DNA of 64,000 nt, from positions 12,155 through 76,154 of the forward strand of contig CAZYLF010000001.1 of the NCBI GenBank assembly GCA_964648765.1. The letters are read 5' to 3'. Every line of letters begins with the position of its first letter. Positions within the stretch are counted from its first letter, which is position 1. Made by a program: the position numbers and the translations under genes. Of the stretch, positions 1 to 64,000 are shown piece after piece. The notes below the pieces were generated by a model. That model was not told the DNA's origin and made no database searches. It worked only from the letters and a program-made list of their open reading frames with translations. This DNA is from an uncultured Candidatus Saccharibacteria bacterium (lineage in GTDB: Bacteria > Patescibacteriota > Minisyncoccia > Phycocordibacterales > JACOZG01).

Positions 1-51
1 CTGCGCCAGGCAGCAAAAGAACTATTGAAACAAACTTACTACGGAAGGAAT

Positions 52-2151
52 CTACGCGACAGCCAGAGCCTCCTCAATGTCGGCCGTCGAGCTCACCGGA
101 ACGATTTCCGCCCAGCTCACTCGCCGCAAACTGAGACTCGGCTCACCAAGTGAAGCAAGGCTCACAGTCTGCTCCATCTTGCCGGTCTTGCTATTCTTGA
201 CCGGTGTGGGAGTAATACCCTGGAACAGCTTGTTGCCGCTTTTCTCCATCGCAAACAGGATCAAGCGCTTAATGCAGCGCACCACCAGCAAACGCTTACG
301 CACTGCCTTGGCCTTCTCCTCAGCCTCTTCAAGTGCAGTCACCCGACTAAAGTCAGGGGTTGCCGCAACCTTAAATCCCTTGAGCTCATACTTAGAGGCC
401 GCTGCCGCGTAGCTGTCACTTGCCTCAACCTTAGTCCGCTCAGGATAAGATGGAGCAGTGCCCGTAGAAACGCGAAGCGCCTTCACTCGGGCATTGATCG
501 CCTTCTGCTCGGCCTCCAGCATGATCTCTTCCTTCATCAAATCAATAAGGCCAAGTCCCTTAGGGTTGGCCCATGAAGAAACAATCATCGGCAACACTGT
601 GAGGTCAAGCGTGAAGAGCTTAGTCTCCGAAAACCGGAGATTGTCAGCGATCACGCCCCACTTCTGACAAAGCTCAAAGGCCTTCTTTGTAAGATAGGCT
701 TCGAGAGTGTCTTGGTGGAGACTACCGTCTTTGATAATGACGTAGTTCCGGAAACGCTGTCCGTCAACCCACTTGCCGGTATCCTCATCCTGTTCCTCCA
801 CATCAACTTCCGTCTTCATGGAGAAATTGAATCGTTCCTGATTCGACTGAATCTCAGTCATCTTGATCTTGGCATTCGGCTTGGGACGCACACCTTTTTC
901 GATCACCGTGGCGGTGGTCTTTTGGTATGTGCCACGAGGGATGAATACGGTGCAATCTTCTTCAAGAAGCACCCGAAGTAAATTGACCACACAAGCGGCC
1001 TCACCAGCTCCGATAAACTTCTTGGTTGAGTAACGCTGACGGATACCCGTGTCGATAATGATTCGACGCAATTGATCCCCCACCTCGAGACGTTCTCGGT
1101 CGGTGTAAGCACTGCCCGCCATCATGCCAAGCATGTTCTGCCCAGCTTCCTGGAGAATCTTGGATGATGCAACCAGATCACCAGTTTGGAATGCCCACGA
1201 GGCAAACGCCAATGAGGCATCCAGCGCACCACCTTCAGACAAAGCCTTGGTGGTAATCGGTTCGGCATCAAACGCCTCGCCGTTCACCTTGCCACTCATG
1301 GTCAGGCTAGTTGTCCCGGTTGGGAGAACCACAAACAATGTGACCTCACCATCGTGGAGAGACCGGAGTGTTGCCACTCCATTATCCCCAACTCGATCCA
1401 CTTGCGGAGTTGCTCGGAGAACCATTCCTGGCTTCCCCTTGCCGCCCGTAAATGAAAGTTGCGCGTCAACAAAACTTGTTGCGCGACCAGTGGCCAGAAT
1501 ATCGCTAATCACCGGACCAAAAAGTCCGATGTCATTGATATGCCGATTAACACCAGTCCCACCATTTTTGCGAACGAGATCAGCCAGAAAGCTGGCATTG
1601 TAATAATTGCCGTAACCCAAAGTGGACAAGCTTGCGTCGTGGCTCAGACCCAAAGTTTGAGCATGTTCCACAGACTGCGCGACCTCTTCAGCCTCACTCC
1701 AACGAGAGGGTACGGGGCAACCATCAGTAAACAACATCAAATGATGTTGTAGACCACCAGCATTTTCCACACTCTCAATCACCCGCTCCAGACCTTCTGA
1801 AAACACGGTGTTGCTGAGAGTGTGAACGGCCCCAATTTCTTCAACCAGCTGCTTCTTCCCCCGAGCATCGCAGACCAAAGGACCAGCCAAAAGCTTGGCT
1901 TGGTCGTGACCGCTAAAGATAATGATCGAGGCCAGGTCAGCGGGATTCAACGTGCCGATGAAGGCTTGCAGATCCCTCTTTACCTGATTCAACGCCCAGG
2001 CCATCGAGCCTGAAACGTCCCACTGAAGTAGCCAATGTACTGGCCCAGCAGTTGGTGGCCGACTTGCCCTCAGAACGACTTTTGCCACCGTGTTACCGGT
2101 GGCTTTAAGAGTACCCAACTCGCAACTCACGACCTTCAGATCGTTCCTCAA
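52..2151 (-). CDS. vWA (von Willebrand factor A) domain protein, 699 aa, GC-rich foreign-looking gene
   Basis: N-terminal MIDAS-like motif DVSGSM (DxSxS) with downstream T and D residues typical of vWA. The ORF begins with TTG preceded by GGAAGGAG. GC is about 55 % against about 42 % for the neighbouring genes. The C-terminal approximately 450 aa were not recognised. Confidence 0.6.
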   Translation of the reverse strand: MRNDLKVVSCELGTLKATGNTVAKVVLRASRPPTAGPVHWLLQWDVSGSMAWALNQVKRDLQAFIGTLNPADLASIIIFSGHDQAKLLAGPLVCDARGKKQLVEEIGAVHTLSNTVFSEGLERVIESVENAGGLQHHLMLFTDGCPVPSRWSEAEEVAQSVEHAQTLGLSHDASLSTLGYGNYYNASFLADLVRKNGGTGVNRHINDIGLFGPVISDILATGRATSFVDAQLSFTGGKGKPGMVLRATPQVDRVGDNGVATLRSLHDGEVTLFVVLPTGTTSLTMSGKVNGEAFDAEPITTKALSEGGALDASLAFASWAFQTGDLVASSKILQEAGQNMLGMMAGSAYTDRERLEVGDQLRRIIIDTGIRQRYSTKKFIGAGEAACVVNLLRVLLEEDCTVFIPRGTYQKTTATVIEKGVRPKPNAKIKMTEIQSNQERFNFSMKTEVDVEEQDEDTGKWVDGQRFRNYVIIKDGSLHQDTLEAYLTKKAFELCQKWGVIADNLRFSETKLFTLDLTVLPMIVSSWANPKGLGLIDLMKEEIMLEAEQKAINARVKALRVSTGTAPSYPERTKVEASDSYAAAASKYELKGFKVAATPDFSRVTALEEAEEKAKAVRKRLLVVRCIKRLILFAMEKSGNKLFQGITPTPVKNSKTGKMEQTVSLASLGEPSLSLRRVSWAEIVPVSSTADIEEALAVA

Positions 2152-2243
2152 TTGTCACTTCTCCTTCCTTGATGTCAAAGATCTACAGCACGAGGGCAGC
2201 GCTTTGCTGACCTATAATTCGTGCTTAAATCCTCCCGCCTGAG

Positions 2244-2272
2244 ACCATAGCAGATAACTACATTTTAGTCAA
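2244..2272 (-). promoter_or_regulatory. putative sigma70-type promoter for the vWA gene (TTGACT, 17 nt, TATGGT)
   Basis: Reverse complement reads cccctaTTGACTaaaatgtagttatctgcTATGGTctc, about 90 nt upstream of the TTG start and SD. Confidence 0.4.
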
Positions 2273-2284
2273 TAGGGGGTAAAT

Positions 2285-3232
2285 CTAACTCTTTATTTCT
2301 GGAAAATATTTTTCGATATAGTTCACCACTTGGGAGTAGCCATTTTTATCTAACCATTCACGAGCAGTGGTAAAAAGACGTACTGCCTCGCAAAAATTTT
2401 CTTCATAATCTTTACCCCCTCCTTTATCATATTCTTTTGCGTAAGCCGTAATGTCACCAAGCTGATCAACTATCTCTTCCCACTCTTTTTTGTGTGGCAT
2501 CTTTTTTATTAAGTGCTCAAAAATATTATGAGCAATCTCGTGGGCAAGTGATCCAAGTGCATAAAGTTTAGATCGCTCAACTTGAGGGGTTAACGATAAG
2601 TACTCTAAACCTACCTCTTTTAATTTATTATCTTTGATGCCCTTGTTCTCTTTATCAAATTCTTGATTATAAATAACTACAGGTGTGGGTAATACATTCC
2701 CAGGGTCTACTAAAGTTATTTGTAATAGTTCGTTGGTGGTAATACTGTTCCAAATGCTATAGCTTTCCGCACGATAAATATATTCTTCAAAATGCTTCTT
2801 CTGTTCCAAGGAGAGTTGCCCTAAATACTTAACGAAGACTTCTTTGGGAATATAGTAATATCTCCCCGCAGGTAATCCAAGAAAATTATCTTCTTGAGAC
2901 TGATAGTAAACATCATTCAACCTAATCTTAATTGATGACACCAGTGCTTTACGTAAAATGTTCCCCTCGAAATGAGTATCGACAAACTCTCCCAACTCGG
3001 TATCAGTAAAAAGTTGTTCATCATTACTCTCAACAACAATCTCTGGCTCAGCAATTTTATCTAAAGTTTTTTTGTAAGGATAGAGCTCATTATTTTCAAA
3101 CTTTTTAACCAAATCACCCACTACCTCCATTACCAAACCAGTATTATCATATTGTTCAAATTCCAATCTCATTTCTTCCAAACTAATGGGAGGACTTTCT
3201 TGCTCCACAAACTGCTCCATCTTTAAATTCAT
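2285..3232 (-). CDS. hypothetical protein with HExxH motif (possible zinc metallopeptidase-like), 315 aa
   Basis: HEIAH motif (LGSLAHEIAHNIFEH) near the C-terminal third; otherwise unrecognised; AT-rich native composition. Confidence 0.45.
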   Translation of the reverse strand: MNLKMEQFVEQESPPISLEEMRLEFEQYDNTGLVMEVVGDLVKKFENNELYPYKKTLDKIAEPEIVVESNDEQLFTDTELGEFVDTHFEGNILRKALVSSIKIRLNDVYYQSQEDNFLGLPAGRYYYIPKEVFVKYLGQLSLEQKKHFEEYIYRAESYSIWNSITTNELLQITLVDPGNVLPTPVVIYNQEFDKENKGIKDNKLKEVGLEYLSLTPQVERSKLYALGSLAHEIAHNIFEHLIKKMPHKKEWEEIVDQLGDITAYAKEYDKGGGKDYEENFCEAVRLFTTAREWLDKNGYSQVVNYIEKYFPEIKS

Positions 3233-3237
3233 ATATA

Positions 3238-3603
3238 TTAAAGATTATCTAAAATAACTAAAATTTGCTCTGCCAGATCTTCAGTTTTCACACTCTGGCC
3301 AGCCATTAAAAGCGCTTCCTCAAGAGCGCTTATTCCTCTCGCCTTTTCTCTTGCCGAATCTAGACAAACTTTGGCAATCTTAATTTCAGCTTTTATATTT
3401 GCTCGGTTAGGGAGGTCTAAATCGTCGGGATTACTTTTAACTTCTTGATCTACTTCTGCGTGCACCCGATCAACATATTTTTGTAATAATATTTTTGTTG
3501 GTTCATGATCAACACCATTAGCACTGAGGGCCTCAACTACCATTCCTTCTAAAGCTCCAAAATCCTCAAGTGAATTAAATGATTCTTGTGACATAACTAC
3601 CAT
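3238..3603 (-). CDS. hypothetical acidic protein, 121 aa
   Basis: Uninterrupted ORF tightly packed between flanking genes; no recognisable motif. Confidence 0.4.
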   Translation of the reverse strand: MVVMSQESFNSLEDFGALEGMVVEALSANGVDHEPTKILLQKYVDRVHAEVDQEVKSNPDDLDLPNRANIKAEIKIAKVCLDSAREKARGISALEEALLMAGQSVKTEDLAEQILVILDNL

Positions 3604-3672
3604 TATAAGGTAAATATCACTAAATTGAGAAGTATAAAAAAACTCGGAGGAATAAAACCTCCGAGTAATTGC

Positions 3673-4347
3673 CTAGACCTCTAATTTACCCTCCCAAGGG
3701 ACAACCGATCGATCCAAAACCAAACGAGACTGGCCATTGGATCCTTGCACTCCACGGTAAATTGTTACGGAAGCGTTAGCGTAAACCTTTCCATTGTAGC
3801 GCGCTACTGCCTCCTCAATTGAAAAGTGTTCAATCAGACGCTGAAAAAGAATCAGCCAGTGCCCATGGACTACCATCATGACCTTCTTCCCACCATAATC
3901 TCGAAAGAGGGTGCCTAAGAAGCTGTGAATTCGTAATTCCACATCGGGCCAATTTTCTCCGCCTATCGGTCTATAATGATAAAGACCTTCTCGCTCCTTC
4001 CTGATAACCTCAAAAGGGAGAGACTTTTCTACTTGCTCTTGAGTCATCACATGCCAGATACCTCGCTGTGCTTCTGCAAGCCTTGGGTCCTCATAAATTT
4101 TTGCATCAGGAAACATCTTCCTCATGGTCTGCTTAGTGCGAATATAATATGAAGAGTAGTAAGCATCAAAACCTTCAGGAAACTCATCATTTAGGTAACC
4201 GCCTGTGATCTCTGCCTGTCGATCACCTAAAGAAGTAATCCCATATTTATGAGTTCCAACATCACACTCCGCACGCTCATCAGCAGATAAAACATTACCT
4301 TTAGATTCAGCGTGTCTTACTAAAACCACCACTTCCGGCCATGCCAT
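3673..4347 (-). CDS. histidine phosphatase superfamily protein (phosphoglycerate mutase-like)
   Basis: N-terminal LVRHAESKGN (RHG-type catalytic motif) and a C-terminal VVHGHWL-like segment typical of branch-1 histidine phosphatases. Confidence 0.6.
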   Translation of the reverse strand: MAWPEVVVLVRHAESKGNVLSADERAECDVGTHKYGITSLGDRQAEITGGYLNDEFPEGFDAYYSSYYIRTKQTMRKMFPDAKIYEDPRLAEAQRGIWHVMTQEQVEKSLPFEVIRKEREGLYHYRPIGGENWPDVELRIHSFLGTLFRDYGGKKVMMVVHGHWLILFQRLIEHFSIEEAVARYNGKVYANASVTIYRGVQGSNGQSRLVLDRSVVPWEGKLEV

Positions 4348-4351
4348 AAAA

Positions 4352-4801
4352 TTACTCCTGTTTAGCTACAATTTCTTCTCTCAACTTCATCCAGATTCTG
4401 CCCAGATGATTTTGTCCCTGGTGATCTGGACCACGACCCCAAAAGGCATCTTTGGGCGAATCTTCTATCATTTTCCGCTCTCCTGTTTTGATTAACTTTT
4501 CGCGGATATATGGATGCTGTTCGAGTTTAGCTCGCAAAATTTCCTCCATAATCGCCACATTCACCTCGTGCCAATCCGGCCGCTTTTGCTCGTCATACTG
4601 CTCAGCTATTTTTTTAGCCATATGAGCGGAAGTGGCCTTCCTAATCCCCTCCTGCAAAGTTGGGTGATTAAACTTGGCCGCTTGGTAAGCGTGTTCCGAT
4701 GTCGGCCAGAGTTTACCTCGCCATACTACGGCGAATGAGGCAAAGTTAGAGAACATGTAAAACGGACCTTCGTAGAATTTAACAGGCTCCAACGTTTCCA
4801 T
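4352..4801 (-). CDS. NADAR-domain (YbiA/DUF1768-like) protein
   Basis: Motifs FYEGPFYMFSNFA, WPTSEHAYQAAKF and LGRIWMKLR match the NADAR/YbiA family signature. Confidence 0.65.
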   Translation of the reverse strand: METLEPVKFYEGPFYMFSNFASFAVVWRGKLWPTSEHAYQAAKFNHPTLQEGIRKATSAHMAKKIAEQYDEQKRPDWHEVNVAIMEEILRAKLEQHPYIREKLIKTGERKMIEDSPKDAFWGRGPDHQGQNHLGRIWMKLREEIVAKQE

Positions 4802-4831
4802 AAATCAGCTCCTTTGTTTTAGGCACTAGCT

Positions 4832-5215
4832 TTAGTTAACCTTATTGACTCTTTCAATAAGGGCCGATAAACCAAGACTATGTGAGGACTTGCCTTCCTC
4901 CCCGCTACGGATAATGAACCAGCAATGAATATGCTTAACACGTTGCCCAGCTCGCACCCCTTCGTTATAACTTAAATTGAAGTCGGTCTCAATTTTTTCC
5001 GCCTCTGCAAAAAAATCCCTGAGCAGACAATTCACGGATTCTTGCCACCCGTCTGGCAAATCAAAAATAGATTCAACATGTGCCTTAGGAATAATGAGGT
5101 AGCGGCCGGGCAGAGGTTGCTGGTCACTACCCAACGCCGCGATCAAATATGCGATTTGGTTTTCCTTAAGAATCTTGACCTTTCCGTTTTGAACACAAAA
5201 TGGGCACTCGAGCAT
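4832..5215 (-). CDS. HIT (histidine triad) family nucleotide hydrolase/transferase
   Basis: Histidine triad-like VKHIHCWFI (HxHxHxx) near the C-terminus; size 127 aa typical of HIT proteins. Confidence 0.6.
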   Translation of the reverse strand: MLECPFCVQNGKVKILKENQIAYLIAALGSDQQPLPGRYLIIPKAHVESIFDLPDGWQESVNCLLRDFFAEAEKIETDFNLSYNEGVRAGQRVKHIHCWFIIRSGEEGKSSHSLGLSALIERVNKVN

Positions 5216-5300
5216 TTACGTATCTCCTAGTATTAACACTAACAAAGTCCTACCAACCCCCACCCTAGCAGAGTTCAGGAGAATTTTCAAAAATTAAAAG

Positions 5301-5372
5301 GGTGCCTAGTGGGAATCGAACCCACAACGCCGCTTCCACAGAGCGGAGTTTTACCACTAAACTATAGGCACC
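5301..5372 (-). tRNA. tRNA-His (anticodon GTG) with extra 5' G(-1)
   Basis: Reverse complement folds as a cloverleaf. Acceptor stem is gtgccta/taggcac with an additional 5' G opposite discriminator C. Anticodon loop ctGTGga; T-loop ttcgatt. Confidence 0.8.
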
Positions 5373-5375
5373 ATA

Positions 5376-5897
5376 CTATTTATACGTTGGCGGCTCCTCA
5401 GTTATACCAGACTCGTGGTTAACGAGTCTAGCTAAAGCGTAAAGGAGAGACGACAAACGATTGAGATAAGCCATCGAATGCTCCCCCATTTTACGCACAC
5501 CTTCTTCGTTCACCTGCACCACTCGCCTCTCCGCGCGACGCGCCACGGTGCGCGCAAAGTCGAAGAGTGACGCTACTTCCGTACCACCAGAAACAAAGAA
5601 GGTTTTAATTGGTGGCAATTTTTTCTCCACTTCATCAATCACCGCTTCCACTGCCTTCACCTTATCTTCCGTCACGGTTTTGTCAGCTCCGGCAAGTTCG
5701 GCTTGAATGATAAAGAGAGTTTGCTGCACGCCGCCAATTAATTCCGCCTTAGCACTCTTAATTTTACAAAGTCCAAGCAAAGAATTAATTTCGTCTAAAG
5801 AACCAAGAGCCTCGGCAATAGCCGAGGACTTGGAAACACGTTGATCGCAACCAAAAGTTTTAGTTGTTCCACTGTCCCCTTTACGTGTGTATAGCAT
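5376..5897 (-). CDS. ATP:cob(I)alamin adenosyltransferase, PduO-type (MMAB family)
   Basis: N-terminal YTRKGDSGTT motif and overall length and helical composition typical of PduO-type adenosyltransferases. Confidence 0.7.
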   Translation of the reverse strand: MLYTRKGDSGTTKTFGCDQRVSKSSAIAEALGSLDEINSLLGLCKIKSAKAELIGGVQQTLFIIQAELAGADKTVTEDKVKAVEAVIDEVEKKLPPIKTFFVSGGTEVASLFDFARTVARRAERRVVQVNEEGVRKMGEHSMAYLNRLSSLLYALARLVNHESGITEEPPTYK

Positions 5898-5932
5898 ATG
5901 TGGACTATACCACGTTTAAGGGAAAAAGGAAA

Positions 5933-6454
5933 TTATCGAGTGACTGAGATCGCTGTTGTGCTCTCAGCGTCACACGAGCCCACTGTTACAGAACCATTAA
6001 CACTTCGGCTCATGTAATAACCCGTACGAGCTGTTGTCCAACTACCTGAACCATTTGGATTAACTGGCATTTTGCCCAAATAACCTTCGTCTACAAGCGA
6101 TTGAAGATTTACACAATTTGCAGCTGCGGTAACGAAGGAACATCCAGTATCGCAAGCGGTAGTCGTTGTTCCATTACTGATTTGATAATTAGTGACCGGA
6201 TTAGTAACAACGGCGGATGGCCCAGTGCCAAAGAAACGTAAACCATAAGCATACGCTCCACGATTATCAACTTGGTCAACTTTAATAGCCGAGAGAATGG
6301 CGGTAACATCAGTCCAACGGCTAGCATCGCGTGCATCACGGAAGCGAGTTAAAGGATCTAGAGACACAAACACAACACCAGCCAAGATCGCAATGATCGC
6401 GATAACGATCAAAAGCTCAATTAAGGTAAATCCCTTCTTAAAATTTTTCTTCAT
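5933..6454 (-). CDS. type IV pilin (prepilin-type N-terminal cleavage/methylation domain), probable major pilin
   Basis: N-terminus MKKNFKKGFTLIELLIVIAIIAILAG is the class III signal peptide (G/FTLIE, Glu at +5) followed by a hydrophobic helix. Confidence 0.85.
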   Translation of the reverse strand: MKKNFKKGFTLIELLIVIAIIAILAGVVFVSLDPLTRFRDARDASRWTDVTAILSAIKVDQVDNRGAYAYGLRFFGTGPSAVVTNPVTNYQISNGTTTTACDTGCSFVTAAANCVNLQSLVDEGYLGKMPVNPNGSGSWTTARTGYYMSRSVNGSVTVGSCDAESTTAISVTR

Positions 6455-6536
6455 AATAATGTAAATTTTTAATAAATTAACCGACTAATTATCACTTGAT
6501 TCTACAATACTTGCGCCAAATGCCTAGTGGATAACG

Positions 6537-7622
6537 CTATTTAATGGGGATATATGGGTCTCGACTTAGTCTTTCGCCTTTTATCCCCCTCATGGCCAAA
6601 CCTAAAGCCTCTAGATACAAATGAGCCTCGCTAGAAAATAGCGACCGATGCTCACCAGCCTGCACCAGAATTGGCGCAATGATAGGTAAAATAGTTTTTA
6701 AGCGAAACTCTTGATTAAAATATTCTGCTAGGCCAGGTAAACGCGCCGAGCCGCCAGCAAGCACAATTAATTCTGGTGGCAAACCGGCATGCGCCGACCG
6801 GTCAGCAAAAGTTGCGCGCATGTCAGCTAAAAGTGGGGCTAATTCCTTTTTAATAATTTGCCCAACTTTTGCCTCCGGACCATTTAGACCATTTTTTATT
6901 TTTAAAGCTTCGGCAGTGGGAGTAGGGAGTTTAAGTTCCTTAGCGATAGCTCCAGTTAAAACATCCCCAGCAATCTGATTAACAAATGTGTAATAAAGTC
7001 CTGACGGTCCAAACAAAGCAATAAATGTTTGCCTTGCGCCAATATCCACCAAACAGATATTTTTTCTAGGATGACTTGGCTCTATCCCCCGCCAGGTAGC
7101 CACCGTTTCAAGTTCAAAGGCATTAACCTTAACATTAATTGATTTGAAAAAGTTATCCCAAGTGGCCACAGCATCACTGTCGGCCACCAAAATTAACACC
7201 CTGGCTTTACCAGTGGCATCATCGATAATTTTGTGTGACACAATTTGACGCGCCCTAGGTAATGGCACATGCTTTTCAGCCATTTCACCCACCAACTCTT
7301 TAAGTGCCAATTTATTTGTCACCACCGTTTCATCTGGCACAAAATAATGAGTATAAAAATGCCGCTCGGGTAAACCAAAAGTAAAAGTCTCGCCCGTCAT
7401 TGAGAGGGGTTTGGCGTTTGCTAAAGTTTTTAAAACAATTTCAGCTAAGCGCTTCTCGTCTTTAATTAATCCTCCCACCACCACGCCAGCCGGTATAATT
7501 TGCCGAGCTAAAGATTTAATTTTTAGAGTTTTACCACGCGCGGCCAGCGTCACCACCTCAATGGCACTATCTGAAATATCTATTCCAGCCGACTTGTTTT
7601 CTCCCCAATTAAAATTAAACAT
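6537..7622 (-). CDS. pilM: type IV pilus assembly protein PilM (actin-like ATPase fold), copy 1
   Basis: 361 aa; N-terminal GIDISDSAIEVV and later VDIGARQT segments typical of PilM/FtsA-like ASKHA fold; embedded among pilin genes. Confidence 0.7.
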   Translation of the reverse strand: MFNFNWGENKSAGIDISDSAIEVVTLAARGKTLKIKSLARQIIPAGVVVGGLIKDEKRLAEIVLKTLANAKPLSMTGETFTFGLPERHFYTHYFVPDETVVTNKLALKELVGEMAEKHVPLPRARQIVSHKIIDDATGKARVLILVADSDAVATWDNFFKSINVKVNAFELETVATWRGIEPSHPRKNICLVDIGARQTFIALFGPSGLYYTFVNQIAGDVLTGAIAKELKLPTPTAEALKIKNGLNGPEAKVGQIIKKELAPLLADMRATFADRSAHAGLPPELIVLAGGSARLPGLAEYFNQEFRLKTILPIIAPILVQAGEHRSLFSSEAHLYLEALGLAMRGIKGERLSRDPYIPIK

Positions 7623-7633
7623 TTAAAAATTAA

Positions 7634-8026
7634 TTACTCTCCGTCTGTAAGTGCTGTAAGCAAAACCTGGTTGGGTAAAATGGAAATATTAGCAGAAAAA
7701 TATCTAAAATATTCATCCACATTTCCAGCCACAGTAATCCTCCGCAATGTTACACCAAGCGAGGTTACATTAATTATACACGAGCCTGCTGGGAGCGAGA
7801 GATTAATTGGTGAGATTGAGAGTCCATAATTTGGGTCATTCTTAATATTCGAAAGCGTTACCTCCAAACAACCTTCAACTAGCACCCTCGCCTCCTCTCC
7901 CCGAGAAAATTGATAACCAGAAGTAATTTGCGCTAAGCCAGAAAAGGACGATCCCATACCCACCGCGAGTAAAGCGGCGCTTAAAATAATTACAGTGATA
8001 AGGGCGATAAAACCTTTTTGCTTCAT
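7634..8026 (-). CDS. minor pilin / pseudopilin (prepilin N-terminal domain)
   Basis: MKQKGFIALITVIILSAALLAVG prepilin-like N-terminus. The likely start is the internal ATG (4-nt overlap with the upstream gene) rather than the extended ORF start at 8059. Confidence 0.6.
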   Translation of the reverse strand: MKQKGFIALITVIILSAALLAVGMGSSFSGLAQITSGYQFSRGEEARVLVEGCLEVTLSNIKNDPNYGLSISPINLSLPAGSCIINVTSLGVTLRRITVAGNVDEYFRYFSANISILPNQVLLTALTDGE

Positions 8027-8481
8027 GGGGTTATTTTTTGGGTTACACTTGTTCGCCAATTAATTCCACTTACGTTCAAATTAATATTTATATTTGCGGA
8101 GCCACCATTGTCGAGTCTCCTAAAACTTAAACCTGAAACTGGCACACTTTGTGAACTAAGCGACCAAGAGTTACTGGCCTGATCGGTAGCCGTTAAAACA
8201 CCACCGATAACCTCAAAGGCAAGGGTCGTAGTGGAAGTAAGTTGTAATCTTAATTTATTTGAAGTTTGAAGCGGAAGTGGTTCAAGTATACTGATTGCCC
8301 CACGCGTTTTTGCTGAAATTAGATTTAGCATTACCCGAGTCTCGCCCACCATAATATTAGACCCACTTAAATCCTCGGCCGATGAAGTTACGCCGATAGT
8401 GTAATAAATAAAACTCACTAGCATCCCACTCACCAGCGCGAGGTAAATTAAAAGCTCAATTAAAGTTATACCTTTTTTCAT
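8023..8481 (-). CDS. minor pilin (prepilin-type N-terminal domain)
   Basis: MKKGITLIELLIYLALVSGMLVS: G-ITLIE prepilin cleavage motif plus hydrophobic helix. Confidence 0.7.
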   Translation of the reverse strand: MKKGITLIELLIYLALVSGMLVSFIYYTIGVTSSAEDLSGSNIMVGETRVMLNLISAKTRGAISILEPLPLQTSNKLRLQLTSTTTLAFEVIGGVLTATDQASNSWSLSSQSVPVSGLSFRRLDNGGSANININLNVSGINWRTSVTQKITP

Positions 8482-10218
8482 TTATTTATAATCTAATCTT
8501 ACCTCGCTCACGCTCGGAGTGCTCACGCCATCACCAGTTAGGAAAATCTGATATTGGGCAAAACGATTACCATTTAAAATTTTTGGAATTAACGTGCCAC
8601 TTGCAAGTGTGAAGTAACTCCCTGCTCCGCTTGGTCCTTGCCAGGCGCTCCAGGTGCCAGGGCTCCCACCAGAATCTGGCGCCACCCGAATTTGAAATTC
8701 AGCTCTACATAGTGGGGAACAAACAGGAATAGTTTGAGTCCACTCAATTAACTCAATTGGCGAAACGCCAACCATATCAAAAATTGATGAAATTAAACTT
8801 CCGGAAGTTAAGTAACCGCCACCACTTAGACGGATAATCCGTCCGTTTGCCCCCACAGCAAAACCAGTGCTTCCATTTAATGAAATACCAAATAAATTAT
8901 TGGTCGCAGGGAGTGGTGAGTAAATAGCCCACGTGCTGCCGTTCCAGCGGTAAATATCTCCACCATTTCCAACCACAAAACCGGAAGACGGTGAGGAAAA
9001 GTGAACTTCATTCCACGTATGATTACCAGTGTCTACAAACTCGCTCCACACCGTACCATTCCAACGCAATATTTTCCCAGATGCACCGACCGCCCAAGCA
9101 TCAGTAGCCGAGGTAAATGCCACGCCATTTAGTGCATTGTTTACTGGTGAAGTGATGCTGGTCCACGTGCTACCATTATAGCGATAAATATCTCCACCAT
9201 TACCAACAACAAAACCAAGCGCGGGTGAAGCAAAGTCGACATCATTCCAAGCTTGATTTCCGGTGTCCACAAACTGAATCCAATTGTTACCATTCACCCA
9301 ACGTAAAATTTTTCCCGTGGCTCCCACAGCCCAAGCCTCACTGACCGAAACCATTTTCACCGAGTTTAAATTATTTGTTACTGGTGAGGTCATTACTGCC
9401 CAAGTGGATCCACCAGTAAAACGTCTAATTACCCCTCCATTACCGACCACAAAACCTGAGGTCCCTGAAAACATGCTGACGCCATTCCAGACGTCATTAC
9501 CAGTATCTTGAAAACTTGCCCAATTACTCCCATTAAGCCGGATTATGAATCCTGCATTACCCACCGCAAAACCAGAAGTGGGAGAAACAATTGAGACATC
9601 ATTTAAAGTTTGGGTTGTCGGCGAGGTGGTAGTCGCCCACACAAGTGGCGCGCCTTTAAGTCTCAACTCGCCGGGGTTTGCTACCGCTTCAATATTTCCG
9701 TTGTCACTCAGATAACGATTAGCGACTGACCAATTGGTTTGCCCCGAGCCTCCAGACCAATCAGTTTGGCTCCAACGCTTTGAATCCCAATTTGTAAGAC
9801 GCGAACGGCGGACCGCCTCGCTTGTTTGCCCCGGGCGTGGCGACCAAGACACTCGCACATCCACATCGCGAGTCCGGAGATCAACGGGAGTAAAATTAAT
9901 TGTCCTCGTAAGGCGACCACCGATCACCTCATTTGCTCCCTCACTCGTAAATGCCCAGACCCCAGTAGAACTTGAAACTGCCGTTTGACTGAAAGTTAAC
10001 TCATTCCAACCGCGATTTTTGATTGCCTTAACAGCCCCAAAGCCCTCATTGGCCAACATATCTGCTTCCAAATTATCTTGAGATTGCAAAGCCCCGCCCC
10101 CTCCACCAAGAGTAAGTGAGGCTAAACTTGAAGCGACGATTGCAAAAATTGCCAAAGCCAAAACAGCTTCAAGAATACTGGCTCCCGTTTTACTACTCTT
10201 TGAGACTTTTATAATCAT
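8482..10218 (-). CDS. pilin-like N-terminus fused to a multi-blade beta-propeller (Ycf48/BNR-like repeats); putative pilus tip adhesin
   Basis: The N-terminus KTGASILEAVLALAIFAIVASS is pilin-like (G, then E at +5, then hydrophobic helix). The body contains at least five tandem repeats of about 45 aa. Each follows the pattern GF-VGN-G-I-R-NGS-W...SP-NN-LN-V...AWAVGA-GKILRW, which resembles Ycf48/BNR-type propeller blades. GC is about 50 %. Confidence 0.6.
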   Translation of the reverse strand: MIIKVSKSSKTGASILEAVLALAIFAIVASSLASLTLGGGGGALQSQDNLEADMLANEGFGAVKAIKNRGWNELTFSQTAVSSSTGVWAFTSEGANEVIGGRLTRTINFTPVDLRTRDVDVRVSWSPRPGQTSEAVRRSRLTNWDSKRWSQTDWSGGSGQTNWSVANRYLSDNGNIEAVANPGELRLKGAPLVWATTTSPTTQTLNDVSIVSPTSGFAVGNAGFIIRLNGSNWASFQDTGNDVWNGVSMFSGTSGFVVGNGGVIRRFTGGSTWAVMTSPVTNNLNSVKMVSVSEAWAVGATGKILRWVNGNNWIQFVDTGNQAWNDVDFASPALGFVVGNGGDIYRYNGSTWTSITSPVNNALNGVAFTSATDAWAVGASGKILRWNGTVWSEFVDTGNHTWNEVHFSSPSSGFVVGNGGDIYRWNGSTWAIYSPLPATNNLFGISLNGSTGFAVGANGRIIRLSGGGYLTSGSLISSIFDMVGVSPIELIEWTQTIPVCSPLCRAEFQIRVAPDSGGSPGTWSAWQGPSGAGSYFTLASGTLIPKILNGNRFAQYQIFLTGDGVSTPSVSEVRLDYK

Positions 10219-10685
10219 TCAATATATATTCTGCCAAACTTAGCAATCGTCACTGTAGCAACTTGCCCAACTTGATCACTAAAAATAATTTGCCCTAAAA
10301 CGCTTGGCTCACCTGAGCCATAACTAAAATTAATAATATTATTTGAAAGGTTTGAACTTAAAGAAATGTTTGAATTTAAATTTGTGATCTGACTACCAGG
10401 ACTTATTGTATATGAATCTGGACCAATGGGGTTGATGTTTAAAGTTACGCTATGATGGACACCGCTCACTGCAACTTGCGTACGCATTTTGGCCATACTT
10501 AATTGCTCCGCAAATGTCCGCGCCACCTCACTCAAACTCTCTTTAGGAAATAAATTTCCGTAAATAGGCAAAGCCACAATTAAAAGTAAGATCGTAATTG
10601 CCAGAGTGATTAAGACCTCAACTAAAGTAAATCCTTTATCTTTTGATATTTCCGGTGATTTCATAAATTGGGGTGATGATCGCAA
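10215..10685 (-). CDS. pseudopilin (GspH/FimT-like prepilin N-terminal domain)
   Basis: KDKGFTLVEVLITLAITILL prepilin motif. The start may be the internal ATG at about 10664. The ORF overlaps the 3' end of pilC. Confidence 0.65.
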   Translation of the reverse strand: MRSSPQFMKSPEISKDKGFTLVEVLITLAITILLLIVALPIYGNLFPKESLSEVARTFAEQLSMAKMRTQVAVSGVHHSVTLNINPIGPDSYTISPGSQITNLNSNISLSSNLSNNIINFSYGSGEPSVLGQIIFSDQVGQVATVTIAKFGRIYIE

Positions 10686-11697
10686 GCGCTAAACCCGCCA
10701 CCACCAAACCAATTAAGAGGAGCATGGCTGGCTCAATAGTGGTAGAAAGATTTTTGGTAGTCTTATTAAGTTCAAGTTCATAAAAATCACTTAGGTAAAA
10801 TAGAGTTTCTTCAAACTTGCCTGACTCCTCACTCACGCGGATCATCCGCGTGAGCATCACGGGGAAAAGTTTAGGGAATTCTGCCAGCGCTTCAGAGAGT
10901 CTTCCGCCACCAGAAACGCGTGCCGCTGCGCGCTTAATTGCCAATTTATAATAATAATTATTAATTGAGCGTTCGCTTGTAGTGAGAGACTCCACCGCGT
11001 TTTGACCACTCTTAAGGAGTGAGCCGAGGCTGCGGGTAAAGCGCGCTAAGTTTAATGCGCGCGTGGCCGGACCAATAATTGGTAAACGAACAAACAAAAA
11101 ATGAGTAACAGGGTAAATAAACTTTTGTCGTAAAAACCAAATTAAAAAAATAATTAAAGCAATGAGGCCGGTGAAAATTTGCCAGCCGTAATTGTCCATC
11201 AAGTTTGAAAAATAGATGAGCGCACGAGTACTAAATGGCAAAGTAACTTTAAGACCCTGAAAGAGCGGCACAATTTTAGGTAGCACTAAAAATGATAGGG
11301 CTAAACCTAAAATAAAAGTGATTATTAAAACCGCAATTGGGTAAACCATCGCGCCCTTAACCTTGCTTGAAAGCTCGCGCTCCTTCTCTAACTCTTTGGC
11401 GATATTTTCTAAATTGTCGGCCAGTGTGCCTGATGACTCCCCCACGTAAACCGTGTTAATAAATAGTCCAGAAAAAACTTTAGGGTAGGCGCCAAGCGCA
11501 CCTGAAAAAGTTTGGCCCGACTCCACAGCGTGTAAAACATTTTTTAAAATACTTTGGAGTTTACCTTGTGATGAATCTACCGATACTGCGAGCGCATCAG
11601 TGAGTGTGAGCCCCGAGCGAAGCTCAAGCGAAAGTTGTTTGGCCAAAAGTGCTTTGTCCGTTAAACTAACACGCCCCCAAGAAAGATCTTTGCTCAT
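10636..11697 (-). CDS. pilC: type IV pilus assembly platform protein PilC (GspF family)
   Basis: 353 aa with two T2SS-F-like repeats and three predicted TM segments; located next to the pilin genes and pilB. Confidence 0.75.
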   Translation of the reverse strand: MSKDLSWGRVSLTDKALLAKQLSLELRSGLTLTDALAVSVDSSQGKLQSILKNVLHAVESGQTFSGALGAYPKVFSGLFINTVYVGESSGTLADNLENIAKELEKERELSSKVKGAMVYPIAVLIITFILGLALSFLVLPKIVPLFQGLKVTLPFSTRALIYFSNLMDNYGWQIFTGLIALIIFLIWFLRQKFIYPVTHFLFVRLPIIGPATRALNLARFTRSLGSLLKSGQNAVESLTTSERSINNYYYKLAIKRAAARVSGGGRLSEALAEFPKLFPVMLTRMIRVSEESGKFEETLFYLSDFYELELNKTTKNLSTTIEPAMLLLIGLVVAGLALAIITPIYEITGNIKR

Positions 11698-11739
11698 CCT
11701 CTAATTCTACCACGCCAAAATTTAAAATAGAGAAAAAGT

Positions 11740-11778
11740 GTTAAAAAAGAAAAGCTGTGCCCTTTTGAGCACAGCTTC
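11740..11778 (-). terminator. rho-independent terminator downstream of the 211-aa gene
   Basis: On the minus strand, hairpin aagctgtgc...gcacagctt is followed by TTTTCTTTTTT. Confidence 0.6.
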
Positions 11779-11802
11779 CAATGTTTACGTTTTGGAATAC
11801 GT

Positions 11803-12438
11803 TTATTTTTTATTGGGAAAGCGAAGAACGGGATTAGCGTCGCCACACAAAAGTCTGAGCTGGCGCAAGCGGAACACAACAATATCACTGGTCTCGTAGA
11901 GACAAGGAACGATCAGGCTGTTGTCCTCATCCCGCGCCACTGATTTCCAGGCATAGATCTCCTGGCGATTGAAATGCTCTCGGAAGAACTTAGTGCCCCG
12001 TTTCTTGATTTCCTCAAGATCGCGAAAGTTAAGACAACTCTCAAGCATATTTTGAGTCTTGATATGCTCGTAGAGATTGAGGCCTCCTATCGACTTATTT
12101 CCCTTCTGCTCCTCATGGAGCCAGCGTTCGAGTTTGAGAACATCAAACTCCTCAGGTCCAGCCTTCTCAAGCTCTGGATGAATAACTTCCTTCACCGATA
12201 AAGAATAGACGGGAGCTACAGTACGATCAACATAGATAATAGAGCTTGAATTTTTTCGGTTCTTTTTGGTAGGAGTTGTAACTTGAACCTTGGGCCAACA
12301 GGTTTCGCCACGAGCAAACTTTCGAAGCTCCTTTTTCCACCTTTCTCCATCAGTACCCGCCATGTTGACGAGGATTTGATTAAAGGTCCCCGCCTCCTCC
12401 CCCATAATTTGGAGTGCCTTGCTGAGCGTGCTATTCAC
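11803..12438 (-). CDS. hypothetical protein, 211 aa, inserted between pilC and pilB as an autonomous unit
   Basis: No recognisable motif. It has its own TTGACT-18-TATAAT promoter, an AAAGGAG SD and a hairpin terminator. GC is slightly higher than the pilus genes. Confidence 0.5.
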   Translation of the reverse strand: MNSTLSKALQIMGEEAGTFNQILVNMAGTDGERWKKELRKFARGETCWPKVQVTTPTKKNRKNSSSIIYVDRTVAPVYSLSVKEVIHPELEKAGPEEFDVLKLERWLHEEQKGNKSIGGLNLYEHIKTQNMLESCLNFRDLEEIKKRGTKFFREHFNRQEIYAWKSVARDEDNSLIVPCLYETSDIVVFRLRQLRLLCGDANPVLRFPNKK

Positions 12439-12515
12439 GGTCAGTCTCCTTTGTGAAAAACCTTTATTTTCGAGCCCGGGCTTATATAACCCAGCACAAC
12501 CCGAAGACTAACCAT

Positions 12516-12545
12516 ATTATAAATGAAAAAATGTGAAAAAGTCAA
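12516..12545 (-). promoter_or_regulatory. putative sigma70-type promoter (TTGACT, about 18 nt, TATAAT) for the 211-aa gene
   Basis: Reverse complement reads aaaacTTGACTttttcacattttttcatTTATAATatgg; a GGAG SD and the ATG follow at about 70 nt. Confidence 0.5.
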
Positions 12546-12548
12546 GTT

Positions 12549-14240
12549 TTACACCCTAATTACCCGGAGAACTTCTTGGAGAGTGGTGGTGCCATCGAGG
12601 GCTTTGGTGATGCCATCTTCGAGCATCGTGCTCATACTCTCCGATTCAGCCACCTTAAGCACCTCGCCTGAAGACGCGCGTGCCACCACCAGCTCCTTAA
12701 TTTTTTCTGTCATTTCAAGAACTTCAAAGATTCCCACTCGCCCGTTGAAGCCAGTGTGATTACACACGTCACAGCCCGCACCTTTATAAAAAGTAATCCC
12801 CTCTAATTTTTTATAACCATTTTCCACAAAAATCTTTTTTAAATGCTCATCGTGATCAATTAACTTTTTTTCTTCATCAGAAATTTCATATGACTCACGA
12901 CAACGACTGCAAATTTTGCGCACCAAGCGTTGAGCAATCACCACATTAACTGTGGAAGCTACTAAAAACGGTTCCACCTTCATATCAAGTAAACGTGGCA
13001 AAGTGGTTGGAGCATCGTTGGCGTGCAAAGTTGAGAGCACCAAGTGCCCCGTCATCGCAGAATTAACCGCAATGCTCGCCGTTTCTTCATCTCTAATTTC
13101 TCCTACCATAATAATGTCTGGGTCCTGACGCACGATTGATCGAAGCCCAGAGGCAAAAGTTAAATTAGCTTTAGTGTTTACTTGAATTTGACTCACGCCT
13201 TTAATTTCATATTCCACCGGATCCTCGATGGTGGAAATGTGCACTTCGCGAGTATTTAAAATTTTCATCACCGCGTACACAGTGGTGGTTTTACCCGAAC
13301 CGGTTGGACCGGTCACCAAGATCATGCCGTGAGGATTATCAATCGCACTTTTTACCTTGGCCATATCACCCTCTCTTAAACCCAGATCAGTGAGAGTAAA
13401 GCGGCGACTTTCTTCTGAAAGAATACGCATCACCACGTTCTCACCTGTGGTCACTGGCAAAATTGAAACACGCACATCAATGGGACTATTTTGTGAAGTA
13501 AATTGCAGTTTACCGTCTTGAGCCGTCATATGCTCATCAATGCGCAAGCGCGCCATCACTTTAATGCGACTCACTAAAGTTTCTTCAAGTGTCACAGGCA
13601 AAGTGAGCATGTCGTGCATCACTCCATCAATCCGAAAGCGGAGTAATATTTTCTCGCGTGAAGGCTCTAAGTGAATATCTGAAGCCCGAGATTGATAACC
13701 GTACTGGAGAATAGCGTCCACGGTTTTTACCGCTACTTCATTTTGTTCGTCTTTGGTTAAGTTTCCACCAAGTTTAGCCACCAATGCTAAAAGCTCATCT
13801 TTAATCCCGCCACGATAATTTTGCAAAGCCTCCTTGAGCCCACGCGGAGTAATATAAAAAACGTTAACAGGTTCACCCAGCCGCTTTTCAATCGCGTGTC
13901 GCGCCTCCACATTATTTGGATCCACCATCCCCACCTTCACCCCACTCTCCCCTCTACTAAGTGCTACGGCACCAAACTCTCGCGCCACCATCTCCGGGAT
14001 CATCATTAAAACTTCTGGTTCAACTTTTTCTTGTGCAATATCCAAAAAGCGTGAGTTTAAACTTTCCGCCAATAATTTTCCTAACTGTTCATCTTTAATT
14101 AAATCGTGATCTACGAGTACCTCCACCAAATCGCGCCCACTCGCCTCACTGTCAGTAACCGCCACAGTAAAATCCTCTTCTTTAATTAATCCTGGCACCA
14201 CCAGTAACTCCTTTAATTCTTCCGCTCTTTTCACCATCAC
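12549..14240 (-). CDS. pilB: type IV pilus assembly ATPase PilB (GspE family) with N-terminal GSPII-E domain
   Basis: Walker A GPTGSGKTTT and Walker B/Asp box around MILVTGPTGSGKTTT...EDPVEY. His box LSTLHANDAPT and a C-terminal tetracysteine CxxC...CxxC are present. Length 563 aa. Confidence 0.85.
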   Translation of the reverse strand: MMVKRAEELKELLVVPGLIKEEDFTVAVTDSEASGRDLVEVLVDHDLIKDEQLGKLLAESLNSRFLDIAQEKVEPEVLMMIPEMVAREFGAVALSRGESGVKVGMVDPNNVEARHAIEKRLGEPVNVFYITPRGLKEALQNYRGGIKDELLALVAKLGGNLTKDEQNEVAVKTVDAILQYGYQSRASDIHLEPSREKILLRFRIDGVMHDMLTLPVTLEETLVSRIKVMARLRIDEHMTAQDGKLQFTSQNSPIDVRVSILPVTTGENVVMRILSEESRRFTLTDLGLREGDMAKVKSAIDNPHGMILVTGPTGSGKTTTVYAVMKILNTREVHISTIEDPVEYEIKGVSQIQVNTKANLTFASGLRSIVRQDPDIIMVGEIRDEETASIAVNSAMTGHLVLSTLHANDAPTTLPRLLDMKVEPFLVASTVNVVIAQRLVRKICSRCRESYEISDEEKKLIDHDEHLKKIFVENGYKKLEGITFYKGAGCDVCNHTGFNGRVGIFEVLEMTEKIKELVVARASSGEVLKVAESESMSTMLEDGITKALDGTTTLQEVLRVIRV

Positions 14241-14241
14241 T

Positions 14242-14619
14242 TTATTTTAAATATGTTTTCATTTTATCTACCACCTCGCCCATCTGCACGTCTGACTTTA
14301 CTAAATAATCCACCGCGCCAAGATTTTTAGCCTTCTCACGATCTGACTCCTGACCCAAATTTGAAAGAACCACTACTGGGATCTTAGCTAAATCTGCATC
14401 GAGTTTTAAAGCTTCAAGCACCTGAAAACCGGTCCGTTGGGGCATAATTAAATCAAGGAGAATAATGTCTGGATGCTCTTGAGTAATTAAATTAATGGCC
14501 TCCAAACCATTTGGCGCCTTAACCACCTGAAAACCCTCACGCTCAAGCTTGTCGCCAAGCGCCACAGAGAGAAATTTGTCATCCTCAGCCAAAAGAACCT
14601 TGTATTTTGCCTTTTCCAT
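14242..14619 (-). CDS. response regulator, receiver domain only (CheY-like)
   Basis: 125 aa. Acidic pocket (LLAEDD), phospho-acceptor Asp in ILLDLIMP, conserved T and K further downstream. No output domain. Confidence 0.75.
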   Translation of the reverse strand: MEKAKYKVLLAEDDKFLSVALGDKLEREGFQVVKAPNGLEAINLITQEHPDIILLDLIMPQRTGFQVLEALKLDADLAKIPVVVLSNLGQESDREKAKNLGAVDYLVKSDVQMGEVVDKMKTYLK

Positions 14620-14636
14620 AAACCTTATAATAACAG

Positions 14637-15767
14637 TTAGGAGAGCGCTCGGCTACCTGTTTTACGCTCCATCCCCGAGAGGGGTAGGGTGACGTAAAAA
14701 GTGGTGCCCTTGCCCTCGAGTGAGTCAAACCAAATCTTGCCGCCAGAATTCTCTACGATTGATTTAATTATATAAAGCCCTAAGCCCGTGCCCTCAGCGT
14801 CGGTTTCTCTAATATTGTCGGCGCGGAAGAGTTTGGTAAAAATCTTCTTTTGATCGTTAGTGGGGATACCATAACCTGAATCACCTACTCTGATCAGCAA
14901 AAATTCATCGGCCAAACTTATGGCAATCGTCACCAAACCATCTTGGGGTGTGTATTTAATTGCGTTAGAAAGTAAATTTTGGAAAATCATCCGCGCAAGT
15001 TTTTGATCCAGATTAACTTTAGGCACATCTGGGGCATAAACTTTTTCAAGCTTAATTTTTTTAGCTTCCACGGCTGGAGCAAGCTCAGTGAGCACGCTCT
15101 CAGCCAGCTCACTCACATTGGTAGGCTCTGGCTCCACCAAAAAAGTACCAAGCTCCAAACGCGATACGTTTAATAATGAGTTAACTAAATCCACCATCCG
15201 TTTATTGGAATCTGAAAGATTTTTTAAATATTCTTTTTGTTTATCATTTAAACCGCCAACCTCTTGGCTCAACATCGCCTCGGCATACCAACCAATTGCC
15301 GAAAGTGGAGTTTTAAGTTGATGCGATGCAAGCGAAACGAATTCTGTTTTGGCCCGATCCACATCACGCTCTTTAGTAATATCACGGAAAAGTAAAATTG
15401 CCCCAGTAACTTCTGCTTTTTCTAAAAGTGGCGCGGCCATTAATGAAACTGGGTAAATTTGGTCTTGGCGATTTTTGAGTGAAATGTTGTCGAGCAGCGT
15501 GAAAGTGATAATGTTTTTATCAATCATCGCGCGCTCATGAGGTGTTTCAGTTTGCGGAATATCCTTGCCGTCTTTTTGCAAAAATAAAATCTCGTGGATA
15601 TTTTTGCCCATCGCCTCGGCCGGAGAAAGACGGAGCAAAATGCCCGCGGCTTGGTTCATGATTATTACCTTCCGAGAAGTGTCCACCGCAATTAAACCTT
15701 CCGCCATAGAAGAAAGGATGGCGTTTAATTGGTCTTGTCGAGCATGAACTTCATCCATTTGGCTCAT
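14637..15767 (-). CDS. sensor histidine kinase, cytoplasmic, with PAS-like N-terminal region
   Basis: H-box SHQLKTPLSAI (HisKA) and a HATPase_c region with the G-boxes DSGYGIP and GTGLGL. No TM segments. The N-terminal approximately 150 aa are PAS-like. Confidence 0.75.
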   Translation of the reverse strand: MSQMDEVHARQDQLNAILSSMAEGLIAVDTSRKVIIMNQAAGILLRLSPAEAMGKNIHEILFLQKDGKDIPQTETPHERAMIDKNIITFTLLDNISLKNRQDQIYPVSLMAAPLLEKAEVTGAILLFRDITKERDVDRAKTEFVSLASHQLKTPLSAIGWYAEAMLSQEVGGLNDKQKEYLKNLSDSNKRMVDLVNSLLNVSRLELGTFLVEPEPTNVSELAESVLTELAPAVEAKKIKLEKVYAPDVPKVNLDQKLARMIFQNLLSNAIKYTPQDGLVTIAISLADEFLLIRVGDSGYGIPTNDQKKIFTKLFRADNIRETDAEGTGLGLYIIKSIVENSGGKIWFDSLEGKGTTFYVTLPLSGMERKTGSRALS

Positions 15768-15785
15768 TATAGCCTACGCGCGAGC

Positions 15786-15838
15786 AAAAAAAAATGCGCC
15801 CCGATCCAAAAGCTTGGACCAGGGCGCGGGTTTTCTTG
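15786..15838. terminator. bidirectional rho-independent terminator
   Basis: GC-rich hairpin gcgccccgatccaaaagcttggaccagggcgc with an A-run on the 5' side and a T-run on the 3' side. Confidence 0.55.
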
Positions 15839-16099
15839 TTAGAAAAGCAACAATTGCTTTTCTTTCACTACCGGAGCCGGCGGTTGTGGGGGGAGACATT
15901 TCACCCAACGATCAGTGACCCGAACACGCAAACCACAACGTGCCCTTGCCTCACGAGATGTCTTGCCCAAAACAACAAATATCGCGTTTTCAACAGCCTT
16001 GTCTCGGGTAGGGGCGTTGGTGTCGTGTTCGGCATATTGCTCCTGACCGTTCACAGTCCAGGCCAACTCAACGTGAAATTGATACGGCTTCCGTGCCAT
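15839..16099 (-). CDS. hypothetical protein, 86 aa, GC-rich self-contained unit
   Basis: Perfect SD AAAGGAGGTG 7 nt before the ATG. Putative promoter TTGCTT-16-TATAAT upstream and the hairpin terminator downstream. GC is above 50 %, unlike the neighbours. Confidence 0.5.
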   Translation of the reverse strand: MARKPYQFHVELAWTVNGQEQYAEHDTNAPTRDKAVENAIFVVLGKTSREARARCGLRVRVTDRWVKCLPPQPPAPVVKEKQLLLF

Positions 16100-16193
16100 A
16101 CGGCACCTCCTTTCTAAAATAGTGATATTTCGAAGTGCTACCTATCTACTATTATATCACTAAATGAGAAAAAAGCAAGTAGCCAAAAGACCC

Positions 16194-16643
16194 TTATTCT
16201 TGATCGTGGATATCAAAATACGTCTCGCCACCATCAAACGCTCTGAAAGCAAGTTTGCACATATAAAAGATTGGTTCGGGCAACTCATCCAAATCGTACC
16301 AACCCCAACCCTCGCACTTGTTTGGCTCAAGCACTTGGGGCTCGCCACTCTCCCACTCGGCAGTCAGACCAATGTGCACATAATGCTTCGGCATGTATCT
16401 GATGATGTTGGCGAGATATTGAAACCGGATATTTTTTACCTTTATCCCAGCTTCTTCAGCAATCTCACGCACAATGCAACTGAGAAATGACTCGCCGTAC
16501 TCCAAGTGCCCACCAGGGAAGGAATACTCGCCCGCGCCATGCGAGCCTTTGCGTTTTCCGAGCAAAACCTTGCCGTCTTTAAAGATCATAATACCCACCC
16601 CAGCCTTGGGGTGACCACCGACAATTTGAATTTGTTTTTCCAT
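16194..16643 (-). CDS. NUDIX hydrolase
   Basis: Nudix box GGHLEYGESFLSCIVREIAEEAGI (GX5EX7REUXEEXGU). Confidence 0.8.
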   Translation of the reverse strand: MEKQIQIVGGHPKAGVGIMIFKDGKVLLGKRKGSHGAGEYSFPGGHLEYGESFLSCIVREIAEEAGIKVKNIRFQYLANIIRYMPKHYVHIGLTAEWESGEPQVLEPNKCEGWGWYDLDELPEPIFYMCKLAFRAFDGGETYFDIHDQE

Positions 16644-16718
16644 ATTTATTCCTTTCCTAAAAATTTACCTAAGCTCAAACTACATTAAATATATAAAAAA
16701 TCAAGCCTGTGCCTAAAG

Positions 16719-17279
16719 TTATTTAACTAAATTAATAAAATTATTAAAAATTTCATCCCCGCAAGTTTTTTCTAAGAACATTTCAGGGTGAAATTGTACC
16801 CCATATATTGGTTTTGTTTTGTGTTTAAAGGCCTCTATTCCATCTCTTGAACTCGCAATGGCAACTAACTCGCCTAGAGGTTCACGAACAACCCATCTAT
16901 GACTCTCAAAAACCTTGAAGTTAGGGATGTTCTCGAATATTAATTCTGGTTTGATTATTTCAATCTCGATAACTCCCTGCTCTTTTTTCCGCATAAGCTC
17001 TAGCGTTGCGCCAAACACATGAGCAATAACTTCAAAACCAAAACAAATTCCAAAAATTGGTAACTGTGTTCTCCCCACAAAATCAATTTCTTCTTTCAAT
17101 TTTTCAACATTCCCCTTTACAGGAAAATCGTGACCGCCAGAAAGAACTACGGCATCAAAGTTGTTTCTATCAACAAGACCAATCTCAGAATATTTGATAA
17201 TTTCAAAAGTATGGCCCTTTAGGAGATTTGTTAACTGGGACAAATAGCTCGTTCCATTATCAATTAAAAGTAATCTCAT
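16719..17279 (-). CDS. class I glutamine amidotransferase-like protein
   Basis: Catalytic-Cys context LPIFGICFGFEVI and terminal VQFHPE motif typical of GATase1 domains. Confidence 0.65.
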   Translation of the reverse strand: MRLLLIDNGTSYLSQLTNLLKGHTFEIIKYSEIGLVDRNNFDAVVLSGGHDFPVKGNVEKLKEEIDFVGRTQLPIFGICFGFEVIAHVFGATLELMRKKEQGVIEIEIIKPELIFENIPNFKVFESHRWVVREPLGELVAIASSRDGIEAFKHKTKPIYGVQFHPEMFLEKTCGDEIFNNFINLVK

Positions 17280-17289
17280 TTGCTAATTG

Positions 17290-17373
17290 TGCGCGGGAGA
17301 GGATTTGAACCTCCAAGCCCGTGAGGGCGCTACCACCTCAAGGTAGTGCGTCTGCCAATTTCGCCACCCGCGC
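17290..17373 (-). tRNA. tRNA-Leu (anticodon GAG), long variable arm
   Basis: Reverse complement: acceptor gcgcggg/cccgcgc, anticodon stem-loop ctacc-ttGAGgt-ggtag, long extra arm, T-arm ggagg-ttcaaat-cctct. Confidence 0.75.
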
Positions 17374-17394
17374 TTACTGGGGATTATAGCAGAG

Positions 17395-17787
17395 CTAGCT
17401 CGTAACTTCAGCTACTTCCTCAGCTTTATTTTCAGCCACATGTTTAGTTTTGCGGCGGATTTCTTTAGCGGTTTTGGCACGGATGTAATAGAGTTTTGAG
17501 CGACGAGTTTTTGAGCGCTTAACCAATTCAATTTTATCAATCACTGGAGAATAAAGTGGGAAGATTTTCTCCATCCCTACACCTGAGGCAGTCTTACGTA
17601 CAGTAAAAGTGGCACCTGCTTCACGGCCGTGTTTACGAGCAATTACTAGACCTTCAAAAAGCTGGAGGCGAGACTTCTCCCCTTCCACAATTTTTTGCCA
17701 CACCTTAATAGTGTCACCAGAACGGAAGTCTAAACCCGCCCGGGTGTCTCGGTCTACTGATGAAATCTTAAAATTCGCGGTTGTCAT
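17395..17787 (-). CDS. rplS: 50S ribosomal protein L19
   Basis: Conserved L19 core FRSGDTIKV...GEKSRLQLFEGLVIARK...GATFTVRK. The start is taken at the internal ATG (MTTANF) rather than the extended ORF start. Confidence 0.85.
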   Translation of the reverse strand: MTTANFKISSVDRDTRAGLDFRSGDTIKVWQKIVEGEKSRLQLFEGLVIARKHGREAGATFTVRKTASGVGMEKIFPLYSPVIDKIELVKRSKTRRSKLYYIRAKTAKEIRRKTKHVAENKAEEVAEVTS

Positions 17788-17800
17788 ATAAGCAGGCAAT

Positions 17801-18529
17801 TTAGCACATCCCTTTAAGATAATCAATGGTCGCGAGCATATCCTTAGGCAAAGGTGCCTCAAACGTCATTTGCCCCGCTTCTTTAGTGCTAAAACGTATT
17901 GAAGAGGCGTGCAGGGCTTGCCTCGTAATTGTGGGAACAGTGGGTGAATTAGTGGAAGAATATAATGCATCGCCAGCAATGGGGTAACCAATGGCTTTAA
18001 GATGCGCTCGGAGCTGATGAGTGCGGCCAGTCTTAGGAAAAAGATTTAGCAAAGTAAATCCTTTATATTTTTCCGCAACCTCATATCGAGTAATCGCCTC
18101 GCGGAGCTTACCGTGAGCTTGAGCACTCGCCACGCGCTTGCGCGGATCATTTTTACTCCTCCCGATTGGCAAATCGATCACACCCTTATCCTTTTTTACT
18201 TCACCAATCACAATCGCTTGGTAAGTTTTCTCTACTTCGTGATTTTTAAATTTCTCTTTCAGTTCTAAAAATGTCGGTTGATTTTTAGCAATCACCAAAA
18301 CTCCGCTCGTGTCTTTATCTAACCGGTGCACAATCCCCGGGCGGGAAATTTTGGTGCCATTTGCAAGAATCATATCCTCCCCCACTCCTTCAACTTGCGG
18401 ATAATTTTTAATTATCCAATCAGTGAGAGTTGAGGCAACATTAAATCCATCTGGATGCACCGACAAACCCGCCGGCTTATTTATTACCAGCAAATTCTCG
18501 TCTTCAAAAATTATAGGAATTTCAGGCAT
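17801..18529 (-). CDS. RluA-family pseudouridine synthase
   Basis: Catalytic motif HRLDKDTSGVLVIAKN. Start chosen at MPEIPIIFEDENLLVINKPAG. Confidence 0.75.
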   Translation of the reverse strand: MPEIPIIFEDENLLVINKPAGLSVHPDGFNVASTLTDWIIKNYPQVEGVGEDMILANGTKISRPGIVHRLDKDTSGVLVIAKNQPTFLELKEKFKNHEVEKTYQAIVIGEVKKDKGVIDLPIGRSKNDPRKRVASAQAHGKLREAITRYEVAEKYKGFTLLNLFPKTGRTHQLRAHLKAIGYPIAGDALYSSTNSPTVPTITRQALHASSIRFSTKEAGQMTFEAPLPKDMLATIDYLKGMC

Positions 18530-18575
18530 AGAGTGATTGAAAAATACTAGCAGATAAGCTATTGTAAGCAATAAC

Positions 18576-18651
18576 GCACGCTTAGCTCAGTTGGTAGAGC
18601 AACCCGTTTACACCGGGTAGGTCGTAGGTTCAAGTCCTACAGCGTGCACCA
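18576..18651 (+). tRNA. tRNA-Val (anticodon TAC), CCA encoded
   Basis: Acceptor gcacgct/agcgtgc, D-arm gctc-agttggta-gagc, anticodon stem-loop acccg-ttTACac-cgggt, T-arm gtagg-ttcaagt-cctac, then A-CCA. Confidence 0.85.
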
Positions 18652-18653
18652 CT

Positions 18654-18725
18654 GCCCCTGTAGTTAAATGGATATAACTGCGGACTTCTAAGCCGCTATT
18701 GTAGGTTCGATTCCTACCGGGGGCA
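18654..18725 (+). tRNA. tRNA-Arg (anticodon TCT)
   Basis: Acceptor gcccctg/cgggggc (one G-U pair), D-arm gtta-aatggata-taac, anticodon loop cTTCTaa, T-arm gtagg-ttcgatt-cctac. The 31-39 pair is an A-G mismatch. Confidence 0.7.
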
Positions 18726-18736
18726 CAAAATAATCA

Positions 18737-19369
18737 ATGGAAGGATTTAATAATAGATCAAACTCAAACGAGGAAATTTCAGTTGATTTTAATGAAGCAA
18801 TTGGCGACCCTCAAAAACTGAGGTCACTTGTGGAGGGTAGTCATGTTTACAATAATGACGAAACTTGTACTCCCAAGGAAATGTGGCAAGAATGGGAACG
18901 TGCACGACGTTTCATTACTTTAGCTATCAACAAGGATGGCTCCTTCCTCGACTACGGAAGTGCCAACGGTTTACTTTTAAAATCTCTTCAAGTTTGGTCG
19001 CCATATAAAATTGATCCCTACGGTTTGGATATAGATAAAAAAGCAATTGAAAAAGCTAAGGAACTTTTCCCGAACCAAACAGATCATTTTGTAACCCCCG
19101 AAGACGCAGAAATAGCAAAAAATTTCCCGAAAAACTTTGATTTTGTGTATTGGAATGTTTGGGACAATTATGAGATTCGCCATAATGATAGTCTAATTAA
19201 AAAATTAAAAGGCTCGACAAATAATGGTGGTCGACTAATTTTAGGTTTTTATGAGTCAAAGGAGAGTAACAAAAAGAAAATCGAACAACTAATAACCTTG
19301 GGTTTTAAGTCGTCTCAAATTATAGAAAATCCTGCAGGCGGGGATGAAATGATTGTTTGGTTTGATTAA
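18737..19369 (+). CDS. putative class I SAM-dependent methyltransferase
   Basis: Motif I-like LDYGSANG and motif II-like YGLDID. Otherwise unrecognised. Confidence 0.4.
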   Translation: MEGFNNRSNSNEEISVDFNEAIGDPQKLRSLVEGSHVYNNDETCTPKEMWQEWERARRFITLAINKDGSFLDYGSANGLLLKSLQVWSPYKIDPYGLDIDKKAIEKAKELFPNQTDHFVTPEDAEIAKNFPKNFDFVYWNVWDNYEIRHNDSLIKKLKGSTNNGGRLILGFYESKESNKKKIEQLITLGFKSSQIIENPAGGDEMIVWFD

Positions 19370-19411
19370 AAGATCCCCAGCACCAAAGTTTCGGTGCTGG
19401 GGAAATAAATT

Positions 19412-20098
19412 TTACCTTCCGATTTTTCGGGCAAGAGTACGAACTTTATCTGGATTCAATTCCGTATGAGAATCACTAACACCTGTTGCAACCAAAAAAC
19501 AATCACAATGCGGCATATACTCCTCAACGTTTTCAGAAGTAATACCGCTGGCAATGGCTAAAGGATGATCTCCGATCGCATTTTTCATTGCACGGATTTT
19601 TCTAAGACTCGGGGCCAAGCCTGTGCCCTCACCGCTGGTAGTAACCACGTCCACAAACGGCACGGCTAACTTCGCCACCTTGCCCACATCAACGACCTCT
19701 TCTTGATACTTGAAAGCAACTCCACCAAAATAGATTCCTTGCCAGCCACATTTTTCTCGCAAATGACGGAACTCTAGGGCCATTTTAACATTGCCATCTT
19801 CCTTGACCCCGGTGTCATCCACCCACAACCCGGAGATATTTTTTGGAACAACTTCAATGGCAGACCTCCCGAGGTCGAGGCAATTCAGGCCAATCCACAA
19901 ATCTGGCAATCGCTCCCTTATAGCTCGATAACACTCAAAAAGCTGATTGTAAGTAATATGGTGATTAATGAGAAAAATTCCACCCGCCCCGCCGTCTGCG
20001 GCGATGCGAGCATTTCGCAAAGCCTGAACCTTGTCTTCGGCATGCACGACAGCAAGAAAGACATGACTAAACCGAAACACCCTTCTAAAACTACTCAT
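19412..20098 (-). CDS. putative BtpA/SgcQ-family TIM-barrel (phosphate-binding barrel) protein
   Basis: GGAGGIFLINHH and C-terminal ASGI phosphate-binding-like segments. Family assignment is tentative. Confidence 0.35.
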   Translation of the reverse strand: MSSFRRVFRFSHVFLAVVHAEDKVQALRNARIAADGGAGGIFLINHHITYNQLFECYRAIRERLPDLWIGLNCLDLGRSAIEVVPKNISGLWVDDTGVKEDGNVKMALEFRHLREKCGWQGIYFGGVAFKYQEEVVDVGKVAKLAVPFVDVVTTSGEGTGLAPSLRKIRAMKNAIGDHPLAIASGITSENVEEYMPHCDCFLVATGVSDSHTELNPDKVRTLARKIGR

Positions 20099-20208
20099 TA
20101 TTCGCTCTCCTTATTTACTGTTCAAACCTAACCCAACCTAAACTAAACTAACTATGTCCCAACATGGCTCAGAAGTCAAAGAAGATTTTATTTCGGAGCA
20201 ACTTCAGA

Positions 20209-20661
20209 CTATTTAATTTTGAACCCCACGACTATATTTTTTTCTATCTCGAGCATGGCCTTGTCTAAGTCAAAATTTTCTGACTTGATCACTAATGCGC
20301 AATTTTTCATTCCTGAAGAAATCGCTGGATCCGGCACGTCTGGTGTGTCATCTTTTAGATAAACTTCTTCAATTCTATGCTCTCTACCATCTAAATCTAC
20401 GAGAGTCATTCCGGGTCCGATCGACACATTAAATGGTTCGCCAAAAAATTGGATTAATCCCCTATCTGGAGACTCCACAGAGTCCGCAATAAAAAATTTT
20501 TCACCCCGCATTTGTTTTTTTAATTCCTCCACCTTAGAGTCAATTACTTCTGTATTTCTTTTTTGAAACAAACTCAAAAGATAAGACGCTAAATAAAGCA
20601 CAATAAAGACCGGCACGAGTTTAAGCACTAACTCAAAAAATATTGTTTTTATAATCAACAT
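20209..20661 (-). CDS. hypothetical membrane-anchored protein, 150 aa (last gene of the pilMNO operon)
   Basis: N-terminal TM helix; co-oriented and tightly spaced downstream of pilO. Confidence 0.45.
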   Translation of the reverse strand: MLIIKTIFFELVLKLVPVFIVLYLASYLLSLFQKRNTEVIDSKVEELKKQMRGEKFFIADSVESPDRGLIQFFGEPFNVSIGPGMTLVDLDGREHRIEEVYLKDDTPDVPDPAISSGMKNCALVIKSENFDLDKAMLEIEKNIVVGFKIK

Positions 20662-20676
20662 ATTGAGGAGAAATAA

Positions 20677-21015
20677 TTACTTCGGAGCTACAGACGGATC
20701 AGGGAGGAGAGGTTTTTGGGATTGGTATTTTTTTAAATTTTCGGCTCGGAGGTCAAGATAATTTGAGAGTTTGGTGATATCCTCCCGGCTAATGTTTTCA
20801 ATTCTTGCTGCAGATTGCCCACCTTCACCCACTACCTCCTTTTGTGTAGCCGAAAAAAGGTAATACAACCCAGCCAAGCCACCAACTAACAATATCACCG
20901 AGACAAGCACAAAGGTTCGCCAAGCAAAATTAGGATGAAAATGGAGTTGGGTTTTATCTTTCCCTTTTATCTTAAACTTACCCCCCTTCCCTTTTTTAAA
21001 AATATTCCAATTCAT
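20677..21015 (-). CDS. hypothetical single-pass membrane protein, 112 aa
   Basis: Lys-rich N-terminus, one TM helix; packed between pilO and the 150-aa gene. Confidence 0.45.
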   Translation of the reverse strand: MNWNIFKKGKGGKFKIKGKDKTQLHFHPNFAWRTFVLVSVILLVGGLAGLYYLFSATQKEVVGEGGQSAARIENISREDITKLSNYLDLRAENLKKYQSQKPLLPDPSVAPK

Positions 21016-21018
21016 ATT

Positions 21019-21579
21019 TTAATTTTCTTTAAAACTTAAAAGCGTGGCATCAAAACTGGCCGACCACCATGCAGTATTTTTATTTGCTGCAGTGGGCAAA
21101 TCCACAAGCTTAAGATCAACTCGGTTAAAAAATAATTTAAACTGAGAATTCTCGATCAAATTCATAAACTGCATTAAATTATTAAACGGCCCCTCAGCAC
21201 TAAAGTTTGCTGCCAAAGCGTCTCGCTTTTCAAAACTGGTTTTACCAACTGACTGAAAACGAAAATCAACACCAGAGGTTTTTGAGAGAGCTTCCATCCT
21301 TTCAATCACCAAATTGAAGGTATCGGTATCCACAAAATACGGGTCGAGCTTAGGGCGGAAATCTTTAAGCTCTGTGGCAAGCTTTGAAAGGTTCTCCACG
21401 TCATTTCGTTTTTGAGATAAGTCTTTGAGCTCAACGGCACTTTTAAGCAAGTCTCGCTCCGCTCGCAAGAGTAAAACAGACAATCCCGCCACCCCCGCAA
21501 TAAGGAGCACGGTAAAAACTAGTGAGATAATTAAAGCTGAACCTTTCTGTAAATTAGTTTTCATTTTATTTTTTTTCAT
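21019..21579 (-). CDS. pilO: type IV pilus assembly protein PilO-like
   Basis: N-terminal TM helix followed by a coiled-coil and a small globular domain; positioned after pilM-pilN. Confidence 0.55.
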   Translation of the reverse strand: MKKNKMKTNLQKGSALIISLVFTVLLIAGVAGLSVLLLRAERDLLKSAVELKDLSQKRNDVENLSKLATELKDFRPKLDPYFVDTDTFNLVIERMEALSKTSGVDFRFQSVGKTSFEKRDALAANFSAEGPFNNLMQFMNLIENSQFKLFFNRVDLKLVDLPTAANKNTAWWSASFDATLLSFKEN

Positions 21580-22123
21580 CGTTGAAGTCTAAGTTGATGA
21601 TGAAATTAACATCTCTCTCATTTAAAAGCACATCAATCGGGTAAGAAATATCGGTAAGCAATGGATCCAATTTAAGAGCATTGATAAAATCCAAAAATTG
21701 CTGCCTTGTGGCGGCGTTACCATCAAGCGCTAGTTCAACTTTGTTTAAAGCTTGAGGACTCCGAGTATAAAACAAACCTCGCCAAGTAATGCCCGGGCGA
21801 CGCACCTCAAGCATGTGTTGCCACACCTCCGTAACTGGAATATTAGTTTCAAGATCTACTTTAAGAATTTTTACCTTGTCAGCCAACCCCCCCAATTCGC
21901 TTTGTAAAGTATTTACTTCAAATTTTTCTGACTCTTTGCGAGCCGTCTCAAGCTCCCTCATAAGTGCAGATTGACGCAAGCTTACCACTAAATAAAGCGA
22001 GCCAATCCCCACAAAAAAAATGATTAACAAACTCATTAAAAGCCCCGCGGCCACCGTGGCTAAGCGCGCGCGATAAGTGTGACGCACTCGATCCTTATCT
22101 TCAGGTAAAATTAAATTAATCAT
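21566..22123 (-). CDS. pilN: type IV pilus assembly protein PilN-like
   Basis: Short cytoplasmic N-terminus (MINLILPEDKDR), one TM helix, then a coiled-coil; overlaps pilO by 14 nt. Confidence 0.6.
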   Translation of the reverse strand: MINLILPEDKDRVRHTYRARLATVAAGLLMSLLIIFFVGIGSLYLVVSLRQSALMRELETARKESEKFEVNTLQSELGGLADKVKILKVDLETNIPVTEVWQHMLEVRRPGITWRGLFYTRSPQALNKVELALDGNAATRQQFLDFINALKLDPLLTDISYPIDVLLNERDVNFIINLDFNDEKK

Positions 22124-22127
22124 AAAT

Positions 22128-23213
22128 TTATCGTGGTACGTTACGGAGCGCCAAACCCATGGCCGTGGCGTAGCGGAGTGATTGATTAAAGGTCATGGGT
22201 GGGAGAGTGGTATCCATAAGGTGGGTGTTGGTCCACACATTTCCAATCTCAACCGGTACGCCCAAGCTCATGGCTAAATATTCCGCAAGTCCTGGTAAAG
22301 TGGCCTGACCGCCGCCAAGTACCACGCGTTCAATTTTTTCTTTTTTACGTCCAGTAGTTTTAGACTCCCAAAAATTATACTGCTTAGCGATTTCATCTTT
22401 AAGAATTGAGACGATTGGGATTACAGAAAATAATAACTCTTTCTCCCGCCTAGAATGAAGTAAGCCCTTAGTGATTTTAATTTTTTCTGCAGTAGCATAA
22501 TCTACCTTTAAATTTTTTTGAATAGCTTTGGTAATATCCTCGCCGCCAATATTATTAACCGTTGAAGAAAAAAAGGCTTTATGTCCACTTACCACCAAAA
22601 AACTGGTTCGGGTTTTACCAAAATCTACCACTAACGTGGTTTCGCGGGTGTGGAAAGGTGTAAGAGCGCGAGCAATCGCCTGTGCCTCAATCTCAAGTGC
22701 GAGTAGTTCAAGCCCAGCATTTTTAAGCGTATTTGAGTAACTTGCCACAGTACTAATAGGCATTACCGACACCACAACATCAAAGGTATCTGCTTCAGAT
22801 TCAGGGTGATGTAAAATCTCATAATCAAACACAGCCTCCTTGGCAGGAATTGGCACATGTTCCTCAAGTCCAAGCTCAATCGCCCCTCTTAATTCATCTA
22901 AACCCATCGCCGGCATGGGGATACGCACAATATACGCCTCCTCCTCAGGCAATGAAGCAAAGACTTTCTTAATTCCCTGCTCCACTTTTAGTGAGCGTAG
23001 AATCTCTTCCAGCTTTTTTTGATCCTTTATTTCACCAGCCTCAATGATTCCTACTGGAATCTCCTTCTCTCCAAATTTTTTAACTAGGTAAGAATCACCC
23101 TTTGGCATCAATTCCAAATACTTCACCGACTGATCGGAAATGTCTAAGCCCACGGCCGGCATCTCAAGATATTTTGGAGTCGGAAAAAGTTTGTGAAATA
23201 AGCTACGAGGCAT
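22128..23213 (-). CDS. pilM: type IV pilus assembly protein PilM, copy 2
   Basis: 361 aa actin-like ATPase fold (GLDISDQSVKYLEL...). Heads a pilM-N-O gene order. Confidence 0.7.
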   Translation of the reverse strand: MPRSLFHKLFPTPKYLEMPAVGLDISDQSVKYLELMPKGDSYLVKKFGEKEIPVGIIEAGEIKDQKKLEEILRSLKVEQGIKKVFASLPEEEAYIVRIPMPAMGLDELRGAIELGLEEHVPIPAKEAVFDYEILHHPESEADTFDVVVSVMPISTVASYSNTLKNAGLELLALEIEAQAIARALTPFHTRETTLVVDFGKTRTSFLVVSGHKAFFSSTVNNIGGEDITKAIQKNLKVDYATAEKIKITKGLLHSRREKELLFSVIPIVSILKDEIAKQYNFWESKTTGRKKEKIERVVLGGGQATLPGLAEYLAMSLGVPVEIGNVWTNTHLMDTTLPPMTFNQSLRYATAMGLALRNVPR

Positions 23214-23221
23214 CCATTATA

Positions 23222-23605
23222 TTATAAATGAAGACTCTCCAGGTAGCGAGTGAGTATCACCGTGGCCGCCCGAGCGTCTACGTTTCTTTTTGATTTTATC
23301 TCGCGAGTTGCTTCATTGGTAGTGAATCTTTCATCACACCAATTTATCTCTAAACCGCTCTTCAGACCAAGCTCCCGAGCAAAACTCTCGCTTTCAGTTT
23401 GCATTGGATTTGGCGCGCCATCTTGATTTAGTGATTTGCCCACCACGATCTTCCCCACCCCTTTTTCATTAATTATTTTTAAAATATTCCCTAAGAGATT
23501 TTTGTCATTTTTAATTACGTCACCAGGAAAAGCCACTCTGCCCTCCTCGTCTGAGGTGGCCCAACCTATTTTATGACTGCCGTAATCGATTCCTAAATAT
23601 CGCAC
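23222..23605 (-). CDS. ruvX: Holliday junction resolvase-like protein RuvX/YqgF
   Basis: MRYLGIDYGSHKIGWA N-terminus with catalytic Asp, approximately 127 aa, RNase H-like. Confidence 0.8.
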   Translation of the reverse strand: MRYLGIDYGSHKIGWATSDEEGRVAFPGDVIKNDKNLLGNILKIINEKGVGKIVVGKSLNQDGAPNPMQTESESFARELGLKSGLEINWCDERFTTNEATREIKSKRNVDARAATVILTRYLESLHL

Positions 23606-23614
23606 AAGTTTGGC

Positions 23615-23902
23615 TTACACGCCGAGTTCTTGATTTAGTTTTTCTAATCTTATTTCATCGTTAGCTTTTCCCTCTTCTTTATCTATTTTTTTGAGACTCG
23701 TCAGGGCGTCAGCAAGAACTGCTTTGTAATCCTCGTTGGCCGTATTGCAAATATTTAAGTAAATAAAAGCCAAGTTGACCAAAGCCTCCCCCTTTTCCTC
23801 CTCAGACATTGGCTGTGTTATGAACTCAGCAATCAATGAGCGGGCACCAGTAAGGTCATTTTCTTCAAGAAGATTTTCTAATTTAATAATATCAATCGTC
23901 AT
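23615..23902 (-). CDS. hypothetical helical (TPR-like) protein, 95 aa
   Basis: ORF co-oriented between the coiled-coil gene and ruvX; ALVNLAFIYLN helical repeat flavour. Confidence 0.4.
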   Translation of the reverse strand: MTIDIIKLENLLEENDLTGARSLIAEFITQPMSEEEKGEALVNLAFIYLNICNTANEDYKAVLADALTSLKKIDKEEGKANDEIRLEKLNQELGV

Positions 23903-23912
23903 AAATTATATT

Positions 23913-25094
23913 TTAAATTGTTTTGACCAAAAGCCGAGCAATCATAATCTTTTTAGCTTTTGAATCAGTGTCAGCACCGGTTAATTTGGCACTCTCCTCA
24001 GTAAGTATCGTTCTTACAAAATCTTTTATTGCCACACCAGTTTTATTACCAATATTTTCCCGCGTTATCAACTTCTCAATCGTGTCTGACAACTCTTTAA
24101 AAGAGCCCGTATTTAAACCATTATTTTCAACCGCATCCTTGATTGCCCTAACCACCTTGGCATCAGTTTTTTGGTTAATTGTTTCAGTCAAACTGATTTG
24201 ACCAGCTTTATCCTCAAAAATATCTACCTTAAACTGGCTTTTTTCTGAAGCTGCACTAAAATCCCTCATCTTTTTTACTGCTTCATCTAAACTCTCAAGA
24301 GTGCTCTCCTTGTTAGTTAGCTCCTTTAAAATAGATGTGGCCCGCGCCTGTATCACCTCTTTAATACCGCCTATCTCGCCAGCCAATTCCAAAACGCTAC
24401 CCCTTAGAACTTTGAGGCTTTTCTCGTGTTGGTGTTTTTTGGCTTCTAGATCCTTAACTTTTTTCAGCTCTATATTTATTTGTAGATATTCTTCAGTGGT
24501 GGCAATAAACATATCGCTTCTCTCTCGTTCATTTATAACTTGATTACTATCACTAAACTCCTTTGCTAAATCACGTTTCTTTTTTGCATCCTCAAAAAAG
24601 TAACCCCTAGAGAGAATATTTATCCCATGCTTACCGATCGTGCTCCAATCGTAGGCCCCCTTCATCTCCTCTAACTTTTTAGCTTTTATCACCTTTTCCC
24701 TATAACTAATTGCGAGATCATTTCTTTTACCCAAACCGCTTAATTCATTTTCGAGTTCTGCAATTTTCTTTGGTGTTTCAACAAAACTTGCCAAGCTCTG
24801 CTCCAAAAGAATAATTTTCTCTGGGTTTTCTAGTGCCTGTTTATCTAAATACACATCCATTGAGTTTAGGTCCGCATCGCCTAATTCTACCCCAAGCTGT
24901 TCTTTAATCTGATTACGATATAAATCTTTAAGTTCAGTTTTTACTTTTTCTTTAAAATTAAAGACATCAAAACGTTCTTTGAGTTTAGCCTCGTCACTCA
25001 TGTTAAACGACTCAGAATCAGCGTGACTAGCTAAAAATTTAAGGAAATCCTTATTTGAGAGCTCTTGATCAATATTAAATTTTTTCGCTTCCAT
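23913..25094 (-). CDS. hypothetical coiled-coil protein, 393 aa
   Basis: K/E-rich with heptad character throughout; no enzymatic motif. Confidence 0.45.
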   Translation of the reverse strand: MEAKKFNIDQELSNKDFLKFLASHADSESFNMSDEAKLKERFDVFNFKEKVKTELKDLYRNQIKEQLGVELGDADLNSMDVYLDKQALENPEKIILLEQSLASFVETPKKIAELENELSGLGKRNDLAISYREKVIKAKKLEEMKGAYDWSTIGKHGINILSRGYFFEDAKKKRDLAKEFSDSNQVINERERSDMFIATTEEYLQINIELKKVKDLEAKKHQHEKSLKVLRGSVLELAGEIGGIKEVIQARATSILKELTNKESTLESLDEAVKKMRDFSAASEKSQFKVDIFEDKAGQISLTETINQKTDAKVVRAIKDAVENNGLNTGSFKELSDTIEKLITRENIGNKTGVAIKDFVRTILTEESAKLTGADTDSKAKKIMIARLLVKTI

Positions 25095-25107
25095 ATTTTA
25101 GATATTA

Positions 25108-27870
25108 TCACTTATTTTTATATTTTTCCATCACCTCCTCTTCCACCTCACTGCGAGGTCGACCGAAGGTAATTAGCGACACTTCTCTCAATTTAGCAAC
25201 TTGCTCAAAATTGCCTTTACTTGGTGGCAAAGTTTCAACATTAAAGGGCTTAACTGGGCGTCCGTTTGAAAGTAACCTGAGGTATGCGTGTCGATTATCC
25301 AAATTAATAATATCGTTTTTGGTAAATATTGGAGTAAATTGTCGTTCTAAAAATTCGGCATCCTCAATACCTACCCGAAACACCGCCATCGACCCCACGT
25401 TGCCAAACACGGCATTTTTAATCTTTTCTTCAACCTGACCAATAAATTGGTGAGCAATTGTTAAGGAGAGGCGATATTTGCGAGCTTCCGACAAAATGGT
25501 CGCAATCGAATCGGTGGTAATGTTTTGGAACTCATCAAGATACAAAAAGAAGTCAGACATCCGCGATCCTAAATTATCAACGCGGGAAAGTGCTGCCATT
25601 AAAATCTTACCCACTAAAATCAAACCAATTAAATGTGAGTTGATATCGCCCAAACGACCCTTTGATAAGTTAACGAGTAAAATCTTTTTACTATCCATAA
25701 TTTCTCGAAGATTAAAAGAGGATTTTTCTTGAGAAATAATCGGTCGCATTATTTCATTTGCTAAAAACACATCAAACTTAGAGGTGATGTAAGGCACAAT
25801 GTTGGCAAGTGAGGCCTCACCACCCGCCTTCTCGGCGATCTCCTTCCAAAACTGCACGACGATTGGATTTTTGCAACGAGAAATTTTTAAGTCACGAAAC
25901 GCCTTGTTCGCCATCACTCGCGACACATCAAGCAAGGTTGAACCAGATTCAGGATCCTCAATTACCAACATGGTGGCATTACGGAAATATTGCTCAAACA
26001 TCGGACCCATCGACTCAGGCACTGCTCCATAAAGTTTTTGAAAAATACTAAACATCTCATTAACCACAAAAGTTTTTTGTTCTGGAAAATTGTGATCAAA
26101 CTCAAGCATATTAAGTGCCATGGCTCGAGTAGTGTCAGCAGGGTCAAAATAAATAACGTCTTTGAAACGTTCCTGCGGAATATTAGCTAGAATATCTTGG
26201 ACATCTGAACCGTGAGGATCAATAAAACAAACTCCGGAACCATCTTTAATATCCTGCACAATCATATTTTTAAGTAATGTGGTTTTACCAGTGCCAGTTT
26301 GACCAATTACATAAAAGTGGCGCATTCGATCCTCTGCCCCCACATACACACTAGTCTCCTCACCACGGTGGCGGTTAATACCAATCAACGTGCCAGATGT
26401 AGGCAGATCAAGCGGCGGTGACGCCGTGCCAGCTTTATTTTGCTTTAATTGTGGTGCGGCTTTACCTTCAGAAGTGGCAGGAAAATGAATAAGGGTTGTT
26501 GCTTCTGATAAATTAATTACAAACTGTTCGTCCTCATTAAAAATTCTGAATGAAAAATTTCTCAAAACTTTTTTAAGGTCTCCTTTTTTATATCGATTCC
26601 AATTTAAACGATTACCATAACCATTTTCAAATTGATTAAAACTTGATTCAATATCCTCAATTATTGCATCAGCTTCAGCCTCACTTTTAGAAGAAACGAT
26701 TAGGCGTAAATTAACACCCACTAGTGGTGATTTGAGTTTTTTTACAAACTGCTCAATTGCTACCTGATCTACCGCTCCGGCAAGTTTTGTTTTTTCTTGT
26801 TTTTCTTTCTCCTTACTTTCATTACTCTTAAAAAAGCTGAGAAATTCCTTTGCTACAACAGTGCCAAAAGTCTGCTTCATCTCCTTAAGCGCCTCACTTA
26901 TTTTTGCTCCTTTTCTGATTTTTTCGATTGCTTTTTGTGATTTTTTCACCAATTCGTCTTGTCTACCACCAAAAATAAATTGGATGGCAGCCCCTTCGCC
27001 ATCACGATCAATTTTAGAAAAACTGTTTAAAATTGTACTGAGTGGGTCGAAATCAAACTCTTCATAAAACTTTAGTGGGTAAAGAAAATTATTAGCTAAC
27101 TTGGCCACCGACCCCACGGTTACTCCGTCCGGGTTAAAAATATTATAATCATTTTTATGTTCTTCAATTCGTGCCCCAGGGAAAATGGCAATGATTTGCT
27201 TCTCGAGTAATATTTTTTTATTTGTCGGGACAGAGACATAAAAAACAAATTGGTCACTGCCATTTGCATTTGCAATTTCAATTGAAAAATTATTTTCATT
27301 ACTCAAGCTACTTTGCCCCGAAAGCATGCCAGCATAAAATTGCTCCATGCTTGAGATGAGCTCTTTCAATCTCTTACCCTTATCTTCATTAAAGCTTTCG
27401 GGCAGACTAACCTCAAAAAGTGCCATATGTAAAGGTTTCCACATCGGGCTCGATTCCTTGAGGTCGTTTGCCTTATGACCAGTGGAAATATACTGGATTA
27501 AAAAACGATGAAAATCGTCCTCAAGATGAGGGTTGCCCATCTTAGCTAAAACCGAAAGCGCATTCTTTAACCCCCTACTTTCCATCACCCCCAAAAGATG
27601 TTCAATTTGCTTATCATGAGCTTCGGGCGCCAAATCTAGGGTAATTGCCTCGGCTTCAGTCTGACTTATCTGACGATTAGGGGCTAATACCTTTTCTGGT
27701 GCAGTATTTGCATAGGCTTTAATCACCTCAGCGCCCACTTGGGCCGGTGCCGCCTCCCGACCCTCGGCCTTTTCGGCTTCAATGTGACGCTTAACCTCAT
27801 TTTTGAGGTGAGCAATTTCTGCCTCCGGGCTATCAAAAACTATCGGTTGCTCTGGAGTAAATTTATCCAT
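25108..27870 (-). CDS. VirD4/TraG/TraD-like (type IV coupling protein / DUF87-like) P-loop ATPase with approximately 480-aa N-terminal extension
   Basis: Walker A GQTGTGKTT; Walker B-like FLYLDEFQN; downstream AHQ motif (LSLTIAHQFIGQ) as in TrwB/VirD4-family DNA translocases. N-terminal half unrecognised. Confidence 0.5.
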   Translation of the reverse strand: MDKFTPEQPIVFDSPEAEIAHLKNEVKRHIEAEKAEGREAAPAQVGAEVIKAYANTAPEKVLAPNRQISQTEAEAITLDLAPEAHDKQIEHLLGVMESRGLKNALSVLAKMGNPHLEDDFHRFLIQYISTGHKANDLKESSPMWKPLHMALFEVSLPESFNEDKGKRLKELISSMEQFYAGMLSGQSSLSNENNFSIEIANANGSDQFVFYVSVPTNKKILLEKQIIAIFPGARIEEHKNDYNIFNPDGVTVGSVAKLANNFLYPLKFYEEFDFDPLSTILNSFSKIDRDGEGAAIQFIFGGRQDELVKKSQKAIEKIRKGAKISEALKEMKQTFGTVVAKEFLSFFKSNESKEKEKQEKTKLAGAVDQVAIEQFVKKLKSPLVGVNLRLIVSSKSEAEADAIIEDIESSFNQFENGYGNRLNWNRYKKGDLKKVLRNFSFRIFNEDEQFVINLSEATTLIHFPATSEGKAAPQLKQNKAGTASPPLDLPTSGTLIGINRHRGEETSVYVGAEDRMRHFYVIGQTGTGKTTLLKNMIVQDIKDGSGVCFIDPHGSDVQDILANIPQERFKDVIYFDPADTTRAMALNMLEFDHNFPEQKTFVVNEMFSIFQKLYGAVPESMGPMFEQYFRNATMLVIEDPESGSTLLDVSRVMANKAFRDLKISRCKNPIVVQFWKEIAEKAGGEASLANIVPYITSKFDVFLANEIMRPIISQEKSSFNLREIMDSKKILLVNLSKGRLGDINSHLIGLILVGKILMAALSRVDNLGSRMSDFFLYLDEFQNITTDSIATILSEARKYRLSLTIAHQFIGQVEEKIKNAVFGNVGSMAVFRVGIEDAEFLERQFTPIFTKNDIINLDNRHAYLRLLSNGRPVKPFNVETLPPSKGNFEQVAKLREVSLITFGRPRSEVEEEVMEKYKNK

Positions 27871-27896
27871 TTATCAGATTATGTTATCATATAATA

Positions 27897-28127
27897 ATGA
27901 ATCTTTTAACCCAGGTTAGTAATCTAGTTGAAACGAATCCAGAGATCTTTATTGCTCTCACAGTGTGGAGCTTGTTTTGGAAAGGTTTAGCGCTTTGGCG
28001 CGCCGCCCGTCTCTCCTCACGCAATTGGTTTATTGTGATCCTTATCCTAAACACCATTGGCATTTTAGAGATTATCTACCTCTACGTCATCACCCGCGAA
28101 AAAAGCCCAGAATCAGAAATTATTTAG
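27897..28127 (+). CDS. small membrane protein, 76 aa (two TM helices)
   Basis: Hydrophobic segments IFIALTVWSLFWKGLALW and WFIVILILNTIGILEIIYLYVI. Confidence 0.35.
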   Translation: MNLLTQVSNLVETNPEIFIALTVWSLFWKGLALWRAARLSSRNWFIVILILNTIGILEIIYLYVITREKSPESEII

Positions 28128-28189
28128 AAAAAATAGTTTTACTCGGGAAATTCGAACTTTCTGTTATTTTCTGCTATAAATGAAGCCAC

Positions 28190-28279
28190 GGAGGAGTGGC
28201 TGAGTGGTTTAAGGCAACGGTCTTGAAAACCGTCATATCCGAAAGGGTATCGTGAGTTCGAATCTCACCTCCTCCGCCA
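28190..28279 (+). tRNA. tRNA-Ser (anticodon TGA), long variable arm, CCA encoded
   Basis: Acceptor ggaggag/ctcctcc, anticodon stem-loop acggt-cTTGAaa-accgt, long extra arm, T-arm gtgag-ttcgaat-ctcac, then G-CCA. Confidence 0.8.
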
Positions 28280-28659
28280 TGAATGAAGAAAAAATTGAGG
28301 CTACCTACTACAAAGACTTAAGTGATCAAATTAGATCGGCTTTATCTGAGTTTTATCAGGTCAATTCAGTGTTCGTATTGGCTGACACTTTTTTTATTAC
28401 ATTTGAACAAAACCCTAACAAGATTAACATTATAATTTTTATTATTATAAATTTGATCTGGCTAAAGACCATAGACCTAACTAATGAATGGATCACATTT
28501 TATATAGAAAAAGCCCGTAAATTATCAGAGGGGGAAACCCCTAGAATTACCAAAGAAAATAATCTTTGGTATGAAAAAACAGAAACTAGAAAGGGCCTTA
28601 GAAATTGGTTTTATTTTATTCCCATACTTTTCATAATCTTATTGGCTTCAAGACTTTAA
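28278..28659 (+). CDS. hypothetical AT-rich membrane protein (uncertain)
   Basis: ORF beginning at the ATG that overlaps the tRNA CCA end. Very AT-rich and hydrophobic, so it may not be a real gene. Confidence 0.25.
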
Positions 28660-28713
28660 AAAATATAATTTCCCAAAAAATAAACACTATTTCAAAAAGT
28701 ACAAAATAATTTT

Positions 28714-28950
28714 ATGAATCAAGACACAATTGAACTAGGAAAATATCGACACTATAAAACTGGCAAAGAATACGAGGTTATCGGCGTGGCTCATCATAGT
28801 GAAACTTTGGAACCGCTCGTTGTTTACAAAGCTCTATACGACTCCCCCGACTTTGGTGTTAATGCCATCTGGGTCCGACCACTTAAAATGTTTAAAGAAA
28901 AAGTAGCAAAAGGCGGAAAAGAAGTTTTAAGATTTGAAAAAATCAACTAA
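28714..28950 (+). CDS. DUF1653-like small protein
   Basis: GKYRHYKTGKEYEVIGVAHHSETLEPLVVYKALY...WVRPLKMF matches the DUF1653 pattern as remembered. Confidence 0.5.
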   Translation: MNQDTIELGKYRHYKTGKEYEVIGVAHHSETLEPLVVYKALYDSPDFGVNAIWVRPLKMFKEKVAKGGKEVLRFEKIN

Positions 28951-28971
28951 ATTTCATGCTATAATCGTCGC

Positions 28972-30168
28972 ATGAAATTCGATTTTGGGGCAAGTTTGGT
29001 GCCAAATGATTATATTAAGTCCACGCTTCCAAAATTGGTAGCTTATCGCGAAGAGCTGAAGGAAGCCTCCCACTCCCCACTCTACCAAGCGCCTGAATCT
29101 TCACTCTTTCTCCCTCACCACACCGAGCAGTTAAAAAACGTGCGCGAGGTGCTCACCACACTTGGTGGTAATTTAAAGTTAGTAATTGTGATCGGCATTG
29201 GTGGCTCAAGCTTGGGCGCCAAAGCGGTTTACGACGCCACCTTTGGCCACAGTGATGAACTCACCCCGGAGCGCTTCCCCAAACTCCACTTCCTTGAAGC
29301 GCCAGACGAAAATGAGGTTGAGAAGCTGGTGAATTACATCCGCGACCAAAAGTTAACCGACTCAGAAATTTTAATAAATGTAATCAGCAAGTCGGGTCAC
29401 ACTAGCGAGACTCTAATTAATTTTAAATCATTAATTTCTAACCTCTCATCCTCTCTCCCACTAATTAGCGATCGGGTCGTTATAACTGGCGATGCCGACT
29501 CACCTCTGGTTTTAGAAGCTAAAAAAACTTTAATTATTCCTAAACCAGTCGGCGGGAGATTTTCAATTTTTTCAGCTGTTGGACTACTCCCTTTACTCGC
29601 CGCGGAAGTGGATGTGGAAGGTTTACTTGCGGGCGCTCGTGAAGCGCAAAATATTTGTTTGGGCGATGAAGAAGAAAATCCTGCCTCGCTTATGTCTATC
29701 TTCCACAGCTATCACTTAAGTCAAAATAAAAACATTCACGACACTTTTAGCTTTGACAGCGCTTGGGAAACTTTAGGTAAATGGTATCGCCAACTTTTGG
29801 CTGAAAGTATTGGAAAGGACGGCAAAGGCATCACCCCCACAGTCTCGATCGGCCCAAACGATCTCCACAGCGTGGCGCAACTTGATCTCGGTGGGCCGAA
29901 AGATAAAACCACGCTCTTTGTTTTAAATCCTACCAACGAATTTAATTTACCAATTTTCCACGGCGTTGAAACTGCATACAAAAATCACGAGTTGCCCTTT
30001 GTAAAATTAGAAATGGAAAATAATCCTAAAGAAATTGGCGCCTATATGATGTGGCGGATGATTGAAGTAATGCTTTTAGGAAAGCTTTTGGGAGTAAATA
30101 CTTTCAACCAACCCAATGTTGAAGATTATAAACATGCTATTATAGATAGCGATGGAAGAACTAATTGA
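28972..30168 (+). CDS. pgi: glucose-6-phosphate isomerase (short bifunctional/archaeal-type PGI family)
   Basis: SIS-domain motif VIGIGGSSLGAKAV and downstream catalytic-region conservation; 398 aa. Confidence 0.7.
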   Translation: MKFDFGASLVPNDYIKSTLPKLVAYREELKEASHSPLYQAPESSLFLPHHTEQLKNVREVLTTLGGNLKLVIVIGIGGSSLGAKAVYDATFGHSDELTPERFPKLHFLEAPDENEVEKLVNYIRDQKLTDSEILINVISKSGHTSETLINFKSLISNLSSSLPLISDRVVITGDADSPLVLEAKKTLIIPKPVGGRFSIFSAVGLLPLLAAEVDVEGLLAGAREAQNICLGDEEENPASLMSIFHSYHLSQNKNIHDTFSFDSAWETLGKWYRQLLAESIGKDGKGITPTVSIGPNDLHSVAQLDLGGPKDKTTLFVLNPTNEFNLPIFHGVETAYKNHELPFVKLEMENNPKEIGAYMMWRMIEVMLLGKLLGVNTFNQPNVEDYKHAIIDSDGRTN

Positions 30169-30616
30169 GTGGCAAGCTTGGGAACATAATGATGGCGAAC
30201 CTCGATCAATAAGATGGTTTGCTTGGATTGGTGGCGGGGCGCTCGTGCTCATTATTATATCTTTGCTAGTACAAAACTTTCTGCTTGCAATAATTTTACT
30301 AGTAGGAACAGCTGCAGTTTTGGCTCACCACGCGCGAGCTCCAGAAATGGTGAACTTTGCGCTCAGCACCAAAGGAGTAAGAGTGGGGAAGCGTCTCTAT
30401 CCGTATAAAGAGATAAAGGCCTTCTCACTTTCAGAACCTGAGGAGCGTCCTGAACTCCGTCTCCACACTGATAAAATTCTCCTCCCCCACATTGTGATCC
30501 CACTTGAAGATCAAATTGACCCAGACGCTGTGCGAGGTTACCTACTTGCCTATTTGCCAGAAGAAAGGCATGATGAGAACCTAATCGAGAATTTCATCAG
30601 ATTTCTTGATTTGTAA
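30152..30616 (+). CDS. hypothetical membrane protein, 154 aa
   Basis: Two TM helices near the N-terminus; overlaps the pgi stop. Confidence 0.4.
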   Translation: MEELIEWQAWEHNDGEPRSIRWFAWIGGGALVLIIISLLVQNFLLAIILLVGTAAVLAHHARAPEMVNFALSTKGVRVGKRLYPYKEIKAFSLSEPEERPELRLHTDKILLPHIVIPLEDQIDPDAVRGYLLAYLPEERHDENLIENFIRFLDL

Positions 30617-30621
30617 ATAAG

Positions 30622-30693
30622 GCTCCCGTAGTTCAATGGATAGAACACGAGATTGCGGATCTCGTGATATAGGTTCGATTCCTGTCGGGAGCA
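30622..30693 (+). tRNA. tRNA-Arg (anticodon GCG as read)
   Basis: Acceptor gctcccg/cgggagc, D-arm gttc-aatggata-gaac, perfect anticodon stem cgaga/tctcg with loop ttGCGga, T-arm atagg-ttcgatt-cctgt, discriminator A. Confidence 0.7.
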
Positions 30694-30889
30694 AAAAATG
30701 AACGAAGTGAATGTTTGCTCCCGAAGCGAGTGAACCACTTCACTCGTGTCAGGAATCGAAAGACTTTTCGCTGCAGAAGAATGAGGCCGAAAAGTACCCG
30801 CGCCCGTGGGGCGAGATTCTGCCGGGAGCACCACGTTTGACTATTTTCATAAATATGATAGTTGTGTAAGCAGAAAGGAGGTGATCTAA

Positions 30890-31396
30890 ATGATCATCAA
30901 ACATGGAACATATCGGTTAGTGCTAATTTTTGATCATTTTGTGATCAAAATAGCAAAGATTCAATTTTTCGAGGCGTTAATAATGCTCGTAAAGTGGGCT
31001 TGGGCAGGAAAACTAAAAACATACCTTGCTTTAACTTTTGGATCTTTTGATGGCCCAAAGGAGTGGTTACTAAAAGGAATTATTGAAAACTGGGAGGAGT
31101 TTACTTTCTGCATCCTCCGAAAAGAACTCTTTGTGATGCCAACATACTTCTCATTTTTTGGTTTGTTAAATATCCAAAAAAGGGGTTCCTCTTCAGAAGT
31201 AAACTATCGAGACTTAGACAGATTATTTCTGCCAATTCTCGGTAAAAAAATCTACAGCACTCACCACTGGTCTAATTCCGATAATTTTGTTTTGGACGAA
31301 TTCGGCCACATCAGAATGTGCGACTATGGCTCAACTGAAACGAAAAAGGAAATTATCCGTTACGGCAGTGAGCTCTGTGTTGCCACATCAACCTAA
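30890..31396 (+). CDS. hypothetical protein, 168 aa
   Basis: ORF with SD GGAGGTG 8 nt upstream; no motif recognised; AT-rich. Confidence 0.4.
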   Translation: MIIKHGTYRLVLIFDHFVIKIAKIQFFEALIMLVKWAWAGKLKTYLALTFGSFDGPKEWLLKGIIENWEEFTFCILRKELFVMPTYFSFFGLLNIQKRGSSSEVNYRDLDRLFLPILGKKIYSTHHWSNSDNFVLDEFGHIRMCDYGSTETKKEIIRYGSELCVATST

Positions 31397-31451
31397 AACC
31401 CCCACCAATTGCATAAGCTTTTGGCGGGGGTCTTTTTGTTTATTTATTTAA

Positions 31452-31697
31452 TTACTTCTTCTTTGGAGCTACGGCTACAAATTTAGCCATTTGAGACTTC
31501 TTACGGGCGGCGGTGTTTGGCTTTAAAACTCCGCGCTTTGTGGCTTTATCAATCGCTTGGTAAACCCCAGCGAGGTCGCCTTTACCCTTTTTGAAATCCT
31601 TAACGGCCTCTTTGTAAGCATCTTTACGGCTCACATTAAACGCCCGTTTGTTTTTGGAGTTTCGCAAAGCTTTTTTGGCTGATTTTGTGATTGGCAT
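31452..31697 (-). CDS. rpsT: 30S ribosomal protein S20
   Basis: MPITKSAKKALRNSKNKRAFN... basic helical 81-aa protein matching S20. Confidence 0.8.
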   Translation of the reverse strand: MPITKSAKKALRNSKNKRAFNVSRKDAYKEAVKDFKKGKGDLAGVYQAIDKATKRGVLKPNTAARKKSQMAKFVAVAPKKK

Positions 31698-31760
31698 AAG
31701 TTGTGTGAGGAGTATACATCAATTAGAGAAAAAGGCAATAATGCGCTAAGATACTAAATT

Positions 31761-32339
31761 ATGATCAGGCGTTTAACCGGCCAAGTGCTTGAAGTAACCG
31801 AAAAATCAGTAATTCTCGACGTTAATGCTGTAGGGTATGAGATTGCCGTTACCCCAGAAGTTAAAAACCTCTTGGCGAAAAAAGAGGGCAAAGTAAGTCT
31901 CCACACTTATTTGGCAGTACGTGAGGATGCTTTAGATCTCTACGGCTTTTTAGACAAAAAGGATCTAAGGCTCTTTGAACTCTTAATTTCGGTGTCGGGC
32001 ATTGGCCCAAAAGGCGCAATTGCCATACTCTCTATGGCCTCAAGCTCCACACTTTATCAATCAATTGTCACCGGCAATCTTGAGCACCTCACCTCTGTGT
32101 CTGGTATTGGCCGTAAACGGGCGGAAAAAATTATTTTAGAACTTAAAGACAAAGTTTCTGGAGAACAAAGTGATAATGAAGAATTTAATCAATCATTAAA
32201 AAATGAGTCAGAGGCTGTGGAGGCCCTGCGCGCGCTGGGCTACACTTTGGCTGAAAGTCGCGACGCGCTCAAAAAACTCCCAAGTGATCTTGATACCAAA
32301 ACAAGAATCAAAGAGGCTTTACGTCACTTAGGTAAATAA
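31761..32339 (+). CDS. ruvA: Holliday junction branch-migration protein RuvA
   Basis: MIRRLTGQV...; two HhH motifs (SVSGIGPKGA, SVSGIGRKRAEKII); C-terminal domain III. Confidence 0.85.
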   Translation: MIRRLTGQVLEVTEKSVILDVNAVGYEIAVTPEVKNLLAKKEGKVSLHTYLAVREDALDLYGFLDKKDLRLFELLISVSGIGPKGAIAILSMASSSTLYQSIVTGNLEHLTSVSGIGRKRAEKIILELKDKVSGEQSDNEEFNQSLKNESEAVEALRALGYTLAESRDALKKLPSDLDTKTRIKEALRHLGK

Positions 32340-32341
32340 AT

Positions 32342-33610
32342 ATGAAACTCGAACCAATCTTAAATTTGGGCCGCAAAATAATTCCTAAAAAACTATTTCG
32401 CGCTACCCAACCAATTTATCATTACTTGCTCTCTTTTTCTGGAGCGCTTTACTACCGCTTTCCGGCTCGTAAGTTAGAAGTGATTTTGGTCACCGGCACC
32501 AAAGGTAAATCCACGGTCACAGAAATGGTGAACGCAATTTTAGAAGAAGCGGGTAAACAAACTATTGTGGCCAGTACAATCCGCCACAAAATCCCTGGTC
32601 GGAGTGAGCCTAATAAATTTAAAATGACGGTGCAGGGTCGCTGGTTCCTCCAAAAACTTTTAGCCGAGGGATTAAAAGCTGGCGCCACTCACGCAATAAT
32701 TGAGATGACATCAGAAGCCGTGCTCCAATTCCGTCATAAATTCCTATCACCCAACGCCCTTATTTTTACCAACATCTCGCCAGAACACATTGAGTCTCAT
32801 GGCTCGTATGAGAATTATCTAAAAGCTAAATTAAAAATCGCGCGCGAGCTTGAACGCTCAAAAAAGAAAGACAGAATTATCATCGCTAATGCTGATGATA
32901 AGGAAGCGGGCAAATTTTTGGCAATTAATGCAGAACACAAACTCCCCTTTAGTCTTGATCATGGTGTGCCTTGGCAAACCACTGATGCGGGAATAACTCT
33001 TACGGTTGAAAAGACTAAATTTACTTCTAGCCTGCCTGGGATATTTAATATTTATAATTTGCTTGGGGCTATTGTGTACGCCCGTCAAAGATTAATAGGC
33101 CCAGAAATAATCGAGCGCGCAATAAGAAAACTTAACTTAGTGCGCGGCAGAATGGAGTTAGTAATCTCCTCCCCTTTTAGGGTAATTGTGGATTATGCTC
33201 ACACCGCCGACTCACTTACCAAGGCGTATCAAGTTTACAAAAATGATTCCAAGATTTGCGTGCTTGGTGGCACTGGTGGGGGCCGCGACAAGTGGAAGCG
33301 CCCAGTGATGGGCTCAATTGCCGGAGAATATTGTAAACAGATAATTCTCACAAACGAGGATCCCTATGATGAAGACCCACGCGCAATTGTGGAAGATATT
33401 GCAAGAGGGATAAAGAAAAATAATTTTGAAATTATAATGGATCGTCGAGAAGCGATTAATAAAGCCCTCTCAAGTGCCAAACCTGGAGAAGTAATTTTAA
33501 TCACCGGTAAGGGCACGGACCCGTATATTATGGAAGCCAATAACACCAAAACTCCTTGGGACGATGCCGAGGTGGTACGCGAAGAATATGCCCGAATTAC
33601 CCGAAGTTGA
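32342..33610 (+). CDS. Mur ligase family protein (MurE/MurT-like)
   Basis: P-loop VTGTKGKST; Mur-ligase central-domain features (FTNISPEHIESHG); 422 aa without the N-terminal UDP-binding domain. Confidence 0.5.
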   Translation: MKLEPILNLGRKIIPKKLFRATQPIYHYLLSFSGALYYRFPARKLEVILVTGTKGKSTVTEMVNAILEEAGKQTIVASTIRHKIPGRSEPNKFKMTVQGRWFLQKLLAEGLKAGATHAIIEMTSEAVLQFRHKFLSPNALIFTNISPEHIESHGSYENYLKAKLKIARELERSKKKDRIIIANADDKEAGKFLAINAEHKLPFSLDHGVPWQTTDAGITLTVEKTKFTSSLPGIFNIYNLLGAIVYARQRLIGPEIIERAIRKLNLVRGRMELVISSPFRVIVDYAHTADSLTKAYQVYKNDSKICVLGGTGGGRDKWKRPVMGSIAGEYCKQIILTNEDPYDEDPRAIVEDIARGIKKNNFEIIMDRREAINKALSSAKPGEVILITGKGTDPYIMEANNTKTPWDDAEVVREEYARITRS

Positions 33611-34436
33611 AACACTAAGAAGAGACCTCGCGCGCGTGGTGATTGGTAAAATTATCTCCCACGCGGAATTTCTGTGGGTAAAAAGTCTCCACTTCTCTCT
33701 CCCTAAAAAATTTAATGCGCAAATTAAAAATCAAAAAATTATAAGTGTTGAGCGCCGAGCAAAAATCTTAAACTTTGAACTTTTAAATAATTTTAAAATT
33801 GCCGTGCATCTTAAAATGACCGGGCAATTAATTTATAAGCCCACAAAGGGTAAGTTGGTAATTGGTGGCCACCCGGGCGATCCAACCAAACACACGCGAG
33901 TAATTTTCCATTTCACTGATGGCTCTAAACTTTACTTCAACGACTTACGCAAGTTTGGCTGGATTAAATTAATCCCAAATGGAGATTGGCCAAAATTTAC
34001 CGCTCACCTCGGCCCCGAGCCGTTAGAAAAGAATTTCACTCTAAAATATTTTGAATCAATTCTCACTAAACATCCAAAAAAGAAAATTAAACAATTCCTT
34101 CTTGATCAAACTTTAATTTCTGGTATTGGCAACATTTACGCTGATGAGAGTTTATTTGCCTCCAAGGTTTTGCCAAGTCGCACAGTGAATAAGTTAAATG
34201 AAAGCGAAATAAATTTACTTTATCAAAACATTAAAAAAATTTTAAAATTAGCAATTACTAAAGGCGGCACCTCAATCCGTGATTACCGCCGCGCCGGTGG
34301 TGAAGAAGGCGGCTTTGCTAAATTCTTAAAAGTTTATGATCGCGCGGGTGACAAATGTTTAACTTGCGCTAAAATGATTCAGAAAGTTAAACAAAACGGT
34401 CGCGGCACGCACTTCTGCCCTACTTGCCAAAAATAA
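33591..34436 (+). CDS. mutM: formamidopyrimidine-DNA glycosylase (Fpg/Nei family)
   Basis: MPELPEVE N-terminus (catalytic Pro2, Glu3), H2TH region, C-terminal zinc finger CLTC...CPTC. Confidence 0.85.
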   Translation, partial: PELPEVETLRRDLARVVIGKIISHAEFLWVKSLHFSLPKKFNAQIKNQKIISVERRAKILNFELLNNFKIAVHLKMTGQLIYKPTKGKLVIGGHPGDPTKHTRVIFHFTDGSKLYFNDLRKFGWIKLIPNGDWPKFTAHLGPEPLEKNFTLKYFESILTKHPKKKIKQFLLDQTLISGIGNIYADESLFASKVLPSRTVNKLNESEINLLYQNIKKILKLAITKGGTSIRDYRRAGGEEGGFAKFLKVYDRAGDKCLTCAKMIQKVKQNGRGTHFCPTCQK

Positions 34437-34437
34437 A

Positions 34438-35082
34438 ATGTTCAAAAAAGAAAAATTAATTGATATCGGTATTGTGATTGTATTTATTGCGCTTATTTAT
34501 TTAATGGGCAACAAACCTAAAAGTCCATTAATTTTTGAGTGGGCCGAGAGTGGTGATTATTTAATTGCTAGTTTGGAGGAAGAAGTAATAACCCCACTTA
34601 AACTTTCAGGATTAAAAATTGAGATTGCTGATAAGCAAATCACCATACCTCAAGGCGCAAGCACCTTTATTGCAAGCCAAATTAATAATCTTGAAGACAT
34701 CTACCTCGCCCCAGGCGAAAAAGTTTATTTAAATATGGGCCGCTCGCCAGTGGGCGTGTCATTCAAAGAAAATCTCTGTAGTGGTTATTTAGCTGAAACT
34801 CAAAGTTTTACCCCGCAGTTTATTGGCTCTTGCCCCAGGCTCGCTCCACCCGCCGGCTGTGAGAGCGAGTTTGAAAGCATCCCAAAGTGTACAAGCCCAA
34901 TTAAAATTAATCATGTCTTCACTCCCCTTTGCTTAGAGGCAGTGTTGAAACTTAATTACAACGACTGCTTGGCAGAAAATTTAAATCAAAAAAACTTTTT
35001 AGGTCAGTGGCGGATTTACTTAAATCAAGAAGGCAATTTGAAATTTGAAAAGGACGATGAGGTAGAACTAGTGCTCGAGTAA
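34438..35082 (+). CDS. hypothetical membrane-anchored protein, 214 aa
   Basis: N-terminal TM helix, then a Cys-containing extracytoplasmic domain. Confidence 0.4.
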   Translation: MFKKEKLIDIGIVIVFIALIYLMGNKPKSPLIFEWAESGDYLIASLEEEVITPLKLSGLKIEIADKQITIPQGASTFIASQINNLEDIYLAPGEKVYLNMGRSPVGVSFKENLCSGYLAETQSFTPQFIGSCPRLAPPAGCESEFESIPKCTSPIKINHVFTPLCLEAVLKLNYNDCLAENLNQKNFLGQWRIYLNQEGNLKFEKDDEVELVLE

Positions 35083-35541
35083 GTTAAATGCAAAAATCCC
35101 AAAGGCCACCGCCACGTTGAGTGACTCTTTGCGACCACTCATTGGTATCTCGGCAATCACATCAACTTTGTTTAAAATACTTTTTTCTATCCCCCCTACT
35201 TCGTTACCCACAATTATAGCCGCCTTACTTTTTAATTTTATTTTTTTGTAATTAACCGACTTTGGATCTTGCTCAAGAGCGACTAACTCGTAATTTAGAC
35301 CTTTCAATTTATTAAACAAAACTGAAACACTTGGTATTGCCTCCCACTTCACAAACCCCTCTGCCCCAAGTGAGGCTTTGGTGAGCTTTTTATTGGCCCT
35401 ACCAAAACGATCTAGTGGTGAGGGTGTGTAGCCAGTGAGGTAAATTTTGCTCACCCCGGCCGCTTCTGCGGTACGGAAAATGCTACCCACGTTCTCCGTG
35501 CTGCGTACATTATGAATTATTACCACTATGTCCTTTTTCAT
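35068..35541 (-). CDS. SpoU/TrmH-family RNA 2'-O-methyltransferase
   Basis: SPOUT motifs HNVRSTENVGSIFRTAEA, IIVGNEVGGI, and IPMSG..ESLNV. Confidence 0.75.
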   Translation of the reverse strand: MKKDIVVIIHNVRSTENVGSIFRTAEAAGVSKIYLTGYTPSPLDRFGRANKKLTKASLGAEGFVKWEAIPSVSVLFNKLKGLNYELVALEQDPKSVNYKKIKLKSKAAIIVGNEVGGIEKSILNKVDVIAEIPMSGRKESLNVAVAFGIFAFNLLEH

Positions 35542-35568
35542 TTAGTTGATTCACGCTACAATAGCCTA

Positions 35569-35898
35569 ATGTTTAATCTTTTTCCAGATCTTTTGAATTA
35601 TAGTTTTTTTGCTCCCTTAATTTTGCGCTTGGGGCTTGGGGTATTATTAATAATTAGTGGACTTAAAAATTATAATGGTTTAACTACCGACAAACTTAAT
35701 CAGACCTTAAATCTCATCTCACTGGTGGCTGGATTTTTAATTTTTCTTGGTGCTTACACCCAAATCACGGCAATTGTTTTGGTTATCGCAACTTTATTTA
35801 GTAAAACCAGTTGGCAGAACAAAATACTCATTACCGCCATAGCCCTCTCCCTCATCCTCTCCGGCGCCGGCGCCTTCGCTCTCGACTGGCCACTTTAA
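35569..35898 (+). CDS. DoxX-family membrane protein
   Basis: Small, three to four TM helices with LRLGLGVLLI pattern; start at the internal ATG. Confidence 0.45.
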   Translation: MFNLFPDLLNYSFFAPLILRLGLGVLLIISGLKNYNGLTTDKLNQTLNLISLVAGFLIFLGAYTQITAIVLVIATLFSKTSWQNKILITAIALSLILSGAGAFALDWPL

Positions 35899-35904
35899 AA
35901 TTTT

Positions 35905-35957
35905 AGACAAAAAATAATAGGCGTTGCATCTTAACGACGCAACGCCTATTTTTTTGA
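35905..35957. terminator. bidirectional rho-independent terminator
   Basis: 9-bp perfect stem aggcgttgc/gcaacgcct with T-runs on both strands. Confidence 0.6.
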
Positions 35958-35978
35958 GCCACCGAAGCAGTCTAGTTA

Positions 35979-36149
35979 TTAATCAATCAGCTTGGTGGGG
36001 AAAAAATTACCCGCCCGCTCGAGACTGACTGCCCCCTCTTCAACCTGGTTGAAAAGCACCTCAAACAACTCCATGACTCCGAGGTTGTAGTCCATCTCGC
36101 CCTGATCGGGCACAATCACTTCAGCTGCTTCATTCACTAACTTTTTCAT
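35979..36149 (-). CDS. small acidic protein, 56 aa (second gene of GC-rich two-peptide cassette)
   Basis: ATG start with stop TAA; translation MKKLVNEAAEVIVPDQGEMDYNLGVMELFEVLFNQVEEGAVSLERAGNFFPTKLID. GC-rich. Not in the supplied ORF track because it is below the length cutoff. Confidence 0.4.
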   Translation of the reverse strand: MKKLVNEAAEVIVPDQGEMDYNLGVMELFEVLFNQVEEGAVSLERAGNFFPTKLID

Positions 36150-36176
36150 GACCTGTCCCTTTTTTCAAAGTTCTGT

Positions 36177-36347
36177 TTATCCCGAGCGCACGCTCGAGAA
36201 TTTTTTTGCCATGTCCTCGTGGATCGTGGTCCAAATGTCCTTACTTCCCGCCTCCTCCCCTTCCCTTCTGCAGAGAAGAGCAGTAGAACCATACATAGAC
36301 AAGGTCACAACGACCACCAGCAACACAACCTTCAATTTCTCTTTCAT
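36177..36347 (-). CDS. small secreted/membrane peptide precursor, 56 aa from internal ATG (first gene of GC-rich cassette)
   Basis: MKEKLKVVLLVVVVTLSMYGSTALLC signal-like N-terminus, then a charged 30-aa tail. The tracked ORF starts at TTG 36374; the ATG at 36347 has an AAGGGTG SD-like sequence upstream. Confidence 0.4.
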   Translation of the reverse strand: MKEKLKVVLLVVVVTLSMYGSTALLCRREGEEAGSKDIWTTIHEDMAKKFSSVRSG

Positions 36348-36387
36348 TACTGATTCACCCTTTCGTATCTTCAAAAGCGCACCTGAG

Positions 36388-36420
36388 AATCACCACCACG
36401 CCTTACATTACTATTTCCAT
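36388..36420 (-). promoter_or_regulatory. strong sigma70-type promoter (TTGACA, 18 nt, TACAAT) driving the two-peptide cassette
   Basis: Reverse complement of approximately 36385-36425 reads tacTTGACAaattgggctattttatgcTACAATggaaatag. Coordinates approximate. Confidence 0.5.
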
Positions 36421-36492
36421 TGTAGCATAAAATAGCCCAATTTGTCAAGTACTCCTGGCTTTTAGCCATACATTGTGGTAAAAATAAGCATT

Positions 36493-36565
36493 CCGCCCGT
36501 AGCTCAGTCGGTAGAGCAGCTGCCTTTTAAGCAGACGGTCGTAGGTTCGATTCCTACCGGGCGGA
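36493..36565 (+). tRNA. tRNA-Lys (anticodon TTT)
   Basis: Acceptor ccgcccg/cgggcgg, D-arm gctc-agtcggta-gagc, anticodon loop cTTTTaa, T-arm gtagg-ttcgatt-cctac, discriminator A. Confidence 0.8.
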
Positions 36566-36618
36566 CACTGTTTAACAAAAAAAAGGACGCATAGCATGTG
36601 CTACGCGCCCTGTGTGAC

Positions 36619-36864
36619 CTAACTTGCTTCCGGTTTCTTATCAGGATAAAGTGGCCTGACTTCTGCCCTCGAACGCCCGTTGGGTTTACACTTCGGGCAA
36701 CTCTCCTCAAAAACTAAAACGGCCCCTACCGCCCCTTTCTTAAAATGGTCCTCCAAAGTCTCTTCCACTTTTACTGTGGTAAATTTTCTGAAGGTTTTTT
36801 CCCCCACCCTATAGTGCTTACCGCACGCGAGACACCGAAACTCCAACTTCAAAGGTACTTTCAT
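36619..36864 (-). CDS. zinc-ribbon protein, 81 aa (CxxC...CxxC)
   Basis: CLAC...CPKC. GC-rich. Putative TTGACA promoter upstream (weak -10 TAGCCT), SD AAAGGGGGG, and a hairpin terminator downstream before tRNA-Lys. Confidence 0.5.
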   Translation of the reverse strand: MKVPLKLEFRCLACGKHYRVGEKTFRKFTTVKVEETLEDHFKKGAVGAVLVFEESCPKCKPNGRSRAEVRPLYPDKKPEAS

Positions 36865-36916
36865 TTTCCCCCCTTTCTGCTCTGGAGGCTAGCACACCTA
36901 ACAAATAATGTCAATT

Positions 36917-37567
36917 TTAGGCCACCCTTCTTTTCTCCATCATTTTGGCGTTCCCATCTGAAATTAATTTTCGAGAAAGTGATTTCCCGATTATTTCTGC
37001 ATGAACTTTGGTCTGTTGAGCATTTTTAAGATCACCAAGCAAAATAACTATGTCACCGTTTGTTTTTACCTTTTCTGGATTAGTAGTCACATCTATTCTT
37101 AAAACACTTCCTTTAAACTCAAAAAAGGCGTCCGTGCCGTAGAGTGTGTCTAGGGGTGTATCTGCTGAGGTAAAAAATTTAAGTTCATGTAAATCCTCCA
37201 TATCAATATTTAAAGCTTCCGCAACCTCGGCATATAAATCGCCAGCGAAAACATTATGCTTTTCACCATTTTCATCCATGCTTAGAGGCTCGAGGGGATT
37301 CCAATGTTTAGGTTGATTATTTTTTGCCCAATCGAGTAGTATATTTATTTTATCCTCCCTTCTCATCCTACCCCATTTATCCGCATCTTCTTTAGGCAAA
37401 TGTTTCTCCACCCAATCACGGACTATCATTTGGGCTGAATCGTTATCGTCCTTATCCTGTGCACTCAAATAACCGCCACTATTCCAGTCACACTCAATAG
37501 TAGACACAGCTTCAAACTCCTTTGTTTTGCCATCATCTCCTGAATATGTTTCCCATGAATTTTTCAT
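36917..37567 (-). CDS. hypothetical acidic protein, 216 aa
   Basis: Uninterrupted ORF; no motif recognised. Confidence 0.4.
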   Translation of the reverse strand: MKNSWETYSGDDGKTKEFEAVSTIECDWNSGGYLSAQDKDDNDSAQMIVRDWVEKHLPKEDADKWGRMRREDKINILLDWAKNNQPKHWNPLEPLSMDENGEKHNVFAGDLYAEVAEALNIDMEDLHELKFFTSADTPLDTLYGTDAFFEFKGSVLRIDVTTNPEKVKTNGDIVILLGDLKNAQQTKVHAEIIGKSLSRKLISDGNAKMMEKRRVA

Positions 37568-37588
37568 AATTGTTCCATTATAACCATA

Positions 37589-38305
37589 TCAGTATTCCAA
37601 TACCAACCTCTCGAGCGCGGTAGCAAAATCTTGTTTGCCTTTACGGGCATCGGTGTAAATGTGGAGTAAGCGCGAGGAGAGTTTACTCAACTCGTCATGA
37701 GTAAAATTTTTAACATACCCCCTAGCCTTGCTTAGAGGGTATGGCTTCATAGACGCCACGGACCTATCCCCCATCGCCTTAACTAAAAGCAAATTTTTTA
37801 CCTGCCAAACAAACTTCCAAAAAATTTCTTCGGCTTCTAACCCCTCCTCCAAACCTTGAGTTAACAAAATCCAAACTTGCTTACGATTACGCGCAGCGAG
37901 CGCGTCGGTAATTGAATAAATATTAAATCCCTCATATTGATTTACGATCTTTTGTTTTAATTCAAAATTTTCAACTTTCGACTCAACCTTCTCTAACTTT
38001 TTTAAGAGATCTTTTGAAATTTCCGTTTCTAAAAGCAAAAAGTTATTTGGGGAATTTACTAAATCTTCTGCTCTCTTTGCAACAAATTCTTCCGCTTCAA
38101 CGTTTGTAAGCAAGTGATCACAAATAATTGCCAGTTTATTACCAAAAATATTCTGGCCATTAATTAATTCCTCAAACTTTTCTTCACTCCAACTTTCACT
38201 GTGAAAGGTAAAAATTTCACTGTCTTTCTCTTTCGCCCCTTCCACTAACTTCCGCCACTTGGCGCGCGCCTTATCTTTATCTGTGCCATAAATTATTGTG
38301 ATCAT
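37589..38305 (-). CDS. putative DNA polymerase III delta subunit (HolA-like)
   Basis: N-terminus MITIIYGTDKDKA resembles the HolA LYLLYGEE motif. Length and helical composition fit HolA. Sits beside xth and udg. Start chosen at the internal ATG. Confidence 0.45.
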   Translation of the reverse strand: MITIIYGTDKDKARAKWRKLVEGAKEKDSEIFTFHSESWSEEKFEELINGQNIFGNKLAIICDHLLTNVEAEEFVAKRAEDLVNSPNNFLLLETEISKDLLKKLEKVESKVENFELKQKIVNQYEGFNIYSITDALAARNRKQVWILLTQGLEEGLEAEEIFWKFVWQVKNLLLVKAMGDRSVASMKPYPLSKARGYVKNFTHDELSKLSSRLLHIYTDARKGKQDFATALERLVLEY

Positions 38306-39072
38306 CTTATCTCTAAACTTACAGGGCAATGATCCGAACCATAAATATCTTTTAAAATTTCTGCACTTTTTACCTTTTTCTCTAAATCTTTAGAAACAAA
38401 AAAATAATCAATTCTCCAGCCCACGTTACGATCGCGAGCGTTCGACTTCTGATCCCACCAACTATAATTCTCACCTTTTTTATTAAACATTCTGAAAGTG
38501 TCAACAAAGCCGAGCTTAATGATTTCATCCATCCAGGCTCGTTCTCCGGGCAAGAATCCCGACACGTCTTGGTTCTCCTTCGGTCGCGCCAAATCAATTT
38601 CTGTGTGAGCGGTGTTTACATCACCACAAAAAATTACTGATTTTTTCTTCTTCAGCAAATCTCCTAAATAACTTTTGAACTGCTCATAAAACTTCATTTT
38701 ATAATCCAAGCGCTCTTGGCGGGCCTTGCCGTTAGGAAAGTAGATATTAAAAAATTCAAAATCGGGGAAGCTGAGCTGGATCAATCTCCCCTCTTTGGTC
38801 AGGAGATCATATTTGCCAAAATCTTTAGTAACTTTTTCCGGCTTAATTTTAGAATAAATTACAACACCGCTGTAGCCTTTTCTCTCAGTTGAATAATCCC
38901 AAAATGATTCGTAACCTTTCGGCCTTGTTAGCGCGTCAGATAATTTGGTATCAGCCGAAACCTTGGTTTCTTGCAGGCCGACAATATCGTATTCAACACC
39001 CTCAAGAATCTTGAGCGCATCTTTACGCTCCACCGCCCGCAAACCGTTAACATTCCAAGATAGTAATTTCAT
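38302..39072 (-). CDS. xth: exodeoxyribonuclease III (AP endonuclease, EEP family)
   Basis: MKLLSWNVNGLRA, GDVNTAH, and C-terminal GSDHCPV motifs. Confidence 0.85.
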   Translation of the reverse strand: MKLLSWNVNGLRAVERKDALKILEGVEYDIVGLQETKVSADTKLSDALTRPKGYESFWDYSTERKGYSGVVIYSKIKPEKVTKDFGKYDLLTKEGRLIQLSFPDFEFFNIYFPNGKARQERLDYKMKFYEQFKSYLGDLLKKKKSVIFCGDVNTAHTEIDLARPKENQDVSGFLPGERAWMDEIIKLGFVDTFRMFNKKGENYSWWDQKSNARDRNVGWRIDYFFVSKDLEKKVKSAEILKDIYGSDHCPVSLEIR

Positions 39073-39653
39073 AAAATATTTTTAAAATCTTTTTTCAATT
39101 CAGGAATTTTGCCAGCATTATAAACTCCCACGGCTGGATGATAAAGCGACACGAACTTCACCTTACCATATGGCATTTCGGCTTCAAACTTTTTACCATG
39201 CAATTTACTAATCGGTTCAAACAAGTGCATCAAATTAAATTTCTCCATCAAATATTTCATCGAGTGCCTCCCAAGCGAGGCCACGGTTTTAGGTTTTATT
39301 ATTTCTAACTGTCGATCAAGGAAAGGGCCATAAAGTCTAATTTCTTCTGGTGTTGGGTCGCGATTCTCTGGCGGTCGATCCTTCACAATATTGGTTATGT
39401 AAACTTTATCTCGCGCGAGTCCCGCTGAAGCTAGAAGTTGATCGAGTACGCGTCCAGATGATCCACAAAATGGTCGGCCAGTTTTAGCCTCATTTTGCCC
39501 TGGTGCCTCACCCACCAACATTATTTCCGCCGAGTGACTCCCCTCGCCAATAACGGGAAAGAAATTATTTTCAGTGCGATAAGAATAAAGTGGAGAAGAA
39601 ACTAAATTTAAAACTTCGTTTTTTATTTGTTTGAGTTGTTCAGTTCTCGGCAT
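39069..39653 (-). CDS. uracil-DNA glycosylase, family 4
   Basis: Motif A GEAPGQNE and Fe-S/catalytic region around GRPFCGSSGRVLD; ends with HP..GVY. Confidence 0.8.
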   Translation of the reverse strand: MPRTEQLKQIKNEVLNLVSSPLYSYRTENNFFPVIGEGSHSAEIMLVGEAPGQNEAKTGRPFCGSSGRVLDQLLASAGLARDKVYITNIVKDRPPENRDPTPEEIRLYGPFLDRQLEIIKPKTVASLGRHSMKYLMEKFNLMHLFEPISKLHGKKFEAEMPYGKVKFVSLYHPAVGVYNAGKIPELKKDFKNIL

Positions 39654-40086
39654 GGTCGCCAGCTCGAGCCTTCAATTTATTCTCGATCATCCAAAGTACT
39701 ACAAGCACAAACAGAGTAAGAATGAGTGCAATAATCGAAAGGAAGTAAAGTCCAAAGCCGGCGGCGATTCCGAGACCCGCTGACACCCAAAGTCCTGCGG
39801 CCGTGGTTAAACCACTTAACTTTGATTCTTTAAAAATAATTAAACCTGCACCCAAGAAGCCGATGCCCACCACCACTTGCGAAGCCATACGGATTGGATC
39901 AATACCATAACCACCGGCGGTTTGAGCAACCACCTCACCAATAATTACAAACAAAGCTGAGCCTAAACTCACCAAGGCAAAGGTGCGTAATCCGGCCACC
40001 TTGTGGGCCAAAGTGCGCTCGAGACCCAAGAAACCGCCTAATAATAAGGCGAGCACTAAACGTAAAATGATTTCCCAGTATTCCAT
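39640..40086 (-). CDS. MgtC/SapB-family membrane protein
   Basis: ILRLVLALLLGGFLGLER signature of the MgtC family; four to five TM helices. Confidence 0.7.
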   Translation of the reverse strand: MEYWEIILRLVLALLLGGFLGLERTLAHKVAGLRTFALVSLGSALFVIIGEVVAQTAGGYGIDPIRMASQVVVGIGFLGAGLIIFKESKLSGLTTAAGLWVSAGLGIAAGFGLYFLSIIALILTLFVLVVLWMIENKLKARAGDHAEN

Positions 40087-40088
40087 AA

Positions 40089-40541
40089 TTACTTCATTAT
40101 ATCAGCACAAGCCACAAGTTCAATTAAAGGCTCGAGGCCTGAAAAGACTTTAAGCGAAAGCGGGGCTTGATCTAGTAAGGTGCTTGGCAACATCTCTAGC
40201 GTGGTTTCAGACCGTTCATTTACTATTTTATTTACAGGCCAAAGCGGAGTTGTAAATTCATCTTTACACTCACCCGTGTGGAGTGCCGCGAGCTCTGGAG
40301 TATCCTTTTCTCCACCAGAAAGTTTAATGGAAATTAAAGTGAAATCATCTGGTTTAGTTTGTGTAATCTCCACCTCGCCCTTCCGGCCTGAATCATTTAC
40401 TTCATTAATTTTAAAATTAAATTTACTTACCTCATTTTTGTCTTCAAATTTTACTTCCGTTTGGACATCGTTTGGTTTAATAAATTGCCACGCTAAAAAA
40501 ACTACTAACCCAAGAACAATAATAAAAAATAATTTTTTCAT
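40089..40541 (-). CDS. hypothetical secreted/anchored protein, 150 aa
   Basis: Signal/TM N-terminus MKKLFFIIVLGLVVFLAW. Confidence 0.4.
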   Translation of the reverse strand: MKKLFFIIVLGLVVFLAWQFIKPNDVQTEVKFEDKNEVSKFNFKINEVNDSGRKGEVEITQTKPDDFTLISIKLSGGEKDTPELAALHTGECKDEFTTPLWPVNKIVNERSETTLEMLPSTLLDQAPLSLKVFSGLEPLIELVACADIMK

Positions 40542-40545
40542 AATT

Positions 40546-41352
40546 TTAATTAAATAATGTGGATTGAGGGTTAGGATTTTTACGTTTAGCTACTTCATGA
40601 TTTCTGAAGGCCATGCCAGCATGCTCTCGATAAAGACAATAATCGCAAGCAGTATCAGCCGGTGGAATATCTTGGCCGACCAAACACTCTTTTAACTTTA
40701 ACAAAGTTGGCTCTACCCAAGAAGGGTCGCCATCGTATGGAATTAACTTAACCTCAAACTCTAACTTAGCATCAAAAGCTTCGGCATCACGCTTACCATT
40801 TACATACACAAAGTAACCGGTGGGAGAAACCTTGAATCCATTCTGTCGGAATAGCCACTGATAAATCTCCATCTGATTTTTATAACCCTTTTGCCACTCG
40901 GCATCCAAACTCACCTCCTCATCTTTACTCGTGGCTTTATAATCCACCACGATTAAATCACCGTTTTCTAATTGCCACACATCATCCACGGCGCCGGTGA
41001 TTAATAAATTAGTTGGCGAGTGTAAATGTTCCACGCCCACAAAATTCTCTCGCCACTTGTCTAAATCTTTGTGTTTAAATGGGATGGCCTTAACTCCATA
41101 ACTTTTCATCAGTGGATGCGCCTCGCCCAGCCGCCGATGTGAGTCAAACTCTTTTTTAAGCAAATGATCAACTGCCGCGTTTAAGGAGAAAGGGAAACCT
41201 GGCGGTTGGTCAACACCCAAACGACGGTCTAGGTAAAAACAGCGCGGGCAACGCAAATAATTCTCAATTTTTGAGCGACTTAGGCGGTATGGTTTTTTAT
41301 CCTCCGGATCAAAAATATTTCTTGACCTTTGCCCTCGATAATACTGTGACAT
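40546..41352 (-). CDS. PD-(D/E)xK-superfamily nuclease with Cys cluster (Cas4/RecB-nuclease-like fold); standalone
   Basis: D...VVDYKATSK (D-x(n)-(D/E)xK arrangement) plus CPRC...C..C cysteines near both termini suggesting an Fe-S or Zn site. Confidence 0.45.
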   Translation of the reverse strand: MSQYYRGQRSRNIFDPEDKKPYRLSRSKIENYLRCPRCFYLDRRLGVDQPPGFPFSLNAAVDHLLKKEFDSHRRLGEAHPLMKSYGVKAIPFKHKDLDKWRENFVGVEHLHSPTNLLITGAVDDVWQLENGDLIVVDYKATSKDEEVSLDAEWQKGYKNQMEIYQWLFRQNGFKVSPTGYFVYVNGKRDAEAFDAKLEFEVKLIPYDGDPSWVEPTLLKLKECLVGQDIPPADTACDYCLYREHAGMAFRNHEVAKRKNPNPQSTLFN

Positions 41353-41420
41353 GCGGAGATTGTAGCATAAGTGCTACACTGGTTAAGGATAGAACTTTGT
41401 TTAAACGAAAGGAGGTAATC

Positions 41421-42293
41421 ATGGTAAAGTCTGACGAATTCGGGCCAATCCCAGGATATGATTGGCAAAAGGTAACTGTGGTTGCCTTTGTGCACGTTGT
41501 GGCATTTTTCGGAATACTTTGTTGGTGTTTAGGTGTTGAAAGTGTGACTGGCACCTGGCGGAGCGGCGTACTTGCGGTGGTGTGGTTTGTTCTCACCTCC
41601 ACCGCCATCACGGCGGGTTATCATCGCTACTTCTCTCATCGCTCACATAAAGCGAGGGGGGTTTTGGAATGGTATTACCTGCTATTTGGCGCAGGAGCCT
41701 TTCAAGGTTCAGCTATTAGTTGGCCGGCACTCCACCGTGCCCACCACACATATGTGGATAAAGGTGGTGATCCGTACAACGCCAAACGAGGATTCCTTTG
41801 GGCGCATTTGGGTTGGGTACTACGAAAAACTTACCCAGATGAAAAAATGGTTAAGGATTTACTCAAGAACCCACGCGTGGCCTGGCAAAACAAGTGGGAT
41901 CTGCCACTTGAAGTAACAATGACGTTTATTGTGCCGATGATTATTGGCGGCCTCTTGTTTGGCGAATGGTTAGGGAGCTTGATGACCGCTGGATTTATCA
42001 AACTTTTAATCCAGTGGCACATGACCTTCAGCGTAAACTCGATCGCTCACTTTTTTGGCGATCAAGAATACAACACCGAGAACACCTCGCGTTCAAGTTT
42101 TATTGTTTCTCTCCTCACTTGGGGCGAGGGCAATAGTCACAATCGACACCACGATCTGCCGCACGATTACCGTACCGGTATTGAGTGGTGGGCCTTTGAT
42201 CCGGCGAAGTGGTTTATTTGGACTTGTTCAAAAATTGGACTAGCTTCTAATTTGCGAATTTCGCGTGTGTTACCAAACAAAAAAGCCGCGTAA
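41421..42293 (+). CDS. acyl-CoA (delta-9) fatty acid desaturase
   Basis: Three histidine boxes HRYFSH, HRAHH, HNRHH; four TM helices; strong SD AAGGAGG before the ATG at 41421 (the tracked ORF is 5'-extended). Confidence 0.8.
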   Translation: MVKSDEFGPIPGYDWQKVTVVAFVHVVAFFGILCWCLGVESVTGTWRSGVLAVVWFVLTSTAITAGYHRYFSHRSHKARGVLEWYYLLFGAGAFQGSAISWPALHRAHHTYVDKGGDPYNAKRGFLWAHLGWVLRKTYPDEKMVKDLLKNPRVAWQNKWDLPLEVTMTFIVPMIIGGLLFGEWLGSLMTAGFIKLLIQWHMTFSVNSIAHFFGDQEYNTENTSRSSFIVSLLTWGEGNSHNRHHDLPHDYRTGIEWWAFDPAKWFIWTCSKIGLASNLRISRVLPNKKAA

Positions 42294-42340
42294 AAACAAA
42301 ACAGGGGCGAATGCACAAGTGCATCCGCCCCCTTTTTTTT
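42294..42340. terminator. bidirectional rho-independent terminator between the desaturase and the island gene
   Basis: Hairpin ggggcgaatgcacaagtgcatccgcccc with CTTTTTTTT on plus and TGTTTTGTTTTT on minus. Confidence 0.6.
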
Positions 42341-42986
42341 ACTCGCCTCTCTGGTGGGCTTTCCCCACGTCCAGTCCCGAACGAAGCTTCCTCTTTTTCT
42401 TTGTGGCCTCCTGCACCAACGATCGCGGATCTGCGCAGTGCACCCACGTGCCACCATCCCGAGACTGCGCGTCAGGCTTGTAGCGTTCCCACTTCAGGCC
42501 ACCCATCTCGGAGAGCAGCATTGAGCCGTCACTCGTCTCCAGAGCGGTGAGGTGGATGTCGTAGCCAGCCTTCTCAGCGAGCTGCCATAACGTCACTCCC
42601 TCAACAGGTGTGAGGGGTGAGAAGTCCAACCCCTCATCCAGCCCTTCCATCACGAGCGACACCCGAAAGGTGCCGAAGGCGCGCTTGGCATACTCACCAA
42701 CAAATGCCCAGCGCTCCGCACGGAGCTTGCCGTCACCCGAAGGTTCCCCCTCAATGAAGACGACGGTCTTCCCGACCATGTCTTCGTTCACATCCGCTGC
42801 CCCATGGGCAGAAATGTGAATTTTGGGCAGGGCGTACTTCCGATCTGGCATTACCCGACCGTAGGTCTTCTTGTGAAGACCGAAAATGAGCTGCGTCTCA
42901 GCCTCGTAGGCAAAGACAAGTCCACGGTCCGCCAAAACCTTGGTGATTGTTGCCACACGCACTCGGCCGTTCTTCTTGCCCAACAT
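42339..42986 (-). CDS. hypothetical protein family A, copy 1 (215 aa; beta-rich N-terminal region, Lys/Arg-rich C-terminal tail), GC-rich island
   Basis: Start at internal ATG with GGGAGA SD. It shares VxV.T..T..A.GL and GKT.V(V/F)I segments with the 201-aa neighbour. GC is about 60 %. Confidence 0.55.
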   Translation of the reverse strand: MLGKKNGRVRVATITKVLADRGLVFAYEAETQLIFGLHKKTYGRVMPDRKYALPKIHISAHGAADVNEDMVGKTVVFIEGEPSGDGKLRAERWAFVGEYAKRAFGTFRVSLVMEGLDEGLDFSPLTPVEGVTLWQLAEKAGYDIHLTALETSDGSMLLSEMGGLKWERYKPDAQSRDGGTWVHCADPRSLVQEATKKKRKLRSGLDVGKAHQRGE

Positions 42987-43057
42987 AATAGTTCTCCCAT
43001 ATCTCAATGTTCACTTTAGGGGGGGCGACAATCGCCTACTCCATTTGTTTGTTTCCG

Positions 43058-43093
43058 ACTTACATCCTACACTATTTTAAACTAAAAGTCAAG
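43058..43093 (-). promoter_or_regulatory. repeated promoter module, copy 1 (TTGACT, 17 nt, TAGGAT)
   Basis: 36-nt sequence acttacatcctacactattttaaactaaaagtcaag is identical to 43848-43883. Reverse complement is cTTGACTtttagtttaaaatagtgTAGGATgtaagt. Confidence 0.5.
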
Positions 43094-43100
43094 TACTAAT

Positions 43101-43145
43101 TAAACAAAAAAATGGGTCGGTCAATGTTTTCACATCAACCGGCCC
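43101..43145 (-). terminator. hairpin terminator after the 201-aa gene (ggYcggt...aaccggcc family)
   Basis: Imperfect 13-bp stem ggtcggtcaatgt/acatcaaccggcc, followed on the minus strand by a T-run. Confidence 0.5.
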
Positions 43146-43184
43146 GGCATTTGGCCCCCGCCATTTGCCTACCCCCTTTGAGAA

Positions 43185-43790
43185 CTACTTAGCCGCACCC
43201 ACCGCCGCCCGCTCACGTTGAAGCCTACGCAACTTCTTCGTCTTCGCCGGTCGGAGGTAGAAAGGACGAGCATTCTTCCTATTTCCGTCGGGTGGAACCA
43301 TGATCACCTGTCGACCCGAACGCGACAGCTCCTTCCAATCAAGCTCAATTGCTCGCTCCAAGCTTGGCGGTTTCAGACAATCTTCTTCATCACGAACCTT
43401 CTTGAGCATGGCTTGTTCCGCTTCAATGCGCTTCAGATTCTTCTCAACCTGAAACATCTCGCGATCACACTCCATCACAAACTCAAGCTGATCGGTTCGC
43501 GCTGACTCGAACTGTCCCAAGTGACACCAGCCAGTGGCGCTTGGGTTCTTCTTTGCCGCGTCTTCGGCCGAAACCGAGGCGATAACGACAATGGTCTTTC
43601 CGGCCACGGGCGGGACAATCTCGTCCCCATGAACTTCCTGAAATGAGAGGTTGCCCTTTCCCCAATCGAAACTGACGTCACGACAACCCAGCTGCCCGAA
43701 CCAGTACTCGACACCATTCGCATCAACGGCTTTGCCCCAAAAGAGGCCATTTGCAGCTGTCACTACCGTTCTGACTGTCACATTGAACAT
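43185..43790 (-). CDS. hypothetical protein family A, copy 2 (201 aa; basic C-terminal tail), GC-rich island
   Basis: ATG with GGAGAAAG SD. N-terminal VTVRTVVTAANGLFWGKA and AGKTIVVIASV segments parallel the 215-aa protein. C-terminus RPAKTKKLRRLQRER. Confidence 0.55.
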   Translation of the reverse strand: MFNVTVRTVVTAANGLFWGKAVDANGVEYWFGQLGCRDVSFDWGKGNLSFQEVHGDEIVPPVAGKTIVVIASVSAEDAAKKNPSATGWCHLGQFESARTDQLEFVMECDREMFQVEKNLKRIEAEQAMLKKVRDEEDCLKPPSLERAIELDWKELSRSGRQVIMVPPDGNRKNARPFYLRPAKTKKLRRLQRERAAVGAAK

Positions 43791-43847
43791 CGCTTTCTCC
43801 GTAAAGATCTGCCCATTATCTCCACCACACGGCGAAGATTTATATCA

Positions 43848-43883
43848 ACTTACATCCTACACTATTTTAAACTAAAAGTCAAG
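43848..43883 (-). promoter_or_regulatory. repeated promoter module, copy 2 (identical 36-mer)
   Basis: Exact duplicate of 43058-43093, placed about 60 nt upstream of the 201-aa gene start. Confidence 0.5.
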
Positions 43884-43892
43884 GGGTAATGA

Positions 43893-43934
43893 GGTAAAGA
43901 AATAGGCCAGTTAGTGTCTTCACACTAACTGGCC
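43893..43934 (-). terminator. hairpin terminator after the 175-aa gene
   Basis: Perfect 13-bp stem ggccagttagtgt/acactaactggcc with cttc loop. The trailing T-run is modest. Confidence 0.45.
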
Positions 43935-43957
43935 CGTCCGCACTCTGCGGGGCTATA

Positions 43958-44485
43958 CTAGCCAACCAATTCGGCAAACTGACTGAGCAGCTCCTGACTC
44001 TGCGCCTGGAGCTTCTGCTCCCCTTCTTCCTGCGCCGCTTCGAGATTTTCAACGAGCTCCCAGTACAACTTGGACGCCTCGTCCAGATCGAACGTTTCGC
44101 CAGAGACGTACTGTTCCAGTTCCCACGCCATCTGGCGAATGTCGTTGATGTCGTCCTCACTTACATTTTGGAGATCATCAATCGCAACTTTCAAGTTCGG
44201 AATCGTCGATGACCTCAGGAATTTCACCTGCTTGTTTCTGAAATGCTGCGTCACTTCGACGAGCACATCAACCGCGCGCTGCGGCGCAGTCCCCCACAGC
44301 GTGACGACATCCTTAATCTTCTGTTTGATGTCTGCCGTAAGTATGAAATGCCGAAATCGCGAGCGGCCATCACCCACCTCTTCACCTTTGAGATCCCTCC
44401 CCGTGGCCTTCTCAATCTCCACCTTGAGTGTATTGAGAAGCCCAGTGAAAAGTGCAACGGTTGGTACAGTGTTTGGTCCTGCCAT
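43958..44485 (-). CDS. hypothetical protein family B, copy 1 (175 aa; helical, acidic C-terminus), GC-rich island
   Basis: Start at internal ATG (MAGPNTVP) with AGGAGA SD; the tracked 5' extension would run through its own promoter. Homologous to the 193-aa neighbour (TLWGTAPQRAVDVLVEVTQHFRNKQVKFLRS vs AQWGEGKSEEAVETLRNAESHFKRQQVAYLRA; C-termini QELLSQFAELVG vs QSLVEQFADIM). Confidence 0.55.
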   Translation of the reverse strand: MAGPNTVPTVALFTGLLNTLKVEIEKATGRDLKGEEVGDGRSRFRHFILTADIKQKIKDVVTLWGTAPQRAVDVLVEVTQHFRNKQVKFLRSSTIPNLKVAIDDLQNVSEDDINDIRQMAWELEQYVSGETFDLDEASKLYWELVENLEAAQEEGEQKLQAQSQELLSQFAELVG

Positions 44486-44544
44486 GTGATTCTCCTTCCA
44501 AATCAAGTTGCTTTTGCAGTGCCGAAGTGACACTACCTGCAGTC

Positions 44545-44576
44545 CATTATACACGAATCAAGATATTTGTCAAGCC
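44545..44576 (-). promoter_or_regulatory. repeated near-consensus promoter, copy 1 (TTGACA, 16 nt, TATAAT)
   Basis: Reverse complement gcTTGACAaatatcttgattcgtgTATAATgg. Matches 45301-45332 with one mismatch. Confidence 0.55.
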
Positions 44577-44600
44577 CCCCCCTTCACACGGGTCGCTTTT

Positions 44601-44645
44601 GGGACAAATGAAAAGGCCGGTTGATGTTTTTAATACCAACCGGCC
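44601..44645 (-). terminator. hairpin terminator after the 193-aa gene (ggccggtt...aaccggcc)
   Basis: 9-bp perfect stem ggccggttg/caaccggcc, extendable to about 12 bp with one mismatch, plus flanking T-rich run on the minus strand. Confidence 0.5.
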
Positions 44646-44659
44646 CGGCTATTGCCTAG

Positions 44660-45241
44660 TTACATGATATCAGCAAACTGCTCGACCAGGGACTGGCCCT
44701 GGTTTGCGAGCGCCGCCTGCTTTTGGGCCTCGCTCTGCTGCTCGCGCTGCTTGGCCGCCTGCGCTTGCGCCTTCTTGCGATCGGCGTTCCGCTTCTCCTG
44801 AGCGGTGACGGCAGCTTCGCAAGTGTCGACAATCACCCAGTAGTCCTTCGACGCCTTGGTGACATCCACATTCTTGCTTTCAACCGCGCACGTGTCCAAC
44901 GCTTGGAGCAACAATCGGGCCGGATCGAGAAGATCATTCTCGACACCCTTGGTCGAAAGCTCCGCGATGAGCGATGCTAGCTTCTCCGTCGCGTGGGCCC
45001 GCAGGTACGCAACCTGTTGGCGCTTGAAGTGACTCTCCGCATTTCGGAGTGTTTCAACCGCCTCCTCGGACTTCCCTTCGCCCCACTGCGCGGCCGCCGT
45101 CCGGATCTTCTCCCGGATCTTGAACGAGAGTTCAAATCCAACAAAGCACGGGCGGCCACCATTGGCGCCAACTGCGGCGATGATGACAGCTTTGAAAGCC
45201 GCCATCATTTCACAAAACTGCTTGTAGGTAACGCTGACCAT
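44660..45241 (-). CDS. hypothetical protein family B, copy 2 (193 aa; helical, Gln/Ala/Lys-rich acidic C-terminal region), GC-rich island
   Basis: ATG with GGAGA SD; paralogue of the 175-aa gene; about 65-70 % GC. Confidence 0.55.
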   Translation of the reverse strand: MVSVTYKQFCEMMAAFKAVIIAAVGANGGRPCFVGFELSFKIREKIRTAAAQWGEGKSEEAVETLRNAESHFKRQQVAYLRAHATEKLASLIAELSTKGVENDLLDPARLLLQALDTCAVESKNVDVTKASKDYWVIVDTCEAAVTAQEKRNADRKKAQAQAAKQREQQSEAQKQAALANQGQSLVEQFADIM

Positions 45242-45300
45242 AATTCGTCTCCTCTATCTCAACGAACGTTCTGAGGTGCCGCATTGACACCATCTACCTA

Positions 45301-45332
45301 CCATTATACACGAATCAGGATATTTGTCAAGC
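45301..45332 (-). promoter_or_regulatory. repeated near-consensus promoter, copy 2 (TTGACA, 16 nt, TATAAT)
   Basis: ccattatacacgaatcaggatatttgtcaagc lies immediately 3' of the polA stop, upstream of the 193-aa gene. Confidence 0.55.
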
Positions 45333-45335
45333 GCT

Positions 45336-47663
45336 TTAGGCTAATTCGGCCCAGTTGAGCCCTTTTTTGGCGGTGACGGTGAACGGGATTGGGTCGGTGA
45401 TGATAGATTCCATGGCGGGCTTTATTATCTCAATCGCTTTTGGGAGATCCTCCGTTTTAACTTCATACATCAGCTCATCGTGGATTTGGAGGAGGAGAAA
45501 GGCGCTGTTTTTTAGTGGAGATTCAGCGATCGCATTGTCGGCCTTAATCATCGCGAGCTTCACAATGTCGGCGGCCGTACCTTGCAGTGGCGCATTCATC
45601 GCCATACGCTCAGCCGAAGCGCGGATAAATGGCACTTTAGATTTAAGCCCAGGGAATTGTCTGCGACGCCCAAAAAATGTTTCTGTATATCCTTTGGCTG
45701 TGGCATCGGCGATCACGTTATCAAAATAATTTTTAATTTTTGGGAAGGTGGCAAAATAATTTTCATAAAAGAGCGCCGCCTCCTCGCGCGTGCTCCCAAG
45801 ATTGGCGCGTAAAGCATTTACGCCCATGCCGTAGATAATCCCGAAATTAATTACTTTGGCTTTTCTCCTCATCTCTTTTGTCACCTCGCCTTCCGCCACG
45901 CGGAAAACGCGCGCAGCAACGCTCGTGTGCACGTCGGCGCCGGTTTTAAAAATTTCGGTTAAAACTTCATCGCCCGAGAGTAGCGCGAGCACGCGCATTT
46001 CAATTTGTGAGTAATCAAAAGCTAAAAGTTCAAACCCGGGCCCCGCCCCGCTAGCAGCGGGGGTCGCCACAAACGTCCGCCGAATTTCTTTCGCCAATCC
46101 CTCGCCAGCTGGAATGTTTTGGAGATTTGGATCGATTGAAGAAAATCTCCCCGTGGCCGCGCCCATTGGGTTCAGTGTGGTGTGCAATCGCCCATCTGCC
46201 GCCACAAGTTTAGGAATTGCGTCAATGTAAGTGGAGAGCAATTTTTGTAATTCGCGCTGTTTGAGAATTGCCGGGATAATGGCGTGTGTGTCTTTTAACT
46301 TTAAAAGTTCTGACTCTCGCGTGCTGCGCGCACCACCAGCCGTCTTCTTTAACCCTTTGGCTGTTAACTTTAATCCATCAAACAAAACTTCACCAAGCTG
46401 CTTAGGAGAATTTATATTAAACTCTCGTCCGGCTAATTTATAAATTTCACCTTCAAGTTTAGTAAGTTCCACATGTGAATCTTTTGAAAGTTTCTCCATC
46501 TGCTTCACATCAATCAGCATCCCCCGCTCGTTCTGGCGCTTAAGAATTGGGATTAGGGGTAACTCAATTTTTTCATAAACCTCCCAAAGTTTGCCGGTTT
46601 TTTTCAGTTCCGCCTCCAACTCACTTAAACTTTTCTCCGGTTCTGGATTTGTGTCCTCGGAATTTAATAACCAAGCGGCAAGTATTGCTTTGGGTTCTAT
46701 TATTTTTTTCTCGATCTGCTCGACCTCCTTTTCTTCTGATTTACCGTTTAGATTCTGAAGTCGGGCGAAGAGACTTTTGAATCCATATTCGGTAAAAACT
46801 TTTTCGGCAACCTTAACGTCAAAGGTTTCTTTCCAAACTTTTTCAGGGAATTTAAACTCAATCGGTGCATCGCGACGAATCGTGGCGAGGGTTTTAGAAA
46901 ACAGCGCCTCTTCTTCACCAGCTTTTAAAAGTTCCAAGGTTCGGGCCTTCACTCCCGCTTTTAAGAATTCTTCATCACTCTTTTTTAACTTTTTATAAAT
47001 ACTTTCAAGTGAGCCGAAGGTTCCGATTAAAGTTGTGGCACTCTTTTCGCCAATCCCGCGGATGCCAATAATGTTGTCGGAATTGTCTCCCGCCAAACCT
47101 TTATAATCCGGCAAAAGTTTGGGTTCAAAACCAAATCTGGCCACCATCGCCTTTTCGTCATACAAAATTGTGTCGTTCAAACCTTTTTTTAAAGTGTAAA
47201 CGAGCACGCGATCATCATCCACGAGTTGCATGGTGTCCATATCGCCGGAGGCAATAATTACTCGCAGATCTTTATGATCCTTTAATTCTTCTACCGCCGT
47301 GCCGATAATATCGTCCGCCTCAAAGCCGGCTTTGTCGTAAATTGGAATATTAAATCCTTCAAATATTTTTCGGGAAGAAATAATTTGCGCCACCAACGCT
47401 TCATCAGTTTTTGGTCGACCAGCTTTGTAATTATCATAAATTTCTTTCCTAAACGTTGCTTCAGCGCGATCGTAGCAAGCGATAATATAATCCGGTTTTA
47501 GTTCCGTAATAATCCGCATCAACATACTCGACAAGCCATAAAGCCCGCCCGTTGGCTCCCCCGACGCCGACACAAAGTCCGGTATCGCATGATACGCCCG
47601 ATGCAATATCGCATGCACATCAAGCAAAACTACCGTGTGTTTAAAATTCAATTTCTCTTTCAT
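45336..47663 (-). CDS. polA: DNA polymerase I (5'-3' exonuclease + polymerase domains)
   Basis: 5'-nuclease N-terminus (LLDVHAILHRAYHA), polymerase motifs A (DYSQIEMR), B (RRKAKVINFGIIYG) and C (HDELMYE). The start is taken at MKEKLNF about 51 codons inside the tracked ORF (approximate). No obvious 3'-5' exonuclease motifs were checked. Confidence 0.85.
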   Translation of the reverse strand: MKEKLNFKHTVVLLDVHAILHRAYHAIPDFVSASGEPTGGLYGLSSMLMRIITELKPDYIIACYDRAEATFRKEIYDNYKAGRPKTDEALVAQIISSRKIFEGFNIPIYDKAGFEADDIIGTAVEELKDHKDLRVIIASGDMDTMQLVDDDRVLVYTLKKGLNDTILYDEKAMVARFGFEPKLLPDYKGLAGDNSDNIIGIRGIGEKSATTLIGTFGSLESIYKKLKKSDEEFLKAGVKARTLELLKAGEEEALFSKTLATIRRDAPIEFKFPEKVWKETFDVKVAEKVFTEYGFKSLFARLQNLNGKSEEKEVEQIEKKIIEPKAILAAWLLNSEDTNPEPEKSLSELEAELKKTGKLWEVYEKIELPLIPILKRQNERGMLIDVKQMEKLSKDSHVELTKLEGEIYKLAGREFNINSPKQLGEVLFDGLKLTAKGLKKTAGGARSTRESELLKLKDTHAIIPAILKQRELQKLLSTYIDAIPKLVAADGRLHTTLNPMGAATGRFSSIDPNLQNIPAGEGLAKEIRRTFVATPAASGAGPGFELLAFDYSQIEMRVLALLSGDEVLTEIFKTGADVHTSVAARVFRVAEGEVTKEMRRKAKVINFGIIYGMGVNALRANLGSTREEAALFYENYFATFPKIKNYFDNVIADATAKGYTETFFGRRRQFPGLKSKVPFIRASAERMAMNAPLQGTAADIVKLAMIKADNAIAESPLKNSAFLLLQIHDELMYEVKTEDLPKAIEIIKPAMESIITDPIPFTVTAKKGLNWAELA

Positions 47664-47691
47664 TTGCCTGCATTTTAGCATAATAACCCTT

Positions 47692-47734
47692 TGCAAAATA
47701 AAAAAGCCCCATCCACCAATCGGTGAACGGGGCC
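47692..47734 (-). terminator. rho-independent terminator after the 219-aa gene, upstream of polA
   Basis: Hairpin gccccatccacc/ggtgaacggggc, followed on the minus strand by TTTTTTTATTTT. Confidence 0.6.
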
Positions 47735-47757
47735 CAAGGTCTAAGGATCCAAAAGAT

Positions 47758-48417
47758 TTAGGATTCCAAGACCTGCGGACTAACCGGAGGGACAAGAACG
47801 GCAAAGCCATCGTCAATACCCCATTGATAGTCAGGGCTGTCTTCGCCTACAATAAAACCACCACCAGCGCCACGACTGGAAACTCCGATGAAATGCGGAC
47901 GTGAGAACCGAGCGATTTTGATGGGCTCGTGCAGACCAAAGATAGACTTAAGCCCCATCGCCCCGATCTCATCATTAGGGAAAATCCGGCGAACCCAGCA
48001 GATAATTTCAGCACTCTGATCCTTACCGTAGATAAGGTTATGCCAGTCACAATATCTGCGAATGTTCCGAAGGGTTCGTCCTTCGTCCTCCCAGAGCCTA
48101 CCTGGCAAAATTACCACTTCGTACGTTGTGCCTCTCGGTGTGACCATAACTGGTGACTCATGCAACATACTTGCCGCCACGTTATCCACATTGTATCCAT
48201 TCTCGTGGAACCAATTTGGCCACCCCCAATTAGGTGTCCCTGTCGAGAAGAAAGAGAAACGAATCCATCCGTTCTTGTCTATTCTCCAACGACGCTTTTT
48301 TTCAGAGACAGCAAGTTCACCACTGAGTAACCGCTTCGCCCCTTCAGGCCCGCCGAGTTTATTAAACACGGCTTCAACACTAACGCCACCAACAGAAAGT
48401 TCATACTTAGGAGGCAT
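47758..48417 (-). CDS. hypothetical protein, 219 aa, GC-rich unit
   Basis: ATG preceded by GGAGAAAGG. Trp/Gly-rich (NWGWPNWFHENGY). Third copy of the TTGACT-type promoter upstream. Confidence 0.5.
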   Translation of the reverse strand: MPPKYELSVGGVSVEAVFNKLGGPEGAKRLLSGELAVSEKKRRWRIDKNGWIRFSFFSTGTPNWGWPNWFHENGYNVDNVAASMLHESPVMVTPRGTTYEVVILPGRLWEDEGRTLRNIRRYCDWHNLIYGKDQSAEIICWVRRIFPNDEIGAMGLKSIFGLHEPIKIARFSRPHFIGVSSRGAGGGFIVGEDSPDYQWGIDDGFAVLVPPVSPQVLES

Positions 48418-48526
48418 CACAACACCCTTTCTCCGACTATTAGTCAGACTTCCCTCAACCTATTAGATCAAGGGGCTTGTCCTCGCGGGTAGGCAACACA
48501 CCTCCCCAAATCAAAGAACTGCAAAG

Positions 48527-48555
48527 ATTCTACACCATTGGAAGCTAGAAGTCAA
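48527..48555 (-). promoter_or_regulatory. putative promoter (TTGACT, 17 nt, TAGAAT) for the 219-aa gene
   Basis: Reverse complement cttaataagaccTTGACTtctagcttccaatggtgTAGAATctttg. The ctaNaagtcaag core is shared with the 36-nt repeat. Confidence 0.45.
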
Positions 48556-48562
48556 GGTCTTA

Positions 48563-49018
48563 TTAAGCAGAAAAGATTATTTCTCGGGAGTTTTCGTCGA
48601 GGGTGCGGAAGTGGAGATGGAAGTTGGAATTAACCGAACCCTCCCCCACGCGCTCCGGCCATTCTACTAAAATTAAATTTTCAGGATTTTTTAAAATTTC
48701 TTCCCAGCCAATTGTTTTAAGTTCCTCCGGACCTTTCAGTCGATAAAAGTCGATATGAATTAATTTTTTGTAGCCACCTGAATTTTCTTTAAGATCATAA
48801 TCACGACGGATAACAAACGTCGGACTTGGCACCGTGCGCTCTACTCCAAGCGACTTAGCCAAGTGTTGAGTAAACGTGGTTTTACCACTCCCCAAATCAC
48901 CAGATAAAAACACCACCGTGGCCTGTTTTGGTGAACCTTTTTGTAAAAAAAGATGATTTTTAAGCCACTCCTCGGCCAAAGTTTGCGTCGTTTCCAAATT
49001 TTCACTTAACCGCTTCAT
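48563..49018 (-). CDS. tsaE: tRNA threonylcarbamoyladenosine biosynthesis protein TsaE (YjeE)
   Basis: Walker A GDLGSGKTTFTQ in a 151-aa protein. Confidence 0.8.
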   Translation of the reverse strand: MKRLSENLETTQTLAEEWLKNHLFLQKGSPKQATVVFLSGDLGSGKTTFTQHLAKSLGVERTVPSPTFVIRRDYDLKENSGGYKKLIHIDFYRLKGPEELKTIGWEEILKNPENLILVEWPERVGEGSVNSNFHLHFRTLDENSREIIFSA

Positions 49019-49092
49019 TACGTCATTCTATCATACCGCGTCAATCTATTATTTATCCTTAAATATGCTAGTTGTTATGTTACAATAGTTTT

Positions 49093-50784
49093 ATGACGAT
49101 TGATTTTAAAGAAGAGAAGCAAGAAAAAAAACTGGATGAATTAAAAACCAGAGAAGCTGAGGCTCTTGCTCAAACTCTTTCAATAAAATACGGCATTCCT
49201 TACATCGATCTCACTAAATTCCCAATTAATACCGACGCCCTGCGTTTAATCCCCGAGGCCGAAGCGCATGAGGCTCATCTCGCCGCGTTTAAAGTGGTAG
49301 GTAAAGAGCTATATGTGGCCATTCAATCCCCTAATCAGCTCCCAACCCAAAGAGTTATCCAAGAATTGAAAGATAAAAATTACCAACTAAATGTTTACCT
49401 CGCCTCAGCGGAAAGTTTAAATCATGCTTGGGAGCGTTATTTAGAAATCTCCGCTTCATCCAAGGCTAAATCAGGGGTAATTGATATTTCTGATGAAGAA
49501 ATTGCCAGTCTGCTTGAAAAGTTAGTGACCACTGACGAAATTATAAAAATGTTTGCCGAAGAAAGCGAAACTTCACTAAAAACCGGAAGCATCTCCAGTG
49601 TTTTAGAAATTATGTTGGCTGGGGCGATTAAAATTGGTGCCTCCGACATTCACATTGAGCCCGAGGAGGCCGACACGCGACTCCGCTACCGCTTAGACGG
49701 CGTGCTCCACAACATCACCACCTTCAATAAAAAGATTTACAATCAAATCCTCTCTCGAGTTAAATTAATTTCTGGCCTTAAACTAAATATCAAAAGCAAT
49801 TCTCAAGACGGCCGCTTTAGTATTAAAATCCGTGATATGGAAATTGAGGTCAGAACCTCGATGCTTCCAGGCGCCTACGGAGAATCGATAGTGCTTAGAA
49901 TTTTGAATCCGGAAACTTTAACGATCCCCTTTGAGGGTTTAGGGATGGAAAACCGCTTGCTTGAAATGGTAAATCAAGAAATTGCCAAGCCAAATGGCCT
50001 GATCCTCCTCACTGGCCCTACCGGAAGTGGTAAAACCACCACGCTTTACGCTTTTTTGAAGAAGATTAACTCTTCAGAAACTAAAATTATTACGATTGAA
50101 GACCCAATTGAGTACCACTTAAAAGGCATCAACCAAACGCAAGTAAATCGTGAAAAGGGTTACGACTTCCTCTCTGGACTCCGCTCCGCTCTCCGCCAAG
50201 ATCCAGATGTGATAATGGTAGGAGAAATTAGAGATGAAGAAACAGCCAGCATTGCTCTTAATGCGGCGCTCACTGGTCACTTGGTATTTTCTACCCTTCA
50301 CACCAACAACGCCTTTGGCGTAATTCCAAGACTCATTGATCTTAAGATTAATCCTAAAATCCTCGATGCCGCGCTCCGAATCTCAATCGCCCAACGCCTT
50401 GTGCGCACCCTTTGCCAAAAGTGCAAAAAAACCGCCAAGGCGGATGAAAAGAATACCAAGATGATCACCGCCGTGCTCGGAGCGATTAAAGAAAAGCGGC
50501 CCGACCTCGCGCATGAATGGGCCGGCGAGGTGTGGGTGGCCGAGGGTTGCGACGCCTGCCAGCACACTGGTTACAAAGGGCGGCTGGGGGTGTTTGAAGC
50601 AATTAAAATGGACAGTGCCGTAACAAAGTTATTGGAAAGTAATCCCAATGAGGCAGAAATAAAAAAGGCCTCCGCGCCTCAAGGGATTCTTGATATGCGA
50701 GAGGATGGTATACTTAAAGTTATCGCTGGAGTGACGTCGCTAGATGAGCTAGCGCGAGTGGTAGATTTAGATACAGATCTTTAA
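49093..50784 (+). CDS. second GspE/PilB-family secretion/pilus ATPase with N-terminal GSPII-E domain
   Basis: Walker A LLTGPTGSGKTTT; Asp and His boxes; tetracysteine CxxC...CxxC. Start at the ATG after the TACAAT-like element. Confidence 0.8.
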   Translation: MTIDFKEEKQEKKLDELKTREAEALAQTLSIKYGIPYIDLTKFPINTDALRLIPEAEAHEAHLAAFKVVGKELYVAIQSPNQLPTQRVIQELKDKNYQLNVYLASAESLNHAWERYLEISASSKAKSGVIDISDEEIASLLEKLVTTDEIIKMFAEESETSLKTGSISSVLEIMLAGAIKIGASDIHIEPEEADTRLRYRLDGVLHNITTFNKKIYNQILSRVKLISGLKLNIKSNSQDGRFSIKIRDMEIEVRTSMLPGAYGESIVLRILNPETLTIPFEGLGMENRLLEMVNQEIAKPNGLILLTGPTGSGKTTTLYAFLKKINSSETKIITIEDPIEYHLKGINQTQVNREKGYDFLSGLRSALRQDPDVIMVGEIRDEETASIALNAALTGHLVFSTLHTNNAFGVIPRLIDLKINPKILDAALRISIAQRLVRTLCQKCKKTAKADEKNTKMITAVLGAIKEKRPDLAHEWAGEVWVAEGCDACQHTGYKGRLGVFEAIKMDSAVTKLLESNPNEAEIKKASAPQGILDMREDGILKVIAGVTSLDELARVVDLDTDL

Positions 50785-50787
50785 AAG

Positions 50788-50955
50788 TCAAAGTCATAAA
50801 CCCCTAAACAATCCTTTTAATGCAAAGCATTTAAAGTTAGGTTGATTCTCAAGGATAGCACCAGCAAATCTCCCGAAGGAGATGAACCAAAACGTCCTTT
50901 TGAATAACCCGTTTAAGCCGGTGGGCTCAGTTGCTTAGGGGTTTATGCTTTTGAC
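50788..50955 (+). ncRNA. candidate structured RNA (long-range approximately 20-bp terminal helix enclosing about 125 nt); identity unknown
   Basis: 5' gtcaaagtcataaacccctaa pairs with 3' ttaggggtttatgcttttgac. Internal hairpins aatgc-aaa-gcatt and tctcc-cgaa-ggaga. Lies in the 224-nt pilB2-ruvB spacer. Confidence 0.3.
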
Positions 50956-51008
50956 AAGAAATCAACGCCTCAAATGAACGAACCAGATACTAGCATAAAA
51001 ACAAATCA

Positions 51009-52016
51009 ATGTCAAGCACTAAACCAGAGAAAGATTGGTTCCTCGATAGCGCTCTCCGGCCCGCTATTTGGGACGAATACATTGGCCAAACTCATATAAA
51101 AGACAACCTAAAGATCTTACTTTCAGCCGCGCGCGAGCGTTCACACCCTCCAGAACATCTCCTCTTCTACGGACCGCCAGGATTAGGCAAAACCACCCTC
51201 GCCCACCTTATTGCTAAGGAAATAGGCGCTCAAATCAAGGTCACCTCCGGCCCGGCAATTGAACGGGTTGGGGATTTGGCCTCAATTTTGAGTAATTTAG
51301 CCGCTGGCGATATCCTATTTATTGACGAGGTCCATCGCTTGAACAAAACTATTGAAGAAGTGCTCTACCCAGCGATGGAATCTGGGACCCTCGATATTAT
51401 CATTGGTAAGGGTCCGGGCGCAAGGGTAATCCAACTTGACCTCCCCGCCTTCACCCTAATCGCCGCCACCACGCGCGTGGCCCTACTCTCCTCACCTTTA
51501 CGCTCACGCTTTGGTGGTGGGACCTTCCGACTTGAGTTTTATACCCCTGATGAGCTGATGCAAATCGTGAATCGCTCGGCCAAAATTTTAAATATCACGG
51601 TGACTCCTGAAGCGGCAAAGATAATTGCCGAGCGCTCACGCTTTACTCCGCGCTTAGCCAACCAACTCCTCAAACGCTGTCGTGATTATGCTCAAATGCA
51701 AAAAAAAGATATGGTGGATGAGAGCGTTGTAAAAAATACTTTGAACTTAATGGGTGTGGACGAGCACGGCTTAAACGGCGCCGACAGGCAAGTGCTCCAA
51801 ACCGTGATTGAGAAGTTTGGTGGCGGACCAGTGGGTTTGGGCACGATCGCTGCCGCCACGAGCGAGGAGGAAGCGACGATTGAAGAGGTTCATGAACCCT
51901 ATCTCCTCCAACTCGGTTTTATTGAACGCACCCCCCGCGGCCGACTCATCACCAAAAAAGCCTATGACCATCTTGGCTTTGATTACCCTAAAGATAGGCA
52001 AGAAAAATTATTGTAA
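51009..52016 (+). CDS. ruvB: Holliday junction branch-migration ATPase RuvB
   Basis: AAA+ Walker A GPPGLGKTTLA; Walker B ILFIDEVHRL; sensor motifs; C-terminal winged helix. Confidence 0.9.
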   Translation: MSSTKPEKDWFLDSALRPAIWDEYIGQTHIKDNLKILLSAARERSHPPEHLLFYGPPGLGKTTLAHLIAKEIGAQIKVTSGPAIERVGDLASILSNLAAGDILFIDEVHRLNKTIEEVLYPAMESGTLDIIIGKGPGARVIQLDLPAFTLIAATTRVALLSSPLRSRFGGGTFRLEFYTPDELMQIVNRSAKILNITVTPEAAKIIAERSRFTPRLANQLLKRCRDYAQMQKKDMVDESVVKNTLNLMGVDEHGLNGADRQVLQTVIEKFGGGPVGLGTIAAATSEEEATIEEVHEPYLLQLGFIERTPRGRLITKKAYDHLGFDYPKDRQEKLL

Positions 52017-52026
52017 ACTAAACTTT

Positions 52027-52581
52027 ATGGCTGGACATAATAAATGGACACAAATTAAACGCCAGAAGGCCGCAGTGGATGGCAAGAAGAGCAAACTCTT
52101 CTCGATTTTAGCGCGCAACATTACGATGGAAGCCAAGAGAGTAAATGGAGACAAAAATAGCGCGAACTTACGCACAATCATCGAGAAGGCGCGCGCGGCC
52201 AATATGCCGAGCGATAATATTGATCGAGCGATTGCTAAAGCCACGGGCGCGGGAGCCGAGAACTTTGAAGAAGTAATTTACGAAGCCTACGGCCCAGGTG
52301 GCGCGGCTATAATTATTGAAGGTATCACTGACAGCAAAAATCGCACGTCGCAAGAAATTAAACACTTACTTTCACTCCATGAAGCTTCACTCGGTGGTAG
52401 TGGCTCCGTAACTTGGGCATTCTCTAAATCCCCCGCTGGAGAATGGAAAGCAGGCAACTTAATGGAAATTTCTGATGAAGCCACAATGCAAGCGTTAGTA
52501 AATTTAATCGATGCGCTTGAAAATCACGCAGACATTAAAAGAGTGAGCGTGAATGTGGAATTACCAGAAGAGAATCAATAA
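52027..52581 (+). CDS. yebC: YebC/PmpR-family protein (short form)
   Basis: Starts MAGHNKWTQIKRQKA (YebC N-terminal signature); 184 aa from this ATG, shorter than typical. Confidence 0.65.
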   Translation: MAGHNKWTQIKRQKAAVDGKKSKLFSILARNITMEAKRVNGDKNSANLRTIIEKARAANMPSDNIDRAIAKATGAGAENFEEVIYEAYGPGGAAIIIEGITDSKNRTSQEIKHLLSLHEASLGGSGSVTWAFSKSPAGEWKAGNLMEISDEATMQALVNLIDALENHADIKRVSVNVELPEENQ

Positions 52582-53066
52582 TGAAAATACTTGGCATTGA
52601 TCCGGGTTATGATAAGTTGGGAATTGCAGTGGTGGAAAAGGTGGAAGGTGAAAAAGAAAAATTAGTTTATTCAGCTTGTATTAAAACCACGCGCGGAGCA
52701 CCGTTCAATGAGAGGTTGATGCAAATTGCAGAAATTGTGGAACAGACAATTTCTGCCCACTCCCCCGCCGCGCTCGCGATTGAAAAACTTTTTTTCACCT
52801 CAAACCAAAAAACCGCCATGCAAGTAAGCGAGGTGCGCGGATTAATAATTTATTTAGCGTCAAAAAATAATTTACAAATTTTTGAGTACACACCATCGCA
52901 AGTTAAAAGCACGGTGGCCGGATCCGGCAATGCGAGTAAAGACCAAATAATAAATATGGTGCCAAGGTTAATAAAAATTAATAAAGAAATTAAAGAGGAT
53001 GATGAGTATGACGCTATTGCACTAGCTCTAACTTGCCTCGCCTGCGAGCCTCTTATCCACAACTAA
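52581..53066 (+). CDS. ruvC: crossover junction endodeoxyribonuclease RuvC
   Basis: MKILGIDPGYDKLGIAVVE with catalytic Asp; conserved acidic residues downstream. Confidence 0.85.
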   Translation: MKILGIDPGYDKLGIAVVEKVEGEKEKLVYSACIKTTRGAPFNERLMQIAEIVEQTISAHSPAALAIEKLFFTSNQKTAMQVSEVRGLIIYLASKNNLQIFEYTPSQVKSTVAGSGNASKDQIINMVPRLIKINKEIKEDDEYDAIALALTCLACEPLIHN

Positions 53067-53294
53067 GTAGTGGAGGATTTGCAAAAAAAACCGATTATGT
53101 TAATAATGAAGCGGTCCAAAAATGAACGAGTTAAAAAGGTCGTTATTTTAAAGGTTTAATTTGTAAAATATATGCCAGAAGAAGATGAATTATTGGGTGC
53201 CGATGGCGATGACGTTGATATGCCTGAGGGAGATGACGTAGACCTCGGTGATGATGATGAGGAAGAAGCTGAGGAAGATTTTAGTTAAAAAATA

Positions 53295-53345
53295 AGTTTA
53301 TAAAGAAATTCCTTAAACTAAAACTTTAAGGAATTTCTTTTTGCC
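53295..53345. terminator. bidirectional terminator shared by tyrS (minus) and upstream plus-strand sequence
   Basis: 14-bp stem aagaaattccttaa/ttaaggaatttctt with T/A runs on both sides. Confidence 0.55.
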
Positions 53346-54458
53346 CACACGGAAAATATTAGTCTCCTCAACCTTAAACCATTGATCAGTAATCTTAATT
53401 TCTCCATTTATGGTCACCGCTCCCGCTTCCACTAAATTTTTAAAAGCGGTTTTAGAATCAATTAACTTTTGCTCAAGTAAAATGTCGGCGAGTAAACTCC
53501 CCCTCTCCACCTTCACCTCTTTAATCTCAGTTGGCAATTCTTTAGTTTGAAATACTTTTACAAAATTTTTCTCGGCTTTGTTTGCCTTAGACTCTCCATG
53601 AAATAGTTTAGTGATCTCTTTAGCCAAGCGCATTTTGCCGTCACGAGGATTGGTGCTAATTAAATTTTTAAATTCTTGTTCCGGAAGACGAGTGCAAATT
53701 TCAAATCCGAGCGCGAGCAAACCATCTGGCCAGCTCATCACTTTGCCATACACATCATTTGGTAAATCCTCAAACGTCACCATGTTGCCTTCCGTCTTCC
53801 CCATTTTTTTGCCAGTGGCATCAACTAAAAGTTTAGTGGCAATTACAAACTTTTCTTTACCGCGCTTCGTCATCATGGTGCGACCAGTGAGCATGTTGAA
53901 GGTTTGATCATTTGCGCCGATCTCCGCATCCACACCCATCGCCACACTGTCGTAACCTTGTAGCATTGGGTAAAACATTTCATGAAAGTGCACTGGTAAG
54001 TTAGATTTTATTCTCTCCTGAAACATGTCGCGCTCAAGAAGTTGTGCAACCGTAAATTCTGAAGCCAAATTAAGCACCTCAGCCAACTTTAATTTGCCCA
54101 ACCAATCATTATTCTTTTTAAAAACAATTTTTTTAAGATCAAGAATCTTTCCAATTTGTTTTCGATATTTCTGATAATTAGCCTTAACCTCGTCTGGGGT
54201 TTGTTGTTTGCGAGTAGAAATCTTATCTGGATCACCAATTTGGGCAGTAAATGTGCCATAGAGAATAATTATCTCGTGCCCCGCGTCTTGGAGTTCACGA
54301 AGTTTAAGTAAAACCGTGGCGTGGCCCAAATGTAAAGTCGGTCCGGTGGGGTCAATACCTAAATAAATTTTAATCGGGCCACCTGCGAGCCTCGTTTTAA
54401 ACAATTCAGGCGATGGATAAATTCTCTCCACCCCTCGAGTAAAAAATTCTTCATTCAT
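53313..54458 (-). CDS. tyrS: tyrosyl-tRNA synthetase
   Basis: HIGH-type HLGH, KMSKS-type KMGKT, and C-terminal S4-like domain. Confidence 0.8.
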   Translation of the reverse strand: MNEEFFTRGVERIYPSPELFKTRLAGGPIKIYLGIDPTGPTLHLGHATVLLKLRELQDAGHEIIILYGTFTAQIGDPDKISTRKQQTPDEVKANYQKYRKQIGKILDLKKIVFKKNNDWLGKLKLAEVLNLASEFTVAQLLERDMFQERIKSNLPVHFHEMFYPMLQGYDSVAMGVDAEIGANDQTFNMLTGRTMMTKRGKEKFVIATKLLVDATGKKMGKTEGNMVTFEDLPNDVYGKVMSWPDGLLALGFEICTRLPEQEFKNLISTNPRDGKMRLAKEITKLFHGESKANKAEKNFVKVFQTKELPTEIKEVKVERGSLLADILLEQKLIDSKTAFKNLVEAGAVTINGEIKITDQWFKVEETNIFRVGKKKFLKVLV

Positions 54459-54513
54459 CTTTAAAAATTTACCACACTTTACCCCTTGATTCCAGATGTG
54501 TTAGCATGGTGAA

Positions 54514-57015
54514 GTGAAGAGTTTCCTCAATCATTGCTTAAAACACAAAGGGTTACTCGGCCAAGGGATTATTGTTTTAATAATCATTGGCTTTATCAGC
54601 GCGGGGATAATCGCAATTTGGATAGTCACCCTCGACATTCCGAGCTTTGACCAATTTGAGGAGCGCTTAGTAACTCAATCTACCAAGATTTATGACCGCA
54701 CTGGTAAAATTTTACTCTACAACGTTCATGATACCGTGCGCCGAAAAGTGGTCTCGGGTGACGATATCTCTCGTCATATTAAAAATGCCACCGTGGCAAT
54801 TGAGGACAACGAGTTTTATGAGCATTTTGGTATCAAACCAATGGCCATCCTCCGCTCGGTGTTTGTAAATATTCTAGCGGGTGGATATGCCCAAGGCGGT
54901 TCCACTATTACCCAGCAATTAATTAAAAATTCTCTCTTAACTCAAGAGAAGAAGATCTCCCGCAAAATTAAGGAGTGGCTCCTGGCAATCAAGATCGAAA
55001 AGGTAATGACAAAGGAAGAAATTTTGAACTTATATTTAAACGAGTCACCTTATGGTGGTAATTTATACGGCGTGGAGGAGGCAGCAGAAAGCTTTTTTGG
55101 CAAACAAGCTAAGGACGTTACTTTGGCACAATCGGCTTATCTTGCGGCTATTCCTAAAGCCCCGACTTTTTACTCCCCTTACGGCAACAATCGGGAGAAA
55201 TTAGAGGAACGTAAGAGCTTAGTGCTCCGCCGAATGCGTGAACTCAACTTCATCACCGATGAAGAACTGAAGCAGGCCTCAGAAGAAAAAGTGACATTTT
55301 CACCACCGGAAGATCGTGGAATAAAAGCCCCCCACTTTGCTTTGTGGGTAAGAGATTATTTGGAGGAAAAATATGGAGAAGAAGCTTTGGTGAACGATGG
55401 ATTAAAAGTAATCACCACGATTGATTGGGAATTACAGCAAAAAGCGGAGGAGATTGTAAAAAAGTACGGTGAGGAAAACCGCACTAAATTTAATGCTAAA
55501 AATGCCTCAATGGTGGCCATTGATCCTAAAACGGGTGAGATTTTGGTGATGGTGGGCTCGGTAAATTACTTTGACACTGCAAACGAGGGCAACTTTAACG
55601 TGGCCCTATCTCATCGCCAACCCGGATCATCTTTTAAACCAATTGTTTACGCCACGGCCTTTAACGAGGGTTACACTCCCGAGACTGTGGTGTTTGATCT
55701 TGAAACTCAATTTGATACTAATTGTGAAGACGATAAAAGCAAATGTTATACCCCGCAAAACTACGACAACCTTTTCCGTGGCCCAATCTCCCTCCGGAAC
55801 GCTCTCGCCCAATCCATCAACATCCCCGCGCTTAAAACGCTTTATTTAGTAGGAATCCGCGACGCTCTTAAAACAGCTCAGGTTTTGGGTATCACCAGTT
55901 TAACCAACGTAAACAACTACGGTTTGCCACTAGTGCTTGGTGGTGGAGAAGTCTCTCCACTTGAACTTACTAGCGCTTATAGCGTATTTGCCAATGATGG
56001 AGTACGAAATCCTTATGAAAAAATTCTCTCGGTTGAAACGTCAAGTGGCCAAGTGTTAGAAAAGTTCACTCCCCGCCCCCAAACCGCCCTACCCGCAAAC
56101 ACCGCGCGCTTAATCTCTGATGTGCTCTCGGATAACGTGGCGCGCACTCCGGCCTTTGGCGCCAACTCCGTGCTCAACTTCCCTGGTCGCCAGGTGGCGG
56201 CCAAAACTGGTACCACCAACGATTATCGTGACGCATGGGTGGTAGGCTACACCCCAAGCATCGCCATTGGCGCCTGGGTAGGAAATAACGACAATACACC
56301 AATGGAAAAGAAGGTGGCAGGATTTATTGTGGCCCCGATGTGGAATGCGGTGATGAAGGAGGCGTTAAAAAAATTCCCAATTGAGAACTTTAAAAAACCA
56401 GAACCAACCTCAAACGAGCTAAAACCTGTTCTGCGTGGTTTTTGGCAAGGTGGCATTTCATATAATATTGATAAAATTTCTGGCAAACTCGCCACCGAGT
56501 ATACTCCAGCGAGTATGCAGGAAGAACGCGTGATTAAACAAGTCCATTCAATTCTTTATTGGTTAGACAAAGATAACCCAAATGGCCCAGCACCACGTAA
56601 TCCTGAGTCTGACCAGCAATTTAAACTTTGGGAGGAGCCTGTTAAAGCGTGGGCAAAGAGGCAAGGAATAAAAGAGGAGACAGAAAATGATCTCCCGAAG
56701 GAGTACGACAACATCCACACAGCAGCAAATCAGCCAGAAATCAAAATCCTTTCACCAAACAGCAACGGAAACTACCGAAAAGGTGAAACTTTGAACCTAA
56801 AGTTAGATATTGATGCTAAATTTGCTATTGATCGCGTAGACTTATTCTTAAACCAAAATTATTTGCAAACAGTGCGCCGCGCACCATTTGAAGCAAGCTT
56901 CGTCTTAAGCGAGGATCTTTTAACCACCAGCGGTAAACAAGAACTACGTGTGGTGGTCTACGACAACATTGGCAACACCGGGGAAGACAAGGTGAGATTT
57001 GATTTGACAAACTAG
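54514..57015 (+). CDS. bifunctional class A penicillin-binding protein (glycosyltransferase GT51 + transpeptidase)
   Basis: GT51 motifs EDNEFYEHFG and GGSTITQQLIKN; transpeptidase SxxK (GSSFKP), SxN, KTG(T). GTG start; N-terminal TM anchor. Confidence 0.85.
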   Translation: MKSFLNHCLKHKGLLGQGIIVLIIIGFISAGIIAIWIVTLDIPSFDQFEERLVTQSTKIYDRTGKILLYNVHDTVRRKVVSGDDISRHIKNATVAIEDNEFYEHFGIKPMAILRSVFVNILAGGYAQGGSTITQQLIKNSLLTQEKKISRKIKEWLLAIKIEKVMTKEEILNLYLNESPYGGNLYGVEEAAESFFGKQAKDVTLAQSAYLAAIPKAPTFYSPYGNNREKLEERKSLVLRRMRELNFITDEELKQASEEKVTFSPPEDRGIKAPHFALWVRDYLEEKYGEEALVNDGLKVITTIDWELQQKAEEIVKKYGEENRTKFNAKNASMVAIDPKTGEILVMVGSVNYFDTANEGNFNVALSHRQPGSSFKPIVYATAFNEGYTPETVVFDLETQFDTNCEDDKSKCYTPQNYDNLFRGPISLRNALAQSINIPALKTLYLVGIRDALKTAQVLGITSLTNVNNYGLPLVLGGGEVSPLELTSAYSVFANDGVRNPYEKILSVETSSGQVLEKFTPRPQTALPANTARLISDVLSDNVARTPAFGANSVLNFPGRQVAAKTGTTNDYRDAWVVGYTPSIAIGAWVGNNDNTPMEKKVAGFIVAPMWNAVMKEALKKFPIENFKKPEPTSNELKPVLRGFWQGGISYNIDKISGKLATEYTPASMQEERVIKQVHSILYWLDKDNPNGPAPRNPESDQQFKLWEEPVKAWAKRQGIKEETENDLPKEYDNIHTAANQPEIKILSPNSNGNYRKGETLNLKLDIDAKFAIDRVDLFLNQNYLQTVRRAPFEASFVLSEDLLTTSGKQELRVVVYDNIGNTGEDKVRFDLTN

Positions 57016-57103
57016 TCAAAATATGGAAGTAATATTGGTAGGTCTTTGAAAGGGAACTGAGGTTCCTTAAAGTTAATGGGTGTTCAAGAATAAGGAGAAA
57101 ATC

Positions 57104-57910
57104 ATGAAAAAAGGCCAAGTTTGGTTGTCCTGTCTCTTGGGTGGAATCATTGGTGGAGCAATTTCTTTCGCGTGCCACCTGCAGTATGCTTGGGCATCTT
57201 GGCTGGCGTTGCCGGTTGGCGCGTTAGTGGGTGGACTCATCGCCTACATATGGTATGACCTTGAGGGTGCGAAAAATGGTGTTTTTAGAGCGTGGAACGA
57301 AACATACCTTGAGGCCAGAGAAACCTGGAAATCGTTGGTGACCTTCTGTCGACTTTCTTTCTGGTCAATTCTTTTTGTTCATTTGTCTATGTACACAAGC
57401 GTCGTGTATATAATCATACTCTTGTCTCTCTTCATACCCGCTAAAGATCTCCATTACTCGGTGGGGTTTGTATTCTGCGAAGTTCTCTCTATTCTAATAT
57501 CGGTAATTATAGTAAATGGGGTTATCTTAAATGAACACGACCACAAAAAAATGAGCAGTTTTTTCAAAACATGCACATGGAAGTATTCTAATCCTGTGGC
57601 GGTAGCTGTTTGGATTGTAGTAAGTGTAATCTGGGCAATCGTTCGAGTTCCTAACGGCCTGTCATTTTTGCTTAATTTCCTGAAAGGATGTATGAAATTC
57701 CTAAAAACCTCATTTACCTACATCCACAGCCAGGGACGGTTGATAGTCGCGGTAGATACTGCCTTGGGAGTACTGCTTGGTGTAGCTCTCGGGCTTCATT
57801 ACAACAATCCATTGATGGGGACATTGGCTTGTGGATTTATTGGAATGATACTCGGTGAAGTTAACTACCGAATCGTTTCCATCCGCTGGCTGAAAGTTCA
57901 GCCTACTTAA
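57104..57910 (+). CDS. hypothetical polytopic membrane protein
   Basis: Multiple TM helices. Start at MKKGQVWLS. Confidence 0.45.
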   Translation: MKKGQVWLSCLLGGIIGGAISFACHLQYAWASWLALPVGALVGGLIAYIWYDLEGAKNGVFRAWNETYLEARETWKSLVTFCRLSFWSILFVHLSMYTSVVYIIILLSLFIPAKDLHYSVGFVFCEVLSILISVIIVNGVILNEHDHKKMSSFFKTCTWKYSNPVAVAVWIVVSVIWAIVRVPNGLSFLLNFLKGCMKFLKTSFTYIHSQGRLIVAVDTALGVLLGVALGLHYNNPLMGTLACGFIGMILGEVNYRIVSIRWLKVQPT

Positions 57911-57929
57911 TAAAGTAGTTCCTCTTGAA

Positions 57930-57972
57930 AAACATCGCGCCACACTTTTATCGTGTGGCGCTTTTTATTTTG
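57930..57972. terminator. bidirectional rho-independent terminator
   Basis: Stem gcgccacac/gtgtggcgc, then TTTTTATTTT. Confidence 0.6.
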
Positions 57973-57978
57973 CGAAAT

Positions 57979-58209
57979 TTAAGAAATTGGGAAGCCGAAG
58001 GATTTTTCAATTAATTTTTTCTTCGAAAAAATATGGCTTTTGGCGGTGGGCGGTAAATTTATGTAAAACGATCGCGGTTTTGGGGTAATATTATCCTCCC
58101 CCACCTCGACTTTGGTTTGTTCTAAAATAATTCTAGCTAATTTCTGGCGAATCGCCTTAGGATTTTGGAGATTTTCAAACTTTTTTAAAAATTCCGCTAA
58201 TGGTCCCAT
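57979..58209 (-). CDS. small basic protein downstream of dnaN (possibly DUF721-like)
   Basis: 76 aa, co-oriented immediately after dnaN. Assignment tentative. Confidence 0.35.
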   Translation of the reverse strand: MGPLAEFLKKFENLQNPKAIRQKLARIILEQTKVEVGEDNITPKPRSFYINLPPTAKSHIFSKKKLIEKSFGFPIS

Positions 58210-58213
58210 TTTT

Positions 58214-59320
58214 CTAGCGGTTTATTGGCATTATTAAGTAAGTAAAAGACTGATCACCAGCCCCACTTACCACCATAGGCTTACCTGGAGCCACAATTCT
58301 TAAGTTAATATTTTCAGAATTTGTGGAATTTAAACAATCAAATAAATATTTACTGTTAATCACCAACTCCGCGCCATCACCAGAAACAGTGGCCCCAAGT
58401 CTTGATGTATTTTCCCCCACACTATCATTATGAGTTTTAACCTCAATCGCTCCATCTTTAGGTAAGATTGAAATATTGGTTTGATTTAATTTGTCAGTAA
58501 AAATTGACGTGATTTTAAGTGTATTTAAAAGCTCGGTTTTAGAAACTGCCACCTCGGTTTTAAAATCTTTTGGCATAATTTGGCGATAGTCAGGGAAAAC
58601 TCCATCTATTAATCTTGAAGTTAAATACAAACTATCTGTTGAAAAGGCAATTTGATTTTTATCCCAATTCACCTTCATTTCGCCAGTTAAATTATCAAAA
58701 ACTCTCACCACCTCAAACACATTCTTAAGGGGAATAATTAAATTTAACTTATCAAACATCTCATTTACTCCCAAATCGAGCTTTTTCTCCGCCAACCTAA
58801 AAGAGTCAGTGGCCACAAACACTAATTTGCCCTCATCATAATAAAGATAAACACTGGCAATCTCGGGCTTAATACTCGAGAGCGACGCTGCATAAGCCAC
58901 AGCACGTAACGCGGCCACAAAACGCGCCGCATCAATCTCAAAACCAGCCTCGGGGGCCACCCTTGGGATGGTGGGGAAGTCGTCAGTGGGTTGGCATTTA
59001 ATAGTGGCTCGATTTTTCCCCGCCACCACTAAAAGATTACCATTTACCTCACTAGCCTCAATTTTCTGATCATTTCCAATATTCCCTAAAAAATTCCCAA
59101 GCACCGACCCGGGTATTGCCACACTCCCAACCTCACTCGTCTCGACAGGAACCTCAACCTCAAGTCCCACATCCAAATTAGTGGCTTTAATTATTAACTT
59201 TTTCTCAATCACCTCGACCAAAATCGAACTTAAAATTGGCAGGGATAGATTTTTCCCAGTTATTTTTTCAGCCAATCCAATTAAATGACCGAGATTATTT
59301 TTTTTAAGAGAAAATTTCAT
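58214..59320 (-). CDS. dnaN: DNA polymerase III beta sliding clamp
   Basis: 368 aa, three-domain clamp pattern, MKFSLKKNNL...LPILSSILVE N-terminus, immediately downstream of dnaA. Confidence 0.85.
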   Translation of the reverse strand: MKFSLKKNNLGHLIGLAEKITGKNLSLPILSSILVEVIEKKLIIKATNLDVGLEVEVPVETSEVGSVAIPGSVLGNFLGNIGNDQKIEASEVNGNLLVVAGKNRATIKCQPTDDFPTIPRVAPEAGFEIDAARFVAALRAVAYAASLSSIKPEIASVYLYYDEGKLVFVATDSFRLAEKKLDLGVNEMFDKLNLIIPLKNVFEVVRVFDNLTGEMKVNWDKNQIAFSTDSLYLTSRLIDGVFPDYRQIMPKDFKTEVAVSKTELLNTLKITSIFTDKLNQTNISILPKDGAIEVKTHNDSVGENTSRLGATVSGDGAELVINSKYLFDCLNSTNSENINLRIVAPGKPMVVSGAGDQSFTYLIMPINR

Positions 59321-59540
59321 CTTTATATTAATAATTTATTTTTTAAGAGAAGGGTTTATTACTATTAGGGCTGTGGATAATCTGGATAACTTTTTTAGCG
59401 CTTAAAATATGGTTTTAATTCACTAATTAATTATTTCGGCTGTGGATTGTGATGTTGGTAAGTTACTCACCTAATCTCAACCCCTTTTAACTAACAAATT
59501 AACCTAAACTAATCCACTGTGTTACCAACAGGTTATCCAC
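59321..59540. promoter_or_regulatory. candidate oriC / DnaA-box cluster in the dnaA-dnaN spacer
   Basis: AT-rich; DnaA-box matches TGTGGATAA (59372-59380, perfect), TGTGGATTG (59451-59459), TTATCCACC (59533-59541) and weaker TAATCCACT (approximately 59510-59519). Confidence 0.5.
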
Positions 59541-60899
59541 CTACTCATTATAGAGTATGAGGCGGATTTGCTCTAAGTCGGTGGTGAGGCTTGGATCTTT
59601 CTTTAGATCCTCCTTAATTTTTTCACAGGCGTAGATAACTGTGGTGTGGTCACGTCCTCCAAGCTTTTGGCCAATATATGGGTAAGAGGTGTTAAAGTCC
59701 TCTCTTAAGAGATACATTACCATTTGGCGGGGTTTTACCACCTCTTTACGTCTTGTTTTCTCATAAAGGTTCTTTTCATCAATGTTGTAGTAATCTGCCA
59801 CGATTGTGGTTACGTTTTTAATCGAGACTGACTTTTTGGGTTTAATGTTGTTTTTTATAAGAGATTTAACCTCTTGGATGGTTAAATTACGCTTTTTAAA
59901 GTAGCACTGGCAAATAATAGAGTTGAGAACCCCCTCGAGTTCCCTAATGTTTTCTTCAATTATTGAAGCCAAAAATTCAATAATCTCGTCAGATGGAGTA
60001 AAGTTAGCATTTTTTGCCTTAGCCCTAAGGATTGCTAATCGAGACTCATAATCTGGTTTAGCCACCATCGCCATCATCCCCCCCTCAAACCGTGATCTTA
60101 GGCGCTCTTCAAGATTTGTGATGTGTTTGGGTGGTTTATCTGAAGAAAATATAATTTGTTTGTTGCTCTCATAAAAATTATTAAACAAATGAAATAGTTC
60201 TTCTTGAGTTCGCTCTTTATTAGAGAGGAATTGAATATCGTCCATGATTAAAACGTCGTATTTGCGATATTTGTCTTTAAAAGCATTAACTTTGTTGTTT
60301 TGAACGGAGTTTACGTAATCAATAGTGAATTTTTCTGAAGTAACATAGTAAATTTTCTTGTTACTATTGTTTTTTTTTATGTGGTTGCCTATTCCTTGAA
60401 TTAAGTGGGTTTTACCAAGTCCGGTGCCACCATAAATAAACAATGGGTTATAATTCATCCCGGGGCTTTTAATAACCGCCTGCGCGGCCGCGTGGGCCAA
60501 CTCATTGAATTGCCCCACCACAAAGCCATCAAGCATGTACTTTGGATTTAAATTGTCCTCACGGTTGATATAGAGCTCATTTAGGCCCAATTGATCACCT
60601 AATGGTGGCTTGTTGTAGTAATCATCTTTAACTTGTTTGGCCTTGTCGTCGTTTTTGAAAATAATATATTCCACTCCCCTGATTTCTGGGTGTATGTTTC
60701 GAAGTGATTTTAAAATAAACTTATGGTATTTGTTTAAAAGCCAGTCGCGAACAAATGCGTTAGGTACTCCAAGATGAATTGTGCCACTATCTTGTCTTAC
60801 AATGTTGGTATTTTTAAACCAGGTGCCAAAATTAGCTTGCGAAACATTAGTTTCGATTTCTACTAACGCTTGATCCCAAAGTTTTTTATTTTCAACCAT
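59541..60899 (-). CDS. dnaA: chromosomal replication initiator protein DnaA
   Basis: AAA+ Walker A GGTGLGKTHL, Walker B VLIMDDIQF, C-terminal HTH domain IV. Confidence 0.9.
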   Translation of the reverse strand: MVENKKLWDQALVEIETNVSQANFGTWFKNTNIVRQDSGTIHLGVPNAFVRDWLLNKYHKFILKSLRNIHPEIRGVEYIIFKNDDKAKQVKDDYYNKPPLGDQLGLNELYINREDNLNPKYMLDGFVVGQFNELAHAAAQAVIKSPGMNYNPLFIYGGTGLGKTHLIQGIGNHIKKNNSNKKIYYVTSEKFTIDYVNSVQNNKVNAFKDKYRKYDVLIMDDIQFLSNKERTQEELFHLFNNFYESNKQIIFSSDKPPKHITNLEERLRSRFEGGMMAMVAKPDYESRLAILRAKAKNANFTPSDEIIEFLASIIEENIRELEGVLNSIICQCYFKKRNLTIQEVKSLIKNNIKPKKSVSIKNVTTIVADYYNIDEKNLYEKTRRKEVVKPRQMVMYLLREDFNTSYPYIGQKLGGRDHTTVIYACEKIKEDLKKDPSLTTDLEQIRLILYNE

Positions 60900-60947
60900 A
60901 ATTATTTAGATATTGAATTCGTTCTCATCTTACTATAGACTGTCTAC

Positions 60948-61082
60948 ATGTCGCAAACATATCAACCCAAAAAACGAAAAAGAGCAAAAACTCACGGTTT
61001 TTTGACTCGGAAAAAGACCTCAAATGGCCGAAGGGTTATCAAGGCCCGTAGACAAAAGGGTCGACGCCGTCTCGCGGTTTAG
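60948..61082 (+). CDS. rpmH: 50S ribosomal protein L34
   Basis: [44 protein letters not shown], 44 aa; not in the supplied ORF track because it is too short. Confidence 0.85.
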
Positions 61083-61091
61083 TTTATATCA

Positions 61092-61367
61092 ATGCCAGCA
61101 CCTTTTTTAATCAAAAGAGGTGAACCTTTAAGCCCTAAAAGTAAGGTTTTTTTGGTTGTTGTGGTGTCTAAAAAGGTGGCACCACTTGCCACCAAGCGGA
61201 ACTTAATTAAAAGGCGTTCCCGCCACATTTTCAGTGAGCTGAAGCCCCAATTAAAGCTTTTAAATCGGAAGCTTGTTATAATTTACCATCCAGGCTCGGC
61301 CGAGATCCCCTTTTCAGAGCTAAAACACTTAATAATTGCTGATTTAAAACGTTTAAATTATGTTTAG
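61092..61367 (+). CDS. rnpA: ribonuclease P protein component
   Basis: Basic 91-aa protein between rpmH and yidC with RNR-like KRRSRHIF segment. Confidence 0.7.
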   Translation: MPAPFLIKRGEPLSPKSKVFLVVVVSKKVAPLATKRNLIKRRSRHIFSELKPQLKLLNRKLVIIYHPGSAEIPFSELKHLIIADLKRLNYV

Positions 61368-62106
61368 AACTTATTTATATACCCCACTTTATAACGCGCT
61401 AATTTACTTAAGTGATATTATTCCTGGCCACAGTATTGGTTTGGCGATTATTGCTTTAACTTTAATAATCAAACTCATTCTCCTCCCCCTTTATCATCAG
61501 CTCTGGCGCACTCAAGTGGCCATGAAGGCGGTGGAACCGGAATTAAAGTTAATTAAAGAGAAGTATAAAGATAATCGTGAGGAACAGGCCCGGCAAACAA
61601 TGGCACTTTATAAAAAATACAAAATCAATCCATTTTCTGGAATTATTATTGTTTTTATTCAACTCCCTATTCTTTTAGCCCTTTTTTACGTTTTTAAAGA
61701 TAGTTTTAATTTACACGCTGATCTGCTTTATTCTTTTGTTAAGGCGCCAGAGGCACTCAACACTAATTTATTTGGAATATTTGATTTAACGGCGCGGAGC
61801 TACCCACTTGCGATTTTAGTGGGCTTAACTCAATTTATTCAAATTAAACTTTCTCTCCCCCCTACTTCGCCAAAACTACCAAACGTAACGGGTGCCAATA
61901 ACTTCGGTGAGGATTTTAAGGCAATGATGGGCTGGCAAATGCGTTATATTATGCCAGTGTTTATTACTTTTATTTCTTTAGGTTTGCCTGGCGCTATCAC
62001 TGTTTACTGGATTACCAGTAACTTATTTACTATTGGTCACGAACTTATTAAAAAGTTTTATCTTACAGAGACTCCTTTAAATCAAACGCCATTAAGCGCG
62101 AATTAA
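61360..62106 (+). CDS. yidC: membrane protein insertase YidC/Oxa1 family (short form)
   Basis: Five TM helices with the conserved hydrophilic groove region (LLPLY...QLPILLALF); canonical rpmH-rnpA-yidC order. Confidence 0.75.
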   Translation: MFRTYLYTPLYNALIYLSDIIPGHSIGLAIIALTLIIKLILLPLYHQLWRTQVAMKAVEPELKLIKEKYKDNREEQARQTMALYKKYKINPFSGIIIVFIQLPILLALFYVFKDSFNLHADLLYSFVKAPEALNTNLFGIFDLTARSYPLAILVGLTQFIQIKLSLPPTSPKLPNVTGANNFGEDFKAMMGWQMRYIMPVFITFISLGLPGAITVYWITSNLFTIGHELIKKFYLTETPLNQTPLSAN

Positions 62107-63304
62107 GTCTGTTGGTGAGGAAGAGGGTAGTATTTTCCTTATTTAAAAATAGATTTTCCGCGTCCACTAATCTTTCCTTTGAGACAGTTTTTAATAGTTT
62201 TGTTTCCCCTGAATTTATATTAATTCGCCAAAGTTCATCATTAAATGTAATTTCTCCACGGTACCAAGAATCAGGATAATCACTAAACAGCAAGTCTTTT
62301 GGAACCGCACAAAACAAGAATTCCTCGTCTGACGACCACACACATTTTTCAGCCAAAGTATTTAACGTCGGGCTTAAGTATTCACCACTGTTAATTTTAA
62401 AAATACTAAGTTTTGTTTGGTTAGACACAGATTCCGACAAAGCAATCATTCCTCCTTTTGGACTTGGGAGTGTAGAGAGGCCCAGCTTGTCACCCAAAAT
62501 TTTTACGATTTTTTTGGTTTTTAAATCCAAAAAATAAACAAAACCAAAAGCTTGGACAGAGGGTTTGCTTTGGAGAGCGATAGTCGTTGAGGAAAACCAG
62601 TTTATTTTCCATGAAGCAAAGGGAGAGGAAAATATTTTATCTCTTTTTTTAAATTCCAAATCGGTGCTATATCCAGTGACCCCTCCCCCAGTTTCTTCTA
62701 TATAAAATAACCTTTTTTTATCTGGGGAGATTGTGAGGTCATAAACATTTCCTAATTGTGGCGTAGTGGAGGCTTCTGGCCAAGTGACTATTTTGAGTAA
62801 TCTAGTATCCCTGTCTTGCTCTATTGCGATTAACTTCGGGAGACTATTTTCGATTGCCCAAACCCATTTTTTTATCTTTGTTGTTTCTAGATTACCCACC
62901 TTTACAGCATCAGAGAGACCTAAATTTTTTTTGAAGATACCATCGTTATTTTGGCCAAGGTACAAAACATAAGGATCAGTGGTGCTTGCGGTAGTTGAAG
63001 AGGTTGCTGGATCTTCAACAAAAAGGGCACTTATAATAGGCTCTGTATCAATTTCATTTGGGCCAAGATTACTAATTAGTGAGTTTTCAGTTGGAACCTC
63101 CTCCCCCACTAGGTCTAATCCTGTGCTGGCCGGCTCAGTGAAAATTTGTGATTCGGCAATTGGTAAACCAGCTGAGCTATCTACCGTTGGCTCATCAATC
63201 TCGACCTCATTTACTTCATCTTTATTATATAAAGCAACGTAGATTGCAAGGCCAATTAGCATTAATACGAGAAGAAAAATTATTGTTTTAAGAATTGTCC
63301 TCAT
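62063..63304 (-). CDS. hypothetical membrane-anchored extracytoplasmic protein, possibly beta-propeller (TolB/PD40-like)
   Basis: N-terminal TM anchor, Thr/Ser-rich linker, then beta-rich repeats. Assignment tentative. Confidence 0.35.
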   Translation of the reverse strand: MRTILKTIIFLLVLMLIGLAIYVALYNKDEVNEVEIDEPTVDSSAGLPIAESQIFTEPASTGLDLVGEEVPTENSLISNLGPNEIDTEPIISALFVEDPATSSTTASTTDPYVLYLGQNNDGIFKKNLGLSDAVKVGNLETTKIKKWVWAIENSLPKLIAIEQDRDTRLLKIVTWPEASTTPQLGNVYDLTISPDKKRLFYIEETGGGVTGYSTDLEFKKRDKIFSSPFASWKINWFSSTTIALQSKPSVQAFGFVYFLDLKTKKIVKILGDKLGLSTLPSPKGGMIALSESVSNQTKLSIFKINSGEYLSPTLNTLAEKCVWSSDEEFLFCAVPKDLLFSDYPDSWYRGEITFNDELWRININSGETKLLKTVSKERLVDAENLFLNKENTTLFLTNRLNSRLMAFDLKESL

Positions 63305-63612
63305 TATCTATTAAATATATCAAAAGTTAATAAATCTGGGTTGATTGTGTATAAAATTAAATATGATACTAGGGCCAGAACTAAACCCCATACTGCACTC
63401 ATCATCCTCTCCTTTGCGTTACTTTTCGCTCCAGGCACAGCACTTGCGGCGTATTGAACTCCCGCAAAAACCACCATTAGTATTGCTGCAACAATTATAA
63501 AACCAAGAACTCGGTCGTAAACAACTTTTGCGTAACTACCAAACTCTTGCGGTGGTGCTCCAGTGCCTGCGGTGACCAAACCCTCTTCGAGTAATTTGAT
63601 TTCTGTTGCCAT
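63304..63612 (-). CDS. small two-TM membrane protein (VirB2/TrbC-pilin-like topology?)
   Basis: Two hydrophobic helices separated by a short loop, 102 aa. Family not recognised with confidence. Confidence 0.3.
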   Translation of the reverse strand: MATEIKLLEEGLVTAGTGAPPQEFGSYAKVVYDRVLGFIIVAAILMVVFAGVQYAASAVPGAKSNAKERMMSAVWGLVLALVSYLILYTINPDLLTFDIFNR

Positions 63613-64000
63613 TTTTAAAATTTAACTTCTAAACTTTTTTCGACACTTTTATTAGATAAATAGTCTGAGGCTTTTAATTTAACGAGAGACCGGTTTTCTT
63701 TTGTGGTTGATTGGGGAGGAACTAGTTTAATAACGCTGGGCTCATTTGGATCACTGTCAATTTTTTTGTCATTATAGAACCATTCAAATTTCGGCTCGGT
63801 AGTTGTATATCTACTTGGTAAATAAAACGGCCAGGCGGCCACCACCTCTTCTCTAAAGGTAAGTGTAAGGGGGCTTTTAACATTTTGTTTAAAAATTGTC
63901 TCACCAGCCGCATTAACCGGGTAAAAGTTAATTCTTGGCTCAACCGCTTTTATGCTTAATGTTTCGGTTATTTTTGTAAGTTCATTTGGGGTTGAGGCAG

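Follow-up and report, generated by a model that had tools for sequence, protein, structure and literature searches.

Small genes that carry their own transcription signals are known from several systems. A phage moron is, according to the textbook definition, a promoter, a gene, and a terminator with a deviating GC content (PMC3594210), for instance, gene 15 of phage HK97. Such a gene forms its own transcription unit, is inserted between conserved genes, and represents extra DNA when compared to syntenic relatives; morons are sporadic accessory genes. Flexible genomic islets are located at chromosomal hot spots, where a slot is either empty or filled with unrelated cargo, depending on the relative. 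In integron arrays, small genes on the same strand follow each other in tandem, separated by related hairpin repeats. These attC sites are 57 to 141 nt long and contain the cores RYYYAAC/GTTRRRY (R''/L''/L'/R'), and the cassettes are normally without promoters. On the protein level, a folded domain may be followed by an ER/K-type helix and a docking peptide, as in myosin VI with its lever-arm extension or single alpha-helix, or in FtsZ or SSB with their linkers and C-terminal peptides.

The locus compared here with these systems is part of a 64-kb stretch of DNA (the window) from a small Paceibacteria-type Patescibacteria (CPR) genome, which has a size of at least 553 kb; all counts of modules, promoters, and open reading frames (ORFs) refer to the window. 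The locus probably consists of four autonomous cassettes that resemble morons and lie in tandem in a variable slot between polA and a PD-(D/E)XK nuclease gene. Each cassette would consist of a promoter, a leader with a hairpin, a Shine-Dalgarno sequence (SD), a small ORF, and an intrinsic terminator, and may give rise to its own abundant and stable monocistronic mRNA. The coding parts would be old and either unrelated to each other or deeply diverged, with two ORFans and two members of a protein family B that split anciently. Two types of promoter and one of terminator make up the regulatory parts, which would have been recently copied or homogenized among neighboring cassettes, either through gene conversion or through a local duplication.

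All four genes are on the minus strand, A1 (42339..42986, 215 aa), A2 (43185..43790, 201 aa), B1 (43958..44485, 175 aa), and B2 (44660..45241, 193 aa), and the products of 215, 175, and 193 aa were reproduced by independent gene calls on short-read contigs. The gene of a desaturase-like membrane protein on the plus strand (41421..42293) belongs to the same inserted block and is missing from the slot in relatives. The island is flanked by tsaE, polA, the PD-(D/E)XK gene, and ruvABC. In 80 relatives, the order was tsaE, polA, a gap of 0 to 3.5 kb, and the PD-(D/E)XK gene. Some of these gaps were empty and others contained toxin-antitoxin modules, C39-like peptidases, a reverse transcriptase, or other cargo; A1, A2, B1, and B2 were absent within 10 kb of polA in all 80. 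This neighborhood comparison, with a slot that is empty or differently filled and no conserved synteny, agrees with the accessory and variable island postulated by the first-pass annotation. The annotation was also right that integrase and transposase genes are missing, and att-like repeats, flanking direct repeats, and tRNA genes were likewise absent from the island borders. The slot thus behaves as that of a flexible genomic islet but differs from it by borders without tRNA, integrase, transposase, or direct repeat.

Consensus scans and folding assigned one sigma70-like promoter, one SD, and one strong hairpin terminator to each of the four genes, as the first-pass annotation had stated; their promoter and terminator functions are predictions from sequence. 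The promoter modules of A1 (43058..43093, minus strand) and A2 (43848..43883, minus strand) are identical in 36 of 36 nt and contain TTGACT-17-TAGGAT; the exact repeat had already been noticed, and no such match appeared in 100 shuffles. Those of B1 (44544..44575, minus strand) and B2 (45301..45332, minus strand; beginning 5 nt past the polA stop codon) agree in 31 of 32 nt and contain TTGACA-16-TATAAT. The one-base difference reported before was correct, and the coordinates of the first copy had to be shifted by one base. On both strands of the window, the B1 and B2 promoters are the only ones with a 12/12 match to the consensus. Both promoter repeats extend outward with 81 % identity into an 89-nt version, which includes the upstream terminator, and a 64-nt version, which enters the 5' leader. 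The promoters themselves are identical in 31/32 and 36/36 nt, yet their flanks only to 81 %; if each position diverged independently at the rate of the flanks, an exact match of 36 nt would have a probability of 0.81^36, about 5e-4. Recent copying or conversion limited to the regulatory modules, and not extending to the coding parts, may explain this pattern. The leaders of B1 (44486..44543, minus strand) and B2 (45242..45300, minus strand) both contain a 5'-proximal hairpin, GUAGUGUC-loop-GGCACUGC followed by a GGAGA SD in B1 and GGUGUC-loop-GGCACC followed by a GAGGAG SD in B2.

The terminator hairpins, all on the minus strand and each with a subsequent U-tract, fold at -24 to -33 kcal/mol, with z-scores between -2.9 and -6.8. 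That of A1 (42295..42338), with a stem of 13 bp, is located where the A1 and desaturase-like genes converge. The 3' regions of A2 (43105..43184) and B1 (43895..43957; -32 kcal/mol, z-score -6.8) contain hairpins and an intrinsic terminator, and the B2 terminator (44606..44659) is homologous to those of B1 and A2, with paired changes that preserve the stem.

These three homologous hairpins between four small tandem genes of one orientation and no assigned function are what an integron-like cassette array would offer, in which hairpin repeats between small ORFan genes serve as recombination sites. With a length of about 32 nt, perfect stems of 12 to 14 bp, and U-tracts, the hairpins are therefore intrinsic terminators and not attC sites. 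The RYYYAAC/GTTRRRY cores were unmatched on reading of the island sequence, each cassette has its own promoter, in contrast to the normally promoterless cassettes of integrons, and no intI tyrosine recombinase gene is in or adjoining the island, as seen in the 64 kb looked at of the genome of at least 553 kb. An integron origin is consequently extremely unlikely. A remnant of a prophage or of another mobile element, with the cassettes being true morons or leftover cargo, is very unlikely. In its favor, each gene is enclosed by its own promoter and terminator and deviates in GC content, which fits the moron definition (PMC3594210). The island is also, as morons are, an addition between conserved genes when compared with its syntenic relatives. 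However, its flanks are chromosomal housekeeping genes and not part of a phage or prophage, and its borders lack integrase, att-like repeat, and tRNA. With the four proteins, no PHROGs family scored below an E value of 0.06; 37 family B proteins gave just 2 single-member matches; a tblastn search with A1, A2, and B1 against 50,697 phage records and IMG/VR scans with A1 and A2 yielded nothing; and a viral fold search with the B2 model found no match. In contrast to morons, the island is composed of four tandem units with common regulatory modules, and the B cargo has been kept across CPR lineages.

The relationship between the four proteins had been described as two pairs of recently duplicated paralogs; a recent duplication applies to the promoter and terminator modules and not to the genes. 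B1 and B2 are, on the alignment evidence, genuine but old paralogs: the similarity is significant (BLASTP E 6e-15, a score attained in 0 of 2,000 shuffles), with identities of about 30 to 33 % on the amino acid, 48 % on the nucleotide, and 39 % on the third-position level. Their synonymous sites are saturated, and they are not sisters in the neighbor-joining tree of the family. For A1 and A2, on the other hand, the similarity did not reach significance (BLASTP E 0.14; shuffle P of about 0.05 with the full-length proteins and of 0.007 with their N-terminal halves), so that they could not be upheld as paralogs. A1 and A2 are ORFans, with no relatives found in searches that included the phage records and IMG/VR. 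Their status as coding sequences rests on ORF length, codon-position GC, SD, and flanking signals. The N-terminal half of A2 is predicted to be beta rich, and structure prediction for family A was poor (pLDDT 29.8). Both proteins are basic (pI about 9) with Lys/Arg-rich tails, from which nucleic acid binding might faintly be suspected as their likeliest activity.

Family B is, according to its sequence profile, a hitherto undescribed CPR protein family and not an orphan. It was defined by a profile and an alignment, as a match over most of a protein of approximately 180 to 240 aa plus the conserved motifs. About 75 clusters, mostly of 150 to 270 aa, were found at E values of 1e-3 or below with matches covering most or all of their length: B2 with 3e-102 and B1 with 4e-85 for their own profile, and 73 further clusters. 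The motifs GRxRFPGFxL, HFxxQQAxY, and (D)LxxASxxYW are located in an N-terminal bundle and are present in B1 and B2; F36 is invariant in the alignment, and Q76 and W135 are almost invariant. Pfam, PDB, phage, and defense searches with the family gave no match except for a few single-member PHROGs and PADLOC hits.

Genes of family B were examined in eight other CPR lineages. In all eight the gene is solitary and monocistronic and lies between housekeeping genes, at sites that differ, for instance, adjoining tsaD, in the smpB/infC interval, or in the order hisS-[B]-rpsU-ybeY-ftsA. The B gene is a stand-alone unit with an intrinsic terminator behind it in all ten copies, which are the two of the window and those of the eight lineages. 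A TTGAC -35 box precedes it in nine of the ten (7/8 in the other lineages); only the L082 gene has none within 130 nt upstream. The promoter/leader region in L093 shares AGGTAGA.GGTGTCA with the B leaders of the window, with proteins that are just 30 % identical.

With respect to composition, the island genes have a GC content of 0.53 to 0.59, compared to about 0.42, and a GC3 of 0.59 to 0.73, compared to about 0.40 for the host. A foreign-looking composition had been proposed, and they are indeed the strongest codon and GC3 outliers of the window: among 67 ORFs, no other has a GC3 as high or a host-codon likelihood as low. The 55 to 70 % GC given before was too high, since even the richest 300-nt window reaches only 0.617. 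The shift is a general gain of G and C, which differs from the C-over-U pattern of IF3, L35, L20, and S21. In the ten copies of the B gene, its GC content is 0.51 to 0.61 against 0.35 to 0.48 for the rest of the locus and is higher in every case, by 0.13 to 0.23 in seven copies and by 0.04 to 0.07 in L096, L097, and L098, with the contrast in L096 being small (0.51 versus 0.47). The B proteins of the other lineages are only 20 to 40 % identical, so the family has had its GC excess for a long time. This points to a separate gene pool or to selection that acts on the DNA or the mRNA.

These data also bear on an acquisition of the island in recent times, by which the four genes would have been jointly transferred from a donor with a higher GC content and subsequently duplicated in tandem. 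GC3 and codon usage far from those of the host, a variable slot with the genes missing at the polA loci of relatives, and A1 and A2 without relatives are what such a transfer would produce. It is nevertheless unlikely, because the B1/B2 synonymous sites are saturated in a pair of non-sisters, no significant similarity connects A1 with A2, the promoters are AT rich and resemble those of the host, and GC-rich B genes exist in eight other CPR hosts and in CPR-type contexts only, with no GC-rich outside donor in evidence. For family B, the long protein divergence argues against a recent transfer that was not yet ameliorated, and the earlier explanation of its high GC content by a simple recent acquisition was not supported. 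The solitary B genes are similarly relevant to a two-component system, either toxin-antitoxin or a nucleic acid binder with its mimic, in which a basic A protein would pair with an acidic B protein. The A and B genes are adjacent, both A proteins are basic and have K/R tails, and B1 has an acidic pI of 4.7; the first-pass annotation had suggested partners with basic and acidic tails. The acidic C terminus ascribed to both B proteins holds for B1 and not for B2, which is near neutral (pI 7.6), and the family ranges from 4.6 to 9.7. No A-like neighbor was present in any of the eight other lineages, B does not therefore need A, and each gene forms a separate transcription unit, in contrast to the co-transcribed and co-occurring pair of a type II toxin-antitoxin system. 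None of the four proteins significantly matched a model of PADLOC-DB v2, where a weak capH hit to B1 (E 0.0033) scored best, and 37 family B members gave three unrelated single-member matches. Such a pairing is thus highly improbable, and the effector, defense, or anti-defense roles considered before find no support in the PADLOC, PHROGs, phage tblastn, and viral fold searches.

The AF2 model of the family B protein B2 (pLDDT 97.4) contains helices at positions 6 to 24, 40 to 54, 58 to 97, 102 to 121, and 127 to 189. The tail beyond the YW motif is 33 to 98 aa long in the family, with 76 % E/K/R/Q/A/D and 1.8 % P plus G, and ends with a short conserved hydrophobic segment, ...LVEQFADIM in B2 and ...LLSQFAELVG in B1. 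Neither the sequence nor the all-helical model shows a signal peptide or a transmembrane segment, and the protein is predicted to be soluble. The charged segment may form a single helix but could equally form a coiled coil. A helical bundle followed by a long, P/G-poor, E/K/R/Q/A-rich helix of variable length with a hydrophobic end is as in proteins of the myosin VI, FtsZ, or SSB type, but without sequence homology and with generic fold scores. This architecture suggests a spacer or tether: the bundle would bind one partner, and the C-terminal peptide would dock on another or drive oligomerization.

CPR bacteria represent a large share of bacterial diversity, and their lineage-specific proteins are mostly uncharacterized. 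Family B is a well-defined target among them, with about 75 clusters, a very confident model, and signals that predict high expression. The GC-rich B genes in different hosts, despite their deep divergence, challenge the reasoning that a deviant GC content means recent transfer, and near-identical promoters in front of saturated coding sequences suggest that, in such tiny genomes, regulatory modules can undergo copying or conversion without the genes that they drive. As a more tentative idea, CPR/Patescibacteria might carry a class of portable self-contained cassettes, of which family B would be the prototype, with coding regions of about 55 to 60 % GC in hosts of 35 to 48 % GC. These would relocate from one intergenic site to another, among housekeeping genes, and no recombinase would be recognizable. 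If so, the GC excess would reflect either a separate gene pool with a composition of its own or selection on DNA or mRNA, for instance, to evade AU-directed RNases or toxins or to make transcripts extremely stable. In these ultra-small cells, the B protein would then serve as an abundant structural or tethering protein that is specific to the lineage.

The gap between a desaturase-like gene (41421-42293, plus strand) and polA (45336-47810, minus strand) is filled by four open reading frames on the minus strand, A1 (42339-42986, 215 aa), A2 (43185-43790, 201 aa), B1 (43958-44485, 175 aa), and B2 (44660-45241, 193 aa), together referred to as the island. The first-pass annotation had described four genes with repeated promoters and hairpin terminators; the open reading frames, the promoter modules, and the terminators were all recovered, and the observation is genuine. 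The products of A1, B1, and B2 are identical in the gene calls from independent short-read assemblies. A2 is present only in the long NCBI contig, and its copy number and position come from this one assembly. The breaks in the short-read assemblies coincide exactly with the 36-nt repeats that carry the A promoters: contig L001 ends about 100 nt past B1, and contig L101 begins at such a repeat, 101 nt before A1. These breaks are consistent with a true repeat.

The A genes share this exact 36-nt repeat (43058-43093 = 43848-43883), which contains TTGACT-17-TAGGAT, and the B genes a 32-nt repeat with one mismatch (44544-44575 versus 45301-45332), which contains TTGACA-16-TATAAT. Neither was produced by any of 100 shuffles, which bears out the duplicated promoter modules of the first reading. 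Both repeats extend further at 81 % identity, one (89 nt) into the preceding terminator and the other (64 nt) into the 5' leader. When both strands of the window were scanned, only two promoters with a perfect 12/12 sigma70 consensus were found, and these are the B1 and B2 promoters. A strong hairpin followed by a U-tract is located 3' of each of the four genes (−24 to −33 kcal/mol, z of −2.9 to −6.8); three of these terminators, belonging to B2, B1, and A2, are homologs in which paired substitutions maintain the stem. A 5'-proximal leader hairpin was folded for both B copies of the window and recognized by eye in L093 and L096, two loci from other genomes. Hairpins of this kind at the 5' end are known to protect bacterial mRNAs. 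Because of the consensus promoter, the 5'-proximal hairpin, and the strong terminator, each unit would be predicted to yield an abundant, stable, monocistronic mRNA. At the level of sequence, the island resolves into four cassette-like and apparently autonomous units.

Evaluation of the age of these units needs to consider genes and regulatory modules separately. The first-pass annotation assumed two paralog pairs that had been duplicated recently. B1 and B2 are indeed homologous (BLASTP E of 6e-15, a score reached by 0 of 2,000 shuffles). The other pair did not hold: the A1/A2 comparison yielded an E value of 0.14, with shuffle p values of about 0.05 (full length) and 0.007 (N-terminal halves), so that this resemblance is not significant and would represent a common pattern with homology not demonstrated. 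B1 and B2 share 33 % of their amino acids, 48 % of their nucleotides, and 39 % of their third codon positions, the last value indicating saturation of the synonymous sites. They are not sisters in a neighbor-joining tree of 77 family members, and each is 33 to 34 % identical to proteins of other metagenomes versus 30 % to each other. A recent gene duplication is contradicted by this saturation and by the tree. The B1 and B2 promoters, in contrast, are identical at 31 of 32 positions, spacer included, while their flanks are only 81 % identical, and under independent divergence of all positions at the flank rate, the chance of an unchanged 36-nt stretch would be about 5e-4. Near-identical promoters in front of saturated coding parts indicate a recent copying or conversion of the regulatory modules, which evidently took place without the far older coding parts.

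An exhaustive HMMER search with a B1+B2 profile against 1.84 billion representatives detected 75 clusters with E ≤ 1e-3, 30 of them with E ≤ 1e-10; almost all measure 150 to 270 aa and align across the greater part or the whole of the protein. A word-index search with B2 found only B2 itself, and the same type of search with a 37-sequence B alignment returned just 5 proteins. The alignment displays the motifs GRxRFPGFxL, HFxxQQAxY, and (D)LxxASxxYW. Past the YW motif, a tail of 33 to 98 aa contains 76 % E/K/R/Q/A/D and 1.8 % Pro+Gly, and the C terminus carries a short hydrophobic motif such as LVEQFADIM, LLSQFAELVG, or EEEFAELVA. No match to B1 or B2 was found in Pfam, NCBIfam, PHROGs, or PADLOC, and among the 37 aligned members, no Pfam, PHROG, or PADLOC family had more than a single match. 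A PDB sequence search with the B profile gave weak, chance-level matches only (best E 0.005, a designed protein), and tblastn of B1 against phage records gave nothing. Family B is a real, undescribed family that occurs CPR-wide. The structure modeling and fold comparison proposed for the island proteins succeeded in part. The AlphaFold2 model of family B, built from the 37-sequence alignment, reached a pLDDT of 97.4 and a pTM of 0.84; it is all-helical (6-24, 40-54, 58-97, 102-121, and a 63-residue helix at 127-189) and retrieved only generic helical bundles from the PDB with Foldseek (E ≥ 0.3) and nothing from BFVD. The model of A1, with A2 as the alignment, was unusable (pLDDT 29.8). From its model, the B protein may be a soluble spacer or tether in which a bundle is followed by an ER/K-like helix, variable in length, and by a docking peptide.

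Eight other lineages with family B were read, which gives ten copies together with those of the window. The other loci have CPR-type housekeeping contexts at different sites, for instance convergent with tsaD, between smpB and infC, in the order hisS-[B]-rpsU-ybeY-ftsA, or beside lexA and dinB-like genes. In all eight, the B gene is solitary, without an A-like neighbor. All ten copies possess a 60- to 90-nt leader and a strong intrinsic terminator, and a TTGAC −35 box is located upstream of nine; none was found within the 130 nt read upstream of B in the tenth, L082. The genes have a GC content of 0.51 to 0.61 and a GC3 of 0.58 to 0.76 compared to a GC content of 0.35 to 0.48 in the rest of the locus. 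The GC excess is 0.13 to 0.23 in seven copies and only 0.04 to 0.07 in L096, L097, and L098; B has the highest GC3 of all called genes in L082 (21 genes) and L093 (27 genes). Promoter and leader of the L093 copy have CTTGACAAA...GTGTATAAT...AGGTAGA.GGTGTCA in common with the window B genes, in spite of a protein identity of only 30 %. Family B thus has constant gene-level traits CPR-wide, and the own promoter, the own terminator, and the high GC content are a property of the family and not of the island.

A metagenome DNA-pattern scan with the B promoter and leader detected nothing new beyond the L093 contig and one unrelated TetR promoter of a gut bacterium. In L093, 900 nt without a called gene (9100-10000) separate a GIY-YIG gene from the B gene; within this stretch are a direct repeat (about 50 nt) and sequences that resemble the 3' ends of tRNAs. 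ARAGORN found no tRNA or tmRNA in this region, and a tmRNA gene as its content was dismissed. Pairing between 5' and 3' UTRs was discarded as a general feature, being present in L082, L088, and L092 and not in B1 of the window. In L082, the leader at 9960-10000 (AACCAGCCC) is complementary to the 3' UTR at 10640-10665 just before the terminator (GGGCTGGTT), with equivalents in L088 and L092, and leader-plus-trailer test constructs of these three loci fold as an end-to-end helix of 9 to 12 bp.

Among 67 open reading frames of the window, the island genes occupy the four highest ranks for GC3 and the four lowest for likelihood under host synonymous codon usage. Their GC content is 0.53 to 0.59 and their GC3 0.59 to 0.73, with a host median GC3 of about 0.40. 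The GC-rich nature of the island stands, but the 55 to 70 % originally given was too high, the peak 300-nt window being at 0.617. The shift is a general move to G and C, with G preferred over A in two-fold codons at 0.71 to 0.79 versus 0.36 in host genes. Host translational-selection codon bias was rejected as its source; the genes for IF3, L35, L20, and S21 in the CPR loci L093 and L082 differ by a C-over-U pattern. A recent acquisition had been the initial explanation for the high GC content. By the standard amelioration argument, a neutral foreign GC signature decays over long divergence. Ten family B copies are GC-richer than their loci despite deep protein divergence, by which time a foreign signature should have decayed, and selection at the nucleic acid level or a distinct gene pool would be more likely than recent import for this family.

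Family A has no detectable relatives. A word index of 5.8 billion proteins contained only A1 itself, a metagenome scan with A2 was negative, and neither protein had a match in IMG/VR, in phage records by tblastn, among PDB sequences, or in Pfam, NCBIfam, PHROGs, and PADLOC. The codon-position GC of A1 and A2 (GC1 0.61-0.63, GC2 0.42-0.43, GC3 0.59-0.69), GGAG-type SDs at the proper distance, and the exact framing by promoter and terminator indirectly suggest that both are genes. Both products are basic (pI of about 9), carry K/R clusters within their final 40 residues, and may bind nucleic acid via these tails.

The island is flanked by housekeeping genes throughout (tsaE, polA, a PD-(D/E)XK nuclease gene, ruvA/B/C, tyrS, and PBP). 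The closest PolA proteins are at most 62 % identical and come from Paceibacteria-type Patescibacteria MAGs (Yonath-, Nomura-, Vogel-, and Lloydbacteria groups). Across 80 loci of relatives, tsaE, polA, a slot of variable size, and the PD-(D/E)XK gene are followed by four further conserved genes. The slot measures 30 to 80 nt in L010, L049, and L054 and up to 3.5 kb in other relatives, with a cargo that varies by genome: MazF-, BrnT-, and HicAB-like toxin-antitoxin genes, C39-like peptidases, a reverse transcriptase, and other unknowns. None of these 80 relatives encodes any of the four island proteins, or the desaturase-like one, within 10 kb of polA. With a variable slot and island proteins missing near the polA of relatives, the block at 41.35-45.34 kb is accessory cargo in a recombination-prone slot; as stated initially, it lacks an integrase and a transposase, and also a tRNA or border repeat. 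The PD-(D/E)XK gene directly follows polA in relatives with an empty slot, and a promoter-like site just upstream of it (41359-41386, minus strand, TTAACC-16-TACAAT plus an upstream TG) was observed here, so that the insertion may have split an ancestral polA operon. Taken together, the coding parts are old, the shared regulatory modules were recently copied, and the slot is accessory.

A desaturase would be unusual for a CPR genome. The desaturase-like protein has no Pfam match and a single NCBIfam match (DesA family, E 1.2e-12, 48 bits versus a cutoff of 400), with visible histidine boxes HRYFSHRSH, HRAHHTY, and HNRHHDLPHDY; its gene is absent from the slot in 80 of 80 relatives. Most of the 80 relatives have tsaE and polA side by side; here, a 220-aa ORFan (47758-48420, minus strand) is located between them. 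It has a GC content of 0.50, a promoter-like TTGACT-17-TAGAAT of its own at 48555-48527, and no Pfam or NCBIfam match, and by appearance it would be accessory cargo and a fifth autonomous cassette, separated from the other four by polA. Another compositional outlier (52-2151, minus strand; GC 0.53, GC3 0.57) shows a promoter-like site with TTGACT, and its leader measures about 110 nt; considered as EF-G, it was found to encode a 699-aa VWA-domain protein. In the slot downstream of polA, L018 (4297-5085) and L035 (7850-8590) encode proteins of 246 to 262 aa that look homologous by eye, from genes GC-richer than their hosts (0.51 versus 0.44 and 0.53 versus 0.49). They may be accessory cargo of a third GC-rich family.

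Several known systems might account for such an arrangement. An array of integron cassettes fails because the hairpins are terminators, the cassettes have their own promoters, and no integrase gene lies in or next to the island. The basic and acidic tails had suggested partner pairs of binder and mimic. Such pairs, and likewise toxin-antitoxin pairs, are unlikely, as the genes are separate transcription units by their sequence signals and B is found without A elsewhere. A defense system, also considered initially, finds no meaningful PADLOC match. Phage morons come closest, being defined by their own promoter and terminator and a deviating GC content (PMC3594210). The island genes have these three properties but not the defining phage context, so that the island would work like a moron array without being one.

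The finding, moron-like autonomous cassettes that carry an undescribed protein family in a CPR chromosome, is genuine and is more interesting at the level of this family than as a local island.
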